DNA of 63,302 nucleotides, counting the filler. It is 6 parts of 6 records of this genome, joined end to end, with 100 filler letters (N's around TTAATTAATTAA, not from the genome) between each part and the next. Parts side by side here need not be neighbours in the genome. Positions count along the whole stretch, not along the records: positions 1 to 9,848 come from DRR723986_16541; 5 more parts are not named here. One strand, written 5' to 3'. This document shows positions 1 to 63,302 of the stretch, one piece after another; positions within the stretch are counted from its first letter, which is position 1, and each line of letters opens with the position of its first letter. A model generated the notes under the pieces. The model searched no databases and was not told the DNA's origin. It was given only the letters and a program-made list of their open reading frames with translations. Both the position numbers and the translations under genes were made by a program.

Positions 1-120
1 CAACAAACAAAACAATCAAAAGAGCCTGAGATGCCAGCTAAAATCCTCAAAGACTCACAGCCCAAGACCGAAATGTTAAGGCAGCTCAAAGCGGTCAGGA
101 GTTAAACAAAAAGAACACCC

Positions 121-807
121 TCAAACCCCAAGCACACAACCCTCAGCAATCACAAAACAGCGGTCCCCAGTTCCGGGACGCAACAATGCCAATCCGGTGA
201 ACTCGCTAAAAGCCGGCAGAATCATATTGTGCGTGCCAACAAAAAAGCAGGGGAGACGCAGGGACTGACGGCCGCGGCCAACAAGACGCACACCCGGATG
301 GATGTGGCCCGACATCGAATACAACTCCTGCTTAACATCAGCAGCATTATTAACATCCGCCTCGGACGGATCGTGAATAAATAAAAACGGCCCTTCGCGT
401 AATTCGTCAACAACCTGAATGTTTAACTCGTTGTACTGCTCGGGATCTAACCTGTCGTGGTTGCCACGCACAAGCACAAACTCAACGGATTTAATGCGCG
501 CGCGATAGTCCAGCACCACCGGCCACTCGGGGTTAACACGGCTGTGAAATAAATCGCCAAGGCACAAGATGCGTGCGACGGGCAGGGCCTCCACGACCTC
601 ACAAAGACGCTCCAAATCTGCCGGCAGAACGCCCTGCGGCACAGGCAGTCCCTCGCTGCGGAAATGACCGCTCTTGCCCCAATGCATGTCACTGACAATT
701 AGAGTTTTACGGGCGGGCCACCAGACACAACGCTGCGGCAGCAAGGTCAGGTTTTCGTTTTGCAAATCAATCTGCACAACTGAATCGGAATTTAACATTT
801 TGTTCAT
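121..807 (-). CDS. pdeM: Ligase-associated DNA damage response metallophosphoesterase/endonuclease PdeM
   Basis: Calcineurin-like motifs SDMHWGK, LGDLFH, GNHD and GHIHP, plus LPCF/ILPAFS. Last gene of the exonuclease-ligase-Lhr-PdeM operon. Confidence 0.9.
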   Translation of the reverse strand: MNKMLNSDSVVQIDLQNENLTLLPQRCVWWPARKTLIVSDMHWGKSGHFRSEGLPVPQGVLPADLERLCEVVEALPVARILCLGDLFHSRVNPEWPVVLDYRARIKSVEFVLVRGNHDRLDPEQYNELNIQVVDELREGPFLFIHDPSEADVNNAADVKQELYSMSGHIHPGVRLVGRGRQSLRLPCFFVGTHNMILPAFSEFTGLALLRPGTGDRCFVIAEGCVLGV

Positions 808-816
808 CGTACCGGC

Positions 817-3306
817 CTAGCGTTTTCTGCGCCTTGTTGCACCCGCAGCATCTTCCAACTGTAACTTCATTTTCTGAATCCGGTCAATTAAACGTTCACT
901 GCCAAGTTTTTCACGCAAACGATCAACCATGATTGGAAATGCAAATGGCGTAAATCGCTCCGGGTAGCGCAATTCAATATTACGTGTGCGAATGCTGTCC
1001 AGCGCGGTTCTCAAACGTTTTTCCTCCAGCTGAAATGCCAAGGTCTCGCTATAGGCCTGGTGCATCAAACGGTTGCCGCCTTCGTATTTTTCAAAAACAT
1101 CAAACAGCAAACCACTGGATGCCTGTAGCTGTTTGCCCATTTTTTTGTTACCGGGATATCCCTGAAATACCAGGCCTGCGACGCGCGCAATATCGCGAAA
1201 TCTCCTGCGGGCCATTTCCGTAGCGTTAACACTTTCGTAGATGTCAGCGACCAGATTCTCGCTACTAAAAAGGTTCTGTGCCAGCGCTTCCTCAACCGGA
1301 ATATCTTCAGCCGCCAATATTTCAAAACCATAGTCATTCATTGCAATCGAAAAACTGATGGGCTGCATGCGTGAGATTCTATACGCCAAAACCGCGCCCA
1401 TGCCTTCGTGTACAAGGCGGCCCTCAAAAGGATAAAAGAATACGTGGCAGCCCTCGCGCGAGAACGTTTTTTCGATTAATAAAGTCTCCGCAGCGGGGAG
1501 CAGGGACCAGTTGCGTTGTAGTTCGAGCAGTGGCTCCAGAGTTTTAATTTCAATGCGGCGCGAGCGCGTCTTGCGGGCGGCGGCATCAATTTGCATGCGC
1601 ATATGTTCCGAGACTTCCGTAGAAAGCGGAATGCGTCCACCCTGCCAGGAAGGCACTTTGCCATCCTTTTTGTTACTCTTTTTAACATAGGCCGTCATGT
1701 CTTTAATGCGTACCAACTCCAGGTTGCGCCCGGCAAACCAAAAACTCTTACCGGGTTTAATCCCGGAGATAAACCACTCTTCAATCGTCCCCAATTTTTT
1801 GCCGCTCATGAACTGTACTTTTAGCGACACATTTGCCGAGATCGTACCAATCTGCATGCGGTGGCGCAGAGCCGTGCGGCGGTCGGCAATTACGTACAAG
1901 CCATCTTCGTTAATCTTAACTTTGCGGTATTCATCGTAGGCGTGTAAACTGCGCCCACCTGTCGTGATGAAGTCGAGCACCCAATCAAATTCTTCGTCGC
2001 TGATATCCTTAAACGCATGTGTGCTGCGTACCTCAGCAAGCGCTTCGGGCGCTGCAAACCCACCACCGCTTGCGAGCGTGATGAGCCACTGAACCAATAC
2101 GTCCAGCGGATTAATTTGCGGCACGCGCGACTCAACATCGCTCTGTTTAATCGCCTCCTGAATTGCTGCGGACTCAACAAGTTCGAGCGCATTCGTCGGC
2201 ACAAAATACATGCGCGATGTTGCTCCGGGGGAGTGCCCACTGCGTCCGGCGCGCTGCAGAAAACGTGCCACGCCTTTGGGGCTGCCAACCTGAATCACCG
2301 TTTCGACGGGGCTAAAGTCAACCCCCAAATCCAAAGTTGAAGTGCAGACTACCGCCTTGAGACGCTCATTGCGTAGCGCGTCCTCCACCCAGTGGCGCAC
2401 ATCCATGTCCAGCGAGCCATGGTGAATAGCCATTTGCCCAGCCAGTTCCGGCGCGGCTTCCAGCAGGCGGTGATACCAGATTTCCGTCTGCGAACGCACG
2501 TTCGTAAATATCAACGTGGTTTTACTGGCATGTATAAGTGGAATAATTTTCTCGACCATGTGCGCTCCCAGGTGCCCGGACCAGGGGAAACGCTCTATCT
2601 CATCCGGCAGGATCGAACTGATTGTTAACAACTTCTTTTGTTTAACGGTTACTGTGCGGCTTTTGGCATCGTTTGCGCTCGCTCCCAGCAACACATCTTT
2701 GGCTTCGTCCAGATTTCCGATTGTAGCCGAAATGCCCCAGGTGCACATCTTGGGGTTTATGCTGCGCAAATGAGCCAGCCCAAGTTCGGTTTGGCTGCCA
2801 CGTTTGGAAGCAAGTAATTCATGCCACTCGTCAACAACCGTCATGCGCAAATGCCGGAAGTGACGTGCTCCATCGGCCATTGAGAACAAAACGTGCAGAC
2901 TCTCCGGCGTGGTTATCAGCACCTGCGGCATGCGCTTCAGTTGACGCTGTTTAACTGACTGGCTCGTGTCACTCGTGCGTGTTTCTACCGTCCAGGGCAA
3001 TTCCAATTCAGCGCACGTTGTTTCAATGGCGCGTGCTATATCTGCTGCCAGGGCGCGCAATGGTGTTAACCAAAGCACCTGTAAACCACTGACTTTGGCA
3101 TTGCGGTAGTCCGCACTTTTCTGCTCATTGATCCACTGTATCACCGGCCCGAACCACATTGCATAGGTTTTGCCACTGCCGGTGGGCGCGTTTAACAATC
3201 CCTGCTCGCCGCGATTAAAGGCGTTCCAGCAGCGCTGTTGGAAGTCAAAAACTTGCCAGCCACGCTCGTCAAACCATTTCTGTATGGTGGGATTGCCTTG
3301 TTTCAC
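817..3306 (-). CDS. Ligase-associated DEXH-box (Lhr-core) helicase
   Basis: APTGSGKT, DEWH, SAT, HHGSL, LDLGVD and QRAGRSGH SF2 motifs; 829 aa. GTG start overlaps the ligase stop. Confidence 0.93.
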   Translation of the reverse strand: MKQGNPTIQKWFDERGWQVFDFQQRCWNAFNRGEQGLLNAPTGSGKTYAMWFGPVIQWINEQKSADYRNAKVSGLQVLWLTPLRALAADIARAIETTCAELELPWTVETRTSDTSQSVKQRQLKRMPQVLITTPESLHVLFSMADGARHFRHLRMTVVDEWHELLASKRGSQTELGLAHLRSINPKMCTWGISATIGNLDEAKDVLLGASANDAKSRTVTVKQKKLLTISSILPDEIERFPWSGHLGAHMVEKIIPLIHASKTTLIFTNVRSQTEIWYHRLLEAAPELAGQMAIHHGSLDMDVRHWVEDALRNERLKAVVCTSTLDLGVDFSPVETVIQVGSPKGVARFLQRAGRSGHSPGATSRMYFVPTNALELVESAAIQEAIKQSDVESRVPQINPLDVLVQWLITLASGGGFAAPEALAEVRSTHAFKDISDEEFDWVLDFITTGGRSLHAYDEYRKVKINEDGLYVIADRRTALRHRMQIGTISANVSLKVQFMSGKKLGTIEEWFISGIKPGKSFWFAGRNLELVRIKDMTAYVKKSNKKDGKVPSWQGGRIPLSTEVSEHMRMQIDAAARKTRSRRIEIKTLEPLLELQRNWSLLPAAETLLIEKTFSREGCHVFFYPFEGRLVHEGMGAVLAYRISRMQPISFSIAMNDYGFEILAAEDIPVEEALAQNLFSSENLVADIYESVNATEMARRRFRDIARVAGLVFQGYPGNKKMGKQLQASSGLLFDVFEKYEGGNRLMHQAYSETLAFQLEEKRLRTALDSIRTRNIELRYPERFTPFAFPIMVDRLREKLGSERLIDRIQKMKLQLEDAAGATRRRKR

Positions 3307-4910
3307 GTGAAGTGCCCATTAACGGTTTTCAGGAGTTGTTTTACACGCGCGAGCGTATCAGCTGCTTCTTTGGGCTTGTCTTTGCGCCAGCCTTGTATCC
3401 GCGGAAATCGCAAGGACACGCCCGACTTATGGCGCTTTGACTCCTGGATTCCTTCAAAGGCCAATTCAAATACCAACTCCGCTTTAACAGTGCGCACTGG
3501 ACCAAATCGCTCCAGCGTATTGTCTTTCACAAAACTGGCGATCTCACGGAGCTCGGATTCTGTTAAACCGGAATACGCTTTGGCGAGCGGCACCAAGTTG
3601 TCTTCGGCATCCCAGACTGCGAAGGTGAACTCATTATAGTTTTCTGCACTGCGGCTGTTTTCGCGCTGTGCATAAATTAGGACTGCGTCAATAGTGAATG
3701 GATCAACTTTCCAGGCCCACCAAGGACCTCGTTCTGCCAATTCAGTATAGGAGCTGTTCCGCTGTTTAATAATTATTCCCGCCGCACGGTTTTGACGTGA
3801 TTGTTTTTGCAGTACAACAAGCTCAGCCCAGGAGTGCACATTCAGTGGTTCAGTTAATTGCAGACAGTCCGTTTGCAGACTGTTAACGAGTTTAACCAAA
3901 GCAGCACGGCGCGCATGCAGTGGGGAAGGGCGCATGTCTTGACCGTCCAGCTCCAGCAAATCGTAGGCAATTAAGGCAACCGGCACATCTTTTAACAATT
4001 TCTTGCCAACGGTCTTACGCCCCAAGCGCCGCTGCAATTGATAAAATGGTTGGATCTTGCCATCAAACAGCGCAATGATTTCGCCGTCGATCACAAAATC
4101 ATTTGTTTGTTTCTCCAGCAGAACACTAAACTCCGGAAAAAGATCGGTCATTAACTCTGCAGCGCGTGACCACACAAACAGCGCACCATTGCGTTTAACA
4201 ATTTGTGCACGCAGGCCTTCCCACTTCCATTCGGCCTGCCACTCACTGCATGGTCCTAGCTCTTGTGGCTCAACATCCAGCGCTTGTGCCGCACAAAATG
4301 GATAGGTGCGCGAATTCCCGGCAAGTTCATCTTCTTTTGTGGTTAACTCACTAAAACTGTTTACTCCAGGCTGCCAATTGTCCATCAAGCGATGTTCAAC
4401 AACTCCGGCCTCCAAACCGTGAAGTTCCGCGATTGCGCGACTTAACAGACTGCGTGAGATACTGGACCTGAATCCGCCCGAAATCAGTTTGTTAAACAAC
4501 AGAATTTGCGGGCGTGGCAAAACATTCCAGGCGGCAATTACTCGGCTCTTGCGTTCAGCCGCATCCAGCGCTTCCAGACTATCCACCATTTCGATCCAGT
4601 CCGTCAGACTGTTCTGACTTTCACCCAATGTTTTGGGGATTATCAGTGCAACGGTTTCGGCCAGGTCACCAACGTGTGCATAACTTTCTTCAAAGAGCCA
4701 TTCCGGCAGCCCTGCAGTTTCGGTGCCCCATTCGCGCAGTTGCTGACTGTTAACATATCTGCGTTGCGGTTTGCCCAGCAGCAGCGCCAGCGCATGCCTT
4801 TTGTCCGAATTTTTAACTTCGGCGGCAAAGTACTGTTTAAGCAGGCCTGCGCGTAGTTCATTGGTTTCAGCTTCTTCGAGTTTGGCGACGAGCTCCGCGA
4901 ATATTTTCAT
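3303..4910 (-). CDS. ATP-dependent DNA ligase family protein with degenerate catalytic motifs
   Basis: Motif I EWKWEGLR, WSR, III IDGEI, IIIa AYDLLE and VI LRFPRI are recognisable, as is the OB domain FGPVRTV. Motifs IV (AAGIIIK) and V (WWAWK) are substituted. Confidence 0.9.
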   Translation of the reverse strand: MKIFAELVAKLEEAETNELRAGLLKQYFAAEVKNSDKRHALALLLGKPQRRYVNSQQLREWGTETAGLPEWLFEESYAHVGDLAETVALIIPKTLGESQNSLTDWIEMVDSLEALDAAERKSRVIAAWNVLPRPQILLFNKLISGGFRSSISRSLLSRAIAELHGLEAGVVEHRLMDNWQPGVNSFSELTTKEDELAGNSRTYPFCAAQALDVEPQELGPCSEWQAEWKWEGLRAQIVKRNGALFVWSRAAELMTDLFPEFSVLLEKQTNDFVIDGEIIALFDGKIQPFYQLQRRLGRKTVGKKLLKDVPVALIAYDLLELDGQDMRPSPLHARRAALVKLVNSLQTDCLQLTEPLNVHSWAELVVLQKQSRQNRAAGIIIKQRNSSYTELAERGPWWAWKVDPFTIDAVLIYAQRENSRSAENYNEFTFAVWDAEDNLVPLAKAYSGLTESELREIASFVKDNTLERFGPVRTVKAELVFELAFEGIQESKRHKSGVSLRFPRIQGWRKDKPKEAADTLARVKQLLKTVNGHFT

Positions 4911-6145
4911 TCAACGGCCTCCATTGCGTCACCGGAGGCAAGATCTTGTTTAAGTTTATCTGCTGCAATTCCGTCTGTTTGATTGATTGCAGCGCCCGCG
5001 GCTTGCGCCTTTTGGCTCGCTTTTGATTTTTGTGTTAATCCCGCTGCGCTCTGGGTTTCAGGTGAAAATTCACCGGGCCTCCCAGTCTTTTTGATCGTTG
5101 AATCTTCGAATCCAGATTCCGAAACTTGTGCCGATTCTTCGCGTTCAGTGTTTTCTGCGCGTGTGGATAGGGTCTCTAATTCTTCTGCCTCAATGCCCAT
5201 GTTCTCGCGCAGCCAACGTGCATAGATTGCGCTGTATCCATGTGTCACGTAAACTTTATGTGCACCGGTCGCTTTTACCGCGCTGTTCAATCCATCCCAG
5301 TCGGCATGATCACTAAGAACAAAACCCGGCCCTGTTGAGCGGCGACGTTTGGCGTTACGCAGCGCCATCCAACCCGAGGCAAATGCATATGAGCATTCAC
5401 CAAACTTTTGCATCCATTCGGAGCCCTGCACACTCGGTGGTGCAATAAGCAGTGCCGGTGTGTCTTTGCAGGCATCCGGCAGAACCTCGGGCGGCACGCC
5501 ACATTTCGGCAGGGCAACTCCTGCTTCCAGATGCGCTGCATTCATTTTATCGACCGCACTGTGTACATATATTGGCCCACGGATATTCGTCAGTCCCGCC
5601 AACAAACGCTGCGCCTTACCCAGTGAATAAGCTTGCAGGCAACTGGTGATTCCCCGAGCCTGATTTGCGGCCCACCACACGTCAATTTCGCGCATGACAT
5701 CAACTGGATCTGGCCAGCGATACACGGGCAGTGCAAAGGTTGACTCCGTCACAAACACGTGGCAGGGAACCGCTTCAAAGTCAGCGGCTACATTGTCGGG
5801 CTCAAGTTTGTAGTCGCCGGAAATCACCCAGACTTCGCCTTTGTATTCTACGCGAATCTGCGCTGAGCCGAGCACGTGTCCTGCGGGATGAAACGAAAAC
5901 TTGACATTATTGATCTGGATGGTTTCACCGTACTCCACGCCCTGGATCGGCAGCTTGCGACTGAGGCGCGCGCGCAGAATTGGAAGCGAGTGATAATGCG
6001 CCAGGTAGGACCGATGTCCGGCGCGCGCATGGTCAGAGTGCGCATGTGTTATCAGCGCACGCGGAACGGCCCGGACGGGGTCGATGTAGGCATCGGCCGG
6101 GGGACAGTAGAGACCTTGCTTGGTGACTTGAATCAGGGAAGGCAT
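4907..6145 (-). CDS. Ligase-associated DNA damage response exonuclease (metallo-beta-lactamase/beta-CASP fold)
   Basis: THAHSDH, AGHVLGSAQ, SGDYK, ESTF, SDHADW and VTHG motifs. Start placed at MPSLIQ (6145) rather than 6196. Confidence 0.9.
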   Translation of the reverse strand: MPSLIQVTKQGLYCPPADAYIDPVRAVPRALITHAHSDHARAGHRSYLAHYHSLPILRARLSRKLPIQGVEYGETIQINNVKFSFHPAGHVLGSAQIRVEYKGEVWVISGDYKLEPDNVAADFEAVPCHVFVTESTFALPVYRWPDPVDVMREIDVWWAANQARGITSCLQAYSLGKAQRLLAGLTNIRGPIYVHSAVDKMNAAHLEAGVALPKCGVPPEVLPDACKDTPALLIAPPSVQGSEWMQKFGECSYAFASGWMALRNAKRRRSTGPGFVLSDHADWDGLNSAVKATGAHKVYVTHGYSAIYARWLRENMGIEAEELETLSTRAENTEREESAQVSESGFEDSTIKKTGRPGEFSPETQSAAGLTQKSKASQKAQAAGAAINQTDGIAADKLKQDLASGDAMEAVE

Positions 6146-6322
6146 GCGCTGTAAAACGTGGCAGTCATCGAATGATTGCGTGCGCGACTGTCTCAAATGC
6201 TTGTGCCTTCTCGTTCAGTGCAAAACAAGATGGTTTTGCTGGGAGGGATTTGCAGGCAAACATAGCCAGGAAGGGTCAGCTCACTACGCAGTCAAAAATT
6301 TTTCAATTTGCAGAAGAGCGGT

Positions 6323-7612
6323 CTACAGTAATTTATCCTTGGAGAGTTGTTTAATACGTTTGTTTAACAACTCAACCTGCGCACGTGATTCGGTTAACTC
6401 GCGTGCACGTAAGAGCCAGGCGCGCGCTTCCAGAGGATCGTTAATCCGACGGTAAAAATCGCCAAGTGTAGCAAACAAGAGCGGATAGGACTGCAGGGAG
6501 GGCTCATCTTCCAGCTCGTGCAGCAGCGGCAGAGCGTTCCGCACACCGTCACACATTCCCACGGCAATTGCATTGTTAAGTTTTACGATTGGATGTGGTT
6601 TTATTTTGAGCAGCATCTTATAAAACTGCGCAATCATCTGCCAGTTGGTTTCCGAGTAGTTCTGCGCAATGCAGTGTTCGGCGGCAATACCGGCTTCCAG
6701 GTGGTAGGCGCTGAGAACTTCACCGCGGCCGGCGAGGCTGAGCTGCTGCAAAGCATGTTCGATTAACTCTTTATCCCATAGCTCACGATTTTGCTCTTCA
6801 AAAATGACGATAGCACCGCCGCTATCAAGGCGCGCATCAAATCGCGCCGCATGTAAACACATCAGGGCCAGCAGCGCTCGCACGTGGTATTCGTCAGGAA
6901 AAAACTCAACAACCATATGTGTTAAGCGGATTGCTTCGGCGCAGAGTTCACGGCGGATCGGCAACTCCGAGTGATTGGAGTTGTAACCTTCGTTAAACAA
7001 CAAATACAGGGTCAGGCAGACGGCGTCAAGTCGCGGATGCAAGGCGTCCCCCTGCGGCGACTCCAACTGAATATCTCCCGACCGAAATTTTTGTTTGGCG
7101 CGGTACAGGCGTTTGTTTATTGTGGGGACATTACTTAACAAGGCATGCGCAATTTCTTTAACGCTAAAACCCGCCAGTGTTTTGAGTGTTAAAGCGATTT
7201 GACTTTCGCGCGCCAGCTCAGGATGGCAGCAGGTAAAAACCATGCGCAGCTGGCTATCGCGAATCTCTTTGTCCAGAAATATTTCGTCCAGCTCGGTTTC
7301 GCGTGGCAATTCACCTTCGAGCAGTTGCGCATCCACTTTTTGTTTGATTTTATCACGGCGCAGGAGGTTAATCGTTTTGCGTTTGGCGACTTCCATGAGC
7401 CAGGCCGCCGGGTTTTCGGGCAGTGGTCCAACGCTCCAGGCCTGGAGGGCCGCCTGCAATGTATCCTGCACAATATCTTCTGCCAGCTCGATCTGTGCCA
7501 GACCAAACAGGCGTGTTAATATCGCCGTCATACGTGCAGCTTCGTGCCGAAACAGATGTTCCACCAGCGCGTCAACGTCGTTATTTTTTTGTGCAGACTT
7601 CATTTCAAGCAC
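6323..7612 (-). CDS. ECF sigma factor with long C-terminal TPR-like extension (ECF42-type)
   Basis: Sigma2 region (AEDIVQD..NPAAWL), LRMVFTCCHP, sigma4, LYLLFNEGY and YHLEAGIAAEH; 429 aa; adjacent to a DGPF protein. Confidence 0.88.
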   Translation of the reverse strand: MLEMKSAQKNNDVDALVEHLFRHEAARMTAILTRLFGLAQIELAEDIVQDTLQAALQAWSVGPLPENPAAWLMEVAKRKTINLLRRDKIKQKVDAQLLEGELPRETELDEIFLDKEIRDSQLRMVFTCCHPELARESQIALTLKTLAGFSVKEIAHALLSNVPTINKRLYRAKQKFRSGDIQLESPQGDALHPRLDAVCLTLYLLFNEGYNSNHSELPIRRELCAEAIRLTHMVVEFFPDEYHVRALLALMCLHAARFDARLDSGGAIVIFEEQNRELWDKELIEHALQQLSLAGRGEVLSAYHLEAGIAAEHCIAQNYSETNWQMIAQFYKMLLKIKPHPIVKLNNAIAVGMCDGVRNALPLLHELEDEPSLQSYPLLFATLGDFYRRINDPLEARAWLLRARELTESRAQVELLNKRIKQLSKDKLL

Positions 7613-7630
7613 CCTGCCGTGGTCTTAGGT

Positions 7631-7960
7631 TTAACCCTGTTCCAGAAATGGACGCACGATTAACTCAGAGTGTTCAAGCAGCGGGCAGGTTTGGGCAATT
7701 TTGGTTGCATCATCCATATCCTGCGCTTGAACAACGATGTATCCAGCGATAATTTCTTTGGCCTCCAGGAAGGGGCCATCCGTCTCCACCGTATCTGCAT
7801 TTGTGACTTTAACAGCTTCGGCGCTCAAACGATTGCCTTCAAGATGGCGCTCTCCCAGATTTGAGGCCCAGGCACGATAGTCCTGGACACGCGCCTGCAG
7901 CTCTGCCGGTGAGAGATCAACAACTGGGCGGCCCTTAACAACAAACAAGAACTTCTGCAT
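7631..7960 (-). CDS. YCII-related DGPF-motif protein
   Basis: TDGPFLEAKEIIAGY and C-terminal VRP motifs; typical ECF42 partner. Confidence 0.88.
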   Translation of the reverse strand: MQKFLFVVKGRPVVDLSPAELQARVQDYRAWASNLGERHLEGNRLSAEAVKVTNADTVETDGPFLEAKEIIAGYIVVQAQDMDDATKIAQTCPLLEHSELIVRPFLEQG

Positions 7961-8014
7961 AAAGCTTTCTCAACTTAAACCCTAGTACCGGAATTGTTAA
8001 TTGATGCGAAAATT

Positions 8015-8043
8015 GATGGGTGATGCGCTGGGCATCACCCATC
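8015..8043. other. 12-bp perfect hairpin between the SnoaL and DGPF genes
   Basis: GATGGGTGATGC-gctgg-GCATCACCCATC. Confidence 0.55.
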
Positions 8044-8099
8044 TCGCAAAGCGTGCATAATATACGCGCTAAAGTCTGACGAAGCACAATTGTTGTTGT

Positions 8100-8444
8100 T
8101 TACTGCGCAGCCGCCATAGCCTGGCGCATTTCGGTGGCATCGAACATCAGGCGAATCTGGCTGATTTGTCCGTCGCGCATCGTAAACCATTCAGCCATGC
8201 GTACCGGTTTAATCGGAATATTCGCCGTGAACTGGTACACAACACAGTGTTCGTTGCCATCCTGAAAGTGATGTTGCTGGTCCATCGATTTGATCATCGG
8301 CTGCATTTGCACGAGCGCAGCCTTAAACTCATCCGCACCTTTGATAGTCATGATCGGACCATGAAATTCAAAGTCGGCACTCAGCGGCAAGCTGTTGATT
8401 GACTCTTCCGTGCGGGCTGCATAGTATTGTTTGATCGCGTCCAT
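8100..8444 (-). CDS. SnoaL/NTF2-like protein
   Basis: DFEFHGP...KGADEF and AEWFTMRDGQISQIRLMFD pattern; RBS GGAGA upstream. Confidence 0.8.
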   Translation of the reverse strand: MDAIKQYYAARTEESINSLPLSADFEFHGPIMTIKGADEFKAALVQMQPMIKSMDQQHHFQDGNEHCVVYQFTANIPIKPVRMAEWFTMRDGQISQIRLMFDATEMRQAMAAAQ

Positions 8445-8485
8445 TTGTCTCTCCAGAATGTGTTAAGTAATGCTTTCAAGCCATC

Positions 8486-8512
8486 GGCGTTTGGGGAGCG
8501 AGAAATAGGACA
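8486..8512 (-). promoter_or_regulatory. Candidate ECF42-type promoter
   Basis: Minus strand reads TGTCCT-N17-CGCC, resembling the TGTCGA...CG(A/T)C ECF42 consensus. It lies upstream of SnoaL-DGPF-sigma. Confidence 0.45.
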
Positions 8513-8540
8513 ACTCTCAATAACTTTTTTCATTTTTTTC

Positions 8541-9221
8541 TCAAACGTCTGCAGGCTGCTCAATTGCCGCGTTCAGAAATGACATTAATGGTTCAGCAGC
8601 CGCAAACACTTGCAGGATGCGTTCTTCCAGTTTGTCGTTCTTCAGCAGCGGCTGCACACTTTCGGCACGCATGACGTACCATTGTTTATTGGCTATTAGG
8701 GGCTCAGCGTCTTGAGCCTCACGGAATTCCGGCGGAATGCGTTTGAGTCGGCTTCCCTGCACCGGACCGAACAGTTCTGAGAATTCCGTGGATCTATAGA
8801 TCCCGCCAAAACCGGAGGGGGCCGCAGCAATTGCGCTGCGGATGGCGTTAATTCCGGCTTTGTCTGGGCCGTAGGCACCACCGCCCAGGTGAATCTGATC
8901 GGCCGAAACTCCCAGGAAAAAACCTGCATTAACGGATTTGCGGCCACCACGCACAAAGGCGGCTTTCATGGTTGTGTTGTATGGCGACTTGTCCGCACTG
9001 AAACGGATGTCGCGATTGATACGAAAGATCGCCTCTTTAGCCTGCATGTCTATCTGTGCATCCAGGCTCTGCATGTGCGGCAGCAAATCTGCTACCAGCT
9101 TGCTAAATGGTTTTTTGACGTGTTGTTCGTAGCGTTTGCGGTTTTCATCGAACCAGGCTTTACTGTTGTTGGCCTGCAGCTCGCGCAGGAAGTCGCAGAA
9201 TTCAGTTGTCAGCACACTCAT
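8541..9221 (-). CDS. DUF2461 family protein
   Basis: FLRELQANNSKAWFDENRKRYE and IFRINRDIRFSADKSPY signatures. Start at MSVLTT (9221). Confidence 0.88.
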   Translation of the reverse strand: MSVLTTEFCDFLRELQANNSKAWFDENRKRYEQHVKKPFSKLVADLLPHMQSLDAQIDMQAKEAIFRINRDIRFSADKSPYNTTMKAAFVRGGRKSVNAGFFLGVSADQIHLGGGAYGPDKAGINAIRSAIAAAPSGFGGIYRSTEFSELFGPVQGSRLKRIPPEFREAQDAEPLIANKQWYVMRAESVQPLLKNDKLEERILQVFAAAEPLMSFLNAAIEQPADV

Positions 9222-9225
9222 AACT

Positions 9226-9546
9226 TTACTCCCGGATGACGTCGTAAGACTGCTCTGCCAGAGGCTGCCACAGGGCGTCACAGCTTTGAGGGCAGGCGAA
9301 CCACCCGCGTAGCGGACCTTTGTTTTTGAAGGGGTTAAATTCGGCCAAATCAGCGCATCCTGCGCCGGCCACGTCAAACTCCTTGCCGAGTTTGAAGACG
9401 AGCTCACCGCGCCGCGAAAGGAAGATAAACACCTTGCCGCGGTATGTAATCGCCGGCGAACTCATCATCTTGCCTGCAGCCACCTGCGTATCGCGGGCAG
9501 AGTATTGATCAAGTAGCGCTTCAAAACTTGCCTGTGCCTTGTGCAT
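9226..9546 (-). CDS. Small hypothetical protein, TfoX-N/YjbR-like
   Basis: GKMMSSPAITYRGKVF...LVFKL...FNPFKNKGPLRGW pattern; 4-nt gap to DUF2461. Confidence 0.6.
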   Translation of the reverse strand: MHKAQASFEALLDQYSARDTQVAAGKMMSSPAITYRGKVFIFLSRRGELVFKLGKEFDVAGAGCADLAEFNPFKNKGPLRGWFACPQSCDALWQPLAEQSYDVIRE

Positions 9547-9848
9547 TCCAGCCTCTATCCAGCAGTTCAAAACCATACGTCGTTTGAGCCAGGTAAAATA
9601 GGACAGCCAGGCAGAGAAAATCTAGGATCTTTGGGTGGATGTTGCGAGTGCAACGAAAATTTATTGGTTGTGTGTGCAGTTTACTTGGGTGGGCGCCGGA
9701 AATGGAAACGCCATAAAGCATTACAAATCAACAACTTACAAGGATTGCAATTTCGAATAAGTCAATTTTGGGCGCACCTCTGCGTGATCAAGGGTGCCTC
9801 CCCACCGCCGCCTCGTGTTACCTTATACCGGTTTCTATATACGCCTCC

Positions 9849-9948
9849 NNNNNNNNNNNNNNNNNNNNNNNNNNNNNNNNNNNNNNNNNNNNTTAATTAA
9901 TTAANNNNNNNNNNNNNNNNNNNNNNNNNNNNNNNNNNNNNNNNNNNN
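9849..9948. other. Artificial contig-join spacer (N run with TTAATTAATTAA)
   Basis: 100-nt N spacer with an all-frame stop linker. Confidence 0.99.
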
Positions 9949-9980
9949 CGGCCTTTGGCCTTGCGTCCTGCGGACGGCAG

Positions 9981-10021
9981 CGGGCCCAGCAATCGCGGCT
10001 TCGCCGCGATTGCTGGGCCCG
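9981..10021. repeat. 19-bp perfect inverted repeat (REP-like intergenic element)
   Basis: CGGGCCCAGCAATCGCGGC-ttc-GCCGCGATTGCTGGGCCCG. Confidence 0.7.
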
Positions 10022-10080
10022 ACGGGAGGAGATGACCCGCCCGGGGCATTGACGACGGGCGGGAGTGCTTTGGGTATTGG

Positions 10081-10839
10081 TTAGGGGCGTTTCAGCCCTA
10101 AGCTTTCCAAAAGGGTGCTTGCTTCGGCCTGCCAGCGCGTTTTGAGTTCTGCGTTGGTGGATTTGCGTAAGCCCATCTCTTTCAAAGTATCCGCTTTGGT
10201 GGAGGAGGTTGACCCAAAGCTAGCTGCAACGCGGGGCCACCAATAGTCGATAGAGGCTTGCAGCGCAGGGGCCTGATCTTCTCCGATCAATTTGACAGTC
10301 CCTTCGGCGGCCAATTCAGCGTGACGTGTTTCGATGGGCGTAATAGTGCGGAACGCTTCGGCAAGCGGTTGATACGAGATCATCGAGAACTCGGTCAGCT
10401 GAATGACCACGGCGCGGCTCATCAACAGGTTCATCGCAACGGAATCAACCCAGCCCTGAAGAGGATAGTTGAATACAGCCAAACGCATGTCGTGATCGCT
10501 GCGCGAGGTTCCGATATCTGCATCACGGTCCAGACGCGCGGTCCAGGGGTGGTTGTTGGCATAGCGATCGGCATCAGCACCAAAATCGCCCATGATCCGC
10601 AGCACCTTGTCAGCGTTATCGGTTTTCTCAAGCACGATCTTTGCCGCAGCGATCCGTTCTTTGATACCGGGGCCGGAATTGATCACGTCTGCAAACCCGG
10701 CGGCGCCCGCCAGTTCACTGTCCACAAACGTGGCCATCAGTTTCATGAGTTCAGCGCGATAACGCGGTGGAACGTTGGTCGGGTTGGTCAGAACGCCACC
10801 TGCAGCCAGGTAGTTTTCGATTGTCATTTCTTCTGCCAT
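10081..10839 (-). CDS. Ferritin-like PaaA/PaaC-family paralogue (phenylacetic acid catabolic protein)
   Basis: PPRYRAELMKLMATFVDSEL aligns with the PaaA N-terminal helix. SYQPL, ETRH and YWWPRV..FG are PaaA/C-like. Directly downstream of paaE. Confidence 0.8.
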   Translation of the reverse strand: MAEEMTIENYLAAGGVLTNPTNVPPRYRAELMKLMATFVDSELAGAAGFADVINSGPGIKERIAAAKIVLEKTDNADKVLRIMGDFGADADRYANNHPWTARLDRDADIGTSRSDHDMRLAVFNYPLQGWVDSVAMNLLMSRAVVIQLTEFSMISYQPLAEAFRTITPIETRHAELAAEGTVKLIGEDQAPALQASIDYWWPRVAASFGSTSSTKADTLKEMGLRKSTNAELKTRWQAEASTLLESLGLKRP

Positions 10840-10851
10840 GGTCCCTCTCCC

Positions 10852-11925
10852 TTACTGGTCAAAATCAACGGTGACGGAATCCGTCAGCGGGAAGGCCTGG
10901 CAGGACAGAACATAGCCCTTTTCGACTTCGTAGTCTTCCAGTGCATGGTTCGCGACCATTTCGACCTCGCCCTCGATCACCTTACAGCGACATGTTGAAC
11001 AAACTCCTGCTTTGCAGGCATAAGGAGCATCCATCGCATTTTCGAGTGCCGCATCCAGAATCGACAGGTCTTTGGGCATGGTGATGGTCTGGGTCGACCC
11101 ATCCATGGTGATTGCTGCTTTGGTCTGATTTGCACTGCTTGCTGCATCGCCTGAGACCACCTTGCGCTTAGCGCGGCCCGGTTGGGCGCTGGCAAACAGT
11201 TCAAACTTGATCTGGCTGTCATCCAGCCCGTGATCGCGCAGCGCGGCAGCAATGCCCAGCATCATGGGCTCTGGGCCACAGATGAACGCGGTATCGACAG
11301 ATTTGATGTCGATCCAATGCTTGAACAGTTCGGCACATTTTTCCTGCGTGACCAGACCTGTGAACAGGTCAATGTCCTGTGCGTCGGATTCAAGAATATG
11401 AATGATGTTCAGGCGACCCATGTAGAGGTTTTTGAGATCCTCCAGTTCTTCGCGGAACATGATCGAGTTCACGCCTCTGTTGGCATAAACCAACGTGAAA
11501 CGGGATTTGGGTTCACGTGCCAATGTGGTTTTCAGGATCGACAAGACTGGAGTAACACCCGATCCGCCGGCAAAGCCGAGGTACTGTTTGTCTGCATCCG
11601 CATCGAGTGCTGTAAAGAACCCACCCATGGGCGGCATTGCCTGAATGGTATCGCCAACCTTCAGATCTTGGTTGGCCCATGTCGAAAAGGCACCGCCATC
11701 GACGCGTTTGATGCCGACTTGCAATACACCGTCATCTTTACCGGCGCAGATGGAGTACGAACGGCGCAACTCTTCACCGTCAAATTCCTGACGAAAGGTC
11801 AAATACTGGCCTTGGGTGAAATCGAATTCTTCTGCAGCGCCGTTAACCGGTTGCAGGGTGACCACGACAGCGTCGCGGATAGTTTTATGAACGTCTGTGA
11901 CGGTCAGATCGTGAAAGCGCGCCAT
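10852..11925 (-). CDS. paaE: Phenylacetyl-CoA epoxidase reductase subunit
   Basis: GQYLT, RRSYSIC, AGGSGVTP, FICGP and the 2Fe-2S motif CKAGVCSTCRC...LSCQ. Confidence 0.95.
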   Translation of the reverse strand: MARFHDLTVTDVHKTIRDAVVVTLQPVNGAAEEFDFTQGQYLTFRQEFDGEELRRSYSICAGKDDGVLQVGIKRVDGGAFSTWANQDLKVGDTIQAMPPMGGFFTALDADADKQYLGFAGGSGVTPVLSILKTTLAREPKSRFTLVYANRGVNSIMFREELEDLKNLYMGRLNIIHILESDAQDIDLFTGLVTQEKCAELFKHWIDIKSVDTAFICGPEPMMLGIAAALRDHGLDDSQIKFELFASAQPGRAKRKVVSGDAASSANQTKAAITMDGSTQTITMPKDLSILDAALENAMDAPYACKAGVCSTCRCKVIEGEVEMVANHALEDYEVEKGYVLSCQAFPLTDSVTVDFDQ

Positions 11926-11949
11926 CGGGCGTCTCCTCTTATCTGGGGG

Positions 11950-12411
11950 TCAGATGCATTTGAAATAATCGAACGGTTCCAGGCAGTCGGTGCAGCGCCA
12001 ATGGGCCTTGCAGGGGGTCGAGCCGAACTGGCTGACCTTTTTCACATTTTTGCTGCTGCAATGTGGACACCGCTCGGGTCCGCCCGCTGGTTGGGGCGGC
12101 GCGATACCGTAATCTTCTAGCCGGGCCTTGCCACGTTCGGTCAGCCAATCGGTGGTCCACGCCGGGCTTAGCTGGCGTTTCAGTTCCACTTTTTGAATAC
12201 CGTGATCGCGCAAGGCGGTCTCGATATCCAGATTGATGATCGATGTGGCGGGGCAACCCGAATAGGTAGGCGTTACCGTGACCGTCAGCGTGTCCTCTTC
12301 CCACGCGACGTCCCGGATGATGCCCAGATCGACGAGCGAGATCACAGGGATCTCGGGGTCAGGAACGGCATCCAGCCATTCCCAAACCTGTTTGACGGTT
12401 GGCTGGTCCAT
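11950..12411 (-). CDS. paaD: Phenylacetyl-CoA epoxidase subunit PaaD
   Basis: VPDPEIPVISLVDLGIIR, TPTYSGCPA, CPHC, FGSTPCKA and CLEPFDYFKCI. Confidence 0.95.
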   Translation of the reverse strand: MDQPTVKQVWEWLDAVPDPEIPVISLVDLGIIRDVAWEEDTLTVTVTPTYSGCPATSIINLDIETALRDHGIQKVELKRQLSPAWTTDWLTERGKARLEDYGIAPPQPAGGPERCPHCSSKNVKKVSQFGSTPCKAHWRCTDCLEPFDYFKCI

Positions 12412-12416
12412 GATGC

Positions 12417-13178
12417 TTACCAGTTGCCGTCTGGATAGACGCGCTGCAGCCACTGCATCGAACATAGCAGGTGACCCAGATGTTCGGTGTGCATGGCGCC
12501 GTTTTTGCCACCTTTTTGGGCAAAGCGGTTGCCGGGCACGGTCAGCGTGGCTTCGTCTAGAACCTTTTGAACCAGGGCGTCATATTCGTCGCGCAGGGCA
12601 GTAGGATCGGGGGCGATGCCAGCAGAAACCATCGCGGCGTCTACATCATCGGCCAAGAACATCTCGCCTACGTAAGGATAGAGATAATCCAGCGCCTTTT
12701 GCATCCGGGCATGGCTCTCTTCGGTGCCATCCCCCAACGCGACAACTGTATCGGCCGAGCGTTCGAGATGATAGGTGACCTCTTTGCTGGCTTTCTCGGC
12801 AATCTCAGCCACGCGCGGATCGCTGCTTTTGATCAGGCGCGCGATATAAATCGAGTGCCAGGCATCAAACAGGAACTGACGCATGATGGTCTGGCCGAAA
12901 TCGCCAATTGGCATTTCACACAACAGCAGGTTGCGGAAATCCCACGCGTCGCGGTGGAATGCGAGACGGTCGGCGTCTTGGCCTTTGCCTTCGACTTCGC
13001 TTGCATAGCCCAGCCAGAATTGGGTCTGACCGATGAAATCCAGTGCCGTGTTGGCCAGCGCGATGTCTTCCTCCAAAACGGGGGCGACGCCGCACCATTC
13101 CGATGTCCGATGGCCGAGGATCAGGGTGTTGTCCCCCATCCGCAGCAGAAACTGAAACAGAGCTTCCTGCTGGGTCAT
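12417..13178 (-). CDS. paaC: Phenylacetyl-CoA epoxidase structural subunit PaaC
   Basis: GDNTLILGHR.SEWCG.AP.LEEDIALAN, KEVTYH and HTEHLGHLL. Confidence 0.95.
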   Translation of the reverse strand: MTQQEALFQFLLRMGDNTLILGHRTSEWCGVAPVLEEDIALANTALDFIGQTQFWLGYASEVEGKGQDADRLAFHRDAWDFRNLLLCEMPIGDFGQTIMRQFLFDAWHSIYIARLIKSSDPRVAEIAEKASKEVTYHLERSADTVVALGDGTEESHARMQKALDYLYPYVGEMFLADDVDAAMVSAGIAPDPTALRDEYDALVQKVLDEATLTVPGNRFAQKGGKNGAMHTEHLGHLLCSMQWLQRVYPDGNW

Positions 13179-13462
13179 TACATCGCTCCTACTTCGTCAG
13201 GGATGTCGAAGAAGGTTGGGTGACGATAGACTTTGCTTTCGGACGGTTCGTACAGCGGACCTTTGTCGCTGGGCGAGCTGGCGGCGATATTTACTGCTTC
13301 GACAACCCAGATCGACACGCCTTCGTTGCGGCGGGTATAGACGTCGCGGGCGTTTTTGATCGCCATTTCGGCGTCAGGGGCGTGCAGCGAGCCGACGTGT
13401 CGGTGGCTCATGCCATGCTGACCGCGGATAAAGACTTCCCATAGGGGCCATTCGTTGTTCAT
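13178..13462 (-). CDS. paaB: Phenylacetyl-CoA epoxidase subunit PaaB
   Basis: WPLWEVF, HVGSLHA, ARDVYTRRNEGVSIWVV and YRHPTF. Confidence 0.96.
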   Translation of the reverse strand: MNNEWPLWEVFIRGQHGMSHRHVGSLHAPDAEMAIKNARDVYTRRNEGVSIWVVEAVNIAASSPSDKGPLYEPSESKVYRHPTFFDIPDEVGAM

Positions 13463-13547
13463 AGCTCAGTTCTCCTCCTGGCTAGGCGCGGGTGTAGAAA
13501 CCGGTGGCTAAAACCGGGGGCCTCGCGCTGCGGATTTCGTTCGTTCT

Positions 13548-14540
13548 TTATTCGGCTGCCATCTTTGCAGCGGCTTTCTTGCGGGCGTGGGCCATCATGC
13601 CATCGCGAACCCAGGCACCTTCGTCCCAAGCTTTGTTGCGATCGGCCAGACGGTCGACGTTACAGGGGCCATTGCCTTTGACCACGTCAAAGAATTCACC
13701 CCAATCCGGCTGGCTGAAATCGTAGTGACCGGTTTCTTCGTTCCATTTCAGGTTCTCATCCGGAACCGTCAGGCCCAGATATTCGGCCTGTGGTACAGTC
13801 TGGTCGACGAATTTCTGACGCAGTTCGTCGTTGGTGTTGATCTTGATTTTCCACGCCATCGACTGGGCCGAGTGGACCGAGTCTGAATCCGGGGGGCCAA
13901 ACATCATCAGCGACGGATACCAGAACCGATTCAAAGCGTCCTGAGCCATCTTTTTCTGTGCATCAGTGCCTTCGGCACAGGCACGAATGGCATCGTATCC
14001 CTGACGCTGGTGAAAGCTTTCTTCTTTACAGATCCGCACCATGGCGCGGCTGTAGGGGCCATAAGATGTCCGCTGCAACGGCACCTGATTCATGATCGCA
14101 GCCCCATCAACCAACCAGCCGATTGCGCCGATATCGGCCCAGTTCAGCGAGGGGTAGTTGAAGATCGACGAATACTTCATACGGCCATCCAGCAGCATTT
14201 CGGTGATTTCATCGCGGGTGACGCCCAATGTTTCGGCGGCGCAGTACAGATACAATCCGTGACCTGCTTCGTCCTGGACCTTGGCCAACAGGATCGCCTT
14301 GCGCTCCAGTGTCGGTGCGCGGGTGACCCAGTTGCCTTCGGGCAGGGTCCCGACGATTTCGGAATGCGCGTGTTGGCCCATCTGGCGGATCAGGGTGGCG
14401 CGATAATCTTCGGGCATCCAATCCTTGGGCTCAATTTTTTCACCGGCGTCGATACGCGCCTGAAACTGGCGCTCGAGGTCGGACATATCCTCGTCGGACT
14501 TAACTCCGGTTGAGGCGGTCTTGATCATTTGTGCATACAT
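13548..14540 (-). CDS. paaA: Phenylacetyl-CoA epoxidase catalytic subunit PaaA
   Basis: [20 protein letters not shown] and EESFHQ di-iron ligands intact. Start MYAQM (14540) with RBS AGGAG. Confidence 0.96.
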
Positions 14541-14557
14541 CTTGGCTCTCCTCAGGC

Positions 14558-15760
14558 TCAGACGCGTTCCAGGATCAGGGCGGCACCCTGACCAACTCCG
14601 ACGCACATGGTGCACAGCGCATAGCGCCCACCGGTGCGTTGTAATTGATAGGCGGCGGTCATCACGAGCCGCGCGCCGGACATGCCCAGCGGGTGACCAA
14701 TCGCAATGGCGCCCCCGTTGGGATTAACATGGGGGGCATCATCCGCCACGCCAAGGGCGCGAAGTGTCGCCAGACCTTGGGACGCAAAGGCTTCGTTCAA
14801 TTCTATCACATCCATCTGGTCGATGGTAAGTCCGGCGCGGGCCAGCACCTTTTGGCTGGCGGGAACCGGGCCAATACCCATGATGCGCGGTGCAACGCCT
14901 GCAACCGACATGCCCACCACACGGGCCATTGGCATCAGGTTGTTCTTGGCCGCAGCGGCCTCGTTTGCCAGCAGAATGGCGGCAGCCCCGTCATTCACGC
15001 CCGAGGCATTGCCCGCGGTGACAGTTTTGTCGGGGCCATTCACGCCTTTGAGTTTCGCCAGCTTATCCGCACCAGTGCCGGGGCGGGGATGCTCATCGGT
15101 GTCGACGATGATCGCGTCACCCTTGCGCTGTGGGATGGTGACGGGTGTGATTTCGTCTTTGAATACACCAGCCTCGTGGGCCGCGGCCCAACGGGCCTGC
15201 GAATTGGCAGCAAACGCATCCTGATCGGCGCGGTTGATGTTGTAATCTTCGGCCACGTTGTCAGCCGTTTGTGGCATGGAGTCGGTGCCATACATCTCGT
15301 GCATTTTCTTGTTCACAAAACGCCACCCGATGGTGGTGTCGTAAACGGCATTGGCACGAGTAAAGGCGCTTGTGGCTTTGGGCATCACAAAGGGTGCGCG
15401 GCTCATGCTTTCGACACCGCCTGCGATAACCATGTCATAATCACCAGCTTTAATGCCGCGTGACGCCATGCCGACGGCATCCATTCCGCTCGCACACAAA
15501 CGGTTTACAGTGGTGCCAGGAACCTCGATCGGGAGGCCCGCCAGCAGGGCGGCCATGCGTGCCACGTTGCGGTTGCTTTCACCGGCTTGGTTGGCGTCAC
15601 CGTAAATGACATCGTCAATTGCCGTCCAATCCACATCGGGGTTGCGCGCCTTGAGCGCAGCAATTGGCAATGCAGCCAGATCATCGGTTCGGATCGACGA
15701 TAATGCGCCGCCGTAGCGTCCGATTGGGGTCCGTTGTGCGTCGCAGATGAAAGCATCCAT
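14558..15760 (-). CDS. paaJ: 3-oxoadipyl-CoA / 3-oxo-5,6-dehydrosuberyl-CoA thiolase (PaaJ/PcaF family)
   Basis: [29 protein letters not shown] and CVGVGQG; first gene of the paa operon. Confidence 0.88.
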
Positions 15761-15796
15761 GCTTCGTATTCTCCAAATCCCTGTGCCACCAAAAGG

Positions 15797-15815
15797 TGAC
15801 CGTATGGTCGGGTAA
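15797..15815. promoter_or_regulatory. Candidate PaaR (TetR)-type operator
   Basis: Minus strand TTACCCGACCATACGGTCA, an imperfect GACCG..CGGTC-like palindrome about 40 nt upstream of paaJ. Confidence 0.4.
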
Positions 15816-15972
15816 TACGTGTGATTGTGATTCGCGGCAAGAAAAATGTAACACAAATTTTGAACTTGGAATAAATCGGTAACGTATTGTCGAGTCTGAC
15901 AGCTAGCAGGGAATAACAGAAAACCCGCCTGACAAAGTCGACGGGTTCCCAAAATTAGAGCTTTTCCATGAG

Positions 15973-16365
15973 TTAGAGATGACCCGCGTCTTCCAGAACC
16001 TTACGGGCCACGCGGAAACATTCTAACGATTGTGGTACACCACAATAAATGCCAATGACGTGGATAATGGCACGGATCTCGTCTTTGGTGACGCCGTTGT
16101 TCAATGCGCCGCGGCAGTGGATCTCCCACTCATGCATCTTGCCGAGCGCACCAAGCATAGCCAAATTCATCATGGATCGGGTCTTTGGTTCGATCACATC
16201 ATCACCCCAACCAAACCCCCAACACCACGCGGTCATGGCCTCTTGAAAGGGGCGGGTGAATTCGTCAGCGGCGGCAAGGTTGTTTTCAACATATTCAGCA
16301 CCAAGCGTTGCTTTGCGCTGCTCCAGACCTTTGAGAAACAAATCTTCGTCGAATGTATCGGCCAT
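15973..16365 (-). CDS. Carboxymuconolactone decarboxylase family protein
   Basis: GLEQRKATLGAEYV, WCWGFGWG, RSMMNLAML and HCRGALNNGVTKDEI...YCGVP. Confidence 0.88.
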   Translation of the reverse strand: MADTFDEDLFLKGLEQRKATLGAEYVENNLAAADEFTRPFQEAMTAWCWGFGWGDDVIEPKTRSMMNLAMLGALGKMHEWEIHCRGALNNGVTKDEIRAIIHVIGIYCGVPQSLECFRVARKVLEDAGHL

Positions 16366-16525
16366 TTGGAATCCTTTGAATGGGGTCAGAGGCAGGGCTG
16401 CGACCCATGGGCGAGATGCCCTTAGTGCTGCGCTGCTTTGGCGGCTCCGTCAAGCGACGTTCGCCTATCAAAGGTCGTAAAATGGCAAAAGCGGCCAGTG
16501 CAGCCAAGTGCATTGGCCAAGCTGC

Positions 16526-16744
16526 TTACAGCGTGTCGGACATAACCCGACGGATAATGTCAGCACGCTCCACGCCGCGCGCGCTAAGGTCTGCATCGCT
16601 GAGTGCCGATAGGGCCTCGATCTTGCGGACTTTGGCGCTGGCTTCGTTCAGGTGAAGCAGGGCGCCGAAGATGCCAGAGAAGATATCGGCCACAACGCCA
16701 AAGACAGCTGGGATTGAAGTGGTGTTTGCTGTTGTATGTGCCAT
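16526..16744 (-). CDS. Small DUF1127-like protein
   Basis: C-terminal LSALSDADLSARGVERADI matches the L..LSD..L.DIG..R.DI pattern. Confidence 0.65.
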   Translation of the reverse strand: MAHTTANTTSIPAVFGVVADIFSGIFGALLHLNEASAKVRKIEALSALSDADLSARGVERADIIRRVMSDTL

Positions 16745-17192
16745 TGGATGGAATTTCCGCTACGGTTTTCGAATTGAAATGGACTTATGCTGCACGTGCA
16801 GCGTGAGCTAGTCCTTTTGCGGAATAGCCGCCGTGCGTTTTTTGCAAATCTAATCTTGAAATGTTTCTTTTCAGGGAGCAGGCGCAGAGTGCTGTATCTG
16901 GAAGGTGGGGCAATCTGTTTTGGAACCCTACGTCCGTTGGCGGGAAACTCTCTTGATCTTGCTGGGGCTCCGGCCCAACCTGCGTGGACTGCGGAATGTT
17001 GTTCCGCATCGTGAAACAAGAGGGGAGAGGTCTTGTTTGGCTCGGGAAACCATACTGCCATTTGACGTCAGGTTCCAAGAGCAAGGCAGGTGCCAAGCAC
17101 AACTCTGCAGTTAGACTTTGCCCCAAGAGGACGATGAGTCGCCAGTTTAATGAAGGGCGATCCATTGGGATGAACATAGGAGGAGCGGCCAA

Positions 17193-19286
17193 ATGTCAGA
17201 AGCCATTGGGTACGAACGCGTCGGCGATATCGCCATTCTTGCAGCGAACAATCCGCCGGTGAATGCCCTTGGGCATGATGTGCGCAACGGGTTGGTTGAC
17301 GGGATCGCCCGGGCCGAGGCTGATGGAGCCAAGGCAGTGCTGATTTATGGCGAGGGCAAAACCTATTTCGCGGGGGCGGATATTCGTGAGTTTGGCAAGC
17401 CACCAACCCAGCCGTTTTTGCCCGATGTCTGTACCCGTATCGAAGCCTCGCCGCTGATCGTGGTATCGGCTTTGCACGGCACGGCGTTGGGCGGTGGTTT
17501 GGAAATAGCGCTAGGCTCACATTATCGCATCGCGATTCCTTCGGCACGCGTTGGTCTGCCCGAGGTTCTGATCGGCGTGATGCCCGGTGCGGGTGGCACG
17601 CAGCGTTTGCCGCGCCTTGTCGGTGTGGACGCGGCCGTGGATGTGATCACCTCGGGGCGGCAGATCGGTGCCAAAGAGGCGCTGGCGCTGGGTATTCTGG
17701 ATCGCGTGGCAGAGGGAACGCCCCGGGATATCGGTTTGGCCTATACTCAGGAATTGCTGGACAGCGGCGCGCAACGACGCGCTGTCAGCGAAATGGCAGC
17801 CCCCGAGGCCGTCGACTTTGACGCGCTGTATGACATGGTCTTGCAGAAAGGGCGCGGTCAGATTGCCCCCGCGCTGGCGGTTCGAGGCGTACAAGCCTGT
17901 TGTGAGTTGCCGTTTGACGAAGGCATGAAGCGCGAGCGTGAACTGTTCATGGAGCTCATGGCCTCGGATCAACGTCAGGGCATGATCCATGCGTTTTTCT
18001 CAGAACGCGCTGTCGGCAAGTTGCCTGAGTTGAAGGGCGTTGCGCCACGGGATCTCAATGCCGTCGGTGTGATTGGTGGCGGCACTATGGGGGCTGGGAT
18101 TGCTACGGCTGCGTTGTTGTCGGGCCTGTCTGTTGTCATGCTGGAAATGACCCCCGAAGCCGCCGAAGCGGCACGTGGTCGGATCGAAAGCAATCTGGGT
18201 GGTGCGTTGAAACGCGGCAAGCTCAGCCAAGCGCTGTTTGAGGATCTGACCACCAAGGCGCTGACGCTGGCAACGGATTATGCCGCACTCGGCGATGTGG
18301 ATCTGGTGATCGAGGCCGTGTTCGAAGACATGGGCGTCAAGAAACAAGTGTTCACGCAATTGGATGCGGTGTGCAAGCAGGGTGCAATTCTGGCGTCGAA
18401 CACATCCTATCTGGATATCAACGAAATCGCGGCCTGTACCAAACGACCCGAAGACGTGATTGGATTGCACTTCTTTTCGCCGGCGCATGTGATGAAGCTG
18501 TTGGAGGTCGTGGTCGCAGACAAGACGGCCGCAGACGTGGTGGCTACGGGCTTTGCATTGGGCAATCGGTTGAAAAAGACCTCGGTACGTGCCGGCGTTT
18601 GTGACGGGTTCATCGGCAATCGCATTCTGTCGACCTATCGCACCTGTGCAGATCATATGATTTTGGACGGGGCCAGCCCGTATCAGATCGATAAAGCGCT
18701 GACCGATTTTGGATTTGCGATGGGGCCTTATGCTGTTGCTGATCTGGCGGGGCTGGATATTGGCTGGGCCGTGCGCAAACGCAAACGCGCCGAGGGCGTT
18801 GACCCACGTGCGCGCGATTTCACCTATGCGGACAAACTGTGTGAAGACGGGCATTTTGGTCAAAAGACCGGCACCGGCTATTACGTCTATCTGGCCGGCA
18901 AGCGGGCTGGTGTGCCAAATCCGGATGTGATGCCGTTGATCGAAGCAGACCGCGCCGCCCAAGGTCTGACCTCGCGGGACTTTGGGGACGAGGAAATCGT
19001 GCGCCGGTACATGGCCGCCATGGTGAATGAGGCCGCGAAAGTAGTGGGCGAGGGGATCGCACGTCGTCCGCTCGATGTGGATGTGACTTTGCTCTATGGC
19101 TACGGATTTCCGCGCTATCGCGGTGGGCCGCTCAAATGGGCCGACATGGTTGGTTTGCCGGGGCTGCTGGCTGACATGCAGGAGTGGGCCAAGGAAGATG
19201 GGTACTTCTGGCAACCTGCACCGCTTTTGGAAAAACTAGTGGCCGAGGGCCGCACATTTGATGATCTGAACAAGGAAACCGCATGA
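17193..19286 (+). CDS. Bifunctional enoyl-CoA hydratase / 3-hydroxyacyl-CoA dehydrogenase (PimF/FadB-like)
   Basis: [37 protein letters not shown] and GFIGNR. Confidence 0.93.
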
Positions 19287-20437
19287 TGAAACAAGCTGTT
19301 ATTGTATCTGCTGCCCGCACGGGTCTGGCGAAATCTTTCCGTGGGTCGTTCAACATGACCCATGGTGCGACCATGGGGGGGCATGCCGTGCAGGCGGCGG
19401 TTGAACGCGCGGGCATTGACCCGTCCGAGATCGAAGACTGCATTATGGGCTGTGGCACGCCCGAGGGCGAAACCGGTGGTAATATCGCACGTCAGATCGC
19501 GCTGCGGGCGGGGCTGCCAATCACCGCATCGGGTATGACCGTGAACCGGTTCTGTTCGTCGGGCCTGCAAACCGTGGCGCTGGCCGCAAATGCCATCACC
19601 TGCGAAGGCACCGGACCGATGGTGGCCGGTGGGGTCGAAAGCATTTCTATGGTGCAGCCCAAAGCCCGCCACGCCGCCGAAGCTTGGCTGAAAGAGCACA
19701 AACCGGCCGTTTACATGACCATGATCGAAACCGCAGATATCGTCGCGGAGCGTTATGGCATCAGCCGCGAAGACCAAGATGCCTATGGTCTGCGTTCGCA
19801 ACAGCGGATCGCAGCGGCGCAGGCGGCGGGTAAGTTTGATGATGAAATCGTGCCAATGAAGGCGATGATGGCGGTAAAGGACAAGGAAACTGGCGAGATC
19901 TCGATGAAAGAGTCGCTGGTGGATCGCGATGAATGCAACCGTCCGACGACAACGTTGGAAGGTCTGTCCGGTTTAGCGCCTGTTCGGGGCGAGGGTAACT
20001 TTATCACTGCAGGCAACGCCAGCCAGCTGAGCGATGGCGCAGCAGCTGTTGTCATGATGGACAGCGTCGAAGCTGAAAAGCGAAACATCGAACCGATGGG
20101 CGCGTTCAAAGGCTTTGCAGTGGCGGGATGTGAGCCTGATGAGATGGGCATTGGTCCGGTCTTTGCTGTGCCGCGTTTGTTAGAGCGTCACGGGCTGACC
20201 GTGGATGACATCGACCTGTGGGAGCTGAACGAGGCCTTTGCATCGCAAGCTCTGTACAGCCGCAATCGGTTGGGGATTGATGACGAAAAGTGCAACGTGA
20301 ATGGCGGTTCGATCGCGATTGGTCACCCGTTTGGCATGACCGGGGCCCGGATGGTTGGTCACATCATGCGCGAAGGCAAACGCCGGGGTGCGAAACTGGG
20401 CGTTGTCACCATGTGTATCGGTGGCGGCATGGGCGCT
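19283..20437 (+). CDS. Acetyl-CoA C-acyltransferase (thiolase, PimB-like), 3' end cut by the contig end
   Basis: [20 protein letters not shown] and CIGGGMG. Confidence 0.92.
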
Positions 20438-20537
20438 NNNNNNNNNNNNNNNNNNNNNNNNNNNNNNNNNNNNNNNNNNNNTTAATTAATTAANNNNNNN
20501 NNNNNNNNNNNNNNNNNNNNNNNNNNNNNNNNNNNNN
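20438..20537. other. Artificial contig-join spacer
   Basis: N run with TTAATTAATTAA. Confidence 0.99.
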
Positions 20538-20549
20538 CCAGCACGGCCC

Positions 20550-20592
20550 ACCATACAAAAAGCTCACTCGCAGGGTGGGCTTTTGGTATGGT
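20550..20592. terminator. Probable bidirectional intrinsic terminator downstream of the SDR gene
   Basis: ACCATACAAAAAGCTCAC-loop-GTGGGCTTTTGGTATGGT imperfect stem containing A/T tracts. Confidence 0.55.
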
Positions 20593-20624
20593 CGGTCGGC
20601 TCGCTCAAGACCGGAAGGAACCAA

Positions 20625-21395
20625 TCAGGAGCATGGCATCATCGGATTACGCATACCCGCGAACCAGCCGCCATCGGCGACGAACTCGGAGCCGGTGCAG
20701 TAGCTGGCCTCGTCCGTCGCCAGGAACAGGGTGACATTGGCCACTTCCTCGGGCTGGCCCACGCGGGGGATGGGGAAGTCGCCATACACCGTGCTATTCA
20801 ATTGCTCTTCGCTCATGCCGCCGGCGCCGCCCATGATGGTGTAGATGCCCCCGGGATGGACGCTGTTGACGCGAATGCCGTACTGCCCCAGTTCTATGGC
20901 GGCGTTCTTGGTCAGACCGCGCACCGCCCACTTGCTTGATGAGTAGGCAGAAAGCCCGGCTGCCGAGTGCAGCCCGTCGATAGATGACACATTGATAATG
21001 GAGCCGCCGCCTGCTGCCTTCATGGACGGGATGACCGATTGTATCCCCAGGAAAGTGCCCAGCTGGTTAACCTGGATAACTCGCATGTACTCTTCAGCGG
21101 AGGTATCGGTCAGCGCTTTCATCAGCACAATGGCGGCATTGTTAACCAGTACATTGAGTGTGCCCAGGCCTTGTGCGGTAGCAATGGCTGCCTGCCAGTC
21201 CGCCTCGCTGCTAACGTCCAGCTTCTGAAACACGGTCGCATCGCCGAGTTCCTCGGCGAGTCGCTGTCCTTCTTCGACCAGGACATCGCCGATCAGAACG
21301 CGTGCACCCTCGCGAACAAACGCGCGCACAGTTGCCTCGCCCATGCCTCGCGAACCCCCGGTAACAATTGCTGTTTTGCCTGCCAAACGACCCAC
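20625..21395 (-). CDS. Short-chain dehydrogenase/reductase (3-alpha/20-beta-HSD-like)
   Basis: TGGSRGMG, NNAAI, YSSSK and VNSVHPG. Confidence 0.92.
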   Translation of the reverse strand: MGRLAGKTAIVTGGSRGMGEATVRAFVREGARVLIGDVLVEEGQRLAEELGDATVFQKLDVSSEADWQAAIATAQGLGTLNVLVNNAAIVLMKALTDTSAEEYMRVIQVNQLGTFLGIQSVIPSMKAAGGGSIINVSSIDGLHSAAGLSAYSSSKWAVRGLTKNAAIELGQYGIRVNSVHPGGIYTIMGGAGGMSEEQLNSTVYGDFPIPRVGQPEEVANVTLFLATDEASYCTGSEFVADGGWFAGMRNPMMPCS

Positions 21396-21633
21396 ACGAA
21401 TGCCCCTGTTTTATGGTGAAAGGTTGGTGATCAACGACTCGGCCAGACTGGAATGCGGCTAAACCCGACCTGGCTGCAGTATATGACGGATGTACGAAGC
21501 AGGGTAAGGCAGTTTGGAACTACCGGCGAGTTGGTCCTTGGCGACTACTCGACGCAGTCGCCCGATCAATGCCCAGCGTGATCGGCATGCATGGTCTCTC
21601 TGCGGGGTTAAGAAAGGCCTGCAAGCTGCTGCT

Positions 21634-23061
21634 TTAAGGCTGATCAGTGGCAGAGGGCAGGGGTGACGCTGTTAACCTGCGCCTGGGGCCAAGCCAAAGC
21701 ACCGCCAGGCCTGCGGCAATACCGGGCAGGCCTTCGTAAACATGCTGCTCCCAGCCCATCCATCGCCAGAACAGGGCGGCCGATAGTCCAACTAGCACAG
21801 CCAGCAGGGCCAGGCGTTGTGTGGGTTGCCAGCCAATACACAGCGCAATAAGGAGGGGCGCGAATGCACTGGCCAGTGCTGACCAGGACATGATAACCAG
21901 GCTGAACACACTCTGGCTGTTGGTCATGGTTAGGCCGAGGGCAGCAGCCGTGATGGCGACCGTAGTGCCCTTGATGAGCAGGGGGCGTTCAATGCGATGG
22001 GGAAGCAGGTCGTGCGTTATCGCAGCGGAGCAACTCAGAATGAGTGAGTCCGCCGTTGACATGGTGGCGGCGAAGATGCCGGCCAGAATCATCCCGACCA
22101 GTACCGGGGGCAGTAGGTCCATGGCCATAGTCGGCAGCGCCAATTCAGCATCGAAAGAGGCCGTATCACCCAGGTAGATGCGTGATAGCAAGCCCACGCT
22201 GGTGGCCAGAAAGTAGAAGGCAGTAAACCAGAGGTAGTACCAGATTCTGGCCCGACGCATATTGGCGTGACTGTCCAGAGTCATGAAGCGGACCATTACG
22301 TGGGGTTGGCCGATGACCGACAGCCCGGCGAACATCCAGCCAACAATGAACAGGACCATCCCCGCCGCACCTGGCAGTGGCAGGTCGCTGGGGAACCAGT
22401 TTGTGAAACCCGGTATGTCACTCATACTGGTCAGCGCTGCGCTCAAGCCACCCATTGCACTGCTGGCTTCGACGAACAGCACAGCCATGGCGATTATCAT
22501 TACCACGGACTGTGCGGCATCTGTCCAGATGGAGGCGCGAATGCCGCCTGCAAAGCAGTACGCGGTGACCAGGGCAGCGCCCATGATGGCACCTGCTGAC
22601 TGTGGCCAGCCGAACAATACGTGCAGGGCCTTGGATCCCGCGACTAGCTGGGCGCTCGCGTAGGCGAGCAGGAACAACAGTGATATCGCTCCGATCACGC
22701 GTTGCAGCCGACTGTTCGGCGCGCCGTACCAGTTGGCCAGAACCCCGGCGTAACTGACTTCACCGGTGCGCGCGGTGGCCGTCCGCAACCTTCCGTGGAC
22801 AAACAGGGAGCCGAGGAAGTCGCCGGCGATCCAGCCGAACATCAGCCAGAAAGCCGGGAAGCCAGTGGCATAGGTGTAACCGATGACGCCAATAAACATA
22901 TAGCCGCTGTTATTGGTTGCAACGGCGGAGAGACCAACCAGCCAGGGCTTTACGCTGCTATCCGCCAGATAGTAATCGTGCCGCGTGCCGCGGCTCAGCC
23001 ACGCCGAGGACACGCCTATCAAGGTGAAAAGCAGGAGAAACCCGAGGAACGCAATGATCAT
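21634..23061 (-). CDS. Sodium:solute symporter (PutP/SSS family) at the end of the ect operon
   Basis: GLSAVATNNSGYMF, GGIRASIWTD, GQPHVMVRFM and FAATMSTADS; about 13 hydrophobic segments. Start MIIAF (23061). Confidence 0.88.
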   Translation of the reverse strand: MIIAFLGFLLLFTLIGVSSAWLSRGTRHDYYLADSSVKPWLVGLSAVATNNSGYMFIGVIGYTYATGFPAFWLMFGWIAGDFLGSLFVHGRLRTATARTGEVSYAGVLANWYGAPNSRLQRVIGAISLLFLLAYASAQLVAGSKALHVLFGWPQSAGAIMGAALVTAYCFAGGIRASIWTDAAQSVVMIIAMAVLFVEASSAMGGLSAALTSMSDIPGFTNWFPSDLPLPGAAGMVLFIVGWMFAGLSVIGQPHVMVRFMTLDSHANMRRARIWYYLWFTAFYFLATSVGLLSRIYLGDTASFDAELALPTMAMDLLPPVLVGMILAGIFAATMSTADSLILSCSAAITHDLLPHRIERPLLIKGTTVAITAAALGLTMTNSQSVFSLVIMSWSALASAFAPLLIALCIGWQPTQRLALLAVLVGLSAALFWRWMGWEQHVYEGLPGIAAGLAVLWLGPRRRLTASPLPSATDQP

Positions 23062-23077
23062 CGACAGTCCCGCCCCA

Positions 23078-24523
23078 TCAGCCGTGGGCGAGGCATATGG
23101 CGCTGCCGTGATCGTGTACTTCCACCAGTCGCTCATGGAGGCTCCTCACCGCCGATTCGTAATCATCTTCGTTGACTACGAACTGCATATCCACCTGACG
23201 CATTGACTGGTGCATGGCGCGTACCCCGATATCGGAATCTGCAAGTGCGGTTACTGCCTGGGCTAGCAAACCGTTGACCTGGAGGTCGCTACCGATCGCC
23301 GACACGAGGGACACCTTGGTCTGGTCGATGCAGGCTTCTGGAAACATCTCTTCCAGGGTCTGTCGTATCCGCTTGACGGTTTTCAGGTTGCAGGAGAGGT
23401 AATGAGTGATGGTATTTGCATTGATATCCTTGGCGACGATCTGTGCCCGGAAGCGATCCAGAACACGAAGAATCTGCTGGTCGTAATGGCCGATACGGCC
23501 GGCCATGTCCTGGTCGAACAGCTCCAGCGAAAACACGCCGCGACTGCCCGCGATAATCTCTACACAGGGGATACTGCTCACGTAGTCGGGTGTGATCAGT
23601 GTGCCGCTGTGCTCGGGCTCAAAAGTATTCTTGACCCTTAGCGGTATATTGCTCTGCCGTAAGCCCTTGGCTGCCTTGGGGTGAATGGCTTCCATGCCGA
23701 GGTTGGCAAGCTGGTCCGCGACATCGTAATTCGTCCTGCCGATGGGAACGGCATTTGTTTCGCCGACCAGGGCGGGATCCGCGCTACTGAGGTGAAACTC
23801 CTTGTGGATGATGGCTTCTCGCGCGCCGGTTAGTACCCCGATCCGGCTGAAGGTCATCTCCGTGTAGCCCCGATCGAAGCTGGACATCAGGCCATCTTCG
23901 GTATGGGCGTAGCCGGTCACAATCGGTAGCGTATTGGTCAGGTCGCAGTCAGCGAGCGCTGTGACGATCCGCGTGTCCAACGGAAGATGGTCGTTGTCTC
24001 GCCATCCGGTCAGGTCGATAAAGCGGGCGTTGATGCCGTCGAGTTGCAGCAGTTGAGTCGTATTCCAGGCGCTTTGTGCTTCCCCGATGCTGGCCAGCAT
24101 CTCTCGAACCGTGGCCAGGTGGGTCTCGAGGGAGAAGTGGCCGTGTTTACATAGGCCTTGCAAACCTTCCAGGCAGGACTCGGCTGCATCCAGGCGTTCT
24201 TCAATGAAGCGATTAGCCCTTTCAGTTGCCATTGGGTCTGCAAACAGCCGGGAGTTCAGAGTGCGCATCTCATTACGAAGGCCAACTACAGCTTCACGCC
24301 AACTATGCTCCACCTCGCTGCCGGCAAATAACGCGTATATGCCCGGGTGTCCCGATTTCTTGTGTTCGAGCAGAAGATTGGTGATGCCACCATAGGCAGA
24401 AACGACGATGATCCTGTTATAGGGATCGCCAGTGCTATTACCGCGCAGGATGATATTGTCGCGAATCGCGACATAGTCCAGCATCGATGTACCGCCAATC
24501 TTCTCTACCGTATGGTTATTCAC
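23078..24523 (-). CDS. ask: Ectoine-associated aspartate kinase (Ask_Ect)
   Basis: HTVEKIGGTSM, FDRGYTEMTFS, HKEFHLSSADP and ACT domain; follows ectD. Confidence 0.93.
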   Translation of the reverse strand: MNNHTVEKIGGTSMLDYVAIRDNIILRGNSTGDPYNRIIVVSAYGGITNLLLEHKKSGHPGIYALFAGSEVEHSWREAVVGLRNEMRTLNSRLFADPMATERANRFIEERLDAAESCLEGLQGLCKHGHFSLETHLATVREMLASIGEAQSAWNTTQLLQLDGINARFIDLTGWRDNDHLPLDTRIVTALADCDLTNTLPIVTGYAHTEDGLMSSFDRGYTEMTFSRIGVLTGAREAIIHKEFHLSSADPALVGETNAVPIGRTNYDVADQLANLGMEAIHPKAAKGLRQSNIPLRVKNTFEPEHSGTLITPDYVSSIPCVEIIAGSRGVFSLELFDQDMAGRIGHYDQQILRVLDRFRAQIVAKDINANTITHYLSCNLKTVKRIRQTLEEMFPEACIDQTKVSLVSAIGSDLQVNGLLAQAVTALADSDIGVRAMHQSMRQVDMQFVVNEDDYESAVRSLHERLVEVHDHGSAICLAHG

Positions 24524-24583
24524 AGGGGTTACTCCAGATTTTCGGCGCGGGCTATGCGGCTTTGCCTGGCTGCCGGATAGTCG

Positions 24584-25540
24584 CTAGGCACGAGAGAGGT
24601 GTCCCCGGCGTGACGAGACAGGTTCAATTGCCTGTCGCGTGCAGACGTAATCCGGTCGCGATGCCCGGGCACAGAATGGCTCGACAACTCGGTTGCTAAT
24701 CGCGTTATAAACATAAAAGGCATTAGAGCGCGGCCACGGTGTGATGTTGCCGTTGGACCCATGCACGGTATTGCAGTCGAACAGGATCACGCTGCCGGGG
24801 CTCGCCTCGGCCGTGAAAATCCCGCCTTCCGTGACCAGTTGATCCACCTGTGAGTCTGTCGGAACGCCAAGTTCCTGTTTGCGCAGTGATTGGTGGAAGT
24901 GGTTCTCTGGGGTTACGCCTTCGCAACTGATGAAGTGCCGGTGAGATCGCGGGATCAGCATCAACGCGCCATTCGAAGCGTTGTTCTCGGTTAGGGTGAC
25001 TGACATGCTCAGGGCGCGCATTCGGGGCATGCCATCCTCAACGTGCCAGGTCTCAAAATCAGAATGCCAGAAAAACTCCTTACCCCGAAAACCTGGCTTA
25101 TAGTTCAGCCTCGACTGGTGGATGTATACCTCGTCATCAAGAACATAGCGCGCTACGTCAACCAGTCGGCTGTCGCTGGCCAGGCGTTCGAAGAGCACGT
25201 TAGAACGGTGGATCGCAAAAATGGAACGCAGCGTATTGTCTGCGGGTTCATTGATGCGGGTGTCGCAAGCGCTGTCCGGTGTTTCGCGAAGCAGTTCCAG
25301 CTCCTGTTTCAGTAATTGAACTTCATCAGGTTGGAACAGATTGTCCAGCACGACGAAACCGTCGCGCTCGTACTGCTTTAGCTGTTGCGGTGAGAGCGGC
25401 GCTCTTTCCTGGGTTGACGCGTAAACCACGGGGTCGAGCCTGTCCAGAACCCTGGCTTCACGATTAATTCTGGAAGGGTAATCGTCCTGCATGGCAGTGT
25501 TCGCCGCCGCACCGGCAATATTGGCCGCCAGGCTCGTCAT
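24584..25540 (-). CDS. ectD: Ectoine hydroxylase
   Basis: Signature [17 protein letters not shown], and [13 protein letters not shown]. Confidence 0.96.
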
Positions 25541-25941
25541 CCGGCTGTCGCCTCTACATCGAGTTCATAAGCGCCATCGGAATTATGTACCTCCTTCCCG
25601 CTTAGCGGTGGGTTAAAGACGCAGGCCATTTTCATCTCGCTGTGGGCACGTAGGATATGCTCATCGTTCCTGTCCAGGATGTAGATGGTTCCAGGCTCGA
25701 TAGGGTAGACGCGCTTATCGGCAAGTACTTCTACTTCTCCGGAACCGGAAAGGCAGTACACCGATTCCAGGTGGTTCTGATAGTGCATCCTGAAGTCAGC
25801 GCCGGCGTAAATCGTCGTGATATGGAATGAGAACCCCATATTGTCATTCTTTAGCAGCAAGCGGGTGCTTTCCCAGTTGCCATCAGGGGAGACTATGCGG
25901 CGCTTGGATTGCTCTGCGTCACTCAGTGTTCTAACAATCAT
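25537..25941 (-). CDS. ectC: Ectoine synthase
   Basis: [32 protein letters not shown] and CVFNPPL.G.EVH. Confidence 0.97.
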
Positions 25942-25990
25942 GCTGACTACTTTCCTGTTTGCTCTGTTCTATTCTGTGTTGCGCCTATCG

Positions 25991-27858
<1,868 letters not shown>

Positions 27859-27869
27859 AACAAAAGATA

Positions 27870-28020
27870 ACAACACTAAATAAAAATGAGCGCAAATTAT
27901 AAAAGCATGTAGATAAATATCAATTAAAACCGATATTTATGCCCAATATTCACTCAAATATTATATTTAGAACGAAAATAAAATATTTATAAACCCATAT
28001 TTAGGACGATATATGCTTAT
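27870..28020. promoter_or_regulatory. AT-rich ect promoter region with repeats
   Basis: Inverted repeat ATAAATATC-N10-GATATTTAT (27913-27940). Direct repeat ATATTTAG(A/G)ACGA (27963, 27997). TATTTAGTGT on the minus strand (27873-27882). Confidence 0.6.
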
Positions 28021-28174
28021 TTCACGTTACAAAGCGTGGGCTGCAGGGTGGGCCCTGTGAGGATGCTGTGTGAGTGGCGGTGCGAGGCCTCTGTGCTGCT
28101 TCGATGGGTTTGGTGCACACTAGGGGCAAACAGTTAGATCCCTAACAAACGGCAGGTCCCTCCAGGAACGCACT

Positions 28175-28855
28175 ATGGATTATCACTACGACCCCATTCC
28201 GCTCCCGCCGCTGCCGCAGCTTGCTGCTGATGAGAGCCTGGCAAGCGCCCGGAGCTTCCACGAGCTCATCCGCACACGTCATTCGGTGCGCCAGTTCAGC
28301 GATCGGCCGGTTGATCGTGCAGTGATCGAGGCCTGTTTGCGCGCGGCGGGCACCGCACCTTCCGGGGCCAATCATCAGCCCTGGCATTTTGCCTGTGTCA
28401 GTGACCCGGACACCAAGCGGGCTATTCGCCTGGCGGCGGAAAAGGAAGAACAGGCGTTTTACGGCGGCAAGGCTGGTGAAGACTGGCTCGGCGATCTCAA
28501 GAACCTCGGCACGGATGCGGACAAGCCTTTCTTGGAAACAGCCCCCTGGCTGATCGGGATCTTTGCCGAGCGCTATGGTATTGCGGAGGACGGCTCGCGG
28601 CGCAAGAACTACTACACGCCGGAGTCGGTGGGGATCGCGACCGGTTTCCTGATTACGGCGCTGCACCAGGCGGGCCTCGCGACGCTTACCCATACGCCGA
28701 GCCCGATGAAGTTCATGAACGAGATCATGCGCCGGCCGGTGAACGAGCGTCCGTTTATTTTACTGGTCGTCGGCTATCCGGCGGCGGATGCGATGATTCC
28801 CCGGGCCGCCACGGTGAAAAAGCCGCTGGAACAGATCGCCAGCTTTATCGATTAG
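28175..28855 (+). CDS. Nitroreductase-family flavoprotein, iodotyrosine deiodinase (IYD)-like
   Basis: [44 protein letters not shown] and TLTHTP. Confidence 0.85.
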
Positions 28856-28887
28856 CTGCCCCGGGGGCCGGCCAGGATCGCGCTCTG

Positions 28888-29670
28888 TTACGGCGAGCCA
28901 GGGGGCTTGCTGGCCCGGGTATAGACCTGCAGCATCTCGCACTTGTCGCAAACCACGGTCAATGCCCGCCAGTCCTCGATAAAGTGGGCGCTGTCTTCCT
29001 CGCCGAGTAACTTCTCCAGTTGGGGGCGCAGCGGTCCCGCCATGCTGGCGTATTCCCGTTGCGCGGCCTCTCGATACCAGGGGGACTTGTCTTCCTGGTG
29101 AATCGTTTCAAACCCGGCTTCCGCCAGCAAGGCCAGATGCTCATCCGGTGTGCGCATGGCATAGGTCAGGCCCTCCAGCTCAAACCAGTACAGCATATCC
29201 TCGCTGTAGGGCCCGGCAGGCTTCATCCAGTCGTAGCAGCTCAGCACGCCGCCGGGTTTCAGCACCCGCAGGCACTCCCGGTACATGGCGAGCTTGTCCT
29301 CCACCTGGGTCAAGGCACCAGAAATGACGATGCAGTCGAAGCTCGCATCGGCGAAGGTCAGGGGGCCGGGTTCCACGCTATGAAAAGCGGTCTGGCCGGC
29401 GAGGCCGGTTGCCTCGGCGCGTGCACTGGCGCGGCGGATGAGATGCGCCTCGAGGTCCGTGCCGACCACAAAGGCGCCGTATTTCTGCGCCAGGATGCAG
29501 GCTGGCCGGCCCTGGCCGCAGCCGATATCCAGTACGCGGCGACCCGCCAGGTCGATCCCGGCGACCAGCCTGTCTACGTGGCCCTCGCCACCCGGGGCCA
29601 TGAAGCCCTCGCCCCAGATCAGGTCCATGGCGGCGAGCATGGCCTCGCTGTATTCGTCGACGTGGGACAC
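28888..29670 (-). CDS. Class I SAM-dependent methyltransferase (phosphoethanolamine/betaine N-methyltransferase-like)
   Basis: LIWGEGFMAPGG, VLDIGCGQG, FADASFD and RVLKPGG. Confidence 0.85.
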   Translation of the reverse strand: MSHVDEYSEAMLAAMDLIWGEGFMAPGGEGHVDRLVAGIDLAGRRVLDIGCGQGRPACILAQKYGAFVVGTDLEAHLIRRASARAEATGLAGQTAFHSVEPGPLTFADASFDCIVISGALTQVEDKLAMYRECLRVLKPGGVLSCYDWMKPAGPYSEDMLYWFELEGLTYAMRTPDEHLALLAEAGFETIHQEDKSPWYREAAQREYASMAGPLRPQLEKLLGEEDSAHFIEDWRALTVVCDKCEMLQVYTRASKPPGSP

Positions 29671-29797
29671 GGCGCGCTTCTCCGACAGTCTGTGTTCTCA
29701 GATCCGAAGGCAGTATAGATCGGCTTTAGGGCGGGTGCGGCAGGTGTTAACAGGCTACAATCCTGACCTCAAGCAGAATAAAAACGGATAACACAGC

Positions 29798-31288
29798 ATG
29801 AGTTCAACCGCCGATACAGGCCATGATGGCCATCTGACCGGTTACGGTACGCCCCTGTACAGGAATTATGTGCTACTGCTGTTGATGGCGGTGTACACGC
29901 TCAACTTCATCGATCGTACCCTGATCGCGGTGGTCGCCCAGCCCATCATCGAGTCCTTCCAGCTCACCGATGCCCAGTGGGGTCTGTTGTATGGTCCTCC
30001 CTTCGCCATCTTCTATGCCGTGATGGGGTTGCCGATCGCACTCTGGGCGGACCGCTCCAACCGGGTGAAGATCATCGCGGTATGCATCGTGCTGTGGTCG
30101 GTGATGACGGCGCTGTGTGGCGTCGCGGCGGGTTTTCTTACCCTGCTGATGTTCCGGATCGGCGTCGCAATTGGTGAGGCCGGCTGTACGCCGCCGGCGA
30201 ACTCGCTGATCGGTGACTATTTTATTGCCCGCAAGCGGGCCACCGCCCTCGGTATTTACTCGATGGGGGTGACCCTCGGCGGCGTCCTGGCCAATCTGTT
30301 TGGCGGCCCGATCGCGCAGATGCAGGGCGCCGACTTTGGCGCCTGGTTGGCGTCCATCGGTCTGGGCTGGATGTTTGGCGGCCTGGACTGGGCCTCCATC
30401 GAGGGCTGGCGCATCGCGTTCGTGGTCGTGGGCCTGCCCGGTGTCCTGGTTGCCCTCATCGTCCTGCTGACCATCAAGGAGCCGCCCCGGGGCTATTCTG
30501 ACCCACCTGACGCGGCCCCCAGGCCCCGGGCTCATTGGGGTGAGGCCTTCCAGGAACTCAAGCACAAGCCGAGTTTCTGGTGGATGGCTGTCGGCGCCTC
30601 CATGGTCGCCTTTGTCGGCTATGGCCTGATCAGCTTCCAGGCACCGTTCCTGCAGCGTGAGCACGGCCTGGATGTACGCGAGGCAGCGATCAACTTCGGC
30701 GCGCCGCTGTCCCTGCTGGCCGCGGCCGGCACCTTTCTCGGTGGCTATCTCACTGAGCGTTTGACCCGACGGTTTCCCACCGCCATGGCGATTGTGCCGG
30801 CGATCGGTCTGCTGCTGGCGGTTCCGGCCTATATCGGCGCGTTTTTTATCGAAGACCTGCGCATCGTGTTCATTCTCTGGGGCATCGCTGCGGTGTGCCA
30901 CTACTCCTACCTGGGTGCGCAGTACAACATCGGCCAGGGCGTGGTGAGTAATCGCTCGCGGGCAACGGCAATAGCCGTGCTGTTGATCCTGGTCTCCTTG
31001 ATTGGCAACGGGATCGGGCCTTACTTTGTCGGCTTCATGAGTGACCTGTTCATGGGGCAGCAGCTGGCGGGTAGTGAGTTGGGTGCCCAGCTCAGTCCCG
31101 CCATGTGTAATGCCCGTGATGCGGTTCTGTCAGCGGCACAACAATCTGTATGTGCCGAGGCCAGCTCCGAGGGCCTGAAGCTCGCGGTTTCGGTGACGGT
31201 GTGCTGGTTCCTGGTGGCGGCGGGGTGTTTCATGATGTCGGCGCGGACGCTGAAGCGGGATTTTGTGGCCGAGCTCGGCGGACACTGA
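29798..31288 (+). CDS. MFS transporter, Spinster-like family
   Basis: NFIDRT, WADRSNR, RIGVAIGEAGCTPPANSLIGDYF, GWRIAF and KEPPRG. Confidence 0.9.
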   Translation: MSSTADTGHDGHLTGYGTPLYRNYVLLLLMAVYTLNFIDRTLIAVVAQPIIESFQLTDAQWGLLYGPPFAIFYAVMGLPIALWADRSNRVKIIAVCIVLWSVMTALCGVAAGFLTLLMFRIGVAIGEAGCTPPANSLIGDYFIARKRATALGIYSMGVTLGGVLANLFGGPIAQMQGADFGAWLASIGLGWMFGGLDWASIEGWRIAFVVVGLPGVLVALIVLLTIKEPPRGYSDPPDAAPRPRAHWGEAFQELKHKPSFWWMAVGASMVAFVGYGLISFQAPFLQREHGLDVREAAINFGAPLSLLAAAGTFLGGYLTERLTRRFPTAMAIVPAIGLLLAVPAYIGAFFIEDLRIVFILWGIAAVCHYSYLGAQYNIGQGVVSNRSRATAIAVLLILVSLIGNGIGPYFVGFMSDLFMGQQLAGSELGAQLSPAMCNARDAVLSAAQQSVCAEASSEGLKLAVSVTVCWFLVAAGCFMMSARTLKRDFVAELGGH

Positions 31289-31402
31289 GCACAGCTGCCC
31301 TGGCGCTGTCCGGCCAAGATTTACCGCGCTGAAGCACCCGGTCATGCTGGCGTTTCTGGTCTAGACTGGGTGCAGTCTGTGCCAACTCGTCAGGAGAAAT
31401 CT

Positions 31403-32764
31403 GTGAAAACCCTACCCAGGCAATTGTTAGTGCTGGCGGTGAGTGCTGCCCTGTTCAGCAGCGGCGCACTGGCGGCCACCGAGGCCGAGCGTATCCGGGC
31501 GCTGGAAACGCAGCTCGAGGCGCAGAAGGCGATGATGCAACAACAGCAGCAGATGCTGGAGGCCATGCAGGCCGAGCTGCAGCGTCTCAAAGCGGCGCAG
31601 GCACCGGCGGTGGAGGAAAGCCTGGTACAGGCCGCCGAGCCCGCGCCCATGCGGCCCGCCCCCCAGGAGCAAATGGGCATCGAGTTCTACGGACATATTC
31701 AGCTCGACGCCATCTACGATTTCGACCGGGTTGACCCCACCTGGGAATCCACTTTGCGACCCTCGAGCATTCCAACGGTGGACGGTGCATTCGGCGATGA
31801 CGGCAACACTGTTTTCAGCGTAAAACAAACCGCCATGGGCTTTCGCGGCGACCTGCCGACCCCCCTGGGTGCCGTGAAGACCTGGTTTGAATTCGACTTC
31901 TTCGGTACTGGCACCGACGCTGGCGATACCAAGTTCAACCTGCGTCATGCCTGGGTGGAAATGGGCAGCCTGGCCTTCGGCCAGACCAACAGTGCCTTCA
32001 TGGATATCTCCATATTTCCCAATGTAGTGGACTGGTGGGGTCCCTCCGGCATGGTGTTCAACCGCAACCCGCAGCTGCGTTACACCTGGCTCAAGGAGGG
32101 ATCGCAGATCGCGGTCGCTCTGGAGAAACCCAATGGCAGCTTCAACACCGGAATCTTCGGCGATATCTCGCCCGAGTTTGGTGAAGCCGCGAGCACCAAG
32201 ACCCCGCTGCCTGATCTCACCGCGCACTGGCGCAACGAATTTGACTGGGGGCATTACCAGGTGGCGGGTGTGTTGCGGCGGCTGGAATTCGAAACCCGGG
32301 GCACGCCGGGCAACGAGCCCAGCTTTGAGGATACGGGCTGGGGCATCAATCTTACCGGATCCATCAATACTCTCGGCCGCGACCAGCTGAAACTGGGGCT
32401 GGTCTATGGTGAGGGTATTGCCAGCTTCATGAATGATGGTGGGGTTAACCTGGCTCCGGGTGACTTTCGAGCGGAGCCGGTCCCGGTGCTCGGGGTGACT
32501 GCCTATTATGATCGCTACTGGTCTGACCGCTGGAGTTCGTCTGTCGGTTTTTCGGTTAACGATGTCAGTCCGCGGAATCAGCAGTCTGGCGGGGAGTTCG
32601 AAAGAGGCAGCTATGCCAGCGGCAACCTGCTGTATACCCCTTATCCGGAAGCACTGATGGGCCTGGAGTTACTCTGGGGTGAGCATGAGGATGTGGGTGG
32701 CAACAAGGGTGAGGACTTTCGCGCCCAGTTCACGTTCAAGCACAAGTTCGCCAGGGGGTTCTAG
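31403..32764 (+). CDS. DcaP-family trimeric outer-membrane porin with N-terminal coiled coil
   Basis: Signal peptide; coiled coil RALETQLEAQKAMMQQQQ; LRHAW, GQTNSAFMD, RNPQLRY and PDLTA. GTG start with RBS AGGAG. Confidence 0.82.
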   Translation: MKTLPRQLLVLAVSAALFSSGALAATEAERIRALETQLEAQKAMMQQQQQMLEAMQAELQRLKAAQAPAVEESLVQAAEPAPMRPAPQEQMGIEFYGHIQLDAIYDFDRVDPTWESTLRPSSIPTVDGAFGDDGNTVFSVKQTAMGFRGDLPTPLGAVKTWFEFDFFGTGTDAGDTKFNLRHAWVEMGSLAFGQTNSAFMDISIFPNVVDWWGPSGMVFNRNPQLRYTWLKEGSQIAVALEKPNGSFNTGIFGDISPEFGEAASTKTPLPDLTAHWRNEFDWGHYQVAGVLRRLEFETRGTPGNEPSFEDTGWGINLTGSINTLGRDQLKLGLVYGEGIASFMNDGGVNLAPGDFRAEPVPVLGVTAYYDRYWSDRWSSSVGFSVNDVSPRNQQSGGEFERGSYASGNLLYTPYPEALMGLELLWGEHEDVGGNKGEDFRAQFTFKHKFARGF

Positions 32765-32886
32765 AGGAAACTCCGGCTCTCCCGCGCACATTCAGTTGCT
32801 GACCTGGCTCGCTATAAGCATGAGCCCCTGCGCCGGGACCGGCAGGGTTTGAATGAAGGCAGTGGGTCTGGGCGAATTCTGCCGAT

Positions 32887-32914
32887 AAAAAAAGGGCACC
32901 TGGTGGGTGCCCTT
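32887..32914 (-). terminator. Intrinsic terminator of katG
   Basis: AAGGGCACC-tggtg-GGTGCCCTT with a poly-A tract on + (poly-U on -). Confidence 0.7.
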
Positions 32915-32970
32915 GACTGGGTTGTGCTGCGGGCGAGGCCAGCGTGCGCCTCACCGCAGGTTCAGGCGCC

Positions 32971-34777
<1,807 letters not shown>

Positions 34778-34877
34778 NNNNNNNNNNNNNNNNNNNNNNN
34801 NNNNNNNNNNNNNNNNNNNNNTTAATTAATTAANNNNNNNNNNNNNNNNNNNNNNNNNNNNNNNNNNNNNNNNNNNN
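34778..34877. other. Artificial contig-join spacer
   Basis: N run with TTAATTAATTAA. Confidence 0.99.
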
Positions 34878-36184
34878 TCGCCCATGCCGTGCAGGCGCTG
34901 GAACTCGTACCCTTCCGCCTTGCCACCGGAGAGTTCGATGATCTGGGCAACTGTCAGTGCGTTGTGGGTAGCGAATTGCGGGTAAAGCACATCCCGTGCC
35001 GCCAGCATCCGCTTGGCGCAGCACAGATAGGACAGATCCGTCGCCGCCTTGCGCGAGAACACCGGATAGCCTTCCGCACCGCCTTCCTGGGCGTGCTTGA
35101 TTTCCGTATCCCAATAGGCGCCCTTTACGAGGCGCACCATCAGTTTGCGATTGGTCTTGCGGGCTGCGTTGACCAGCCAGTCGATCACGTGAATGCCGCG
35201 CTTCTGATAAGCCTGAACCGCCAGTCCAAAGCCATCCCAGCCCTCGGTGACCGGATCGGTCAGCATGGCCGCGATGATATCCAGCGAGATCTCCAGCCGG
35301 TCGGCTTCTTCAGCGTCGACGGTGAAGTTCAGGTTGTGGTCCTTGGCCATCTGCGCCAGTTCGCGCAGCTTCGGCAGGAGTTCGTCGCGCACGCGCTCGC
35401 CGTTGACGGCCTGATAGCGCGGATGCAGCGCGGAAAGCTTTACCGAAATACCCGGACGGTCCGGCAGTTGCTTGTCACCGGCGGCTTTGCCGATGGCGGC
35501 AATCGCGTTGGCATAGGACTGGAAGTAACGCTCCGCATCCTTCTGGGTGCGCGCGCCCTCGCCCAGCATGTCATAGGAATAGCGATAGCCCTTCGCTTCC
35601 TGGGTCCTGGCGCGTTCCAGAGCCTTCTGGATGGTTTCGCCAAGCACGAACTGATGACCGAGCAGGCGCATTGCCTTGCGGGTTGCCATACGCACGGTCG
35701 GCATGCCCATGCGCTTGACGAGGCTCGACAGGATCGACTGGGGCGTGTCGCCCGGATGCAGCAGACGTGAGGTGACGCCCAGCGCCCAGGAAGAGGCGGA
35801 GACAAGCCAGGTGTCGGATTTCGGGCCTGAGGGATCGTCAAAGCGGGCTGCCGCCAGCTTGTCTTCGATCAGCTTGTCCGCGGTCTTTGCGTCCGGAACG
35901 CGCAACAGAGCTTCCGCCAGCACCATCATGGCCAGGCCTTCACGGGTGGTCAGACCGAATTCGCGCATGAAGTCTTCCACGCCGCCGAGACCGACCTGGA
36001 CCGAGCGCATGTCCTGAATATAACCGCGGGCGCGCTGGTCGATCAGTTTCTCCACCACGGGGTCGGTGTTGGCTTCCTTCAGAAGCGCTTCGACAAGCGT
36101 CTTATCATCGGGGGCGTACGCCGGGCGAAACGGCTCGAGTTCGGTCGAATTGATTGTCTTCATGGCTGCAACAGTTGCGGTCAT
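34878..36184 (-). CDS. putA: Proline dehydrogenase / P5C dehydrogenase PutA, N-terminal part (cut by the contig end)
   Basis: LAEALLRVPD, YSYDMLGEGART, ISVKLSALHPR, VRLVKGAYWD, QFATHN and EFQRLHGMG. Confidence 0.96.
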
Positions 36185-36325
36185 GAGAGCCTCCCAAAGG
36201 GGCCCCGCGGGGCCAGGTCACTAGATGCCTCCAAAATATCTTGAATCGAAGTCCGCTTTTCGCTGTTTTTGAAGCCAATCTCCGTGTATTTCTCTGCAAA
36301 TTTCTTTTTTCTAGGGAAATTCGCC

Positions 36326-36781
36326 ATGCTTGATGCAACGGACCGGAGGATTCTGAAGGTTCTCCAACAGGACGGCCGCATTACCAATACGGACCTTGCC
36401 GAACGGGTGCATCTTTCGGCAACCGCGACCGCCGAACGCATGAAGCGGCTGGTGCGCGAAGGGTACATCGAGCACTTCTCCGCCAGCCTCAATCCGAAGA
36501 TGGTGGACCGGGGCTTGCTGGTCTTCGTCGAAATCCGGCTTGACCGCACCTCACCGGAAATTTTCGACGCCTTCAAGATTGCCGTCGAACGCTCGACCGA
36601 CATCATGGAATGTCACATGGTGGCAGGCGGCTTCGACTACCTCATGAAAAGCCGCGTCAAGGACATGGAAGCCTATCGGGCCTTCCTATCTGATGTGGTT
36701 TTGGCGCTGCCGGGCGTGCGTGAAACACATACTTACGCCGTCATGGAAGAGATCAAGGACACCCATATCCTGCCGGTCTGA
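36326..36781 (+). CDS. putR: Lrp/AsnC regulator PutR
   Basis: LDATDRRIL..LQQDGRITN.DLAE, ECHMVAGGFDYL and LPGVRETHTYAVMEE; divergent from putA. Confidence 0.88.
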   Translation: MLDATDRRILKVLQQDGRITNTDLAERVHLSATATAERMKRLVREGYIEHFSASLNPKMVDRGLLVFVEIRLDRTSPEIFDAFKIAVERSTDIMECHMVAGGFDYLMKSRVKDMEAYRAFLSDVVLALPGVRETHTYAVMEEIKDTHILPV

Positions 36782-36901
36782 TTTGCGCTGGAACCGAACG
36801 GACACGAACACTCATCGTTCACAAAGCCTTGTCTTGACCGTGCCATGCGCCTTGCGCGAGGGAACGAGGAACGGACACGATCCGCAACAGGGGACAATCT
36901 G

Positions 36902-38125
36902 ATGAAACGCACGCTTGCCGCAACGCTTGGCCTTCTCGGAGCACTCATGGCACCGGTTGCCTCTCCGGCGCAGGAAGCCGCCACTGATCCGGCGTGGCAG
37001 GCAGTGCTGGATGAGGCCAGAGGCGAGACCGTTTATTTCCACGCCTGGGGCGGCGAGCCGCGCATCAACGCCTATATCGCCTGGGCTGCCCGGGAAGTGG
37101 CAAATGAATTTGACGTTCGCGTGCTTCAGGTGAAGGTCAGTGACACCGCATCTGTGGTCTCACAGGTGCTTGCCGAAAAATCGGTTGGCAAGGTCTCTGG
37201 CGGCGCGGTCGATCTGGTCTGGATCAACGGCGAAAATTTCGCGGCCATGAAGGAACAGGGCCTGCTGGCAGCACCTGGGTGGGCGCAGACGTTGCCGAAC
37301 TGGGATTACGTCGACGTGGAAAACAAGCCGACAGTCGTCCAGGATTTCACCGTGCCTACGGATGGCCAGGAAAGCCCGTGGGGGATGGCCAAGCTCGTGT
37401 TCATGTATGACAGTGCCCGCCTGGACACCCCACCCGCGACACTCGATGCGCTGCTGAGCTACGCCAAGGCGAACCCTGGCCGATTTGCCTATCCGCAACC
37501 GCCCAATTTCTATGGCACGACCTTTCTGAAACAGGTTCTCGTCAGCACGGTTCCGGACAAGGCCGCTCTGACGAAACCGGTGGATGAAGCCCGGTTCGAA
37601 GAAATGACCGCACCGTTGTTTGCTTATCTGGACGCATTGAACGGCTCGCTCTGGCGCCAGGGCCGCGCTTTCCCGAAGGACGCAGCGCATCTGCGCCAGC
37701 TGCTTGCCGACGGAGAACTGGATATTGCATTTTCCTTCAATCCGTCCGATGCCTCGAGCGCAATTGCCAACGGCGAACTGCCGCCCAGCGTGCGCACCTT
37801 CGTTCTGGATGGCGGTACCATCGGCAACACCCACTTCGTTGCAATTCCGTTCAACAGTTCCAGCCAGGCAGGCGCCAAGGTCTTCGCCAACTTCCTGTTG
37901 TCACCCGCGGCACAGGCTCGCAAGCAGGATCCCGGTATCTGGGGCGACCCGACAGTTCTGAACGTTGCCGGACTGCCTGAAACCGAAAAGGTTCTCTTCG
38001 ATACACTCGACCTTGGGCCTGCGACCTTGACGCCCGAACAGCTCGGCCCGGTCCTGCCAGAACCGCATCCGAGCTGGGTCAGTGCGCTAGAAGAGGCCTG
38101 GACCACCCGCTACGGCGCCGAGTGA
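36902..38125 (+). CDS. ynjB: ABC transporter substrate-binding protein, YnjB-like
   Basis: Signal peptide; VYFHAWGG, DLVWINGENF, ESPWG, GTIGNTHF and WGDPTVL. Confidence 0.8.
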   Translation: MKRTLAATLGLLGALMAPVASPAQEAATDPAWQAVLDEARGETVYFHAWGGEPRINAYIAWAAREVANEFDVRVLQVKVSDTASVVSQVLAEKSVGKVSGGAVDLVWINGENFAAMKEQGLLAAPGWAQTLPNWDYVDVENKPTVVQDFTVPTDGQESPWGMAKLVFMYDSARLDTPPATLDALLSYAKANPGRFAYPQPPNFYGTTFLKQVLVSTVPDKAALTKPVDEARFEEMTAPLFAYLDALNGSLWRQGRAFPKDAAHLRQLLADGELDIAFSFNPSDASSAIANGELPPSVRTFVLDGGTIGNTHFVAIPFNSSSQAGAKVFANFLLSPAAQARKQDPGIWGDPTVLNVAGLPETEKVLFDTLDLGPATLTPEQLGPVLPEPHPSWVSALEEAWTTRYGAE

Positions 38126-38135
38126 GCCGGAGTAC

Positions 38136-39839
38136 GTGGCAACCCAGCCGAAAGCCGTCCCGGCCATTCCGATCATCCTTGTGTCGGTTCTTCTGGCCGG
38201 GCCGGTTCTTGCCGGCCTGGCGGGTACGATCCTGCCTGCCTTCGGTTACCTGCCCGCGCTGGGCCACAACAGCTTCACCCTTGAACCTGTCCGGCAACTG
38301 TTCCAACAACCCGGTCTGCTGACTTCCGTTTGGCTCAGTACTGCCACCGGCCTGACGGCCTCCGTCGCGTCGCTGGCGATCGTGCTCCTGTTCGTGGCAG
38401 GCTGGTCCGGAACGGCGGCGTTCCGGCGCCTGACCCGGTTTCTGTCGCCACTGCTTTCAGTGCCGCACGCGGCGGCGGCCATCGGTCTTGCTTTTCTGAT
38501 TGCGCCATCGGGCTTTCTGGTTCGCCTCGTTTCGCCCTGGGCAACTGGCTGGTCCAGGCCACCCGACGTTCTGATCCTCAACGATCCGTTCGGCATCGCC
38601 ATGATTGTTGGTCTTGTCGCCAAGGAAGTGCCTTTTCTGTTCCTGATGACGCTCGCCGCGCTAAACCGCCCTCACGTTCAGGAGTATTTCAAGGCAGGTG
38701 CCAGCCTTGGCTATGGCCGTGTCGCAACCTTCTTCAAGATCGTTCTGCCGCAGATCTACCCGCTCATCCGCCTGCCGGTGCTGGCAGTGGTCGCCTATGC
38801 CACATCCGTCGTTGATGTCGCCGCTATCCTTGGGCCAACGACACCGGCTCCGCTCGCCCCGCGTCTCGTCAGCTGGATGAACGACCCGGATCTGACCAAA
38901 CGTCTGATGGCATCTGCCGGGGCGTTGCTGCAACTTGCCGTCAGCACGACTGCTCTGGCCACCTATCTGGCAGGCGAACGGCTGGTCGCCTCGGCCTCCA
39001 GGCGCCGCCTCGTCACAGGGCATCGTCACTTGCGCGAGCGTGCGGCAAGATATGGCGGACTTCTGGTGATGGTAATCATCATCGTGGCCATGATCCTCTC
39101 GCTTCTGCTGCTCGGGATCTGGTCTGCCGCCCGCTCGTGGTGGTTTCCCTCTGTTTTGCCGCAGGCCTGGAATGTCATGCAAATGACCGACACCCTCGGC
39201 ATGAGCCTCGGGCTTCTCGGTACGACTGTCGCTCTGGCCTGTGCCTCCGCGTTTGTTGCAACAGCCCTGACACTTTGGGTTCTGGAAGCGCGCGATCACC
39301 ACAAGTCGACCTCTTCGCGCCGCCTCAAGACACTCGTCTTCCTGCCGCTGCTGCTGCCGCAGATCAGCTTTCTGTTCGGTCTGCAGCTGCTTTTCCTGTC
39401 AGCGGATTTCAGCGGCACATTCTCCGCTGTTTTGCTGGCCCACCTGGTTTTCGTCCTGCCCTACGCCTTCCTGGCCTTGAGCGATCCCTGGGCCCGGCTC
39501 GATCCGCGCTTTGCCAAGGCCGCAGCCTCCATCGGCGCGTCGCGTGCCCGCATCTTCTGGCAGATCCGTTTGCCATTGTTGCTGCGGCCTGTTCTGGTAA
39601 CGCTTGCCGTGGCAGCCGCGGTTTCCGTCGGCCAGTATCTGCCGACCTTGATGATCGGTGCCGGACGGGTCGCCACGGTCACGACCGAGAGTGTCGCCCT
39701 GGCCAGCGGAGGCAGCCGACAGGCAACTGCGCTGTTGGCCCTGTTGCAACTTGGCATACCACTGGCCGGATTTACGCTGGCCGCACTGTTACCGGCGTTG
39801 CTTCATCGCAACCGGGCCGCCATGCGGCTGGAAAGGTGA
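38136..39839 (+). CDS. ynjC: ABC transporter permease (duplicated TMD), YnjC-like
   Basis: PLLSVPHAAAAIGLAFLIAPSG, KEVPFL, EAA-like loops and SVGQYLPTL. Confidence 0.8.
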   Translation: MATQPKAVPAIPIILVSVLLAGPVLAGLAGTILPAFGYLPALGHNSFTLEPVRQLFQQPGLLTSVWLSTATGLTASVASLAIVLLFVAGWSGTAAFRRLTRFLSPLLSVPHAAAAIGLAFLIAPSGFLVRLVSPWATGWSRPPDVLILNDPFGIAMIVGLVAKEVPFLFLMTLAALNRPHVQEYFKAGASLGYGRVATFFKIVLPQIYPLIRLPVLAVVAYATSVVDVAAILGPTTPAPLAPRLVSWMNDPDLTKRLMASAGALLQLAVSTTALATYLAGERLVASASRRRLVTGHRHLRERAARYGGLLVMVIIIVAMILSLLLLGIWSAARSWWFPSVLPQAWNVMQMTDTLGMSLGLLGTTVALACASAFVATALTLWVLEARDHHKSTSSRRLKTLVFLPLLLPQISFLFGLQLLFLSADFSGTFSAVLLAHLVFVLPYAFLALSDPWARLDPRFAKAAASIGASRARIFWQIRLPLLLRPVLVTLAVAAAVSVGQYLPTLMIGAGRVATVTTESVALASGGSRQATALLALLQLGIPLAGFTLAALLPALLHRNRAAMRLER

Positions 39840-39847
39840 GGCAAGCA

Positions 39848-40525
39848 ATGCAGACCCCAAACGAGCCAATGGGCCTGGTTCTTCAGGACGTCACCCTCCA
39901 CCTGGACGGAGCGCCCCTGCTTGGGATCGACTGCCGGATAGAACCGGGAACAATACTCACCGTGATGGGCGAAAGCGGCAGCGGCAAATCCAGCCTGCTC
40001 GACTTCATTGCCGGTTTCCTCCGGCCGGATTTCAAGGCGAGTGGCAAGGTGATGCTTGATGGCAAGGATCTGACACCTCTGCCTGCACAGGAGCGGCATA
40101 TCGGCCTGATGTTCCAGACGCCGCTGTTGTTCCCGCATATGTCCGTACTGCAGAACCTGATGTTCGCCATTCCCGCTGCAATCCGCAAAAGATCCCTCCG
40201 GCGGGACATGGCTCAACAGGCCCTCGCCGATGTCGGGCTTTCCGGCTTCGGCAGCCGGGACCCTGCGACGCTGTCCGGTGGTCAGCAGACCCGCGTCGCC
40301 TTGATGCGAACGCTTCTTGCCGAGCCGCATGCGCTGCTACTGGACGAACCCTTCTCAAGTCTCGACAAGGCCCGGCGAGCCGACATCCGGGCATTGGTCT
40401 TCGACGCAGCCAGACAAAAGGGCTTGCCCGTCCTGCTTGTCACACACGACGAGGAAGACGCTGACGCAGCCGGTGGCAAGGTACATTTTCTTGATGAAAG
40501 CGGATCAGGCAACGGCTGCGCCTGA
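39848..40525 (+). CDS. ynjD: ABC transporter ATP-binding protein, YnjD-like
   Basis: GESGSGKS, LSGGQ, LLLDEPF and VTHD. True start MQTP (39848), not 39137. Confidence 0.82.
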   Translation: MQTPNEPMGLVLQDVTLHLDGAPLLGIDCRIEPGTILTVMGESGSGKSSLLDFIAGFLRPDFKASGKVMLDGKDLTPLPAQERHIGLMFQTPLLFPHMSVLQNLMFAIPAAIRKRSLRRDMAQQALADVGLSGFGSRDPATLSGGQQTRVALMRTLLAEPHALLLDEPFSSLDKARRADIRALVFDAARQKGLPVLLVTHDEEDADAAGGKVHFLDESGSGNGCA

Positions 40526-40692
40526 GAAGGAGGTCACATAGGTGCAATTGTCGGCGAACAGGACGCACGGCCAAAACGCGCGGAAGAACTGAGCCGCCTA
40601 AATAGTCTTCTGATGGCAGACAGAAGATGTCTGCCGTTGCCAGGATCGCTCCGACGACGGCAGACGGAAATCAGGTTTGTGAACCCTGGTGC

Positions 40693-41178
40693 TTATTCGG
40701 CGGTGTCCGCAGACTTGGCCTGCAGCAGGGAGTAGTTGTCGATGCCGATCCGTTCGATCAGTTCGAGCTGCGTTTCGAGGAAATCGATGTGGCTTTCCTC
40801 GTCGCTCAGAAGCTGTTCAAACAGCGCCATGGAAACATAGTCGCCGAGCTCGCGGCAGACTTCGCGGGCTTCGTGGTAAAGGGCCCGGGCGACGTATTCC
40901 GCTGCAAGGTCGCCTTCAAGGCATTCCTTGACCGACTGGCCGATCCGCAGCGGGTCCAGGGTCTGAAGATTGGGCAGACCTTCCAGGAAGATGATCCGGT
41001 CCATCAGATCCTGTGCGTGCTGACGCTCTTCTTCAGCTTCCGCCAGTTCCTTGTCGGCCAGCTTGCCGAAGCCCCAGTCGGCCAGCAGCCGGGCATGGAC
41101 CCAATATTGGTTCACTGCCGTCAACTCGTGCCGCAGGGCCTTGTTGAGATACTCGATTACGCGCGCTTCGCCCTTCAT
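40693..41178 (-). CDS. bfr: Bacterioferritin (ferroxidase centre intact, heme ligand Met52 replaced by Arg)
   Basis: MKG...E18, E51, H54, E94, E127 and H130 conserved; [12 protein letters not shown]. Confidence 0.93.
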
Positions 41179-41293
41179 GACCCTCTCCCTGCGAGATCCC
41201 CCCGGGGTGCTCTGTCACTTGGACATGTGCCCGGATGTTGATCGAAATCCATGTTCCGGACCAAGCCATTTCTCTGGCAGGGGCCGGTAAGTC

Positions 41294-41536
41294 CTAGCGG
41301 TTTGAAGCCTGCTTCAATTCTGCAGGCGACTCTTCCGACTTTGGTTGCTCTTCAGAACTTTTTTCGTGAATGATGTCAATGACCGACGGAAAACAGCTTC
41401 CGCAACGCGGCCTGCACCCCAGATGACGGAACACCGCTCCGGGCGTTGGCACCTTGCCATTCGGGTCTGCACGCATTTCTTCCGCGGCTTCGCGAAGTTG
41501 CTTGTCAGACAGTACGTTACAGGAGCAAATGATCAT
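41294..41536 (-). CDS. bfd: Bacterioferritin-associated [2Fe-2S] ferredoxin
   Basis: MIICSCN...CGSC motif; upstream of bfr. Confidence 0.9.
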   Translation of the reverse strand: MIICSCNVLSDKQLREAAEEMRADPNGKVPTPGAVFRHLGCRPRCGSCFPSVIDIIHEKSSEEQPKSEESPAELKQASNR

Positions 41537-41606
41537 TGTAGGATCCGGCGCGCGTCCTCATATGCGAACATATTGGCATTGACGAATTCCAGCGCAATAA
41601 CGAAAC

Positions 41607-41623
41607 TCGACTGCAAGAGTCAA
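41607..41623. promoter_or_regulatory. Candidate RirA/IRO-like iron-responsive operator
   Basis: Minus strand TTGACTCTTGCAGTCGA, i.e. TGA-N9-TCA with one mismatch, upstream of bfd-bfr. Confidence 0.45.
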
Positions 41624-41661
41624 CTTTTTCCACGACTTTTGCACGCCAGCAGGGAAATAAC

Positions 41662-42420
41662 ATGACCGGCCAGGGTATCCCCGACGAGCGTCCGACACTC
41701 GTGCTGACAGGCGCGAGCCGCGGCATCGGACATGCCACCGTCAAGCGGTTTTCCGCGGAAGGCTGGCGGGTGATCACCTGCTCCCGGCAGGCGTTTTCGG
41801 ACAAGTGTCCCTGGCCGATGGGGCCTGAGGACCATATCCAGGTGGATCTTTCCGATCCCGAAAATCTCGGGTTTGCCACCCAGGAAATCCGCAAGCGTCT
41901 GGAGCCCAACGGTTCGCGCCTTCATGCACTGGTCAACAATGCGGGGATCAGCCCCAAGGGCCCCGACGGGGAACGACTGGATTCGCTGACAACGGCCATG
42001 CACGAATGGCGAACCGTTTTTCAGGTCAACTTCTTTGCCCCCATCCTTCTCGGCCGGGGCCTTTTCAAAGAACTGAAGAATGCCAAGGGGTCGGTCGTAA
42101 ACGTGACGTCGATCGCCGGCATGAAGGTGCATCCCTTCGCCGGTACCGCCTATTCCACCTCGAAGGCGGCCCTCGCATCGCTTACGCGGGAGATGGCGGC
42201 CGACTTCGGTCCGCACGGCATTCGCGTCAATGCAATCGCACCGGGCGAAATCGATACATCCATCCTGTCACCTGGCACCGAAAAGATGATCGAAGACATT
42301 CCGCTCCGCCGCCTTGGCCTTCCGAATGAAGTTGCCGACACGATCTATTACTTGTGCTCCGAGAAGTCTTCCTATGTCAGTGGAGCAGAAATTCACATCA
42401 ACGGCGGTCAGCATGTATAA
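41662..42420 (+). CDS. fixR: Short-chain dehydrogenase/reductase, FixR-like
   Basis: LTGASRGIGHAT...GWRVITCSRQ...CPW...DHIQVDL; HPFAGTAYSTSK; GAEIHINGGQHV. Confidence 0.72.
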   Translation: MTGQGIPDERPTLVLTGASRGIGHATVKRFSAEGWRVITCSRQAFSDKCPWPMGPEDHIQVDLSDPENLGFATQEIRKRLEPNGSRLHALVNNAGISPKGPDGERLDSLTTAMHEWRTVFQVNFFAPILLGRGLFKELKNAKGSVVNVTSIAGMKVHPFAGTAYSTSKAALASLTREMAADFGPHGIRVNAIAPGEIDTSILSPGTEKMIEDIPLRRLGLPNEVADTIYYLCSEKSSYVSGAEIHINGGQHV

Positions 42421-42614
42421 ATCATTTATACAACCTGCCCTTCGTCTAGCTTGCCGATATATTTGCGGCACCTAAACCAGACTTTCAGAATGACGCATTT
42501 ATTCTTCAGCTAAATATTACCTGAAGCTAAAAATGCGTGATTTACCTAATGTTCATTGCGCTCCGCAATACTGACAGAACGACAATGCAGTTGTTCCGGC
42601 TGTGCGGGGATAAA

Positions 42615-44609
42615 ATGAAACGAATATTGAAAGTTCTGACCGACTTGAAATTTGGCTTCAAGGTCGGCGGCGGTTTTCTGGCTGTCTTGCTGCTGACGGC
42701 AGTCGTAGGTGGCGTGGGATTTCTGGCCATCCATGGTCTGTCCGCGCGGTTCGTCGTTGCCGATCAGGCGGCCAAGGTTGCCGGACAGGTCCAGGCAACG
42801 TCCCTGCTTCGTGAAGACTATCTCAACAATCCTTCGGCAGACCTTCGCAATTCCGTGCTTGAAGGCGTGGCGACGCTGCAAGGCGAACTGGACCTCCTGA
42901 CCAACGAGATTGCGGGCGACACCGCCTCTGAAGCTCAGGTTGCGGGGGCCAAGGACGCGGTCTCCAGTTTCTCGACCACTTTCGATCAGGTCGCCGAGCA
43001 GACGGTGCAGCAGGCCGAGCGTATCGCGACACTTCAGAAAAGCACCAATGATCTGGAAGCACTGGCGACCAACATCAGTGATGCCGTTCTGACGGAAGAA
43101 AAACGCATCAGCGCCGAAGCCTTCGCGGCGAACAGTCAGCTGGACGATGCCAACCAGCTTCAGAGAACCGTGTTCGAACTGAAAGACGAAGTCGTCAAGG
43201 TTCACATGCTTTACCTGAAGGGCAGCGGCAACATTGACGGTGAAGATCTTACCTCAGCCATCGACACCGCACGCAACCTCGTCTCTTCCACCAAGCAGAT
43301 GAAGTACAAGCAGATCGACGGTATCGACCGCAAGACCGTGAGCAAGCTGGCCTCGCAGGCGAACAAGCTCAACGCGGCTCTGGAGAACCTCACCAAGGAT
43401 CTCGGCTTTTCCGAAGCCTATGAAGCACGCCAGGCCGTCGGCAATGCCATCGACGGGATGAACGGCTTTACAGAAGAAATTCTCGGGCAAGTCCACCCGG
43501 TCGTTTCCAAGGCAAAAACCGACGCGCTGACCGCCTCCACCCGCCTTGCAACGGTACGCTCCATTGCCGAGAAAGCTACCAGCCTGAATGAGATGGCGCT
43601 GGCCGCCCGCGCGGAAACACTCTACCTCTTCGGCGCCTTTGGTGTCAGCGACCAGTCGGCCGTGGAAGAACAGATCGCCAATCTGCAGGGCCTGGAAAAG
43701 GACATGGTCAAATACGCCATGATCCTTCCCTCCGCCGCAGACGCGATCAACGCCATCCCTGAATCCGTTGCAACGCTCGACAAGTCTTTCCGCGAGATGC
43801 TTGTCACCAAGGCTGATCTGGCCGCCAAACGAGTGGAACTTGACGATCTGACCCGCAAGGTCAGCGCCGACATCACGTCCATCTCCGCTGCCCAGTCGCA
43901 GGCCGCCAATTCCGCCGCCACGGCTGCAAAGGTTCAGATTGCCGTCACGATCCTGCTCGCCATCCTGGGCGGCATCGGTCTTGCCTTCATTCTCAACCTG
44001 GCCATCACGCGTCCGATCCGCACGATCACAGGCGTCATGGACCGCCTGGCAAACGGCAACAATGAAGTTGTGATCCCGGGCATCGATCGTGGCGACGAGA
44101 TCGGCGACATGAGCCGCACGGTGCAGGTGTTCCGCGACAACGCTGTCGAACGCGCTCAGCTGCAGGAGCAGAATGCCCGCGAGGAAGCCTCCCGCCAGGA
44201 ACGCCAGGCCCGTATCGACAGTCTGATCCATTCTTTCCGCACCAAGGCGGAAGAAGCGCTCGGCTCCGTGGAAACCACCGCGGGCGGCCTCGACAACACC
44301 GCACAGGCCCTGACGGAAATCGCCCGGGATAGCGCAGGCTACGCCAGCGAAACCCAGGCATCGTCCAACGAGACCACCAACAACGTTCAGACCGTGGCAA
44401 GCGCCGCCGAAGAACTGGCGGCTTCGATCGGCGAGATCTCCCGCCAGGTTGCCCAGACGACAGAAATCGTCGACCGGGCCACCACCGGAACACGGATCAC
44501 CAACCAGAAGGTCGAAGGGCTGGCGGAAGCCGCCACAAAGATCGGCGAAGTGGTGACCCTCATCCAAGCGATTGCCGAACAGACCAACCTTCTGGCCCTC
44601 AACGCCACC
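42615..44609 (+). CDS. Methyl-accepting chemotaxis protein, 3' end cut by the contig end
   Basis: TM1, ~400-aa periplasmic domain, TM2, HAMP (RGDEIGDM) and signalling hairpin IAEQTNLLALNAT. Confidence 0.93.
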
Positions 44610-44709
44610 NNNNNNNNNNNNNNNNNNNNNNNNNNNNNNNNNNNNNNNNNNNNTTAATTAATTAANNNNNNNNNNNNNNNNNNNNNNNNNNNNNNNNNNN
44701 NNNNNNNNN
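44610..44709. other. Artificial contig-join spacer
   Basis: N run with TTAATTAATTAA. Confidence 0.99.
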
Positions 44710-44752
44710 CCCCGAGGTATTTTTGCCAAGATGAAAGGGGAGGGTCCGGTCC

Positions 44753-45331
44753 TTGACGGTCTGGCACTGGGTCCGGCACGGGCCGACACATGAAAAGTCC
44801 TTTGTCGGATGGCGGGATGTTCCGGCGGATCTGTCTGACGGGGCTTCGGTCGCCAGGCTGGATGCGATGCTACCGCGCCCCGCCCTTGTTCTGTCCTCGG
44901 ATCTGATCCGCGCCTCGGCCACCGCAGATGTGCTGATGGCGGGGCGGATGCGTTTGCCAAATGAGCCCGATATCCGCGAGTTCAACTTCGGCGACTGGGA
45001 CGGGATGCATTTCACCGAAGTGTCAGAGCGCGACCCCGGCCTCAGTCGCCGCTATTGGGAGAACCCCGGTGATATCGCCCCGCCGAATGGCGAAAGCTGG
45101 AACGAGGCCGCGGCGCGGGTGGTGCCTTTCGTGGACCGGATGAACCGCGACCATCCGGGAGCGCATATCGTTGCCGTCGCCCATTTCGGGATCATCATGA
45201 CACAGATTCAGCGCGCCTCGGGCCTTTCCGCCTACGAGGTGCTTGGACACAAGATCGACAATCTGTCCGTTACGCGGCTGGTACATGAGGCGGGCCTGTG
45301 GCGGGTCGAGGCGATCAATCAGTGTCCCTGA
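44753..45331 (+). CDS. Histidine phosphatase family protein (CobC/GpmB-like)
   Basis: VRHGPT, SSDLIRA..TA, REFNFGDWDG, PPNGES and VAHFG. Confidence 0.88.
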   Translation: MTVWHWVRHGPTHEKSFVGWRDVPADLSDGASVARLDAMLPRPALVLSSDLIRASATADVLMAGRMRLPNEPDIREFNFGDWDGMHFTEVSERDPGLSRRYWENPGDIAPPNGESWNEAAARVVPFVDRMNRDHPGAHIVAVAHFGIIMTQIQRASGLSAYEVLGHKIDNLSVTRLVHEAGLWRVEAINQCP

Positions 45332-45413
45332 TGCGGCGCGTCAGCGATTGGAATTGGACAGGAGCCATGTGAACCGCTTAGCTGGTGCCCATGGTATTTC
45401 GATGGACCCCAAC

Positions 45414-46283
45414 ATGACCTATACGCTTCTGATTGCAGATAAATCCTACTCCAGCTGGTCCCTGCGCGGCTGGCTGTGCTTCCGAGCCTTTGACATTCCG
45501 GTCGCCGCAAAGACCACCCGCATGTATTGCGATCAATTCCGCCTGGACCTGGAAGATTTCGCACCAGGCAGCCGCACGGTGCCGATTGTCAGAACGCCCA
45601 CTGGGGGGCTGCTGACCGATTCCATCGCCATCGCCTGGCATCTGGATCGGGCCTTTCCCGACAAGGGACTGCTGCCCGCCGATCCCAATGCGCGGGCCCG
45701 CGCGATGAGCCTGATCGCCGAGATGCATTCCGGCTTTACCGGGCTGCGCGGGGCGTGTGCGATGAACCTGCGCACCGGATGGGACGGGTTCGAGGTGACC
45801 GACGCGGTTCGCGCGGATCTGGATCGGTTGGAACGGGTCTGGGGCGAAGCGCTCGACGCCCATGGCGGACCGTGGCTGTGCGGAGCGTACTCATTGGCTG
45901 ACGTGTTTTTTGCCCCCGTCGCCACCCGCATCCTGACCTACAATCTACTGGTATCGGACCGCGCGCTGGCCTATGCCAAGGCGCATGTGGCGCACCCTGC
46001 GTTCCGCCGCTGGCGGGCCATGGGACTGATCGAGGGACCGGAACAGCCGGTCTACGACATGGACCTGCCGCGCCGTGCCTTTCCCGCGCCGGTGCCGCTG
46101 CCCGCCCGTGCTGTCGATCATGGCCCGTCAGAGAACGCGACCTGCCCCTATTCCGGCGACCCCGTGACCGATTTCATGGAGATGGACGGGCGCATCTTCG
46201 GCTTTTGCAACCCGTTTTGCCGCGACAAGACTGTGACCGACCCGGAGGCGTGGCCGGACTTCATGGCCATTTACCATTCGTAA
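45414..46283 (+). CDS. Glutathione S-transferase with C-terminal YHS/TRASH-like Cys domain
   Basis: KSYSSWSLRGWL, VP, DSIAI, AEMHSGF.GLR..C.MN and SLADVFFAPV, followed by CPYSG...FGFCNPFCRDK. Confidence 0.85.
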   Translation: MTYTLLIADKSYSSWSLRGWLCFRAFDIPVAAKTTRMYCDQFRLDLEDFAPGSRTVPIVRTPTGGLLTDSIAIAWHLDRAFPDKGLLPADPNARARAMSLIAEMHSGFTGLRGACAMNLRTGWDGFEVTDAVRADLDRLERVWGEALDAHGGPWLCGAYSLADVFFAPVATRILTYNLLVSDRALAYAKAHVAHPAFRRWRAMGLIEGPEQPVYDMDLPRRAFPAPVPLPARAVDHGPSENATCPYSGDPVTDFMEMDGRIFGFCNPFCRDKTVTDPEAWPDFMAIYHS

Positions 46284-46307
46284 AGGGTTTTCGGGCAAGC
46301 GTTAACC

Positions 46308-47846
46308 ATGCTGGACGCGACCCGACCCGAAAGCCTTGCGCGCACCTATACCGTTGCCTTCGAAGGGTTGGAGGCACGACGGGTCGAAGTGCAATGCGCC
46401 ATAACACCGGGCTTGCCCGCCTTTTCCATCGTGGGCCTGCCCGACCGCGCCGTTGGCGAGGCGCGCGACCGGGTGCGCACGGCGCTATCCACCATGGCCA
46501 TCGCGCTGCCGTCAAAGCGCGTGACCATCAACCTGTCACCCGCCGATCTGCCCAAGGAAGGGTCGCATTTCGACCTGCCGATTGCGATGGCCCTGCTTGG
46601 CGCTTTGGGGATTGTTCCGCGAGAGCGGGTCGAGGCCGCGATGAGCCTTGGGGAAATGTCGCTCGATGGCTCGCTTGTGCCTGTCATCGGCGCGTTGCCC
46701 ACGGCATTGGCAGCGGGCGAAGACGGGCGGGCGCTCTTTTGTCCCGCCGCCTGCGGGGCAGAAGCCGCATGGGTCGGGGCCACCCCGGTGTTTGCGGGCC
46801 GCAGTCTGGCAGAGATCATCGGCCACCTGACCGACCGCGCGCCGCTGACGCCCGCAGAGCCCGGAGAGGTTCATGGCGAACAATCCAGCAAAGACCTGCG
46901 CGAGGTGCGTGGACAGGAACGCGCCAAGCGCGCGCTGGAGATTGCCGCCGCCGGGCGCCACCATTTCCTGATGGTGGGCGCGCCGGGGTCTGGCAAATCC
47001 ATGCTGGCCGCGCGCCTGCCCGGTCTTTTGCCGCCGCTTACCGCCACCGAGGCGTTGGAAACCTCGATGATCCACTCTCTGGCGGGGTTGCTGGACGAAG
47101 GTGGCATCTCCCGCACCCGCCCCTATCGCGCGCCGCATCACACCGCGTCGATGCCCGCAATCGTGGGCGGCGGGCGTCATGCCAAGCCCGGCGAAATCAG
47201 CCTCGCTCATAACGGGGTTCTGTTTCTGGATGAGTTCCCCGAATACCCCCGGCAGGTGCTGGAAACCCTGCGCCAGCCGATTGAAACCGGCGACGTGGTT
47301 GTCGCCCGTGCCAATGCCCATGTAACCTACCCATGCCGCTTTCTGCTGTTGGCGGCGGCCAATCCCTGCCGCTGTGGGCATCTTTATGACGCCGATCAGG
47401 CCTGTGGTCGCGCACCTCTTTGTGGCGAGGATTATCTGGGCCGCATTTCCGGGCCGCTTATGGATCGTTTCGATCTGCGGCTGGAGGTTCCGCCAGTGGG
47501 GTTCACCGATCTGGACCTGCCGCCTTCCGGCGATGACAGTGCGACGGTCGCAGCCCGGATCGCAGCCGCCAGAGACCGGCAGGCCGCGCGGTTCGAGACT
47601 CTCGGCTCCACGGCCCGTGTCAACGCCGACGCCGAGGGCGCGCTGCTCGATCAGATCGCCGAACCCGACCCCGAAGGGCGCGAGATGCTGCTGAAAGCCG
47701 CCGAAAGGTTTCGTCTGTCGGCGCGCGGGTATCACCGTGTCCTGCGGGTGGCGCGCACGATCGCCGATCTGGAAGCGTCCGACACCGTGCGCATGCCCCA
47801 TATCGCAGAAGCCCTGGGATTTCGCCTGATCGCAGGGAAAAACTAG
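46308..47846 (+). CDS. comM: YifB/ComM Mg-chelatase-like AAA+ ATPase (competence helicase)
   Basis: VGLPD, NLSPADLPKEGSHFDLPIA, GAPGSGKS, RAPHH, LFLDEFPE, NPCRCG and SGPLMDRFD. Confidence 0.92.
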   Translation: MLDATRPESLARTYTVAFEGLEARRVEVQCAITPGLPAFSIVGLPDRAVGEARDRVRTALSTMAIALPSKRVTINLSPADLPKEGSHFDLPIAMALLGALGIVPRERVEAAMSLGEMSLDGSLVPVIGALPTALAAGEDGRALFCPAACGAEAAWVGATPVFAGRSLAEIIGHLTDRAPLTPAEPGEVHGEQSSKDLREVRGQERAKRALEIAAAGRHHFLMVGAPGSGKSMLAARLPGLLPPLTATEALETSMIHSLAGLLDEGGISRTRPYRAPHHTASMPAIVGGGRHAKPGEISLAHNGVLFLDEFPEYPRQVLETLRQPIETGDVVVARANAHVTYPCRFLLLAAANPCRCGHLYDADQACGRAPLCGEDYLGRISGPLMDRFDLRLEVPPVGFTDLDLPPSGDDSATVAARIAAARDRQAARFETLGSTARVNADAEGALLDQIAEPDPEGREMLLKAAERFRLSARGYHRVLRVARTIADLEASDTVRMPHIAEALGFRLIAGKN

Positions 47847-48727
47847 GCCAGGGCGGCCACCACTTCGGCCATCTGGTCCAGCGTTTCCTCGGCCTCGGGC
47901 AAAAGCCAGCCGGGGAACAGCGGCCAGACATGCGGCAGGTCATGCTCTTCCGTCAGATATGCGTCCACCCCCTGGGACACCAGCCGCTCGACAATACGGC
48001 GGCTGTCATCTCGCAGGATCTCGGTGCTGCCGACCCAGACATGCACAGGCCCGGCCCCGGAGAAATCGGCGAAGAGCGGGCTGGCGCGTGGGTCGGTCGG
48101 GTCGGCCGGACCAAGATAGCCGTCCCGCGCCACAGCGATCTGGTTGCGGGGCAGAACCACATCCCTGGGGCCGTTGGTTTCGATGCTCTCACCCGACAGG
48201 GTGAGGTCGGTCCAGGGTGACAAAACCAGGCTTGCCACGGGCTGCGCGAGGCCAGCTGCGCAGATCATTCCGAGCAGTGCCAGGGCCAGGCCGCCACCGG
48301 CGCTGTCCCCCAGCAGAATGACCGGCCCGTCCTTCGATATCTCGCGATAGAGCTGAAACACTGCCTCTGGCGCGGCGGGAAACGGGTGCTCTGGCGCCAG
48401 CGGATAGTCGGGAACGACGGCCCGCAATCCCGTCCGCGCCGTCATCCGGCCCACCAGGCCGCAATGCGTTTCTGGACTGCCGATCCCGTAGGCCCCGCCA
48501 TGCAGGTAGAGCAGCCGGGTGCGGCTTTCAGGGCCGATTTCAAGCGCCCGTAATCCGGCAAGGGTCGTTTCGGTGATCCGCGTTCCGCGCGGCGGCCTGA
48601 AGTAGAGCTTGGCTTGAAGGGCAAAACGGCGGCGCAGGCGTTCGACCGGTGCATTGGCAAGACGCGACAGGGTGGGGCGTTCAACCAGTCTCAACCATGG
48701 GCTGAGTAGGTTTGCCCTCCTGCTCAT
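47843..48727 (-). CDS. Alpha/beta hydrolase, HSL-family esterase
   Basis: [28 protein letters not shown] and HVW. Confidence 0.9.
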
Positions 48728-49665
48728 GCCCGGCGCACCTCGATCGCCTGCCAGATTTTTTCGGCTATGTTGACGCCGTCAAACCGTTCCAGTTCCTGAA
48801 TGCCAGTCGGCGAGGTCACGTTGATTTCGGTCAGCCAGTTGCCGATCACGTCGATGCCGACAAATATCTGCCCCCGCTCGCGCAGAAGCGGGCCGATGCG
48901 GGCGCAGATTTCCCGGTCACGCTCGGTCAGGGCGACCTTTTCGGGGCGCCCCCCGACATGCATGTTGGACCGGGTCTCACCCTTTGCAGGCACCCGGTTG
49001 ATCGCACCCACGGGTTCGCCGTCAACGAGGATCACCCGCTTGTCGCCTGCCGAGACGTCGGGCAGGAATTTCTGCGCAATCAACGGCTCGCGGTTGATGC
49101 CGGTGAAGAGCTCGTGCAACGAGTTGAGGTTGCGGTCATTGGGGTCAAGCCGGAAGACCCCCGCACCGCCATTGCCGTAGAGAGGTTTCAGGATGATGTC
49201 GCCGTGGCGGTGCTTGAAGTCCTTCAGGGTTTCGAGATCACGGGCGATGGTCGTGGGCGGCGTCAGGTCAGGAAAATCGAGGACCAGCAGTTTTTCCGGG
49301 TAGTTGCGCACCCAGAACGGGTCATTCACGACCAACGTATCAGGATGGACCCGTTCCAGGATATGGGTTGTGGTGATATAGCCCATATCGAAGGGCGGAT
49401 CCTGGCGCAGCCAGACCACATCCCAGTCGGCGAGGTCGATCTCCTGCATTTCACCCAAGGTGAAATGATCACCCTTCACCCGCCGCACGGTCAGCGGCCA
49501 GCCACGCGCGGTCACGCGGCCTTCCTGATAGGCCAGTTTGTCGGGGGTGTAATAGAACAGCTGATGCCCCCGTTTCTGCGCCTCTTCGGCGATGCGGAAA
49601 CTGCTGTCAGCGTCGATGTTGATCGGACCGATCGGGTCCATCTGGATGGCAACCTTGAGGGGCAT
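48724..49665 (-). CDS. gshB: Glutathione synthetase
   Basis: [34 protein letters not shown] and [10 protein letters not shown]. Confidence 0.97.
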
Positions 49666-49739
49666 GCGATGTCTCCATTCCCACGTGTTGCGCATTCATG
49701 ACCCGTGAGGCCGAAAGGTGCAATGCCGTCGATGTGCCC

Positions 49740-50093
49740 CTATGCACAAAGCACATTCGGCAATATGTCGATCTGACCCAGATGATCCAGCAGCGCCACG
49801 TCGACCCGGCAATCAGTGTTGGACCCTGCCGGAAGATGCCCGATGAAATCCTCGGCGCTGCGGAAAATGCGATGCAACTGGCGCTGTGACAGGCGTTCGG
49901 CAGCCTGCGCGTGGCTGCGGCTCTTCTTGACCTCGATGAACACAACCGTGCCGTCCTTCTCGGCCACGAGGTCGATTTCCCCACACTTGCCGCGCCAGCG
50001 CCGGGACAGGATCACGTGACCATCGCGTACATAGCGACGCGTAACCTGATCCTCTGCCGACAGACCCGCATGATAGCTGACCGCTCCGCTCAT
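49740..50093 (-). CDS. yraN: YraN-family nuclease
   Basis: G..AE, GEIDLVA, FIEVK and RVDVA. Confidence 0.92.
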   Translation of the reverse strand: MSGAVSYHAGLSAEDQVTRRYVRDGHVILSRRWRGKCGEIDLVAEKDGTVVFIEVKKSRSHAQAAERLSQRQLHRIFRSAEDFIGHLPAGSNTDCRVDVALLDHLGQIDILPNVLCA

Positions 50094-50974
50094 TCATCCA
50101 ACTCCAGTTTCAGTGCCGCCTGATAGACGTCGCGCTTCTTCAATCCCAGATCGGCGGCGACTTGCGCCGCGGCATCCTTGACCGAAAGGGATGCAAGCGC
50201 CGCGCGCAATGCGTCTTCCATCGTCTCGACAGTCGCCTGCACAGACACACCCTTGCCGATGACAACGACGATCTCGCCCTTCAGGGTCCGGTCCGCGATT
50301 GTAGTTCGAACCTCTTCCACCGTTCCGCGCAAGACCTCTTCGAAGCGTTTGGTTAATTCCCGGCACAGTGCCATCTGCCGGTCCGCCCCGAAAACATCCG
50401 ACAAAACATCTAATAATCGGTGAACGCGGCGAGGAGATTCATAAAGGATAATCGTCGCCCCGATCGGTGCGAGGTCCTTCAGCCAGGTTGACATCGCGCC
50501 CTTGGCCTGCGGTGGAAAGCCTGCGAACAGGAAACGGTCGCTCGGCAGGCCCGACACCGTCAGTGCGGCCAGCACCGCAGAGGCCCCCGGGGCAGCGATC
50601 ACCGGCAGGCCGCCCTCGATCATGCCGCGGGCCAGTTGATAGCCGGGATCGGCGACCAGCGGCGTGCCGGCCTCTGACACATAGGCCACGGATTTCCCGC
50701 CCGCGACCATCGCGGCCAGCTTGTCGCGTGCGCCGGGGCTGCTGTGGTCGTGATAGGCGATCAACGGGCGCCCTGCGACCGCCACGCCATGGATCTCCAT
50801 CAGCTTGCGCGCCGTGCGGGTGTCTTCGGCGGCGATCACGTCAGCTGTCGCCAGAATATCAAGCGCCCGCAGGGTGATATCCCGCGCTGCACCAATGGGC
50901 GTTGCCACCAGGTACAGGCCCGGGTCAAGCCGGGATGCGCGCGGCGCACCGGCGGTTGCAAGCTGATCGGTCAT
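50090..50974 (-). CDS. rsmI: 16S rRNA (C1402-2'-O)-methyltransferase
   Basis: LYLVATPIG, AEDTR, SEAGTP..ADPG, YESPRR, RELTK.FEE and KGEIV. Confidence 0.95.
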   Translation of the reverse strand: MTDQLATAGAPRASRLDPGLYLVATPIGAARDITLRALDILATADVIAAEDTRTARKLMEIHGVAVAGRPLIAYHDHSSPGARDKLAAMVAGGKSVAYVSEAGTPLVADPGYQLARGMIEGGLPVIAAPGASAVLAALTVSGLPSDRFLFAGFPPQAKGAMSTWLKDLAPIGATIILYESPRRVHRLLDVLSDVFGADRQMALCRELTKRFEEVLRGTVEEVRTTIADRTLKGEIVVVIGKGVSVQATVETMEDALRAALASLSVKDAAAQVAADLGLKKRDVYQAALKLELDE

Positions 50975-51060
50975 GGGCTGGCCTCTTGGCGTTTACTTGT
51001 TTCACGCGACCGCGTAGGGTCCGTCCGACCCATTTTCGAGCCTTCTGGAGACGGCCCCGC

Positions 51061-52230
51061 ATGTTCCCTTCTTTCCGCATTGTCCGCAAGTCACGCCGGT
51101 TTGTTTTGCTGGCCCTTTGTGCCGGTGTCCTGGCGGCCTGCCAGGTTGGCGTCCCCGGTGGCAGCGGCCCTCGTGTTCGCGCCGGAGCCCCGATCCAGGT
51201 GGCGCTGCTGTTGCCTTACGGATCGGCGAGCGCGGGCGATGAGATCGTGGCTCGCAGCCTGGAAAACGCGGCACGGCTGGCGGCCTCGGAATTTGAGGGG
51301 GTGCAGCTGGAAATCACCGTTTACAACACCGCCGCCGACCCGGCACAGGCCGCGACCGTTGCACGCCAGGCCATCCAGCAGGGTGCGCGGGTCATCGTCG
51401 GACCCCTTCGGTCCGATGCGGCCGCAGCCGTCGGTGTCGCGGTGTCGAACAGCAATGTCGCGGTCCTGAGTTTTTCCAATAATACCGAGATCGCGGGCGG
51501 CAATGTCTTCGTTCTTGGCCATACCTACGACAACACCGCCTCCCGGATCGCATCCTATGCAGTGCGGCAGGGGCGCAACCGGATCGTGGTTCTGCATGCC
51601 CAGAACCTCGCGGGCGAAGTGGCGCGCGACGCGGTGCAGCAGGCGGTTTCCCGGGTCGGTGGCACTGTTGCCGGTGTCGTCAGTTACGAATTTTCGCAGC
51701 AGGGCGTGGTGCAGGCTCTGCCCGAGGTCATGTCGACGATCCGCTCAACTGATGCGAACGGGCTGGTCATCACCGCCGAGGCGTCTGCCGCTCTGCCGCT
51801 GTTCGCGCAGTTGCTGCCGGAAAACGGACTGGATCTGGAGGAAGTGCGCGTGATGGGGCTGACCCGGTGGGACGTGCCGTCGCAAACGCTGGAACTATCG
51901 GGGCTTCAGGGGGGGTGGTTTGCGCTGCCTGACCCGGATGCCAATGCCGCCTTCAACGCCCGCTATACCGCCGCATATGGGGACGCGCCGCATGTTCTGG
52001 CGCCGATCGCCTATGACGCCATGCGCGCCATTGCCGAAACCGCCGCCGAGGCCGGGGCAATCGGGGTAGCGGAACTGACGGCATCCACTGGCTTTGCCGG
52101 GGCGAACGGGGTATTCCGGCTGAGAGCCGATGGCACCGTCGAACGGGCCATGGCAATCGCAACGGTACTCGAGAACCAGGTTTCCATTATTGACCCCGCA
52201 CCAGGACGCCTTGGCGCTTCCGGCCTCTGA
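51061..52230 (+). CDS. Penicillin-binding protein activator / LppC-type lipoprotein
   Basis: Lipobox LAAC; VALLLP, GA..IVGPL, AYDA and GF.GANGVFRL; divergent from rsmI. Confidence 0.85.
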   Translation: MFPSFRIVRKSRRFVLLALCAGVLAACQVGVPGGSGPRVRAGAPIQVALLLPYGSASAGDEIVARSLENAARLAASEFEGVQLEITVYNTAADPAQAATVARQAIQQGARVIVGPLRSDAAAAVGVAVSNSNVAVLSFSNNTEIAGGNVFVLGHTYDNTASRIASYAVRQGRNRIVVLHAQNLAGEVARDAVQQAVSRVGGTVAGVVSYEFSQQGVVQALPEVMSTIRSTDANGLVITAEASAALPLFAQLLPENGLDLEEVRVMGLTRWDVPSQTLELSGLQGGWFALPDPDANAAFNARYTAAYGDAPHVLAPIAYDAMRAIAETAAEAGAIGVAELTASTGFAGANGVFRLRADGTVERAMAIATVLENQVSIIDPAPGRLGASGL

Positions 52231-53725
52231 CCGGAACCCGCGCCTTCCCGCCACAGGAACCGCCCCCGGGGAGTTGATCCTTCCCGAGGCGGATATCTTT
52301 GACACCGCCGCAATCCGCTCCCGGATCGACGCGGCACTTGTCGATCAGACCGATCCGGGCAAGATCCGGGCACTGACCGTTACCGAACTGCTGGCCGCCC
52401 AAAAGGCCGGGCGGGCAGCGATACAGGAGGCATTCGAGGCAAATCCGCTGGTCGCACGGCGCGTTACACGAGCCTATGCCTTCCTGACCGATGGCGTGGT
52501 GACCGAGGCCATTCGCGTCGCCACCACCTACCTGCATCGCAATCCAACCCCGACCGAGGCCGAGCGGTTGGCGGTCATGGCTGTGGGTGGATCGGGGCGC
52601 GGGGAAATGGCCCCGTTCTCCGATGTCGATCTGCTGTTCGTGCTGCCCTACAAAATGACCGGATGGGCCGAGAGCGTGATTGAATCCACGCTCTACATCC
52701 TGTGGGATCTGCGCCTCAAAGTGGGGCATGCCAGCCGGTCGATCCCCGATTGCCTGCGCCTGGCGAAAGAGGATTACACGATCCGCACATCGCTGCTGGA
52801 GATGCGGTTTCTGACCGGGGATGCGGCGCTCGGGGTGCAGTTGCATGACACCCTGCGCGACCAGCTTTTCGCCGGCACGGCAAGTGAATTCATCGACGCC
52901 AAGCTGGAAGAACGTGCCGACCGCCACAAGCGGCAGGGTGGCCAGCGCTACATGGTCGAGCCCAATGTGAAAGAGGGCAAAGGTGGCTTGCGCGACCTGC
53001 AAACACTGTACTGGATCGCCAAGTATGAACACGGCGTCGATACGGTAGCCGAACTGGTGGAACATGGTGTCTTCCGACAGGAGGAATTCAACGCATTCGA
53101 TGCGGCGGAACGGTTCCTGTGGGCGGTGCGCTGCCATATCCACCTGTTGTCCGGCCGGGCGCAGGACCAGTTGACATTTGACCTACAGGTCGAGGTCGCC
53201 TCTCGTATCGGGTATGTCGATCACGGCGGGCGCCGGGCGGTGGAATATTTCATGCAGGACTATTTCCGCCACGCCACCCGCGTGGGCGAACTGACCCGCA
53301 TTTTCCTGACCGCGATGGAAGCGGCCCATCTGAAACCGGAACCCCGGATCATCGGCTTTCTCAAGGGCCGCCGGATGCGCCGCAAGAAGCTGAAACCGGG
53401 TTACGAGGTCAAGCAGGGGCGGCTTGCGGTCACCGACAACGCCGACTTTCTTTCTGACAAGCTGAACCTTCTGCGCCTGTTCGAGGAGGGCCTGCGCACC
53501 GGCTATCTGATCCACCCCGATGCGATGCGGCTGGTCACTGCCAACCTGCACCTGATCGACGACGAGATGCGCAGCGACAAGGAAGCGGTGCGAATCTTTC
53601 TCGACCTGATGCTGAAACACGGCAACCCCGAACGGGGCCTGCGCCGCATGAACGAACTTGGGGTTCTGGCCGCGTTCATCCCCGAATTCGCGCCTGTCGT
53701 GGCGATGATGCAGTTCAACATGTAT
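52190..53725 (+). CDS. glnD: [Protein-PII] uridylyltransferase, 3' end cut by the contig end (start uncertain)
   Basis: AVGG.GRGEMAPFSDVDLLF, LWDL.LKVGH, EPNVKEGKGGLRD and MQFNMY. Confidence 0.94.
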
Positions 53726-53825
53726 NNNNNNNNNNNNNNNNNNNNNNNNNNNNNNNNNNNNNNNNNNNNTTAATTAATTAANNNNNNNNNNNNNNNNNNN
53801 NNNNNNNNNNNNNNNNNNNNNNNNN
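53726..53825. other. Artificial contig-join spacer
   Basis: N run with TTAATTAATTAA. Confidence 0.99.
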
Positions 53826-53875
53826 CGGCGTACACGGAGTTGCAGTCCGCTGCATGACCACTCTGCCACCCCGCC
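53826..53875 (-). tRNA. tRNA-Cys(GCA), 3' part cut by the contig end
   Basis: Minus strand GGCGGGGTGGCAGAGTGGTCATGCAGCGGACTGCAACTCCGTGTACGCCG; anticodon GCA. Confidence 0.9.
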
Positions 53876-53909
53876 AAGGGTGTTCCACCAAAATGTGGCG
53901 GGCAAAGAA

Positions 53910-53934
53910 AAGGGGAAGTGTATCACTTCCCCTT
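53910..53934. other. 11-bp hairpin in the tRNA-Gly/tRNA-Cys spacer
   Basis: AAGGGGAAGTG-tat-CACTTCCCCTT. Confidence 0.55.
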
Positions 53935-53941
53935 AGGAATT

Positions 53942-54017
<76 letters not shown>

Positions 54018-54050
54018 GTTTCAACAACGTGTCGTCGTTGAGAGAACGAA

Positions 54051-54078
54051 ATTATAGCAAGAAAAATTTTTGTGTCAA
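54051..54078 (-). promoter_or_regulatory. Consensus sigma70 promoter of the tRNA operon
   Basis: Minus strand TTGACA-N16-TATAAT, 33 nt upstream of tRNA-Gly. Confidence 0.85.
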
Positions 54079-54180
54079 ACGTTTTTGCAAAATAATTTCA
54101 TTTATTTTTCGGCTGCCTAAATGTTGTGCAAACCCAAGCCAGTTGCGGCTTTCGGGGAAGTTGCTCTTTTCGGTTTCAAG

Positions 54181-54885
54181 CTATTGATTCTGTTGTGAAA
54201 TGTAGTTATTCCAACCACGTTTGCGCAAATCGCAGGCCGGGCATTCGCCACAACCGAACCCCCAGTCATGTTTGTGACTTCTGTCGCCTGTGTAACAGGT
54301 GTGGGTGTCGCGGACTATGATCTCGAGTAATTTTTTGCCACCGAGTTGCTCGCCCAACTGAAACGTTTCGGTTTTATCAATCCACATGAGTGGCGTTTCA
54401 AATCGAAAAGAGCTGGCCATGCCAAGGTTGGTGGCAACTTGTAAGGCCTTCAACGTGTCTTCGCGGCAGTCAGGGTAGCCGGAAAAATCGGTTTGACACA
54501 TGCCGCCCACCAGTGTCGACAAACCTCTTCGGTATGCCACCGCTGATGAAATCAAAAAGAACACCAGGTTACGTCCCGGCACAAAAGTATTGGGCAAACC
54601 TGTTTCGTTCAGCTCGATCTCGCGCTCTTCGGTCAGCGCACAATCGGAAATTTGTCCCAGCCAGCTCAGGTCAATCACGCGGTCCTCGCCGAGCTTGTGT
54701 GCCCATTCGGGAAAATGTTCGCGTACCCTCTCCAGCACGGTCAGTCTGCATTCCAGTTCAATGCGATGCCGCTGCCCATAGTCAAAACCGATGGTTTCAA
54801 CGTGCTCGAATTTGGAAAGTGCCCAGGCCAGGCAAACGGTGCTGTCTTGCCCGCCTGAGAACAGCACTAGCGCTTTTTTGTTCAT
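54181..54885 (-). CDS. queC: 7-cyano-7-deazaguanine synthase
   Basis: [30 protein letters not shown] and TCY...CGECPAC. Confidence 0.96.
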
Positions 54886-54936
54886 ATGTCAGGGGATAGT
54901 GGGGTTGCGCGAAACGGTTATTTTAACTGTACAAAC

Positions 54937-54965
54937 AAAAAACCCCGCGATTGCGCGGGGTTTTT
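54937..54965. terminator. Bidirectional intrinsic terminator
   Basis: AAAAAACCCCGCG-attg-CGCGGGGTTTTT, downstream of the LuxR gene. Confidence 0.85.
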
Positions 54966-55001
54966 GACCAAGCGAATGGTTTTAGAGGGCTGAGTAGATT
55001 C

Positions 55002-55688
55002 TCAGCTAGCCATGCCTGCAGAAATTGCGTATTTCACCAGTTGAACGCTTGAATCAAGGTTCAGTTTTTGCAGCAAACGTGCTCGATAGGCGTCAATGGT
55101 ACGTGGTGAAACCTTGAGCAATTCAGCGATTTCGCGGCGAGGGCGACCTTGGGCGATCAAGGTCAGTACCTGGCGCTCGCGGCGAGTCAACTGGGCACCT
55201 TCGTCTTGATCGGCGAGAGGGTTAATCTGGTTGCCTGAGTTTTGCGGCTCGGAAGGACTGTATGAGGAGGAGGATCGGTTGCTGACCAGCTCGGGAGCCA
55301 CGTATCGGGCGCCAGCGGCCACAGTGTCAATCGCTTCTCTGAGCGTTTCCACGGAAGACTGGCGACCAACGCAGGCCCAGACTCCGGGTTTGAATGCCAT
55401 GGCCAGTATGTCCTGAGCGTTTCCTTCACATACCAGAACCACGCGAACATCAGAATAGCTGGATCCGATGTGTTGAACGACCGCTTCGCCGTGTCTGTTG
55501 CCTTTTTCGATGGTAATGACCACGATTCGGGTTTCAGCGCTGGCCAGGTGGTTGTCGATTTCTTCCAGTGTAGTTCGGTTGGTTACGAACATGGGTTGCA
55601 GACTGATTGTCCTGCCCGGGGGGCTACTTGGAATGCCCGATTCGCGAGGCGTTAGTGGTCGACCTGCCAAGCCCTTTTCATTCTTCAT
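55002..55688 (-). CDS. NarL/LuxR-family regulator with degenerate receiver domain
   Basis: C-terminal LTRRERQVL..IAQG....EIA..L..SPRTI..YR...L.KL HTH. The receiver-like region lacks the phospho-Asp and the conserved Lys. Start uncertain (55688 or 55736). Confidence 0.85.
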   Translation of the reverse strand: MKNEKGLAGRPLTPRESGIPSSPPGRTISLQPMFVTNRTTLEEIDNHLASAETRIVVITIEKGNRHGEAVVQHIGSSYSDVRVVLVCEGNAQDILAMAFKPGVWACVGRQSSVETLREAIDTVAAGARYVAPELVSNRSSSSYSPSEPQNSGNQINPLADQDEGAQLTRRERQVLTLIAQGRPRREIAELLKVSPRTIDAYRARLLQKLNLDSSVQLVKYAISAGMAS

Positions 55689-55924
55689 AGTCCCACCCAT
55701 GTGTGGCTGGCTTGGCCAGCTCGGTATTAAGGTCATTGTTCGCCCCGCTATTTGATTTGTTTGGGTTGCTGCTTATTCGATTTGTACTTCAGGCGATAAA
55801 TTTTGGATTCAAGGCCTCGTAGGTAATTTAAAGCGGGTTAATTACTTTGAGGGACATCGCATTTCGGCGGGCTATGTAAGCAAATAGACAATGTAAGTAC
55901 TGTTCTGGAATCGGAACTTTTGCT

Positions 55925-55948
55925 AGTATCCCTTAGCTAGGGGATACT
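55925..55948. promoter_or_regulatory. 24-bp near-perfect palindrome (candidate operator)
   Basis: AGTATCCCTTAGCTAGGGGATACT, one mismatched pair, in the divergent luxR/ECF intergenic region. Confidence 0.6.
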
Positions 55949-56104
55949 TAGGAGTTACATCCCCCGTGTTGGGTGGCCCTATTCAGTGGTTTGAGCAGTA
56001 AAACTTGGCCTTTTTGACAAAACCAAAGTCCAGCTCGACTGTAAATTAACAGTATCAGGACGTATCAAACACACACAGATGACTTCATCTCGGGGACAGC
56101 CAGG

Positions 56105-56740
56105 TTGAGAGAAGAGCTCGCTTCTTTAATTGAACGAATTGCAAATCGCGATCGAAAGGCGTTTGAGGAGTTGTATCAACTCACGTCACGAAAGATGTTT
56201 GCGGTCGCGTTGCGCATAGTTCGGGAGCCCGGTCTGGCTCAGGACGTGTTGCAAGACGCCTATATTCGTCTCTGGCGATACGCCCATACATTCAACAACA
56301 AATTGTCTGCGCCTGAAACCTGGTTGCATCAGGTGGTGAGGAACAGGGCGCTTGATTTGATCGCCCAGCAAAGTCATACCGTGAATTCGATTTCCCTGGA
56401 CCAGTTTTCTGACCAAGATGACGAACCCAACGAACTGGTGTTTGAAGCCCATTCGACCAGTACTGACGACAAGGAAACCAGCCGGGTGATGCAAGCGTGC
56501 GTGGAGCGCCTTGAAGGGAAATACCGTCAAGTGCTGACCTTGGCTTATACGCATGGCATGAGCCATGCTGAGATCTCGGAACATCTTGATGTGCCGCTTG
56601 GTACGGTGAAGACTTGGGTTCGCAGAGGTCTGATTGAATTGAAGACTGTATACGATGAATTTCAGTCCGAAGGTTTGGCAACCATGGCCGCGAGCAACTC
56701 GCGACGCCAGGATGCAGAGCAATCCGGATTCATGGCATAA
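56105..56740 (+). CDS. ECF sigma factor, SigK-like
   Basis: DRKAFEELY, AQDVLQDAY..LW, WL..VVRNRALD and AYTHGMSHAEIS..LDVPLGTVKTWVRRGL. Confidence 0.92.
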   Translation: MREELASLIERIANRDRKAFEELYQLTSRKMFAVALRIVREPGLAQDVLQDAYIRLWRYAHTFNNKLSAPETWLHQVVRNRALDLIAQQSHTVNSISLDQFSDQDDEPNELVFEAHSTSTDDKETSRVMQACVERLEGKYRQVLTLAYTHGMSHAEISEHLDVPLGTVKTWVRRGLIELKTVYDEFQSEGLATMAASNSRRQDAEQSGFMA

Positions 56741-56749
56741 GGGGGCCGC

Positions 56750-57166
56750 ATGACTGACGATGACAAAAACTGGTTGGCTGCCGATTATGTGCTGGGTGTG
56801 ATGCGGGGCGCAGAGCGCACCGCATTTGAAGGTCAATTGAGACTGGACCCTGTGCTTGCGAAGTCGGTTCTGAACTGGCAGGAGCGGCTCAGCCTCATCG
56901 ATGCCAAGCCGCAGGTGCTGTATTCCGCCATGTCGGAAGCTGAGGTGGATGCGGCTTTGAGCAATGTTTTCGAGCGGGTGTGTCGTGCCATTGATGCACA
57001 GCCAGATGCAAAAACCCGTTTGGACAATCCGCTGGCCAAATTGACTCGCGAACAATTGGCGGGCATGCGTCCTGCTGTTGTTCGTTTGATCGCTTCGTAC
57101 CTTGTATTGCTTGAACGACTCAAGGCGCAGCAACTGCGCATGGCTGGTTCGGCAGGCGCTGTATAA
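56750..57166 (+). CDS. Short anti-sigma factor (RskA-like N-terminal domain only)
   Basis: LAADYVLG...ERTAFE..L..DP.L...V..WQERL, directly after the sigma gene; no clear TM helix or periplasmic domain. Confidence 0.72.
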   Translation: MTDDDKNWLAADYVLGVMRGAERTAFEGQLRLDPVLAKSVLNWQERLSLIDAKPQVLYSAMSEAEVDAALSNVFERVCRAIDAQPDAKTRLDNPLAKLTREQLAGMRPAVVRLIASYLVLLERLKAQQLRMAGSAGAV

Positions 57167-57180
57167 CCAAGGGACTCGCA

Positions 57181-59109
57181 ATGTCGGTTAAATATTTGTT
57201 CAAGGAAAGACTTGAAGCACTTTGGAACTTCGGTTTGAAACCGGAGAAGTCTTCGGAAACCGCCGCCGATGGCAGCAGTGCATCCGAAGTGTCCAATTCA
57301 AAGACCGTTGAAGGCGTGATTCGCAGCGCCTTGCCCCTGTTAAAGCGCGCGGCTTTGCTGTCAATTTTCGTGAATCTGGTGGCTCTTTTTCCTGCTGTAT
57401 TTTCTTTACAGGTATACGACCGGGTTATTTACCGCTCCGGCCTCAACACACTGACAGCGTTGTTGATCGGCATGGGTATTTTGCTTGCCGCTGATTTGAT
57501 TTTGCGTTCGTTCCGGGCCCGCGTGTTACGTGTTGCCGCGGTAAAAATCGACGGCCAGGTTGCCAGTAAATTGATGAACAAGATTCTTTCGATTCCATTG
57601 CGGCAGCTTGAGGCACGTTCAACTGCTGCCTGGTATTCGCTGTTTAAGGACGTTGACACCGTGCGCGTGGTGTGGAGTGGTGCTGTGGCCATGACCATTC
57701 TGGATCTGCCATTTGCCATTCTGGCCATTGGTTTGATTGCCACAATCGCGTTGCCAGTGTTGCCGGTGGTGCTGATAGGTTTGGTGTGTTTGGCTGCTTT
57801 GTCCTGGTATAGCTCGGGTGAATTCCGAAAGCGCCGTGTGGAAGAGTTCTCGCGTGCTCGCCGACGCGACGAGGTGTTGGCTGAGGTTTGTCGTGGCCGT
57901 GAAGCGATCAAAAGCCTGGTGCAGGATGATTCCGCGAAGAGGGCCTGGGTATCGAGCTACAACTCCTGGGTTCAGGAGTCATTCCAGAAAAACGGTGAGA
58001 TGGAGGATCAGCGCGAGCTGTCGGTTTCCATTATGTTGTGTGTGAACGTGGCAATCACTGCTGTTGGTGCCTATGCGGTAATCAATCAGTGGATGACCGT
58101 GGGTGGCCTGATTGCATCAAATATGTTGGCCGCCAAGGCCATTGGTCCTTTGGCTGCATTGTCCGGCCATTGGCGCTCGATTGCACATTCCCGTGAAGCC
58201 ACAGACCGCTTGAACAAAGTGTTTGCCGCAGATGAGGAGAAGCAACACACTGGTTTGAGCCTGCCTATGCCTTCGGGCGCTTTGCGTCTTGAAAATGTGA
58301 GTTACCAGCACGTGGGTGCCCAGAAAGAGGTTGTGAAGTCCGTTTCCGCTCAGATTGGGCCGCGTGGTATCTATGGCCTGGCAGGCGACAACGGTGCGGG
58401 CAAATCAACCTTGCTGAAATTGCTGCGTGGTCTTTATGAGCCCCAAAGTGGCCGCGTGTTGCTCGATGAATATGATTTGTCGCAGTTTTCCCGCCAAGAG
58501 CTTTCCAAGTGGATTGGGTTTTTGCCCCAAACCTCTCAATTGTTTGAGGGCACGATTGTCGAAAACCTGCGTCGTTCCAATCCGGACGCCAGTGACGAGC
58601 AAATTTTGCTGGCCGCCAAGCGTTCAGGTGCGCATGAATTTATCGCGAAAATGCCGGATGGCTACATGACGCAGGTGGGTGAGGGTGGCAATCGCTTGTC
58701 CGGTGGACAACGCCGTCGGGTCGCCATTACTCAGGCTTTTTTATCAGATGCGCCGGTGTTGTTGCTGGATGAACCCACAAACGACCTGGATTTTGCAGCA
58801 GAAACCCACTTGATGGCTGTGTTCAAAAGCCTGGCCACAGTGAAGACCATCATCATGGTGACGCATTCGGTGCGTTTAATGTCGATTTGCGACAAGATTA
58901 TTTATTTGGACAAGGCTTCGAAATTGCATGTAGGTGCAACGCCCGAGATGTTGAAACTGCTGTACGGCATTTCAGTGCCTAAGCCGGTGCCTGCTGCGCC
59001 CAAGGCTGCGTCACAAGTGACATCGGAGGCCTCCAAGCAAGCACTCGAGGCCAATGGCGCCGAAGGGAAAGCAAATACGGATGCGGGCGGTAAGGCCGCT
59101 CAAGCCTGA
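57181..59109 (+). CDS. Type I secretion ABC transporter (permease + ATPase, no C39 domain)
   Basis: LQVYDRV, LDLPF, TVGGLIA, GDNGAGKST, LSGGQ, LLLDEPT and VTH. Confidence 0.92.
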   Translation: MSVKYLFKERLEALWNFGLKPEKSSETAADGSSASEVSNSKTVEGVIRSALPLLKRAALLSIFVNLVALFPAVFSLQVYDRVIYRSGLNTLTALLIGMGILLAADLILRSFRARVLRVAAVKIDGQVASKLMNKILSIPLRQLEARSTAAWYSLFKDVDTVRVVWSGAVAMTILDLPFAILAIGLIATIALPVLPVVLIGLVCLAALSWYSSGEFRKRRVEEFSRARRRDEVLAEVCRGREAIKSLVQDDSAKRAWVSSYNSWVQESFQKNGEMEDQRELSVSIMLCVNVAITAVGAYAVINQWMTVGGLIASNMLAAKAIGPLAALSGHWRSIAHSREATDRLNKVFAADEEKQHTGLSLPMPSGALRLENVSYQHVGAQKEVVKSVSAQIGPRGIYGLAGDNGAGKSTLLKLLRGLYEPQSGRVLLDEYDLSQFSRQELSKWIGFLPQTSQLFEGTIVENLRRSNPDASDEQILLAAKRSGAHEFIAKMPDGYMTQVGEGGNRLSGGQRRRVAITQAFLSDAPVLLLDEPTNDLDFAAETHLMAVFKSLATVKTIIMVTHSVRLMSICDKIIYLDKASKLHVGATPEMLKLLYGISVPKPVPAAPKAASQVTSEASKQALEANGAEGKANTDAGGKAAQA

Positions 59110-60467
59110 TGAGCGAAGGTCGAGAAATCATGAAGTCCAACAATGCATTGGCCGAAGTCGGCAAGAATGATCTGAAGCCCTATGAGGTCCCCGCCCTTTA
59201 CAAACCCAGTGGTGGCGGATTCGACACCAAAAGCAGGTTTGCCCTGGGTTTGATTGCGCTGTCTTTGTTCGCATCCTTGTTCATCCGCGTTGACCAAGTG
59301 GTCACTGCGCCGGGCAAGGTAATTCCCTCGACTCGTGTTAAAAGCATTCAGCACTTGGAAGGCGGTATTGTTCAGGACCTGGCTGTGAAGGAAGGTGATT
59401 TGGTCAAGGAAGGGGCCATGCTGGTCCAGCTGAACCTGGCCACTTCCGGCATCAACATCGAGGAATTGAAAAGCCGCCGTGCTGCTCTGGAGATGAGCCG
59501 TGCCCGTTTGTTGGGCGAGGCCTCCGGCAAAGCACCCGAATACCCGGCAGAGATTGTTGCGGATTACCCGGATTTGTACCGCACCGAGCAGGCGACCTAC
59601 ATTGCGCGTGTAACCGAGTTGGAAGGTATTTTGGGTGTAAACGACAGCCAAATGCTGGGGAACCAGGGCAAGGTGGGAGAGTTGCAGGCCAAGCTTGAAG
59701 GTTTGGAGAACCGCGCGGTGACCACCTCGCGTGAATTGGAAATTACCCGTGAGCTTGTTCGGGAACGACTTGTTTCTCAGTTGGAGTATTTGACCAAAAA
59801 ACGCGATTACGACAGTTTGACTGCTGAAATTGCCTCAATGCGGCAAACCATTGCATCGGCCCAGGCCAGTGTTGGGCAAAGCCGCGCTCGCCGAGTGGAA
59901 GAAGAGGGCAAGTTCCGTCGCAGGGCTGCGGATGAGTTAACGACGCTGGAGCGACAACTGGCCAGTTTGAAGGATGAAATCGATCGAGCCAGTGATCAGC
60001 GCGACAGGGCTGTGATTCGTTCCCCGATTGATGGCGTGGTGAAAAACCTGAAGTTACAGGCTGTGGGCAACGTGGTTCGTCAGGGCGAGCCGATCATGGA
60101 AGTTGTTCCAGTCGATGAGGTGTTGGTGGTGGAAACACGACTGTCACCCGCAGACCGTGGTTACGTGACTATGGATCAACCTTCCGAAGTGAAGGTGTCG
60201 GCGTATGACTTTTTGCGCTATGGTACATTGCCCGGCAAGGTGACTCAAATTGCAGCGGATACCGACCCTGGAACCGAAGAAACCGGCCCTTATTATCGAT
60301 TGATTGTGAGTACGGACAAGGCATTTTTTGGTACGCCTGATGCGCCCTTGCGCATTTCACCGGGCATGACCGCTGAAGTTGATATTAACGTGGGTTCGCA
60401 ACCCTTTATTTATTACTTGTTGAAACCTGTATTGAAGCTGAAGCAAGAAGCCTTCAGGGAACCATAA
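59109..60467 (+). CDS. HlyD-family type I secretion membrane-fusion protein
   Basis: IQHLEGGIV..L.VKEGD.V, IRSPIDGVV, YG.LPG.V..IAAD and PGMTAEVDI..G...YLLKP. Confidence 0.94.
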   Translation: MSEGREIMKSNNALAEVGKNDLKPYEVPALYKPSGGGFDTKSRFALGLIALSLFASLFIRVDQVVTAPGKVIPSTRVKSIQHLEGGIVQDLAVKEGDLVKEGAMLVQLNLATSGINIEELKSRRAALEMSRARLLGEASGKAPEYPAEIVADYPDLYRTEQATYIARVTELEGILGVNDSQMLGNQGKVGELQAKLEGLENRAVTTSRELEITRELVRERLVSQLEYLTKKRDYDSLTAEIASMRQTIASAQASVGQSRARRVEEEGKFRRRAADELTTLERQLASLKDEIDRASDQRDRAVIRSPIDGVVKNLKLQAVGNVVRQGEPIMEVVPVDEVLVVETRLSPADRGYVTMDQPSEVKVSAYDFLRYGTLPGKVTQIAADTDPGTEETGPYYRLIVSTDKAFFGTPDAPLRISPGMTAEVDINVGSQPFIYYLLKPVLKLKQEAFREP

Positions 60468-60475
60468 AGCAACAC

Positions 60476-62167
60476 ATGACAAAACAATTGGACATGACCC
60501 AGGGGGGCGAATGGGCTCGCAAAGCACTGTGCGTGTTGATTGCGGGCCTTCTTGCATTTCCGGTGGGCGCACAGGATGTACCTGAAAACTCCGAACCTTC
60601 TGCCAATGTCGGAAACGACAACAACGAGTTTCGCGCTCGCCGTATAGCGCCAGCCGAAGCTGCAAAAATGAGCAAGGAAGAGCTTACGAAAATCCGCTTC
60701 CTGAACATGTTACGCACCAACCCTGAGATTGTGACCTCACGCATCAACGTGAATGCTTCGCAGTTCATTGAAGATGGTGCGCGAGCTGCCTATTTCCCGC
60801 GCATTACCGTGGGTGCCAATGCCAGTTCCAGTTCAACGGTGACCAATCGCCAATCGACCGACATTACGGTGACCCAACCCCTGTACACCGCAGGTCGAAT
60901 TACTGCGAGAGTGAAGGCGGCTGAAACCGATGGCACTATTGCTGACGGACAGTTTGTAAAAACTATTCAGGATGTGGTGCTTGAGAGCTTCCTGGCCAGC
61001 AGCACCTTGTCCCGCAATGCCTTGCTGGTTGAAGCCTCCCGAGCTGCAGAGGCAGCCGTCGCCCAATTGCTGGCCCTTGAGGAGCGTCGGGTTGAGTTGG
61101 GCGGAAGCGGCGTCACCGATGCACAATTTGCGAAAGCCCGTTTGGCGGTCACCCGTGACCGGCTGGTGAACTTTGAGGGACAGTTTGAAGAGGCCCGTGC
61201 CACTTATTTCCGTTACTTCGGTGTTTATCCCGAGGGTTACAACGTTCCGGAACTGGAGATTCAGCGCAACATGTTGCCCCAGCTGGTGGATGAGGCAGTC
61301 ACGAAAGCGCTGTTTTCCAATCCGGAAATTCGTGTGGCTGAAAGCCAGATTGTAAAGGCACGACATAACTACACCGCCGAAGATGCGAGCTTGTACCCGT
61401 CTTTAAACCTGGTGGGTATTCAACAATTTTTTGGTGAACCCGACCCCTTTACCGGTGACAGAACCGACAGCTCGGTGAACCTGCGTTTGCAGTACAGTGC
61501 GTTCTCAGGTGGCGAACAGGTTGCTCGGGTGAATCAGGCGGCAGCCACGATTGATACACGACGTGCGCAACTGGCCGCCGCCCGATTGCGGGTAGAGGAG
61601 AGTGTTCGTTTTCAGTGGGGCAAATGGTCAGCCGGGCAGTCGCGATCGGTGACCTTGCGCGGCGCTTATGCCGATTCTTTGCAGGTATTCAAAAACCGCA
61701 AAAGACTTCGTGATTTCGGCCGTGAGACCGTTATTGTGATGCTGGATGCGCAGGTTGAGTATTTCAACGTGTTGATTGCCTATATCAATGCGGTATTCGA
61801 TGCGCGGGATGCCAGCTTCCGTTTGATGCACGCCATGGGCTTGATGATGCCAACCCCAGGTGCAGAGGGCGATTGGTTTGCACTCTTTTTCTCGAAAATG
61901 CCAGAGCGTGAGCGCCTGGAGAGTAGTCTGAAGGACACGGCCGACATTGCCAGCAGCCCGGCAGATCAGAAAATTGCAGAGAAGCTCGGTCTGGACGTGA
62001 GTCAGACTGAGGTGGAAAAAGCAGCCGGGTTTGTATTGACCCCGGCACAGCGCCTTGAAGTCGAAAAAAGCTCGGAGCGCAGCCGGGTTCAGGGTAGTGC
62101 TGCTGAGAAAGAATTGCGTCCAAACTTGAAGCCAGCCCCGGTTCTGGATCCTCGGTTTTATCGGTAA
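60476..62167 (+). CDS. TolC-family outer-membrane channel
   Basis: Signal peptide; NPEI repeated twice; YFPRI/LYPSL; D...AKARL; G..TVIVMLDAQ. Confidence 0.88.
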   Translation: MTKQLDMTQGGEWARKALCVLIAGLLAFPVGAQDVPENSEPSANVGNDNNEFRARRIAPAEAAKMSKEELTKIRFLNMLRTNPEIVTSRINVNASQFIEDGARAAYFPRITVGANASSSSTVTNRQSTDITVTQPLYTAGRITARVKAAETDGTIADGQFVKTIQDVVLESFLASSTLSRNALLVEASRAAEAAVAQLLALEERRVELGGSGVTDAQFAKARLAVTRDRLVNFEGQFEEARATYFRYFGVYPEGYNVPELEIQRNMLPQLVDEAVTKALFSNPEIRVAESQIVKARHNYTAEDASLYPSLNLVGIQQFFGEPDPFTGDRTDSSVNLRLQYSAFSGGEQVARVNQAAATIDTRRAQLAAARLRVEESVRFQWGKWSAGQSRSVTLRGAYADSLQVFKNRKRLRDFGRETVIVMLDAQVEYFNVLIAYINAVFDARDASFRLMHAMGLMMPTPGAEGDWFALFFSKMPERERLESSLKDTADIASSPADQKIAEKLGLDVSQTEVEKAAGFVLTPAQRLEVEKSSERSRVQGSAAEKELRPNLKPAPVLDPRFYR

Positions 62168-62300
62168 AGTCTTGATTTTTGTCAGTAAAGTGCTCACACT
62201 GTTCAAACAGGGGCACTTTACGGCCTTATTTCATCCATTCGCTGGGCAGGAACCCTGAGAAACTGGCATGAACGGGGCGATTCCCAAAGGAATGACAAAA

Positions 62301-63302
62301 ATGGGCGACGATATTCAAAACATCAAAAATACAGCCGAGGATTTGGCTGTTGAGCGTGCCGAGCAGCAGCTCGCCGATCCTTCAGCTTTGAATATGCAGT
62401 TTCTGCAATCCACCTTGAATACATCCGAATTTGAAGGCCTGAGCGCTCATTCCGGTTTCCCGGGTGCTGCGGCCAAAAGTCAGTTACATCAGTCAAACCA
62501 ATCAAGTGGTAGTTTCTCCGGACTTTCGCCTGCCTACTCAGGTGCGGGCCTCCTGGGCGCTGTGGGTGCGGCCGATTTAAGCGGCGCTTCCAGTGCCATG
62601 GGCATGGCGGCTCAAGTGGCCAGTGCTGCCCCGGTCACCTTTGGAAAAACCGCTGTGGGCGAGTCTGCAAGTTTGGCGGCTTTGGGGAATAGGGCTTTGT
62701 CGCAGCCCGCTGACCTGTCAAAAATTTCTGATTTTCCTTTGTTGAAACCCGTGGCCAACGCCGACGGGTCGATGGTACCCATGTCTGCTGAATTCGCGCA
62801 GTTGATGGCCATGCTGGAAGGCAGTGGTGGAATCAATCCAGACGATGCGCTGAACAGCCTCATCAGCGGTTTGGGTCAGAACCCCAGCCCCGAGAGCCTC
62901 CAAACTGCAATCGATGCAGTGCTTGATCAGATCAACCTGCTGAACACCACCTTCGAGCCTGTTTTTGATAACTTGAGTGGCGATGTTCAGAACCAGTTTG
63001 CGACGCAAAACAGTTTGCCTACTGGCGATTTGGGACTCAGTATTTTTGAAGACGCTGGTGAGGTTTCCACCGTATTGACCGACCTGTTGGGTACGATCAA
63101 TGTAGGTGCCAATCCTCAGTTGGACAGTTTGCTGAATCTTGATTCAACGTTTGATGACATTGCTTCTCTGGTGGGCTCCTTGCCTGATCTGGATTTGTCG
63201 CCAGTGACTGACCCTATTACCGACATTGTGGGCGGCATCACTGACGGCATTGGCGGTATTACCGATCCTGTTACTGACATCGTTGATGATGTGGTTGGAG
63301 GC
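62301..63302 (+). CDS. Acidic Ser/Gly/Asp-rich repeat protein, putative T1SS cargo; runs off the window end (absent from the ORF track)
   Basis: Manually translated open frame (alternative ATGs at 62268/62292; AAAGGA RBS before 62301): MGDDIQNIKNTAEDLAVERAEQQ...SPVTDPITDIVGGITDGIGGITDPVTDIVDDVVGG. No stop before the end. Confidence 0.8.
   Translation, partial: MGDDIQNIKNTAEDLAVERAEQQLADPSALNMQFLQSTLNTSEFEGLSAHSGFPGAAAKSQLHQSNQSSGSFSGLSPAYSGAGLLGAVGAADLSGASSAMGMAAQVASAAPVTFGKTAVGESASLAALGNRALSQPADLSKISDFPLLKPVANADGSMVPMSAEFAQLMAMLEGSGGINPDDALNSLISGLGQNPSPESLQTAIDAVLDQINLLNTTFEPVFDNLSGDVQNQFATQNSLPTGDLGLSIFEDAGEVSTVLTDLLGTINVGANPQLDSLLNLDSTFDDIASLVGSLPDLDLSPVTDPITDIVGGITDGIGGITDPVTDIVDDVVGG

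Follow-up and report, generated by a model that had tools for sequence, protein, structure and literature searches.

What keeps a full-length ATP-dependent DNA ligase in an operon once the residues needed for nick sealing appear to be gone? The question is raised by positions 1-9848 of the window (the whole 63,302-nucleotide stretch of N-spaced contigs analysed here, of which this is the sole part belonging to the operon), where a LigB-type ligase homologue lies among genes for a beta-CASP exonuclease (Exo), an Lhr-Core helicase and the endonuclease PdeM (Table 1). With a probability of about 0.63, the sequence evidence favours a folded LigB that would be unable to seal nicks and is retained as a non-catalytic accessory subunit of Exo; we infer both the inactivity of the ligase and its binding to Exo. 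As the earlier note had stated, the ligase is full-length, in frame and joined to both neighbours by 4-nt overlaps (4907-4910 with Exo, 3303-3306 with Lhr), the 535-aa frame being open. All three neighbours score over their family cut-offs, and the catalytic motifs that had been called intact in them were found in full, namely THAHSDH, SGDY, SDHAD and THG in Exo, GSGKT, DEWH, SAT and QRAGRSGH in Lhr, and SDMH, LGDLFH, GNHD and GHIHP in PdeM; nevertheless, Exo, although catalytically intact, is not canonical elsewhere (W41V, G281N, D289G). The Exo frame was counted from a TTG, the likely start being the ATG at 6145, and its C-terminus is a low-complexity tail of ~85 aa. A scan for promoters and terminators gave no excess over shuffled sequences.

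Table 1. Features of the operon in window coordinates, with the basis of each assignment.
Feature	Position	Strand	Basis or remark
PdeM/MPE metallophosphoesterase endonuclease, motifs intact	121..807	minus	TIGR04123, 214.6 bits
Lhr-Core DEXH helicase, intact	817..3306	minus	TIGR04121, 1120.5 bits
LigB-type ATP-dependent DNA ligase homologue, 535 aa, predicted catalytically dead	3303..4910	minus	TIGR04120, PRK09247, Pfam
Ligase domain limits: DBD ~1-195, adenylation domain ~196-402, OB ~403-530 (residues)			
MBL/beta-CASP exonuclease (Exo), metal ligands intact	4907..6196	minus	TIGR04122, 438.8 bits (cut-off 325)
Motif I EWKWEG: Asp231 to Glu, Lys229 kept	4215..4232	minus	D231 in 220/220 near homologues
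Motif IV AAGIIIK: Glu377Ala, Met380Ile, Lys382 kept	3765..3785	minus	against near homologues
YTELAERG: Gly391Leu, Arg392Ala	3726-3749 (within 3708..3749)	minus	against near homologues
Motif V WWAWK: Lys399Ala (three base changes), Lys401 kept	3708-3722	minus	against near homologues
First OB loop AQRENSRS in place of AQxGxGRR: G417E, G419S, R421S	3648..3671	minus	against near homologues
DBD helix pair (LREW..E..GLPEWLFEESY..VGDLAETVALI), residues 55-92, intact	4635..4748	minus	DBD piece retained by reduced and fused forms
OB motif NTLERFGPVRTV, residues 464-475, intact	3486..3521	minus	retained in dead, reduced and fused forms
OB motif SKRHKSG, residues 491-497, intact	3420..3440	minus	retained in dead, reduced and fused forms
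Exo Val41 in DPV (Trp in DPW beside intact ligases)	6074..6076	minus	W41 comparison
Exo Asn281 (G281N)	5354-5356	minus	position-281 comparison
Exo Gly289 (D289G)	5330-5332	minus	position-289 comparison

By its clustering with Exo, Lhr-Core and MPE/PdeM, its TIGR04120 score (533.9 bits, cut-off 400) and its three domains, the window ligase belongs to the LigB family; it also passes PRK09247 (600.4, cut-off 543), carries PF04675, PF01068 and PF04679 in a single chain and retrieves ligase clusters only from the ESM Atlas. In a fold search, the structural model of the protein (pLDDT 91.8) retrieves ligases of archaeal and human origin and, with fold and frame preserved and catalytic residues gone, the protein has this one mark of a maintained pseudoenzyme. 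The LigB systems described in the cited sections share with the window the family score, the three-domain layout and the order Exo-Lig-Lhr-PdeM (PMC7826289, PMC7470946). The described enzymes seal nicks efficiently (PMC7826289, PMC10140301), whereas the window copy is without the motif I Asp, the motif IV Glu and the first motif V Lys.

The changes reported in the earlier note for motif I (KWEG), motif IV (AAGIIIK) and motif V (WWAWK) are confirmed in position, as are the replaced G-R rich segments YTELAERG and AQRENSRS. Among near homologues (n=220; P0005-P0225 minus P0122), D231, E377, K399, G250, G391, R392, G417, G419, R421 and D427 are invariant (220/220), and thus the consensus given in that note is correct. 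According to the passages cited, the motif I Asp and motif IV Glu bind the catalytic metal via waters and the motif V Lys touches the AMP phosphate (PMC6698739), while in DraRnl, a related ligase, replacement of the motif IV Glu by Ala stops steps 1 and 3 (PMC1807946). Of the features that mark an active ligase, the window copy lacks the KxDG of motif I, the Glu of motif IV and the KxK of motif V (first Lys replaced by Ala, second retained), and it has the adenylated Lys and motifs Ia, III, IIIa and VI (K229, R249, DGE, YD, RFPR). The residues retained, among which the Lys and motifs III, IIIa and VI had already been recognised, comprise K229, R234, R249, D275/E277, Y316/D317, K382, K401 and RFPR; substitutions beyond those first noted are G150S, G177D, P202T, L207A, G250A/E251A, M380I and R507G.

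Across 94 sites conserved at ≥90% among 82 intact representatives, the window ligase carries 19 substitutions, which fall on 16 of the 28 sites lost by other dead ligases vs 3 of the remaining 66 (Fisher p 4e-8). Six of the 19 need 2-3 base changes (three for K399A) and this, along with the open frame, speaks against base-call error. An assembly or base-call artefact is hardly credible, since the substitutions come with no indel and centre on convergently lost sites, and since the adjoining Exo gene carries matching changes with Lhr normal. Judged from the alignment, residues for metal binding and AMP handling have been lost, and the DBD helix pair and both OB motifs are intact.

The clade sharing KWEG/AAG/WAWK that the earlier note had asked about did not emerge, and the loss is convergent. 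The nearest relatives (P0002-P0004) retain KWDG, EG and WWKW in motifs I, IV and V (first Lys), no second copy of the allele was seen among the 120 best matches of two protein searches, two clade-specific DNA patterns gave 0 matches in JGI metagenomes, and a genome scan for relatives of the window ligase yielded at least 80 loci, all distant. Individual window substitutions recur elsewhere, P0274 carrying both E377A and WWAWK. Identity to the sister operons is 84-85% for Lhr and only 58-61% for the ligase, while the window branch measures 0.58 for the ligase vs 0.11 for Lhr, the latter evolving at a normal rate; against the intact sister P0003, the Tajima chi-square is 12.6-17. A ligase branch that is about fivefold longer is also expected from relaxed selection and, along with the intact or nearly intact state of the nearest relatives, the Tajima result, dead copies split by frameshifts elsewhere (L107, L108) and Exo genes lacking a detected remnant in four genomes, it is what slow decay would give, with a dispensable, drifting, functionless ligase whose frame is held only by the Exo and Lhr overlaps and whose loss is to come. 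Nevertheless, such decay seems unlikely: at ~40% divergence from the sisters, no stop or frameshift has entered the 535 codons, the changes centre on sites lost by other dead ligases with 63/66 others spared, dead clades outlast synonymous saturation, and fusion remnants are retained at 41-80% identity. Four dead ligases of the G261 family have pS 0.69-0.79, pN 0.28-0.35 and open frames, and dN/dS is ~0.2 or lower where measurable (the G261 dead clade and the G019/G024 dead pair); the G261 dead clade is under purifying selection. The split ligases also count against an accessory-subunit role, as do neighbouring Exo genes that are interrupted at two loci (L119, L145).

Dead LigB ligases arose several times. 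Among the best 150 representatives of the 50%-cluster set, 61 are near full-length ligases (478-574 aa) in which two or more of 9 core catalytic residues are changed, and 28 of the 150 lack the adenylated Lys. One large dead clade was suggested by the first tree and rejected once convergent columns were removed, the AU test on the remaining columns rejecting a single-clade origin of 14 dead ligases (p-AU 2e-47). The proposal in the earlier note of a concerted loss leaving a non-sealing scaffold is supported, as the sites match those of unrelated dead ligases, dead ligases of other lineages are maintained by purifying selection, and in some lineages the catalytic domain is deleted while other parts stay.

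The pattern of retention across 74 dead ligases bears on what such proteins could still do. The DBD helix pair is kept (W71 99%, L72 95%, E85 96%), as are G470 and P471 of the OB domain (100%); F502 (3%), Y446 (15%), R421 (22%) and R509 (28%), which are nick-gripping residues in ligase I structures, are poorly kept. A nick-gripping role of these ligase residues is backed in general terms only by PMC6035275. A nick sensor or DNA clamp, which would encircle nicked DNA unsealed and draw in one of its three neighbours (Exo, Lhr or PdeM) at the lesion, could build on the three domains, RFPR, AYSG, R249, R501, R509 and K512 of the window copy. Judging by its title, a paper on ligase IV would give a precedent: ‘Catalytically inactive DNA ligase IV promotes DNA repair in living cells’ (PMC9638927). 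It is, however, improbable in view of the poor retention of the gripping residues and of the missing first-OB-loop GxGRR and G150 in the window copy; furthermore, the sisters P0002 and P0004 altered the first OB loop independently and lost the nick-gripping loops ahead of any motif I/IV residue, and a ring is impossible for forms without an adenylation domain. Altered chemistry, in which the protein would adenylate itself or a nucleic acid end without sealing, for example marking 5' ends for Exo, has in its favour the retained K229, R234, E277, K382 and K401, the conservative D231E and the statement, in the section cited, that the motif I Asp is dispensable for self-adenylation in most ligases (PMC1807946). 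It is very improbable all the same, as the same excerpt has the motif IV Glu to Ala change stopping DraRnl self-adenylation, the adenylated Lys is missing from many representatives, no new residue common to the 74 dead copies was seen, and the adenylation domain is deleted in other lineages. Nick sensing and altered chemistry, both raised in the earlier note, are unlikely, given that in the dead class the OB loops, RFPR and the whole adenylation domain are the first to be lost or are deleted.

A dead paralogue next to an active copy was considered and set aside, as the flanks of 80 loci held no second ligase; in the Bacteroidota sample, each of 116/116 genomes has one ligase match, and one case was seen of an intact operon with a second remnant (G155). 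Other ATP-dependent ligases are present in 2/5 dead-ligase genomes, with a second match in 4/5, and were not found in 5/5 searched genomes with reduced or fused forms; therefore, the loss does not require another ATP ligase to step in. In the Pseudomonadota sample (27/151), every match is over the cut-off and the lowest-scoring one reads as intact, while the Chloroflexota sample (61/301 matches) was left out of the analysis.

The reduction of the ligase can be followed in the G213 family, where 25 of 51 genomes bear Exo. The ligase is intact in one of the 25, near full-length in three (two dead, the third truncated at the edge of its locus and therefore uncertain), shortened in four, without an adenylation domain in eight (seven adjoining Exo, one ~10 kb off) and fused to Exo as a remnant in nine. 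The series runs stepwise from a dead ligase through deletion of the adenylation domain to fusion with the exonuclease. The nine natural fusions are ~540 aa long. Only the DBD helix pair, detected by HMM in 6/9, and the OB domain are retained in the fusions. Among reduced or dead OB domains, G470 (30/30), P471 (28/30) and T465 (27/30) persist in motif 464-475, as do R493 (29/30), K495 (27/30) and G497 (28/30) in motif 491-497. A fusion model from a G213 relative combines beta-CASP and ligase OB (pLDDT 90.8, pTM 0.75), its OB superposing on 3gde with Z 17.0 (rmsd 2.2, 125 residues). The helix pair and OB motifs intact in the window ligase are exactly the parts that survive adenylation-domain deletion or Exo fusion elsewhere. 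Repeated loss in many unrelated bacteria, with a remnant kept beside or fused to the nuclease, suggests a second job of the ligase as a nuclease helper subunit. No description of dead, reduced or fused LigB remnants was found in the literature searched; a published survey of this cluster could nevertheless mention degenerate ligases.

The earlier note had looked to Lhr and PdeM for the partner of the ligase; co-occurrence, fusion and covariation indicate Exo instead, and the best reading is that the ligase is not mainly a partner of Lhr or PdeM, Exo being the proposed one. Exo is found in 5/5 dead-ligase genomes and Lhr in 1/5, and Lhr is likewise found in 1/5 genomes with reduced or fused forms. 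Among 401 Bacteroidota genomes, Exo accompanies the ligase match in 116/116, and 6/7 further Exo-bearing genomes have a ligase remnant. Exo without a detected remnant (G778-G780 of the G261 family, and G387) implies that some lineages can do without the subunit or that a remnant was missed; moreover, the dead gene or remnant does not adjoin Exo in G019, G024, G014, G292 and G320. The state of Exo follows that of the ligase: W41 occurs in 90/91 Exo proteins beside intact ligases vs 5/37 beside dead ones, G/A/S281 in 92/92 vs 9/38 and D289 in 91/92 vs 14/32, counts that include many close relatives, so that p values overstate independence. One intact ligase (L153) adjoins an Exo without W41.

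An Exo-subunit role could have come about if canonical LigB had two separable jobs, sealing and Exo support. The helix pair and OB domain would pack onto Exo and either stabilise it or lend a basic nucleic-acid-binding surface (R473, R493, K495). Where sealing by LigB is no longer needed, presumably with NAD-dependent LigA or another ligase covering, the catalytic and nick-gripping residues would drift, and Exo residues serving a ligase-coupled step (W41, G281, D289) would drift in parallel. The window copy may represent an early stage on such a path from dead to reduced to fused.

Known systems offer partial parallels. Fusions from Opitutus terrae and Antarctic Dry Valley metagenomes (DV-1-1) join Exo and LigB in one chain like the G213-type fusions but carry a whole active ligase (PMC10140301), whereas those found here hold only the DBD helix pair and OB domain. 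In Artemis-DNA ligase IV, the nuclease is likewise of the MBL family and contacts an ATP-dependent ligase at its DNA-binding domain (PMC3664939); there, the ligase is active and a tail peptide of Artemis sits on its helices 1-2, while here a helix pair further along and the OB domain of a dead or reduced ligase would be used, and the likeness is one of functional analogy only. The nearest folds to the Exo domain of the G213 fusion model are 3af5 (Z 30.2, rmsd 3.0, 318 residues), 2dkf (29.8) and 6v4x (28.7), with lower Z for SNM1A (23.3), Apollo (22.7) and Artemis (22.5). These nearest folds belong to beta-CASP nucleases that act on RNA and have accessory parts (archaeal aCPSF1, TTHA0252, CPSF73), although identity to them is 13-20%, the part added here is an OB domain of ligase origin, and a shared fold shows no substrate. 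The last Exo motif, THG, has a His, as is typical of RNA-acting members. More tentatively, the LigB helix pair and OB could be a required Exo subunit. Exo with the remnant would then be an independent nuclease module from which ligation, Lhr and PdeM have been dropped repeatedly; its substrate might be RNA or RNA:DNA and not crosslinked DNA, and the nine fusions would be its minimal soluble form.

In the cited sections on this cluster, Exo is uncharacterised and the pathway substrate unknown (PMC7826289, PMC10140301), and the nuclease domain from one naturally occurring Exo-LigB fusion was insoluble on its own (PMC10140301). Should LigB also serve as an Exo subunit, this would account for the insolubility of the nuclease alone, and Exo would become assayable via ligase co-expression or a natural Exo-remnant fusion. 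For annotation, it matters that dead copies score above the TIGR04120 cut-off and in some cases already bear the name ‘cisplatin damage response ATP-dependent DNA ligase’. If true, the proposed role would define a class of DNA pseudo-ligases in bacteria for which every evolutionary stage is represented, from active through dead and domain-deleted to fused forms.

The repair operon lies within positions 1-9848 of the window, which is assembled from six contigs with GC contents of about 0.51 to 0.66. SnoaL-like and DUF2461 genes are located farther upstream of the operon. Other contigs, probably from other organisms, hold the paa-like genes (after 10000) and the type I secretion genes (after 57000). 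At its C-terminus the window Exo has an additional low-complexity tail, ~85 aa long and rich in Ser, Glu and Ala (residues 344-429; 4907-5165, minus strand), extending past the TIGR04122 match.

Features of the window (the four repair genes each score above the family cut-off)
Feature	Position	Strand	Remark
PdeM	121-807	-	TIGR04123 above cut-off
Lhr	817-3306	-	TIGR04121 above cut-off
Ligase	3303-4910	-	TIGR04120 above cut-off
Exo	4907-6196	-	TIGR04122 above cut-off
ECF sigma factor with DUF6596 extension	6323-7612	-	adjoining the repair operon on its upstream side, same strand
YCII-domain gene	7631-7960	-	upstream of the repair operon, same strand
Spacers	9849-9948, 20438-20537, 34778-34877, 44610-44709, 53726-53825		N44-12 bp-N44, joining the contigs

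The ligase reading frame is open across 535 codons, and every motif change listed in the earlier note is present where it was placed. D231, E377, K399, G391, R392, G417, G419 and R421 are canonical in 220/220 near homologues. In a bacterial ATP-dependent ligase, the Asp of motif I and the Glu of motif IV position the catalytic metal, and the AMP phosphate is contacted through the Lys of motif V (PMC6698739); in DraRnl, replacement of the motif IV Glu by Ala inactivates the enzyme globally (PMC1807946). The window protein fails these three defining motifs of an active ligase. Since the residues are lost and their roles are known in other ligases, catalytic inactivity is a strong prediction. The predicted structure is that of a whole three-domain ligase (pLDDT 91.8), and the gene is, as read from its sequence, a real pseudo-ligase with predicted inactivity.

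No clade sharing the KWEG/AAG/WAWK motifs, as envisaged earlier, was found among the 120 best hits of two protein searches: the only three clusters at 58-60% identity (homologues P0002-P0004) retain KWDG, EG and WWKW. P0003 is intact; the OB loops are altered in P0002 and P0004, the latter being changed also at K401 and F502. Between the window operon and theirs, Lhr is 84-85% identical versus 58-61% for the ligase, and the terminal branch of the window measures 0.58 for the ligase versus 0.11 for Lhr, in a tree with eight outgroups including one locus from an unpublished genome (L019), of which the pairwise identities are independent. Taken alone, these relatives fit the alternative of canonical homologues with relaxed selection on this copy; recurrent and patterned loss is seen elsewhere as well.

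When the 150 best 50%-cluster representatives were scored at nine core residues, all nine were present in 82, one was missing in 6 and at least two in 62. Removal of P0353 (alignment gap) left 61 of 478-574 aa, a count that yields no frequency, as such representatives favour fast-evolving sequences. The ligase family was matched in 116/401 Bacteroidota genomes (one match each); among 20 matches picked for low score and read, 7 were degenerate, two of them from a second subfamily. Together with six remnants, dead or reduced ligases occur in at least 13/123 Exo-bearing genomes of this sample. Dead ligases with a named source include ones from Saprospiraceae, Haliscomenobacter and Anaerolineae, and in Planctomycetota a dead ligase adjoins Exo at 1/8 loci read. 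With convergent columns removed, dead ligases are scattered throughout the tree; a single clade for 14 of them was rejected by a tree test on the same basis. In comparison with the 82 intact representatives, 74 dead ligases lack E377, M380, R249/G250, G391/R392, K399 and G417-R421 as well as D427, Y446/S447, R501/F502, R509 and K512, and retain W71/L72, GDxxET, NTxExFGPVR and SxRHKSG. The window ligase is altered at 16/28 of the lost sites versus 3/66 remaining sites. The loss of ligase residues, on these alignments, is recurrent and patterned. The second ligase/Exo subfamily (loci L086, L087, L179, L180; motif I EEKFDGMR; Exo ~27-32% identical to that of the window) also contains degenerate ligases, with OB-bearing remnants of 234-261 aa in genomes G292 and G320.

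Dead copies are maintained in other clades. In the G261 family (30 genomes), four dead ligases form one clade with complete operons and open frames; synonymous sites are saturated (pS 0.69-0.79; pN 0.28-0.35), and the ligase dN exceeds the Lhr value roughly threefold, the ratio being about one for intact pairs. For the G019/G024 pair, dN/dS is 0.23. Signs of decay, with assembly error possible in each, are the splitting of L107 and L108 (two dead ligases among 16 Chitinophagales loci read) and frameshifts in Exo and PdeM at L119. Between dead- and intact-ligase operons of the G261 family (loci L081, G261:C25, and L125, G789:C53), Lhr is 65-93% and PdeM 73-91% identical, but Exo only 50-60% and the ligase 37-46%: Exo and ligase form a module that evolves or moves separately from Lhr/PdeM.

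Exo covaries with ligase state. The active set held 93 loci (92 verified intact at the nine core sites, one truncated and dropped), and the dead set omits the uncertain L169 and two second-subfamily loci. Beside intact versus dead ligases, W41 is found in 90/91 versus 5/37, G/A/S281 in 92/92 versus 9/38, D289 in 91/92 versus 14/32 and W261 in 89/92 versus 11/36, with p values inflated by many close-kin rows. The replacement residue varies by lineage (V41, N281 and G289 in the window), and the checked metal ligands are present in all dead-partner Exo covering those sites. DPW occurs in 7/7 additional intact loci and also in the one additional dead locus.

Dead-ligase genomes carry Exo in 5/5 cases and Lhr in 1/5. 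Every ligase genome of the 401-genome sample also has Exo; of seven Exo genomes lacking a ligase match, six turned out to carry the ligase in shortened, remnant or fused form, the seventh yielding no remnant. Exo is present in 25/51 genomes of the G213 family, where the ligase is intact in 1, near full-length in 3 (two dead, one cut off and uncertain), shortened in 4, devoid of the adenylation domain in 8 and fused to Exo in 9. This family displays the entire path from intact through dead and domain-deleted to fused; in a quick Exo tree, fusions fall into two groups and deletions into three or more. G470, P471, R493, K495 and G497 are conserved in 27-30 of the 30 OB domains compared from dead or reduced ligases, and F502 is mostly substituted. 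A fold search on the fusion model (pLDDT 90.8, pTM 0.75) returned a beta-CASP nuclease plus the ligase OB fold. In three genomes with Exo (G778-G780), two profiles found no ligase remnant, which counts against an obligatory role.

At one locus (L148, G1115:C150), an Exo-remnant fusion is directly followed by Lhr, so that a fusion can occupy the original operon position. Genome G155 (loci L094 and L145) combines an intact Exo-Lig-Lhr-PdeM operon with a second Exo, whose match has an internal TAG; behind this Exo lies a ligase remnant of 496 aa that has diverged strongly. Another Exo-like family, scoring 257-291 bits against TIGR04122, occurs in G183, G403, G307, G263, G021, G231 and G387, as a second copy in 6/7 of these genomes; no ligase remnant was found in G387.

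The window ligase is most likely an accessory subunit of Exo. Sequence comparison shows the loss of catalytic residues, the survival of the helix pair together with the OB motifs, the recurrence of loss, selection in other clades, the deletion and fusion series and Exo covariation. The pseudo-ligase would physically bind Exo and may serve its folding, its solubility or a nucleic-acid-binding surface, while nick sealing would presumably be covered by LigA instead. The Exo-subunit reading fits the insolubility of the nuclease domain when excised from a naturally occurring Exo-LigB fusion (PMC10140301). Exo may act on DNA or on RNA: it is predicted to be SNM1B-like in PMC7470946, and RNA-acting beta-CASP members rank higher in the fold search on the fusion model.

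By descent, the window ligase is a LigB of the Exo-Lig-Lhr-MPE cluster described in PMC7826289. Known Exo-LigB fusions contain the whole ligase, whereas those found here join a remnant to Exo. The literature search found no report of dead, reduced or remnant-fused LigB forms, and a review from 2026 on crosslink repair in bacteria (PMC13705206) yielded no passage on the Lhr/ligase cluster. The pseudo-ligase would represent a previously undescribed form within the known Exo-Lig-Lhr-MPE system, in which it is most likely a subunit of Exo.
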